From contig CAZJUB010000021.1 in assembly GCA_964549075.1 (NCBI GenBank), forward strand, positions 19,726 through 38,108: 18,383 bases of DNA. Reading direction: 5' to 3'. Under the pieces are notes generated by a model, which worked only from the letters and a program-made list of their open reading frames with translations, was not told the origin of the DNA and made no database searches. Both the position numbers and the translations under genes were made by a program. This DNA is from an uncultured archaeon (GTDB lineage: Archaea > Asgardarchaeota > Heimdallarchaeia > Heimdallarchaeales > Heimdallarchaeaceae). This document shows, piece after piece, positions 1-18,383 of this stretch (within the stretch, counting starts at the first letter, position 1; each line of letters starts with the position of its first letter).

Positions 1-425
1 TCTGTAATCCAAATAAGAGAAATTTGACCATCAACCTGTTCTGTAATAAATGGTAAGGATTTCTCACCACCTGAGGCATAAAAACCTCGAAAATCTTGAA
101 TAACGACTGCATAACCTTCTTGAGTGTAAGAAGCCATTAAAGTGAGTGCATCCTTATCATAAGGAGTTCTGATGAATATAGTTGGGAGAGCTTCATTGAG
201 ATTAGAAGGAAGATAAAGATCTGTTGCTAAACCGACTCCATCTAGCATCTTAACTGAATAAGGAACCTTAATGTAATCTGAATAAATGGTGCTATTTTGA
301 GGGAATTGCCAGTCAATACCTGTTGGTTGAGGAAATTGTTTGGGAATAAAAACAACAAGTAATGTACAAACGGAAGCAACAATAATAGTAGTTGAAATCA
401 TTATAGCTAAAGTTTTAGTTTTCAC
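1..425 (-). CDS. CocE/NonD-family (X-Pro dipeptidyl-peptidase S15-like) alpha/beta hydrolase with N-terminal membrane anchor; 3' end runs off the window
   Basis: Not in the ORF track. Manual translation from GTG at 425: MKTKTLAIMISTTIIVASVCTLLVVFIP...MLDGVGLATDLYLP...PTIFIRTPYDK...EGYAVVIQDFRGFYASGG...DG...WIT. DGxxLATDxYLP, RTPY and GYAVVxQDxRG..ASxG are hallmark CocE/NonD N-terminal motifs. The frame is open to the window edge. Confidence 0.92.
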   Translation of the reverse strand, partial: MKTKTLAIMISTTIIVASVCTLLVVFIPKQFPQPTGIDWQFPQNSTIYSDYIKVPYSVKMLDGVGLATDLYLPSNLNEALPTIFIRTPYDKDALTLMASYTQEGYAVVIQDFRGFYASGGEKSLPFITEQVDGQISLIWIT

Positions 426-447
426 AAGATAAAATGGGTGAGCTTCA

Positions 448-459
448 ATATAATTTTTT
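448..459 (-). promoter_or_regulatory. Putative BRE/TATA box for a leaderless CocE/NonD transcript
   Basis: Minus strand AAAAAATTATAT ends 22 nt before the GTG start, the usual archaeal leaderless spacing. Confidence 0.5.
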
Positions 460-475
460 GGTTTTATTGAAGAGG

Positions 476-1150
476 TTAGTTAAAACATTTACCAACTTCA
501 TCATGTAGATCTTTCCTTGCAATAACCAATCCTAACCAGATTATAAAGTCCATGAGATAAGTGCCTTCATCTTCGTCTTCAGTATCTTCTGCTAGTAATC
601 TCTGGATTGCTTCCAAAGATAAACTTTCGAAATTATTAATTAGAATTTCAGTACTAGATTCAGTTAAATCAACTAGAATATTTTCAAGGCATTTAAGATC
701 AGGTTTCTCTCCATTGTATTGGTTTTTTAGTACTTCACCAATAAATTCTACTAAACCTTTTCTTCTATTAATTAATTCTTCTGGAGCATCTTTGTGAAAT
801 GGCGTATTATGTGTTCCAATTAGAAAGAATTTTGCTGTTACTCCGAATAGCGTTTCAGTCTTTAAATTGTCTACATATATCCTCTTTCCGACTTGAGTGA
901 CCATTTCTAAGTCTTTTAGAATACCAATATATCTGTAAATCGTTTTATCAGATTTCTCCTTTATTTCCTTATTAATTTCAGATTCCTTTTTAAATTCCTC
1001 AACAATTTCCTTTACGGTTAAAGGACCTCTTTTATTAAGGATGTTTCTGAGAAATAAAAGATTCTTATCACGAAAGGTGGTATATCCTCTTGGAATTTTT
1101 ATATGTTTAATAGGTTTTGGTTCTACGGCTGTAAAATCCTGATAGTCCAT
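476..1150 (-). CDS. Winged helix-turn-helix (ArsR-like) transcriptional regulator with C-terminal helical domain
   Basis: ILNKRGPLTVKEIVEEF...KSDKTIYRYIGILKDLEMVTQVGKR...TETLFGVTAKFF fits a wHTH recognition helix and wing, and resembles from memory a family expanded in Heimdallarchaeia. SD-like GAGGT at 1157-1161. Confidence 0.8.
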   Translation of the reverse strand: MDYQDFTAVEPKPIKHIKIPRGYTTFRDKNLLFLRNILNKRGPLTVKEIVEEFKKESEINKEIKEKSDKTIYRYIGILKDLEMVTQVGKRIYVDNLKTETLFGVTAKFFLIGTHNTPFHKDAPEELINRRKGLVEFIGEVLKNQYNGEKPDLKCLENILVDLTESSTEILINNFESLSLEAIQRLLAEDTEDEDEGTYLMDFIIWLGLVIARKDLHDEVGKCFN

Positions 1151-1222
1151 AAATTAACCTCTGTCTTTGTTTTCTAAAATATGTGGAACTTCTTTCTTAA
1201 TTATATGAGAATATTACTCGCA

Positions 1223-1230
1223 CTTATAAA
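1223..1230 (-). promoter_or_regulatory. Putative TATA box (TTTATAAG) of the wHTH gene
   Basis: Minus-strand AATTTTATAAG lies about 72 nt upstream of the ATG, implying a leadered mRNA consistent with the SD. The same 11-mer occurs at 2703-2713 upstream of the 389-aa gene. Confidence 0.45.
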
Positions 1231-1241
1231 ATTGTTGTGCT

Positions 1242-1261
1242 TCCTTTTAATTTTAAAAGGA
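1242..1261. promoter_or_regulatory. Perfect 9-2-9 inverted repeat TCCTTTTAA-TT-TTAAAAGGA, candidate operator
   Basis: Read directly from the sequence; about 11 bp upstream of the putative TATA of the wHTH gene. Confidence 0.4.
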
Positions 1262-1509
1262 TGAACTATTTGATAACTAGTGATAGATCAGAAATGCAAA
1301 GTTGGAGCTTTAAATAAGGAAATAGTGTTAATTTTAGCTATTAAAATATTAAGAACAGAAATAATCGAATTACCATACACTCAAACTTTAAGTCAGGAAT
1401 TATAAAGCATCTTTTAAAAAAATGATCTCGAGATTTTGCTTCATTTTTACTTCTAGAAAATAGTAGAAGAGATTATAAATTTTAAAAAAGAGAGTATGTT
1501 GAACAATTA

Positions 1510-2679
1510 CTACTTTCTACGAAGTTTATCAATAAATCTATATCTTTTATCTAACATCTGTAATATTACAGAAACTGCTACTATAACAGATAATGATATG
1601 AGAATAATTCTGAGATACAGAGGCATCGTTGGTGGTTCATTAGTAGGAGTCATGAAATTATCAAAGGTGAGAAGATAATTATTATCTGTTGTTAGATTAA
1701 AGAAGTCGGTAACTATAATACGTAATTCGTGTTCTCCATCTTCATATTGCGTAGTATTAATGGTTATAGTGAGAATTCCAGAAAAATCTTCAATTCCGTT
1801 CTTATTATAATAATATTGAATAAGCTGATTATCCAAAAAAACAGATATATTAGTTAGATCTGAAATTCCTCTAAAAACCTGAAAATGTCCTTGGACAGTA
1901 CCTGAATGGATTGTGTTTACAAAATTTTCATAGGCATCAGGTTCCACAAGTGGAGGAACTACAGCTCGGAAAAAATAGAACTTGATAGAGTTGGTTCCAT
2001 TAGGTAGAGAAGAAGTTACATCAAAGACTAATTTGTGAGTAGTAACATTAAAGTTTAATGGTTCTATAATAAGATTAAGACAAGTATCATTTGTCCAAGT
2101 AAAATTACTTGAGTCCAATTCATACAAATTGCTTGAAACCTGATAATGTATAAGTAGATTTAACGAATTGTTTTTTTCATTAAATGAAGCTTGTAGAAGA
2201 ACCGTTTCATCATATGTATAACATGGAATTGGGGAGGAATAATCAGGAAAATGAAAAAAATCATTATGATAAATTGTATCATAAGAAAAATCTATTGAGA
2301 TGACTGGAAAATAGCTAAAGAACACACTCTCAACAACTGTATCATTATTTGATTGTGCAATTCCAGTTAGATTATAGTACCCTCTTACAGATAGAATTAG
2401 ATCAGTATTGTTGAGAGTATTTGATATAAATGAACCATTTAGATAAAATTCTAGTTGAGCAGATATGTTGTTTAAATAATAACTCAAAATAGGCATTTCA
2501 TAAATAATAGAATTATTTTCTGGTGCCATAATATAAAAAATAGAAGATTCATCTAGTATCTGAGAATTCTGAGAATAATTACCTATAAACGAACCTTTTG
2601 TGTGATATACAATAGGGAAAGATACTAAAATAAAAACGAAAAAACATTTGATAATTGTTTTTAATTTTATTATTATCAT
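1510..2679 (-). CDS. Membrane-anchored cell-surface (glyco)protein with Ig-like beta domains
   Basis: N-terminal hydrophobic signal, 15 N-x-S/T sequons counted by hand, an Ig-like segment INTTQYEDGEHELRIIVTD, a P/T linker (TPTNEPPT), a C-terminal TM helix and a basic tail (KRYRFIDKLRRK). Confidence 0.75.
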   Translation of the reverse strand: MIIIKLKTIIKCFFVFILVSFPIVYHTKGSFIGNYSQNSQILDESSIFYIMAPENNSIIYEMPILSYYLNNISAQLEFYLNGSFISNTLNNTDLILSVRGYYNLTGIAQSNNDTVVESVFFSYFPVISIDFSYDTIYHNDFFHFPDYSSPIPCYTYDETVLLQASFNEKNNSLNLLIHYQVSSNLYELDSSNFTWTNDTCLNLIIEPLNFNVTTHKLVFDVTSSLPNGTNSIKFYFFRAVVPPLVEPDAYENFVNTIHSGTVQGHFQVFRGISDLTNISVFLDNQLIQYYYNKNGIEDFSGILTITINTTQYEDGEHELRIIVTDFFNLTTDNNYLLTFDNFMTPTNEPPTMPLYLRIILISLSVIVAVSVILQMLDKRYRFIDKLRRK

Positions 2680-2702
2680 TATCTAACCAAATAAAATAAA
2701 AT

Positions 2703-2710
2703 CTTATAAA
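2703..2710 (-). promoter_or_regulatory. Putative TATA box (TTTATAAG) for the 389-aa surface protein
   Basis: Ends 23 nt upstream of the ATG at 2679, with an A-rich BRE-like stretch upstream. Confidence 0.5.
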
Positions 2711-2858
2711 ATTTTTGGAATAAATTTAGCTATTTTTTGATTTTAAGTCAATAGACAGTAAGAATATTATTAAATTAAGATGTAAAATAATCAAAAATGT
2801 ATTGTCTTTCTTTATATTTATATTTTTCTACCTTTAAACTGAGTATTTTAAATAATAT

Positions 2859-2898
2859 TTTATAAATATTTTCTTTAAAAAAAGGTAAAAACGGAGGT
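2859..2898 (+). promoter_or_regulatory. TATA box (TTTATAAA, 2859-2866) and Shine-Dalgarno (GGAGGT, 2893-2898) for the 166-aa gene
   Basis: Both motifs read directly; the SD lies 6 nt before the TTG start at 2905. Confidence 0.6.
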
Positions 2899-2904
2899 TG
2901 GATT

Positions 2905-3405
2905 TTGCAAAAGAAATTTAGAACTTTAGTATTTATTGCTATTATGACTTTAACATCAATTTCTTTATTGATAACTACAACTAATGCAGCAGTTCAGGTT
3001 TTTGACGATACTTACGTAACTGATGACGAATATATTATGATAATGTACAATGTTGCTGTGTGGTCTAATAAACATGTTGAAGTAGAAGTCAATTATAAGC
3101 ATCATAGTACTAATCCTGACATGTGTACCTTTTGGTATTTCGCAATTCGTATAGGAGGAGTATATGGAGATGTATACAGTGATGATAATATTTCAGAACA
3201 TGCCCCTAACGAATGGAAATATGCATATTTAGATGGATACGCTGATGATTGGGCGATTGATATTGATATTCAAATGAAAACGATAAGTTATGAATATTTA
3301 ACAAAATATGCAATATATCAATTAGTTGTATTCTCTTCAGGATGGGCTTTTGTAGGAAGTTACTTTATTTTACTAAATTCTAATCCTGCATTTCCAGTTT
3401 ATTAA
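2905..3405 (+). CDS. Small secreted beta-rich hypothetical protein
   Basis: Basic-hydrophobic signal peptide ending TNAA, aromatic/acidic beta-strand pattern in the mature part, strong SD, T-tract downstream. No family recognised. Confidence 0.75.
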   Translation: MQKKFRTLVFIAIMTLTSISLLITTTNAAVQVFDDTYVTDDEYIMIMYNVAVWSNKHVEVEVNYKHHSTNPDMCTFWYFAIRIGGVYGDVYSDDNISEHAPNEWKYAYLDGYADDWAIDIDIQMKTISYEYLTKYAIYQLVVFSSGWAFVGSYFILLNSNPAFPVY

Positions 3406-3416
3406 AGCTGGTTATG

Positions 3417-3429
3417 TTTATTTTTTTTT
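3417..3429 (+). terminator. Oligo-T archaeal terminator candidate
   Basis: TTTATTTTTTTTT about 11 nt after the stop of 2905..3405. Confidence 0.45.
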
Positions 3430-3477
3430 AGATTATTCTTAGATAAATTTTCTTATAAGATACTCAGTACGTATAAA

Positions 3478-3636
3478 CTATAAAACTTTTCCAATATTTG
3501 CCCCTTGTTTTAAACCTTCCTCATAAGCTTCTTTCATCCTTTTTCTGAGCTCCTCGTCTAATAAATTCTTATTATCCTTCTTTTTTTGTTTCTTTTCTTT
3601 TCTGACAAAGAATGAATATAATATGTCTTTAAGCAT
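3478..3636 (-). CDS. Small basic/charged hypothetical protein, 52 aa (not in the ORF track)
   Basis: MLKDILYSFFVRKEKKQKKKDNKNLLDEELRKRMKEAYEEGLKQGANIGKVL*. Purine-rich coding-like strand, with TATA-like TTAAATAA (3661-3668) ending 24 nt before the ATG. Confidence 0.6.
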   Translation of the reverse strand: MLKDILYSFFVRKEKKQKKKDNKNLLDEELRKRMKEAYEEGLKQGANIGKVL

Positions 3637-3765
3637 CAATTATATGATTAGTAATAATTGTTATTTAACATTATCTATTACAAAATGAAAAGTAAGTTCT
3701 ATATGATTTTAATGATTTTAAATCAGTACTATACTTCGAATGTGTTTTTTTATAGTTCCTGCGAC

Positions 3766-3783
3766 CTTGTCTACACAGACAAG
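3766..3783. repeat. Perfect 7-4-7 inverted repeat CTTGTCT-ACAC-AGACAAG
   Basis: Read directly; lies in the divergent intergenic region upstream of the ABC operon. Confidence 0.4.
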
Positions 3784-4038
3784 TAAGTAAAAGTCATATA
3801 AAGCAATAGTTGTGCATTTGTTAGAATATTGATCTTATTGAAAGAACATATGTCTTATCATTTTCTATTTTTAAAATTCTCATCATTTTAAGAATGGTGT
3901 TCTTACTGACGTAAGATTTTTAAGTGTGTTGAACTTTGAGTTGTTAATCATTAAAAAATGGTTTGCTGAAATCATTCAGAGGAAATCAGTTTTTAATATA
4001 CGTTACAAAAAAAATATAAACGCACCAAGGTCACTCAC

Positions 4039-7000
4039 ATGAATATGTTATCAAGAAAAAAACTAATATTTATACTGTTTTCTTTAATTCTGTTAGGCTC
4101 ATTTTTCATTGTACCAACTCAAGCCTTAGAAAATGAAGATCTTATTTATTTAACTGATCTTGTTGAAGATGGTGGAATATTAGAATCCAAAGTGATGCTA
4201 GATAGTTCAGGTAATTTACATTCTTTTCTTAAAGTTAGGAACAGTAATGGTACAAGGCTTATTCATCTATATTATATTGAGGGAGTAGTGAATTTCGATA
4301 TTATTGTAGATTACGCGCAAGGAGTCAATCTACTATATACTTATGTTGAAGGTTCGAAAGTAGGTCTTGTTTACTCAATTAATATTTCTCTAGGAGCAAA
4401 ACAGTTCAGATTATATGAATATCAACCTGGGTATAGTGAAGATATGTTGTTGTTTCAATTGGCAGCAGAACTATATATCTGGTACATAACCTTCTACAAA
4501 TTCATCTATACTGGTGGTTTGATTCATTGTTTTCATAATATCTTTTGGGGAGGAATGAATGAAAATATGAATATCACCCACTATTGGGGTCCTCCGGGAG
4601 GAACAATTTATAGTGAAAGTTATTTTATAGCTGATGATAACGCAAAATCTGTAATCGATTTGGTAGTAGATGACACGTCTCATATCTGGTATATTTATCA
4701 ATTAAGACAAACTGAGTATGGTATCGGGGTAGGGGAGTTAGACAATTCTGGCTATAATTTAGCTCTTGTAACTACACGAACTTTTAGTGACGTTCTTTAC
4801 GATGTTTCTAAATTTATGGCATTAGCGTGCGATCCTTCTGACGGTGTTTTTTGTTTCACATTTGTTAATCCACTCAAGCTCTACTGGGGATATTTTAACG
4901 GAATCTCTCTTACTGAAAATGTTCAAGCAACCTTTTACGATAATCCTATTGATTTCAATTTCAATATAGATGGTTTGTCAACTTCAATTTTAGTATTCAA
5001 CTTAGTAGATGAAAATATTCTGAATCTGTATCATTATATTTTAACAGGCACTACTTGGGGAGTTCAAAGCATCCAATCTCAAGAAAAGATTCTGGAAAAT
5101 CAATATGCATCATATCTCCAAGGAAATAGTTTTGTTGTAATATTTTCTACACTCATAGACACAACTCCTTATGGTCCAGAACGTCCACTAGCATTCAGAG
5201 ATAAGACAGGTTTAGCCCTTTTTGTGATTACTGATACAATAATTGAGACTGAATTATACATTGAATCCTTACAAGTATACAATCCAATAATAGAATTTTT
5301 TGTAACTAGATGGTGGGTTTTAGTAATTATAGTTGGATTGTTAGCAATCATAGGTATAATCCTGTGGATCTCCTTAAGGAGGAGAAAGAAAGAAATTGTT
5401 GCTTTTCTAACTGACACTCAGGTCGGTGAACACAAATCTAAATTTGTTCTTTTCTTTTTAAATATTGGTCGTTTAATTCGAAATGGATTAAGTACTATCT
5501 TTACAATTTGGTTATCCAATAAAAAACGTTCAATATTAACTTTGGCTGGATTCCTTATTACTGGATACCTATTAAGTTCAGCAGTTATCATAGCACAAAG
5601 TGAAGAATCAGCGATGATTAAAGCTTTTAACAGATCTTTTCCACTCATTGCAGATGGAGAGATTTCAGCTAGACTAGAAACATCTTTTATCACCGGTAAT
5701 TTTACGTTAATTCAACCTTCTTATGGAACTGACGCTAGAGAAGAGATACTTGATCTTTATAATGGTATGACAGTTGCTAATTATATAGAAGATTTGGTTT
5801 CCGGTTATAGAACTATACTGCGGGTATACAAACCTTATGGTTCGAATGACTACAGTTTTGTTGGATTACCAAACGATTGTGATGATTTTCTCAGTACTAT
5901 GTTGATTGATGGAAGAATGCCAATAAATGAAACCGAAGTAGTAATTACAGAAGCATTATCACTTTCAGCAAGTGTAGATGTTAATGAAACTTTAACATTA
6001 GGGGCTTGGGCAAACTTCTGGGTAGGAGGAACTGGAGCACCTCCTGGTGTGGATGATTATAAAATAAATTGTACAGTAGTTGGGATTTTCGAAAGAATAA
6101 GCGTTGGTCAAGCTAAAAGAGTATCAGAACAACTAGGACTGCCTTATGATATTTATACAATAGCATCAGAAAATGCAGATATCATAACTAAGCAAAATAA
6201 CTTCTTTGAGATATTATCCCAAGGAGAAAAAATGAATCTCGGTATGTGGGGATATTATCAGCTGTTGATGAATTTTAATTCGTTTAGTATAACAGACAGA
6301 ACTCAATTAGTTGAAGAACAGGAAGATATGCAACAGAGAATATTCACATTTAGTTTCGATCCATCCTCAACAATAAGTACACAAGTCATAGATGAGGTAC
6401 ATGATTTTGAAGAAACAACTGAGTTGAAAATGTTCTTTGAATCATTTAACACATATTACTTAAACAATATGGCAAGACTACTTATCTTTGCAATTCCAGC
6501 AATTTTGTTATCTATATTTATGGTATTTGAATCTTCAGATTTATTTTCTTCCAGTTATGAACAAGAGATGGAGATTCTAAAAAACAGAGGTATTTCGACA
6601 GGAAGACTATTCTCAACATATTTAATTATTAGATTAGCGGAAATTATTGTTGCAAGTCTAGCTAGTTTAGGAATAGCAGTGGGAACGGCAGTCCCACTAA
6701 TAAAAATTGACGGTTTTATTTCCTTTACTAATACTGATACTCACCTGGTAATAGGTAGTATTCCGATGATTTTAGGTTTAACAGCAGCAGTGTTGTTTAT
6801 CGTTTCTGTTCCTCGAATCTTCATTCTAGTAAGAAGAAAGAGAGAAATCGAGAAAGCACCTAGAATCTCTAGAAGAAAAATCAAGAAAGAACCAGAACCT
6901 ACCTTTGACATTCCTAAAGAAGAAATAAAGATAGGTGAAGGAAAAACTGCGGGTGAAAGTTTAGCAGCTGGTTATTCAGAAAAAGAAACAGAGACAACAT

Positions 7001-8442
7001 TTGCTTCCATATTTACTTTCTTGGCAAAATCCAAGTTATTATCCTGGAGAGATATTTTCTTCTTAGGTCTTGGAATAGGTTTATTCTACTTCTTCTATAA
7101 TAAAACATTCATAGCTTTTGATACACAAGCTGTAGATGACTTTACACTATTTTTGTTCTTGACAATAGCCGGTGCAATTTTTACCTTGATAGGAGGATTG
7201 CCTTTTGCAGTAAAACTGTTAGGACTTATTCAGAAATCCATAAGTGCATTAATATGGAGATATAAGAAATCTCGATTTACCTTTTCACTTGCAGAGATTG
7301 GAAAAGATATTAGACACTTTGAAAATATTACCTTAATTTTCTTACTTGTAGTTCTTATAATTGTTCCTGTTTTAATTGTTCCATACTCAAAAGAAACAAC
7401 TCTAACGGAGCAAGCTTATTTCATGAATGGAACTGATATCAGAATAATGAATTGGGATGATGTTAAATATATTGCAGTAGAAGATTTAGAACAAATTCCA
7501 CAAATAAGAAGCTTTACACGCATAAAAGAATACACATTATATACTGGAGATTTTGATCAAGCTCGTTTACTTGTTATAAATGTGACGGATTTCATTAAAA
7601 CGATGACAGTTCCGTCTGAAAGTGTCACAACACTAGATTGGAACCTAATTGCATTGCTCAATATATCTAATATGTTAATTTCAAATCCTATGAAAACTTT
7701 CTGGAGCAAACCAATTGGAGGAACATTTACTTTCTCAGAACTTGGTTTTTCAGATGTTTTTATGACAATTTTAGGTAATTTCAACCTATTTCCAGTCTAT
7801 TTTTCAAATTGGGATTTAGCAAATGATGAACATATGATGATTATGTCAACAGAAGCTTTCAATACTGTCGATCCTTTAATTTCTAGAAAATTAAAATTCA
7901 AAGATGAAATCTTCATAAGAACATACGATGAAAAAGATGTTTCAATAGTCTTGGATAAAATGTATGATATTGAACAAGGGTTAACAATAGATACCGTTGC
8001 AGAGGTTAAAGCTAATCTTAAAACACCACTGTATAATATCTTTATAATCGAAATGTTACTGTCTCTCTTTGTAGCAACAGGAGTTCTAGTGTTCTCAACA
8101 TTTACAACAGCAATAAAAATACTGGAGAAGAGAGTAATAAAGCATGATATAATGAAGAAAATGGGTATAAATACGTCGCGAATAGTAACAATGTCTACGG
8201 TGCAGACAATGTTAGCTGCAATAGGCCCTGCTTTATTAATAGGTGCTATAGTAGGATTCAACATAATAGAACCCATTCTGAAACAACTAAATTATGGAGC
8301 AGCACCATACCAATTTTACATAAACTACCCATATATTATGATAGCAGTGCTATTCGTAGGAATACCGTTGTTAATCTATATAAGTTTGAACTACTTCCTG
8401 AAACGGGAATTTAGTAGATATGCACCAACAATGATGGAGTAA
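4039..8442 (+). CDS. Type VII ABC transporter permease (two fused MacB/FtsX-like units) with an extra N-terminal extracellular beta-rich domain
   Basis: Signal peptide, about 390-aa beta-rich domain, TM at about aa 425-446. Unit 1 has GRMPINETEVVI and EQEMEILKNRGIS; unit 2 has GTDIRI and HDIMKKMGIN, followed by three TMs. Adjacent to a LolD-type ATPase. Confidence 0.88.
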   Translation: MNMLSRKKLIFILFSLILLGSFFIVPTQALENEDLIYLTDLVEDGGILESKVMLDSSGNLHSFLKVRNSNGTRLIHLYYIEGVVNFDIIVDYAQGVNLLYTYVEGSKVGLVYSINISLGAKQFRLYEYQPGYSEDMLLFQLAAELYIWYITFYKFIYTGGLIHCFHNIFWGGMNENMNITHYWGPPGGTIYSESYFIADDNAKSVIDLVVDDTSHIWYIYQLRQTEYGIGVGELDNSGYNLALVTTRTFSDVLYDVSKFMALACDPSDGVFCFTFVNPLKLYWGYFNGISLTENVQATFYDNPIDFNFNIDGLSTSILVFNLVDENILNLYHYILTGTTWGVQSIQSQEKILENQYASYLQGNSFVVIFSTLIDTTPYGPERPLAFRDKTGLALFVITDTIIETELYIESLQVYNPIIEFFVTRWWVLVIIVGLLAIIGIILWISLRRRKKEIVAFLTDTQVGEHKSKFVLFFLNIGRLIRNGLSTIFTIWLSNKKRSILTLAGFLITGYLLSSAVIIAQSEESAMIKAFNRSFPLIADGEISARLETSFITGNFTLIQPSYGTDAREEILDLYNGMTVANYIEDLVSGYRTILRVYKPYGSNDYSFVGLPNDCDDFLSTMLIDGRMPINETEVVITEALSLSASVDVNETLTLGAWANFWVGGTGAPPGVDDYKINCTVVGIFERISVGQAKRVSEQLGLPYDIYTIASENADIITKQNNFFEILSQGEKMNLGMWGYYQLLMNFNSFSITDRTQLVEEQEDMQQRIFTFSFDPSSTISTQVIDEVHDFEETTELKMFFESFNTYYLNNMARLLIFAIPAILLSIFMVFESSDLFSSSYEQEMEILKNRGISTGRLFSTYLIIRLAEIIVASLASLGIAVGTAVPLIKIDGFISFTNTDTHLVIGSIPMILGLTAAVLFIVSVPRIFILVRRKREIEKAPRISRRKIKKEPEPTFDIPKEEIKIGEGKTAGESLAAGYSEKETETTFASIFTFLAKSKLLSWRDIFFLGLGIGLFYFFYNKTFIAFDTQAVDDFTLFLFLTIAGAIFTLIGGLPFAVKLLGLIQKSISALIWRYKKSRFTFSLAEIGKDIRHFENITLIFLLVVLIIVPVLIVPYSKETTLTEQAYFMNGTDIRIMNWDDVKYIAVEDLEQIPQIRSFTRIKEYTLYTGDFDQARLLVINVTDFIKTMTVPSESVTTLDWNLIALLNISNMLISNPMKTFWSKPIGGTFTFSELGFSDVFMTILGNFNLFPVYFSNWDLANDEHMMIMSTEAFNTVDPLISRKLKFKDEIFIRTYDEKDVSIVLDKMYDIEQGLTIDTVAEVKANLKTPLYNIFIIEMLLSLFVATGVLVFSTFTTAIKILEKRVIKHDIMKKMGINTSRIVTMSTVQTMLAAIGPALLIGAIVGFNIIEPILKQLNYGAAPYQFYINYPYIMIAVLFVGIPLLIYISLNYFLKREFSRYAPTMME

Positions 8443-8450
8443 GGAAAGAT

Positions 8451-10229
8451 ATGATTATTACAAAAGACCTCATAAAAGTGTTCTATGATCAGATCACCGA
8501 AGTAAAGGTTTCTGCTCTCAGAGGGCTTGATATGTACATCAGAGATGGAGATGTAGCTAGCATAATAGGTCCTTCTGGGGCTGGAAAAAGTACACTCATC
8601 AAGATACTTTGTGGTTTAGAGAAACCAAGTGGAGGAACTGTTCTCATAGATAATGTTAACATTGCTGAATTATCAGAGAAACAGATGAGACAGTTTCGAT
8701 ACCATCGCATGGGTATTGTTAACCAGTTTGTCGGACAGAATCTTCTTTCCTCCTTAACTCTTGAACAAAATATATTGTTACCTATGAAAATGATGTTCAC
8801 AGCAAGAGAAAGAGCAAAAAAAGAGCTTGAAGAACTGTTAAAAATTCTGCATCTTGAGAAGGTTAGAAAGAACCCTATAACAAAGGTTTCAGGTGGAGAA
8901 GCTATGAGAGCGAGTATTGGTGTAGCTTTAGCAAAGAAACCAAGACTTCTCTTGGCGGACGAACCCACAGGTCAACTTGACACAGCTAATACTAATGACA
9001 TAATTGACACTTTCAGAGATTTGAATGAGAATTATGGTACAACTATTTTAGTAGTAACACATGATTTGAGATTCAGAAATGCTTTCAGGAAGAGTTATAT
9101 CATCAGAGATGGAAGATTAGTAGGTGTAAACACTGATCTTGATAGAGGGGAATTGGAATTTATATTAAGACCTCAAGAATCAAATCTACAATCAATGATT
9201 GACAGTTCTCAATTTATCCGTCTTCCTGATGAAGTTTATGTAGCAGGAAATTACAAACATATAGTGGAATTTGATATACATCCTTCAAAGAAATTCTCCT
9301 TTTTATTCAATCCTAATGAGACTAATACAAAAGAAATCTACGAAATTCTTAAACAAATGGAAGACTATAAGCCAGTAGCTGAAGAAGAAGGTGAAGCTAC
9401 AGAATTAACAGCAACAAGGATTGGAAGCCAAGTATCTTTTAGTGAGATAAAACCGATTCTAGAGCATCAATTTCACTTTCCAAAGGATTCAGAACCTCTA
9501 ATCAAAGTAGAAAATCTTCATAAGTCCTTCCCTGCTGGACGAACAGTTAATGAAGTTATCAAAGGAGTTTCATTTACAGTAAATAAAGGTGATTTTGTAG
9601 TTATTTCTGGTAAAAGTGGAGCTGGTAAGACAACTTTGATGAATGTTATATCCGGTGTAGAAGATCCAGATGAAGGTTCTATAGAAATCAAGGATTTTGA
9701 TGTGGTTCATGGAAATCCAAGAGAGATAGCAGATTTCCGATTTTATGAAATAGCTATGATTAATCAAGTTAACAATTTATTCAGCCAATATTCTGTGCAT
9801 GAAAACATGATTATCCCTAGAGTGTTCAACGATACAGAAGAACTAGTACTTTCTGATCTTCCATCAATTGCTGAAAGTGTCGAGATTGATCATAAAGTAG
9901 AACAATATGCTGCAGAATTATCAGCAGGAGAAAGACAAAGAGCAGCATTAGCAGTTGCTTTAGCAAGAAAATCTCCAATAATTTTTGCTGATGAACCAAG
10001 TGCAAATCTCGATTCTAGATTAGCGAGAAACATTATCTCACTTATGATGGATACAGCTGAAAAACTTGGAACTACAATCATAATGAGTACTCATGACTTA
10101 TCTCTTGTTCGACCAGGATTTAGATTGATTAAATTACTTGATGGACAAATTATAGACGATTTCAGAGTCACTCCTGATAAATTGAAAGGAATTATTGAAG
10201 ATTATCTAGGTGTAGAAATCAAGGAATAA
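8451..10229 (+). CDS. ABC ATP-binding protein with two tandem LolD/MacB-type nucleotide-binding domains
   Basis: NBD1: GPSGAGKS, VSGGE, LLLADEPTGQLD, VTHD. NBD2: GKSGAGKT, LSAGE, IIFADEPSANLD, STHD. Starts 8 nt after the permease stop. Confidence 0.95.
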   Translation: MIITKDLIKVFYDQITEVKVSALRGLDMYIRDGDVASIIGPSGAGKSTLIKILCGLEKPSGGTVLIDNVNIAELSEKQMRQFRYHRMGIVNQFVGQNLLSSLTLEQNILLPMKMMFTARERAKKELEELLKILHLEKVRKNPITKVSGGEAMRASIGVALAKKPRLLLADEPTGQLDTANTNDIIDTFRDLNENYGTTILVVTHDLRFRNAFRKSYIIRDGRLVGVNTDLDRGELEFILRPQESNLQSMIDSSQFIRLPDEVYVAGNYKHIVEFDIHPSKKFSFLFNPNETNTKEIYEILKQMEDYKPVAEEEGEATELTATRIGSQVSFSEIKPILEHQFHFPKDSEPLIKVENLHKSFPAGRTVNEVIKGVSFTVNKGDFVVISGKSGAGKTTLMNVISGVEDPDEGSIEIKDFDVVHGNPREIADFRFYEIAMINQVNNLFSQYSVHENMIIPRVFNDTEELVLSDLPSIAESVEIDHKVEQYAAELSAGERQRAALAVALARKSPIIFADEPSANLDSRLARNIISLMMDTAEKLGTTIIMSTHDLSLVRPGFRLIKLLDGQIIDDFRVTPDKLKGIIEDYLGVEIKE

Positions 10230-10242
10230 TTTCTTCTCTTTT

Positions 10243-10533
10243 TTATATTACTGCGAAAACTATTGCAGCAATCAAAAGAGCAATAGTTATCAAAGATAGG
10301 AGGATTAAATCTCTATATTTCAATTTCCTTCTGTGAATCACGTTTTCAGGGCAAGATTCAATGCATTTGAAACTTGAAACACATGAATCATAGTTGAAAA
10401 CTGGTTTAGGGTTTCCTTTTTCTTCTATCTCTATTGATTTAGTCGGACATACGTTTTTACATTCCATGCAAGCAGTACATCCTCTCCCCTTATACTTTGG
10501 GAGTCTGATGAAAATATCTTTGAATTTAAGCAT
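10243..10533 (-). CDS. Dicluster-type (4Fe-4S) ferredoxin with C-terminal transmembrane anchor
   Basis: CTACMECKNVCP and CVSSFKCIESCP motifs; C-terminal LILLSLITIALLIAAIVFAVI. Confidence 0.88.
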   Translation of the reverse strand: MLKFKDIFIRLPKYKGRGCTACMECKNVCPTKSIEIEEKGNPKPVFNYDSCVSSFKCIESCPENVIHRRKLKYRDLILLSLITIALLIAAIVFAVI

Positions 10534-10580
10534 TAAGAGTAATTAGAAAAAGATATTAAAAAATCTAGCTCAAAATTGGA

Positions 10581-11327
10581 TTATCGAACCTTTATCATAG
10601 CTGCAGAATCGATGATTACATCTGCATTTTTAAACTCTTCAACTTTAGATTTGCCAGTTAAAACTCCGATACAAGCCATAGCACCTGCATTTTTACCCAT
10701 TAATAAATCCCTATCATCATCACCAATAACAATAGATTTGCTAACTTCAGCATTGAGGACTTTACAACCATATTGTAGCATATCAGGAGCTGGTTTTGCT
10801 TGATAAGGAGAATCAATGTCAAGACCTAACACTTGATCAAAATAATCATATAGCCCAGCACTTGCTAATTGTTTCGTAGCTGGCTCAGTGCTATCATGTG
10901 TTACAATTATAAGTTTAGCATCTGAATTTCTGATTTTTTCAAGAACCTCTTGAACACCATCAATACTCTTAACATGTTCAGTAAAATCAATAAGATAATC
11001 AACTTCATCAAACAAATCTGCTATTTCTTCTATTGATGAGTTAATTGAAAGAGTTCGGAGATATGCTCTAGTTCTTCTGATAATCTCTACTCGTTCTATG
11101 AGAATTGGCCCACCTAAAATGATTTCATGTGTTTCTGGATTAAGTCCCATCAACTCAACTATAGCGTTGTAGTTCTCTTCTTTTAAAGCATATTTCTGCA
11201 TCAGAAGTTTAGCTCTTTCTAGCATTACAGGAATATACATTTCCAGAGTTAGTAAAGTGCCATCTTTATCAAAACAAACTAATTCGACACCTTCTAATTT
11301 CAAGTCTCCACATTGTATCGTGACCAT
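10581..11327 (-). CDS. HAD-superfamily hydrolase (subfamily IA, phosphoglycolate-phosphatase-like)
   Basis: Motif I FDKDGTL, motif II VTHD, motif III KPAP, motif IV IGDDDRDLLMG, plus a helical cap. Confidence 0.93.
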   Translation of the reverse strand: MVTIQCGDLKLEGVELVCFDKDGTLLTLEMYIPVMLERAKLLMQKYALKEENYNAIVELMGLNPETHEIILGGPILIERVEIIRRTRAYLRTLSINSSIEEIADLFDEVDYLIDFTEHVKSIDGVQEVLEKIRNSDAKLIIVTHDSTEPATKQLASAGLYDYFDQVLGLDIDSPYQAKPAPDMLQYGCKVLNAEVSKSIVIGDDDRDLLMGKNAGAMACIGVLTGKSKVEEFKNADVIIDSAAMIKVR

Positions 11328-11350
11328 ACAAACGTAAGAAAAATTATGAG

Positions 11351-11358
11351 TTTAATAA
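11351..11358 (-). promoter_or_regulatory. Putative TATA box (TTATTAAA) for a leaderless HAD transcript
   Basis: Ends 23 nt before the ATG at 11327 and is preceded by CACAAAA (BRE-like). Confidence 0.5.
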
Positions 11359-11381
11359 TTTTGTGTAATCGATGTGTTTTA

Positions 11382-14300
11382 TTAATCAAAACGACGAAGA
11401 TGATTTAAAATATCATGTGCAATTAGTCGCGCTTTATTAATAAGTTCATCCCCTCTTGATAACTCATTTCGAAGATCTTTGGAAAGACTTAGATCGCTTA
11501 TTGGAACGCTCGAATAAAGAATTAAGCTTTGGTGTAGTTGAACATTTATTTTAATAATATCAACAATTGATTTATGGTGTTTTTGTAACTTTTTAAGAGT
11601 CATCTCTGTAAATTGAATATTGTCTAATTCTACGAGAATATTGAAAAGTCTATTCAATTTGAATTTATATCTTCTCAGCTTACTAGAAAGAGCGTTCAAG
11701 AATTCATAATAATTCATAAATCCTATACTTTCTGCTATCATCTTCTGATCGATGGAATGGAAACCAGAAACTTTTGCGTCAAACCATTCATCACCTATTG
11801 GAAAACCAGATTCAACTGCTTCAGACCATTGTTCTACGGTAGAAAAACCATATTGCTTAGCAGCATGGAAGTGCTTAGCTGCTTTAAAACCAAAATCACT
11901 GGCAAATTTGTGCTCTTTGTAAGTCTTGAAACCTCTTTTACGTGCAGTGAAGTATTTATTTAACATCTTCAAGATGAGAATATAAGAGAGACAAAGAGTA
12001 ACCCAAACTGGTAGGAGATAAACTCCATAAAGCAGGAACCAATTGTCCCATTTCAAAGGATCAGAATTGTGAAGCATCTCTTTATAGTTATTAATATAAT
12101 CACCATCGGGATCTTCAAAAGCATCATTTCTAAGAGGATTTAATCCCATTTTAACCTCATAACCATCAAACATTTTATCTTCATCGCTATCGTTCAGCAT
12201 TGGATTAGTTTGATAGACTTTTACTTCTAAATAATCATTTAAATCATCAAAATCACTGTCAAACTCATGCGGGTTAGTGTTGTACCAAGCTTCTTCGAAA
12301 TTAGTAAGCTTATCATCATCTAAGTCAAGATTACTATCATAAACAAGAGGATCAAGATTATTTTCAACCTCGTAACCATCTAAAAGATAATCTGAGTCGG
12401 TGTCTTCTAGTCTTGGGTGAGTACCGATAACATACTCTTCCAAGTTTACTAAACCATCCCAATCTAAATCAAAATATCCATCTTGGAAGATAGGGTTGGT
12501 ATTGTAAGTCACTTCCCACCAGTCGTCCATCAAGTCGTTATCGCTATCGTGTGACCATGGGTTTGTGTTGTAAGTATACTCTTCAATATTATACAATTTA
12601 TCATAATCCAAATCAAGATAAGCAGTATCAACAAGAGGATTAATGTTCCATTTAACTTCATAGTCGTCTCCCATTCCATCAAAATCGCTGTCCCAGTTGT
12701 TTGCGTCAGTCCCATAAAAATTGACTTCTATTCCATCCGATAGAGTGTCATAATCACTATCAAAATAAAGCGGATTAGTTTGATAGCAATACTCTTCTAG
12801 ATTGGTTAATCCATCAAAATCTGGATCTAGCATTGTATCATTTAGATTAGGATTTAATCCTAAAACAATTTCATAATAATCAGGCATAGAATCACCGTCT
12901 GTATCATTGTTGAAAGGCAATGTTCCATAGACATATTCTTCAAAATTAGTAAGAGAATCGTTATCCCAATCTTCGTGGCTATCATCTACAAAAGGATCTA
13001 AGCCTTGTAGAATCTCCCACCAGTCATAAATTAAGTCTCCATCCGTGTCCACTAGTATAGGAGATGTACCGTAGATTACGATTTCTTCATAATCCGTTAA
13101 TCCATCAAAATCGCTGTCCACCAGTCGCGGATTGGTGGGATAAAGATAGATTTCATCATAGTCAGAAAGCATATCTCCATCAGTATCGTTTGACAATGGA
13201 CATGTTTGATAAGTGTACTCTATCAGATTAGTTAGATTATCTGCATCAGGATCACAATAAGAGTCATTCACTTTAGGGTCTAACATCTCATTTATCTCCC
13301 AGTTATCGGGAAGAGAGTCACTATCTGTGTCGTTTGAGAAGGGATTGATATCATAAAGATATTCATTGTAATTGCAAACATTATCATTATCTGGATCTTC
13401 ATATTTGTTAGAATAATTTGGATCTAGATTGACCGATATCTCCCAGAAATCAGGCATATCATCATGATCTGAATCAAAATAACGTGGATTGGTTTGATAA
13501 GTGAATATCTCGTCAAAGTCACTGATATTATCTTTATCTGTGTCGTTTGATACAGCATTTGTATTATAGACCTTTATTTCAGTGTAATCATCAATTCCAT
13601 CTAGATCTGTGTCATTTGATGATAAATCTGTTCCATAATTGAAAAATTCTAAACCATCAATTATTTGATCATCGTCGGTATCCATTTTTTCGCTATTGCT
13701 CTGTAAAATCAATTCAGTAGTGTCATCGATATAGTCACCATCACTATCCAAAACCCTAGTTCTTGATATACCTCCATTATATGCTAGAATTCTCTGAGCT
13801 CCAGACATTGATAAACCAAATAATTCCCAACAGTAAAGGTAGTCATCCTCACAAATAGCTAGAATCTCAAACCTGTTATTATTATCAAGATCAGCTATCA
13901 TTAGAGGAGTTCTAGCAGATATGTGCATATCATAGGAAATAAGCACATTTCCCAAACAATCTAGTACTATGATATTATTACTTCTCGAACTAACAATTAT
14001 TTCTAAAAATCCATCACTGTTAAAGTCAATAACAGAAGGGGTACCAAGTAGTGTTTCTTGAACATTTGTCTCCCACCAGAGAGTTCCAGTGTTACTATAA
14101 CAATAGACCTCCCCTGTGTCTGAACACATGATTATATCCATGTAACCATTTGAATCTATATCTACAATGAGAGGATTATCGTAATTTCCATAACCAATTG
14201 CACTACTCCACAGAATTATTCCTAAATTATTTACACAATGAAGATGAGCATCAGTAGCAACAATCATTTCTAAATTATTTTCATCAGAATCAAAATTAGC

Positions 14301-15032
14301 AATACCTAAACAACCAGTTAAATAGTTACTAAATTCTGTTTCCCAGATGATATTCCCTTCTCCATTTATACAATATAGATTCTTACCGTGGGTGACAATT
14401 ATTTCATATTTCCCATCACCATTGATATCTGAAACCGCTGGTTCTCCAGTTTTTCCAGCTACAGGGAATTCAAGCTGCCATAGTAAATTTCCTTCATACG
14501 ATACACAGAACAAACCATCCCAGTCTGTACTACAAATTATCTCAAAATTCGAATCTCCATTAACATCAGCGATACAAGGAGTCTTAAATAACGAACTATC
14601 TCCTTCTCTAATGTAAGACCAGATAGTGTCACCAAAACGGTTGCTACAATAAATCTTTCCCGCCATCCCTGTAACAATATCAAGGTTATTGTCATTATCT
14701 ATATCAGCAAAAGCACAGGTTGTTTGAGCAACTGTGGCAAGATAAGATTTGTACCAAATAAGGTCACCATCTTGACTGATAAGATATCCAGATAAGGCAA
14801 TTTCCTGATGACCGTCGAAGTTAATATCAATAATTGAAGGAGTCTCAGAACACCATGCTAAAGGATAAGTCCATTCAAGTCGAAAAATAACTTCAGAAAG
14901 ATCTAAATTGAAATTATAATCATTATTTGCTTCAGATGTTTTAGAATCAGCTTGTTGAATAAGACTGAAGCTGCCTAAGATAAGAATAAACAAACCTATT
15001 ACAATCAGTGTTGTTTTACTGTTATTGCCCAT
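11382..15032 (-). CDS. Large single-pass surface protein: FG-GAP/PQQ-like beta-propeller, thrombospondin-type-3-like Ca-binding repeats, TM helix, cytoplasmic repeat and helical domains
   Basis: Signal sequence; eight D-h-[DN]-x-[DN]...[ED]-h loops interleaved with Gxx[IL]W motifs; about 24 DxDxD motifs; TM WFLLYGVYLLPVWVTLCLSYILIL; about 190-aa cytoplasmic tail. Confidence 0.88.
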   Translation of the reverse strand: MGNNSKTTLIVIGLFILILGSFSLIQQADSKTSEANNDYNFNLDLSEVIFRLEWTYPLAWCSETPSIIDINFDGHQEIALSGYLISQDGDLIWYKSYLATVAQTTCAFADIDNDNNLDIVTGMAGKIYCSNRFGDTIWSYIREGDSSLFKTPCIADVNGDSNFEIICSTDWDGLFCVSYEGNLLWQLEFPVAGKTGEPAVSDINGDGKYEIIVTHGKNLYCINGEGNIIWETEFSNYLTGCLGIANFDSDENNLEMIVATDAHLHCVNNLGIILWSSAIGYGNYDNPLIVDIDSNGYMDIIMCSDTGEVYCYSNTGTLWWETNVQETLLGTPSVIDFNSDGFLEIIVSSRSNNIIVLDCLGNVLISYDMHISARTPLMIADLDNNNRFEILAICEDDYLYCWELFGLSMSGAQRILAYNGGISRTRVLDSDGDYIDDTTELILQSNSEKMDTDDDQIIDGLEFFNYGTDLSSNDTDLDGIDDYTEIKVYNTNAVSNDTDKDNISDFDEIFTYQTNPRYFDSDHDDMPDFWEISVNLDPNYSNKYEDPDNDNVCNYNEYLYDINPFSNDTDSDSLPDNWEINEMLDPKVNDSYCDPDADNLTNLIEYTYQTCPLSNDTDGDMLSDYDEIYLYPTNPRLVDSDFDGLTDYEEIVIYGTSPILVDTDGDLIYDWWEILQGLDPFVDDSHEDWDNDSLTNFEEYVYGTLPFNNDTDGDSMPDYYEIVLGLNPNLNDTMLDPDFDGLTNLEEYCYQTNPLYFDSDYDTLSDGIEVNFYGTDANNWDSDFDGMGDDYEVKWNINPLVDTAYLDLDYDKLYNIEEYTYNTNPWSHDSDNDLMDDWWEVTYNTNPIFQDGYFDLDWDGLVNLEEYVIGTHPRLEDTDSDYLLDGYEVENNLDPLVYDSNLDLDDDKLTNFEEAWYNTNPHEFDSDFDDLNDYLEVKVYQTNPMLNDSDEDKMFDGYEVKMGLNPLRNDAFEDPDGDYINNYKEMLHNSDPLKWDNWFLLYGVYLLPVWVTLCLSYILILKMLNKYFTARKRGFKTYKEHKFASDFGFKAAKHFHAAKQYGFSTVEQWSEAVESGFPIGDEWFDAKVSGFHSIDQKMIAESIGFMNYYEFLNALSSKLRRYKFKLNRLFNILVELDNIQFTEMTLKKLQKHHKSIVDIIKINVQLHQSLILYSSVPISDLSLSKDLRNELSRGDELINKARLIAHDILNHLRRFD
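11682..11933 (-). repeat. Six tandem 14-aa (42-nt) protein repeats GFxxxx[EQH]xxxAxxx in the cytoplasmic tail
   Basis: GFKTYKEHKFASDF / GFKAAKHFHAAKQY / GFSTVEQWSEAVES / GFPIGDEWFDAKVS / GFHSIDQKMIAESI / GFMNYYEFLNALSS. Confidence 0.85.
12050..13748 (-). repeat. Protein-level DxDxD(G) calcium-binding (TSP3-like) repeat tract, about 24 units
   Basis: Recurrent DTDxDxLxDxxExxxYxTNP and DxDxDxMxDxWExxxxLDP...DxDxDxLTNxEEY units, diverged at DNA level. Confidence 0.9.
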
Positions 15033-15542
15033 TCTAGACCCATCTGCTATTTTGAAGAATGAGAATACGAGTCAATTTTTTATAACCACTTAACCTCCAT
15101 TTGTGTGCTGTGTCTTGTTCTCTTGTAAAGTTATTACTCTCTTCTTTATCCTAATAATATTCGTTTAAGCATTTATATAATTTCGTCCTCTAATTCAATA
15201 ATTCGAATGTTTGGGGAGGGGAAGATATATAAGTGTTTTAGCACTTTGAACTCCATTTTAATAATTAGAAGTTTAGTGAATTTAATAATTGAAACACTTT
15301 CAACTAGTAAAAATTTTAACATAGAGCTAGTAGTTATCTTAACAACAAGTTCACAGGGAGGTTTGATTCTTAGTTGACTTCTCATTTTTCTAATAAATGT
15401 ATTATAATTAAACAATTATATTATTTAGTCTGATACAGAAACAAGACATTAGCTTGACAAATAAGAAACCTATTTTCAACTAAAACAAAACCTTATAGAG
15501 AGTTGTAGAAGAAGTTTGAAACAACCAGTTTCTTCGAATGTG

Positions 15543-17249
15543 TTATTCATTAGTATCAGATCCTTCAATCTTTTCTTTTAATTCTTTTAATTCTGAATTC
15601 TTTGAAGTAATATCTGCTTTGATTTTATTAATCTGATTCTCAAGTTCTGCAATTTCCTTAGTTATTTTACCTACTTTTCTGATTTCTTCTTCTTTATCTG
15701 TATCTTTGATGAGTGCTTTTTGTATATCCAATTCTGCTTCAAGCTCCTTGTATAATACATCAAGCTGCTGATCTTTAAGTTCTAGCTCTTTTTGAGCTCT
15801 CTCTAAAGATTTTTTCTCTTCTTTCATTTTGTTTGACAAATCCACAAGATTTTCTTTATCCTTCTCCATACTCTTAGTATCAGACTCTATACAATCTAAA
15901 CAGTTATCAATATCTGCTTTGAGTTTTTCAATCTCTTTCTCGATTTTTTTGTTTTTCTTGTCATCTTTCTCTAAAGATAATTCTGTCTCAAACTCAGCAA
16001 TCTTTTGATTGTCTTTATCCATTTGCTCTTGAAGCTTGGTAATCTCTTTCAAATTGTTCTGAATATTATCTTCCAAATCTTCTATTTGTTTATCAATATC
16101 TTTGATTTTATCTTTGAGATCTTTGATTTCCTGATCTTTTTCTACAGATTTTTGTTTGGTCTCTTTAATTTGCTCATTAAGTTCTTTGATTTCTTCTTCA
16201 ATATTTGCAAGTCTATCTATATCTTTCTTAACATCAACTACATCTTGGATAGATTTTTCCTTTTTTTTCTTCTCTTCTAAATCTTTGTAGAGCTCTTTGA
16301 TTCGTTCCTCTTTCCTAATTTTATCAGTATTACACTTATCTAATCTCTGTTTATCTTCTTCTAATTTATCTTTTAGTTGAGATCGTTGTTCTGTTTTACT
16401 TTCAAGATCAGTTTTTTCTGTTTCCAAATCTCTTTGTAATTGTGTAATTTCCTTAGAAATCTCAGCTATTTTATCAGCTTCTCTTTCCTCAGCAGCTTTT
16501 TGTTCAAGATTGGTTTTTCTTTCTTCTCGATCAAGAATTCGTTTTTCCATGTCTTTTACATTAGATCTTTTCAATCTTAATTCTTGATTTAGTAAATCTA
16601 ATCTTCCTTCCTCAGAAGAAATTTTCTCTTCTAAACTTGAAATCTCTTCCTCTTTCATGTCTTTTTCATGTTCTGTAATCTCAATATCACTTGTAATCTC
16701 TTGGATATTTTTCGTGATTTTTTCAAAGTCTTTAAAATCATCAGATGAAGCTCCAAGTTTTATGTGTATCTGTCTTTGTTTCTCTAGTTTTTCCTCTAAA
16801 TGATCATATAGAGATTTTAGTTCTCGTTCCTTTGTTCTAATCTCTCTTTCAACCAGCTCTATCTGTCCGATATCTAGAAGTTTACCAATTTGAGCTATGT
16901 ATCTCCTAACTGAATCAATTTGAAGTTCTCCTTTTTCTAGGGTTTTCCTGAAGAAAAGAGCTAGATTAGCATTTTCACCTATTTTAATGATGAGAATATC
17001 GATATCATCTGTATCAAAAAGAAGTTGATTATATCCTTTGAAACCATAATTTGATAAATCATACAAATCACGTAATGTCGAAAGAACCTTAGAGAAATCT
17101 TCTCCAACTTTTGGGATGTTTACTGATTCTTCAAATTGCTCAAAAGTTGTCTGATAAACTGTCCCATCATTATAGAACATAACAATATGCTCAACTTCTG
17201 GGAGAGCTCTTCTGATTCTTTCCATTGTTTTCATAACCATTTTCTTCAC
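15543..17249 (-). CDS. Roadblock/LC7-like N-terminal domain fused to a long repetitive coiled coil
   Basis: aa 1-127 read as alpha-beta-beta-alpha-beta-beta-beta-alpha (LPEVEHIVMFYNDGTV ... QLLFDTDDIDILIIKIGENANLALFF). aa 130-568 are E/K-rich heptads with no Pro and no Walker motifs. GTG start 1 nt after the upstream stop; Met4 or Met6 are alternative starts. Confidence 0.8.
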   Translation of the reverse strand: MKKMVMKTMERIRRALPEVEHIVMFYNDGTVYQTTFEQFEESVNIPKVGEDFSKVLSTLRDLYDLSNYGFKGYNQLLFDTDDIDILIIKIGENANLALFFRKTLEKGELQIDSVRRYIAQIGKLLDIGQIELVEREIRTKERELKSLYDHLEEKLEKQRQIHIKLGASSDDFKDFEKITKNIQEITSDIEITEHEKDMKEEEISSLEEKISSEEGRLDLLNQELRLKRSNVKDMEKRILDREERKTNLEQKAAEEREADKIAEISKEITQLQRDLETEKTDLESKTEQRSQLKDKLEEDKQRLDKCNTDKIRKEERIKELYKDLEEKKKKEKSIQDVVDVKKDIDRLANIEEEIKELNEQIKETKQKSVEKDQEIKDLKDKIKDIDKQIEDLEDNIQNNLKEITKLQEQMDKDNQKIAEFETELSLEKDDKKNKKIEKEIEKLKADIDNCLDCIESDTKSMEKDKENLVDLSNKMKEEKKSLERAQKELELKDQQLDVLYKELEAELDIQKALIKDTDKEEEIRKVGKITKEIAELENQINKIKADITSKNSELKELKEKIEGSDTNE

Positions 17250-17250
17250 A

Positions 17251-18366
17251 TTAACCTATGACTATTGATCTAAACTTATTGATTGTTTTATTCAAGTATG
17301 ATTTTGTCTGTTCATTACCATACTTTGAAAATATAAAAACTATTCCAACTACTGCAATTATTACTAAACTGATAATTAAACCAATAAGATAAGTATTCTG
17401 AGAGAAGAAAGTAAAGTAGAGAGTAACTAGAATTAACTGCAGTATTGTTGTTGTGAATCCTATCTTCCAGAAAGTTTTGATTTTAACTGGACGATTATTC
17501 TGCTCAGCTATGTTTAAAACCAGAATATTGTCTCCTAGAGGTGTTAGATTGTCTCCCCAGTTCGCTCCAAATGCTAAAGCATAGAAATATTGATTTCCTT
17601 GTGACATAATACCCACAATAGGAATCAAGACCTTGGTAATTGGTATATTGTCTATTAATGAGCTTAGAAATGCAGAAATCCAAATTACTATTATAAGTTG
17701 AAATATTGGATTGCTACTCCCAATATTTTTTAGTGCATTTCCAATGATGTCGATAATACCTACTTCTTCTAATCCTCCAGCAACCACAAAAATACCTAGA
17801 AGATAAAGCAGTAGTTCCATATCAAATTTGTTCATTATATCTTTGGGTTCTACACCATTTAAAGAGCTGAAAATTGTAAGTATCATAGCAATAGCTAGTG
17901 CGATAATATCAGGAGTAATAGTTGGTGAATTTACTGTAACTAGTAAAACAATTAGTAAAATAAGGGATCCTATCGAAGCATAGAGTAATTTTTTATTTTG
18001 TACAAAGTTCCAAGGATTAAACTCTTCTAAAGACGTTACCATTCTTTTTCTTGGTTCTCTCAATTCTTGTCTATAAAGAAAAATGAAGAAACCAATTGTT
18101 ACTCCTGCCATGAGTAGAGAGAATAATCCTACATTCAGAAAGAATTGATTAAAAGATATAGGATTGTCTGTTGTAAGAGATTCTGTAACAATTAGAATAT
18201 TAGGTATGGATGAAATAGAGAAGAAGGTTCCACCTATGTTGACCATTACAGCTTCAGTGATGATATAAGGTGTCGGATCAATATTAAGAATACGCGATAT
18301 TGTAATTGTAATATTTATCAAAATCATAACATTCAGGATGTTGTTAATTAAAGCTGATAAGAAAAC
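17251..18366 (-). CDS. Ion-transporter (IT) superfamily permease, ArsB/NhaD/SLC13 (P-protein-like); N-terminus missing
   Basis: Motifs FLSALINN, NIGG...IPNILI, LLYLLGIFVVAGGLEEVG, SAFLSSLIDNIP and ALAFGANWGDNLTPLG, with multiple TMs. The frame stays open and family-like 13 codons upstream of the listed Met (18327), until TAA at 18367-18369. Confidence 0.88.
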   Translation of the reverse strand, partial: VFLSALINNILNVMILINITITISRILNIDPTPYIITEAVMVNIGGTFFSISSIPNILIVTESLTTDNPISFNQFFLNVGLFSLLMAGVTIGFFIFLYRQELREPRKRMVTSLEEFNPWNFVQNKKLLYASIGSLILLIVLLVTVNSPTITPDIIALAIAMILTIFSSLNGVEPKDIMNKFDMELLLYLLGIFVVAGGLEEVGIIDIIGNALKNIGSSNPIFQLIIVIWISAFLSSLIDNIPITKVLIPIVGIMSQGNQYFYALAFGANWGDNLTPLGDNILVLNIAEQNNRPVKIKTFWKIGFTTTILQLILVTLYFTFFSQNTYLIGLIISLVIIAVVGIVFIFSKYGNEQTKSYLNKTINKFRSIVIG

Positions 18367-18383
18367 TTAAAGTTCTCATAAAA

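Follow-up and report, generated by a model that had tools for sequence, protein, structure and literature searches.

An ion-transporter-superfamily permease gene paired with a Roadblock-fold gene in Asgard archaea

A two-gene locus at a contig end

The window, a stretch of 18,383 nucleotides from a Heimdall-group Asgard archaeon, carries a membrane transporter gene and, no more than ten bases behind it, a gene whose product combines a Roadblock head with a helical rod (Table 1). Reading of the sequence gave two open frames, 17251-18366 and 15543-17249, both on the minus strand, with the permease stop TAA (17253-17251) separated by one base from a GTG (17249-17247). The first-pass annotation had described this two-frame layout; its coordinates and its stop and GTG positions were correct, but the permease gene is not complete, being cut by the contig end. 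The Asgard origin that it took for the DNA was borne out. Downstream, GGTTTTGTTTTAG might close the two-gene unit as an oligo-T archaeal terminator. An RNA run (X17) yielded two contigs of 151 nt within the permease gene, at 17543-17693 and 17754-17904, at a depth of 2 and possibly from DNA carry-over, and none that covered the junction (17241-17250) or the partner gene.

Table 1. Features of the permease-Roadblock locus, in positions of the window.
Feature	Position	Strand	Remarks
Permease gene, 3' part	17251..18383	-	Last ~371 of ~472-490 residues, ending at TAA 17253-17251
Unreliable contig end	18312..18383		T vs G conflicts and two in-frame stops
Spacer, 10 nt	17241..17250	-	Permease stop to conserved ATG; holds GTG and GTGA
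Roadblock-fold head of partner	16851..17240	-	Residues 1-130 from ATG 17240; predicted (AF2 and Foldseek)
Helical rod of ~435 residues and stop codon	15543..16850	-	Heptad and ~86-residue periodicity
Possible oligo-T archaeal terminator, GGTTTTGTTTTAG	15480..15492	-	50 nt past partner stop; sequence only

The end of the window is also the end of the contig and truncates the permease, the first ~49 residues of which open a different contig (G000:C147). Position 18366, where the open frame begins, is simply the base just after an in-frame TAA (18369-18367), and a second in-frame stop, TGA, lies at 18378-18376. Contigs from three other runs (X1, X4 and X9) have G, not T, at 18312, 18314, 18315 and 18332, and these G readings give back T, P and L, all of which vary little or not at all in the permease family. 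The last ~72 bases of the window are thus unreliable, and both in-frame stops upstream in the permease are probably artefacts, judging from the substitution errors close by. A frameshift in the permease at the window end was also considered and dropped, as the alignment of relatives and the gap-free assemblies of other runs fit substitution errors better; the X1 contig, which extends past the window end, differs over 15000-18383 by 9 letters and 0 gaps.

The GTG one nucleotide past the permease stop, although correctly placed, is a doubtful start for the partner gene. The majority of relatives align from query residue 4 onwards, and the GTG position reads GGG, which is unable to start a gene, in 9 genus-mates; the ATG at 17240-17238, 10 nt past the permease stop, is therefore the likelier start. 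Operon-like coupling of the two genes, as proposed earlier, agrees with what was found, the junction measuring 1-10 nt here; in 63 of the 72 distinct junctions no more than 20 nt separate the permease stop from the first conserved codon. To judge from these junctions, chance is no explanation for such tightness. Across the junctions of the 72 loci, GGTGA, GTGA or GGGA stands 5-7 nt ahead of the start and in many cases overlaps the stop of the permease; the GTGA in the spacer of the window may act as a ribosome-binding site.

The permease and its Roadblock-fold partner

The permease fragment matched the Pfam CitMHS profile over profile positions 101-320 (E 2e-29; 103.2 bits against a cut-off of 31.9). 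At 358-371 residues, it aligns to residues 104-471 of the 472-aa orthologue from genome G001 with 82% identity. The full-length orthologue scored 164.9 bits against CitMHS (PF03600; E 3e-48) and 43 bits against ArsB (PF02040; cut-off 22.2). When a profile of the permease family was compared with the PDB, ArsB (10tp) was closest (E 2.7e-24), with VcINDY/NadC at about 1e-8. The permease scores above the gathering score over the transporter core, by which membership of the ion-transporter (IT) superfamily is judged, and its profile matches identify it as a secondary transporter of the ArsB/NhaD/CitMHS type, in the superfamily that also holds the DASS transporters (VcINDY, SLC13). The earlier assignment to an ArsB/NhaD/SLC13-type transporter thus stands as regards the superfamily (CitMHS, E 2e-29; ArsB, E 2.7e-24), though not as regards a whole gene, and the accompanying statement that the permease is not an SLC38 homologue agrees with matches of the ArsB/CitMHS type. 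In NCBIfam the permease stayed far below the curated cut-offs for MamN (106.7 vs 500 bits), ArsB (78.7 vs 457) and DASS (44.7 vs 198.6), which argues that it is not the orthologue of a characterised transporter. Its C-terminal tail is basic and ends with a conserved KFR..II motif.

The partner was modelled with AF2. The head model (pLDDT 80.5, pTM 0.74; 51-sequence alignment) contained the elements H2-12, E16-23, E28-31, H42-62, E72-76, E80-86, E91-98 and H108-130, giving over the first ~130 residues the alpha-beta-beta-alpha-beta-beta-beta-alpha topology of the Roadblock/LC7 fold. Foldseek searches of the PDB returned 9jue, 6izw, 6h5b, 1j3w, 7f8m, 1veu and 5y39 with TM scores of 0.6-0.77, the top matches all being Roadblock proteins (Asgard Roadblock3, MglB, LC7 and LAMTOR; E 5.7e-8 to 1e-5), and a look-up in a language-model atlas gave nothing beyond Roadblock/MP1 again. 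The structural models thus identify the N-terminal ~130 residues of the partner as a Roadblock fold, and bear out the Roadblock-like N-terminus recognised in the first-pass annotation. Pfam and PDB searches with the single head sequence as query gave nothing useful; Robl_LC7 (PF03259) had no match in the protein of the window even at E <= 10, and weak matches in 9 of 51 relatives (best E 0.0013). A head profile built from rod-less members reached 9jue_D among PDB sequences (E 0.0078), while a version that included the rods matched coiled-coil proteins alone. The head therefore shares its fold with MglB, with prokaryotic Roadblock/LC7 proteins (PF03259) and with the Asgard Roadblocks 9jue, 9jq8 (Ca. 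Prometheoarchaeum) and 7f8m (Thorarchaeota), but at about 10-18% identity to MglB and the Asgard Roadblocks, under the Pfam threshold.

Behind the head, the full-length AF2 model predicted helices at 108-162, 166-246, 255-423, 427-513 and 517-560, with dips in pLDDT about every 86-90 residues, and autocorrelation of the rod sequence peaked at offsets 86 (z 6.6), 179, 265, 7 and 14. No ATPase or other globular domain was found in the rod, and no P-loop domain in Pfam. One source names relatives of the protein 'chromosome segregation ATPase'; kinship with SMC/Rad50 was rejected, since that would call for ABC-type ATPase head halves on either side of the coiled coil, and the matches cover coiled-coil stretches alone and fall far short of the cut-offs (53.5 vs 567 bits). 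The rod varies with lineage, from ~435 residues in this family to about 90 in the majority of Asgard lineages outside it, and certain lineages lack it altogether. Among 74 heads, 24 belong to proteins of 529-575 aa and 38 to proteins of 186-229 aa in total, and seven rod-less heads of 131-143 aa still adjoin the permease. As these rod-less heads remain beside it, the link to the permease belongs to the head.

This variation bears on the possibility that in long-rod lineages the protein is mainly a membrane-anchored structural rod, a cytoskeleton-like spacer or tether for which the permease, or its C-terminal tail, is an anchor and is not regulated. The maintenance of a repeated helical rod of ~435 residues throughout the 529-575 aa class, in units of ~86 residues that point to selection on rod length or structure, would fit such a role. 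However, the pairing is kept by the 38 short-rod and the seven rod-less members, so that anchoring of a long rod is not the function common to the family, and we consider this explanation very unlikely. For the same reason, the suggestion that the partner positions the transporter does not hold as a family-wide role, 7 of 74 heads having no rod at all.

Conservation and co-occurrence of the pair

Adjacency of the two genes in related genomes had been proposed beforehand as a check on the pairing, and it was found in every case: each locus that could be tested (72 of 72) has the permease as the immediate, same-strand neighbour of the Roadblock gene. For the 74 distinct heads of the fetched loci, the permease is directly upstream in 68 and directly downstream in 4, and the two heads with no visible permease are both at contig ends. 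The pair is present in at least 8 GTDB families, including f1 (24/30), f5 (9/22), f15, f17, f18, f19 and f20 (82/135).

Co-occurrence was counted by hand from the search tables, with heads accepted at E <= 1e-20. Both genes are present in 109 of 400 Asgard genomes, the Roadblock gene alone in 3, a permease alone in 11 and neither in 277, counts which overstate the number of independent events, since genomes of a single phylum are not independent samples. At class level both genes occur in an identical set of genomes (34 of 83), and within genus g14 the same nine of 22 genomes carry both. Permeases 42-50% identical occur without the partner in families f15 (g30), f16 and f21, next to unrelated genes (ferredoxin-like, HAD, Usp, hydrolase). 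At six permease-only loci no head-like ORF was found beside the permease, the best profile match being an 83-aa ORF 2.5 kb off (E 0.045). The permease is thus able to exist without a partner.

The genes around the pair vary, even within a genus, and across 24 wide neighbourhoods the permease and Roadblock families are the sole ones common to all; others included CorA (8/24) and an unnamed family of ~220 aa (7/24). Genomes G044 and G129 carry a tandem duplication that takes in the whole pair. That the adjacency is merely inherited synteny devoid of functional meaning might be suspected, given that the data are drawn from a single phylum and that many genomes among them are closely related. Yet the two genes stay together while their flanks are rearranged, occur in both orders, are lost or gained jointly within g14 and are duplicated as one unit, and we regard this explanation as hardly credible. 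Since much of the Asgard phylum retains the pairing, we take the second protein to be, most probably, a cytoplasmic partner of the transporter.

A putative transporter subunit and its possible link to GTPases

The permease and Roadblock genes probably constitute a single conserved, co-expressed module in which the partner, a soluble protein, serves the transporter as a cytoplasmic subunit of accessory or regulatory function. The head would be made in step with the permease through the 1-10 nt junction, would dimerise as Roadblock domains do, which form homo- or heterodimers by way of the beta-sheet edge and helix 2, and would dock on the cytoplasmic face of the transporter, where it might gate or stabilise transport or report its state. 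The rod would be a lineage-specific addition, which may join transporter units or set the distance between them, or else attach them to some other component. Physical binding, dimerisation of the head, cytoplasmic docking and any regulatory effect are steps which we infer from the genomic and structural data.

Modelling of the permease together with its partner, which had been suggested at the outset, was carried out with the G001 permease and head residues 1-140. The prediction scored 0.42 (runs 0.40, 0.51 and 0.42), while the best of three controls scored 0.00; the runs shared at least 80% of contacts, with a partner pLDDT of at least 64, and the output gave no interface. In calibration, 116 of 157 solved complexes attained the mark, as did 2 of 215 mismatched pairs, and those that attained it with scores of up to 0.60 comprised just 18 of the 157 solved complexes plus both of the passing mismatches. 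The modelling thus separates the pair from its controls, but in a weak score band, and lends weak support to binding of the head by the permease. The genomic evidence would fit co-regulation as well as it fits binding, and with a complex score of this kind a functional link that involves no complex has to be weighed, in which the Roadblock protein has the transported solute, or some downstream process, as its target or its signal, with the operon serving co-regulation only. Against this, very tight, stop-overlapping junctions and the duplication of the pair as one block are more characteristic of subunits produced in a set ratio, and all three controls scored 0.00 where the pair scored 0.42, subject to the calibration just described; we judge a link of this kind to be quite unlikely.

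Asgard archaea hold an expanded set of Roadblock proteins, which count as 'eukaryotic signature' proteins, and, to our knowledge, almost none of these Asgard Roadblocks has a known partner. The subfamily described here would have a fixed and testable one, a transporter whose gene lies 1-20 nt off in some 110 of the 400 Asgard genomes, and the two-protein pair could reveal what an Asgard Roadblock does at the membrane. In eukaryotes, Ragulator works with the transporter SLC38A9. Ragulator, in which a lipidated p18 anchor wraps LAMTOR Roadblock heterodimers that bind Rag GTPase heterodimers, likewise places Roadblock folds at a membrane by a transporter, and its p14/MP1 are among the structural matches of the head. 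In contrast, the Asgard module has a single Roadblock gene and a permease of the ArsB/CitMHS type, not of the SLC38 type, and its locus shows neither a p18-like anchor nor a conserved further gene of Roadblock or Rag-like type, so that the parallel is functional only.

A link to small-GTPase signalling, as raised in the first-pass annotation, would make the pair a transporter-coupled platform, on which a Roadblock dimer held by the permease recruits a small GTPase from another locus, or regulates it, in the role of GAP, GEF or platform, and solute flux is read out as GTPase signalling in functional parallel to Ragulator-Rag-SLC38A9. The fold of the head, closest to MglB and Asgard Roadblocks and matching LAMTOR p14/MP1, speaks for this, although the head falls under the Pfam Robl_LC7 threshold and its gene, with a rod of up to 435 residues, adjoins a permease and not a GTPase, whereas regulators of the MglB type, which have GAP activity, usually have the gene of their MglA-like small GTPase beside them. 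An Arf-like gene stands divergently beside the permease in 2 of 24 contexts, both of them from a single genus, and a Roadblock-Ras fusion lies 5.7 kb off in one. No GTPase family, cognate or otherwise, is conserved near the pair in the 24 contexts, which have the two genes alone in common, and a P-loop motif scan of the neighbourhoods found few GTPase-like neighbours. The available portion of PMC10933270 indicates that the small GTPase genes of MK-D1 lie generally outside Roadblock operons and that genome layout rarely helps in matching Roadblocks to GTPases, and on that partial account a missing GTPase neighbour is weak evidence against a platform. As matters stand the link to GTPases is unsupported, and we consider a platform unlikely. 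A further step, and a long shot, would be to see in the module an archaeal forerunner of Ragulator-SLC38A9-like platforms, its permease a 'transceptor' whose state determines whether a Roadblock dimer recruits or switches a small GTPase, with the long rod of Heimdall lineages linking such units to other cell structures. Were a GTPase to join the pair, the system would be relevant to how Ragulator-like nutrient sensing arose.

As for the accessory-subunit reading that we prefer, it would, if true, make this the first transporter of the IT superfamily to have a Roadblock subunit. A search of published papers found no description of an IT-superfamily transporter paired with a Roadblock protein, as had been surmised earlier, and in the available portion of PMC10933270 the words 'transporter', 'permease' and 'coiled' have 0 occurrences each. 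We know of no separate Roadblock subunit for the ArsB, NhaD, CitMHS or DASS families. Among bacterial systems, the Streptomyces conservons consist of CvnA, a membrane sensor kinase, CvnB, a Roadblock/LC7 protein, CvnC, and CvnD, a GTPase. They likewise put a Roadblock/LC7 gene in an operon with the gene of a membrane protein; whereas conservons comprise four genes, a GTPase included, the Asgard module has two, with no conserved GTPase nearby, and its membrane protein is a transporter.

The permease gene and its broken end

The window covers positions 19726-38108 of C21, a contig of the source genome (G000); its far edge is the contig end, and the permease gene is cut there. Residues ~104-471, in the numbering of the 472-aa orthologue from the genus-mate G001, lie in the window, and the first ~49 residues are encoded at the start of C147, another contig of the same genome. 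The permease frame matched Pfam CitMHS at E 2e-29 over profile positions 101-320 of 336 only, and the G001 orthologue matched it end to end (E 3e-48), as well as ArsB. The permease scored far under the NCBI curated cut-offs for MamN, ArsB and DASS, and a profile of 26 orthologues compared with solved structures found ArsB best (E 2.7e-24), with VcINDY/NadC next. These matches and sub-cut-off scores place the permease, at the level of sequence, in the ion-transporter superfamily as a member not tied to any characterised substrate.

Contigs of three other sequencing runs span the window's end without gaps, and in the last ~72 bases several plus-strand T of the window are G in them (18312, 18314, 18315 and 18332), the window's version giving non-conserved residues. 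With G at these four sites, the coding strand specifies T, P and L in place of N, N and I; T, P and L are invariant or nearly so in the family. The contig of X1, one of these runs, shows nine differences in all and extends beyond the window's end. Errors of the same kind probably account for the two in-frame stops (18369-18367 and 18378-18376).

Features of the window discussed in the text
Feature	Positions	Strand	Remark
Permease frame	17251-18327 from first ATG, open to 18366	minus	open-frame reading
Partner frame	15543-17249	minus	568-codon open frame
Rod of partner	15543-16850	minus	
Contig-end stretch with T/G sites	18312-18383		
Membrane protein and ABC protein genes	4039-10229	plus	1467 aa, then 592 aa
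FG-GAP/beta-propeller protein gene	11382-15032	minus	1216 aa
Gene of a protein with a partial MIF4G match	476-1150	minus	224 aa

Junction and architecture of the partner

Both frames lie on the minus strand. As the first-pass annotation had recorded, a single base separates the permease stop (TAA, 17253-17251) from a GTG (17249-17247). That GTG had been taken as the start of the partner. However, most of the 62 partner relatives found among 1.84 billion representative proteins (most of them 120-300 aa) align from query residue 4, and nine genus-mates carry GGG at the GTG position; the likely start is thus the ATG at 17240, 10 nt past the permease stop. The first conserved codon was found no more than 20 nt from the permease stop in 63 of 72 junctions, where GGTGA often overlaps that stop, and this confirmed the operon-like coupling proposed earlier.

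Pfam and PDB single-sequence searches with the partner's first 135 residues gave no match. Weak Robl_LC7 matches were obtained in 9 of 51 relatives (best E 0.0013), and a profile of rod-less members matched 9jue_D, a 'Roadblock/LC7 domain protein', at E 0.0078. The AlphaFold2 model of the head (the first ~130 residues), built with 51 sequences, had a pLDDT of 80.5, and its elements run helix, two strands, helix, three strands, helix. When this model was compared with the PDB by Foldseek, the top matches were Roadblock proteins only, among them Asgard Roadblock3 (9jue), MglB (6izw, 6h5b, 1j3w, 3t1r), a Thorarchaeota Roadblock protein (7f8m), dynein LC7 chains and LAMTOR p14/MP1. Together these lines of evidence identify the modelled head as a divergent Roadblock domain, and the roadblock-like N-terminus noticed at first pass was confirmed as to its fold.

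The remainder of the partner, the rod, was modelled as helical, and at intervals of about 86-90 residues the helix is broken or the model confidence drops. Its sequence autocorrelation peaked at an offset of 86 (z 6.6), with heptad peaks in addition, and this ~86-residue period matches the helix breaks of the model. A likeness to SMC/Rad50 was rejected, the matches being confined to coiled coil and far under the model cut-offs. Among 74 distinct heads, the partner measured 131-143 aa (head only) in 7, 186-229 aa in 38, 260-316 aa in 3 and 529-575 aa in 24, and two were cut by contig ends. Since the head-only forms are still paired with the permease, the head is the permease-linked unit, the long rod being an addition in the family f1.

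Conservation of the pair and its exceptions

Within the genus, the head was detected in 21 of 24 other genomes, and in all 21 the permease stood directly upstream on the same strand, one pair being split over two contig ends; in eight wider contexts the pair was intact and the flanking genes varied. At class level the head profile found 34 of 83 genomes (24/30 in family f1, 9/22 in f5, 0/30 in the remaining five families, plus the source genome), and the permease was upstream in 11/11 loci checked in other genera. Across the phylum, 125 of 400 genomes matched at E <= 1e-5, 112 of them at E <= 1e-20 by hand count; the 13 weak matches are probably other Roadblock paralogues. Of the best 30 phylum loci, 26 had the permease upstream and 3 had it downstream, and in 1 a permease stood on either side of the head. 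Pooling the fetched loci, it was upstream of 68 of the 74 distinct heads, downstream of 4 and missing beside 2, both at contig ends where the adjoining DNA is missing. The conserved neighbourhood across Asgard genomes, which the first-pass annotation had named as a check, was thus found. Permease and head were the sole families common to all 24 contexts of 10-18 kb (mostly 16 kb), and the pair is even repeated in tandem as a unit, as permease-RB, permease-RB, permease in one relative (L106, G044:C31:10000-26000) and as two pairs in another (L101, G129:C195). Permease and partner are a real, conserved two-gene module. Relatives are recorded under the names Heimdallarchaeota, Hodarchaeales, Helarchaeota, Promethearchaeota, Hodarchaeota, Hermodarchaeota and Odinarchaeota, all as metagenome-assembled genomes, and metagenome runs from salt marsh and marine sediment contain DNA near-identical to the window. 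Full-text literature searches of main texts, and passages of PMC10933270, yielded no account of a Roadblock-permease pair.

In the class, a permease orthologue (E <= 1e-60) was present in exactly the 34 head-bearing genomes of the 83, including the same 9 of 22 in genus g14. Hand-counted over the phylum, 109 genomes had both genes, 3 the head only, 11 the permease only and 277 neither. Of the three head-only cases, one was a fragment, one carried an internal stop and one stood where its contig begins; among the permease-only genomes, about five had only 33-37% identical paralogues and one a fragment. Permeases 41-50% identical and lacking a head occur in f15 (genus g30), f16 and f21, beside a ferredoxin-like protein, a HAD hydrolase, a Usp protein or an alpha/beta hydrolase. 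These permease-only lineages contradict a strict rule that the permease is always paired.

Possible role of the partner and neighbouring genes

A complex of the G001 permease with residues 1-140 of the head was predicted from a 26-row alignment for each, as proposed at first pass. The score, which came without an interface, was 0.42 (runs 0.40, 0.51 and 0.42) vs 0.00 in 3/3 controls, with contact agreement between runs of at least 80% and partner pLDDT of at least 64. In calibration, 116 of 157 solved complexes reached the mark, as did 2 of 215 mismatched pairs; only 18 of the 157 did so with a score of 0.60 or under, a range that also held both passing mismatches. The prediction thus stands above its controls but within the weak-support band, and, because the genomic prior is strong, it was read as a modest addition in favour of permease-head binding. 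With moderate confidence, the partner most likely serves the transporter as an accessory or regulatory subunit on its cytoplasmic side.

The first-pass annotation had suggested that the pair may be linked to small-GTPase signalling. No GTPase family was conserved near the pair in the 24 contexts. Arf-like small GTPase genes were divergent beside the permease in two, both of genus g14 (L103:5611-6066 and L104:9853-10395), and in two others genes for a Ras-family protein and for a Roadblock-Ras fusion lay several kb away; the Rag-like fusion gene is in G162, where 5.7 kb separate it from the pair (L108:13751-14710). The missing neighbour is weak evidence against such a link, because Asgard GTPase genes generally lie outside operons with Roadblock genes, according to passages of PMC10933270. 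The signalling role is nevertheless unproven and unsupported.

CorA Mg2+ channel genes were found within ~8 kb on either side of the pair in 8/24 contexts (L092, L094, L096-L100, L109), and in L100 and L109 the CorA gene immediately precedes the permease on the same strand. MscS-like genes were found in 3 contexts. At most, the CorA neighbours hint at ion homeostasis. An unnamed family of ~216-222 aa with no Pfam match was present near the pair in 7/24 contexts, with one to three copies per context (L093, L094, L096, L097, L107 and others).

Elsewhere in the window, the 224-aa protein has a borderline partial match (residues 127-176, E 7.5e-8, 32.8 bits vs a cut-off of 30.8) to MIF4G, a eukaryote-type domain. 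The 1467-aa protein crosses the membrane several times and has no Pfam match; its gene ends 8 nt before that of the 592-aa protein, which contains two ABC ATPase domains. Both genes are also neighbours in relatives (L026, L027), and together they resemble an ABC system whose giant permease is unannotated. The FG-GAP/beta-propeller protein carries Asp-rich repeats, and its C-terminal ~180 residues correspond to a separate 177-aa ORF (34% identity) that in G001 immediately precedes the permease (L025:7586-8119).
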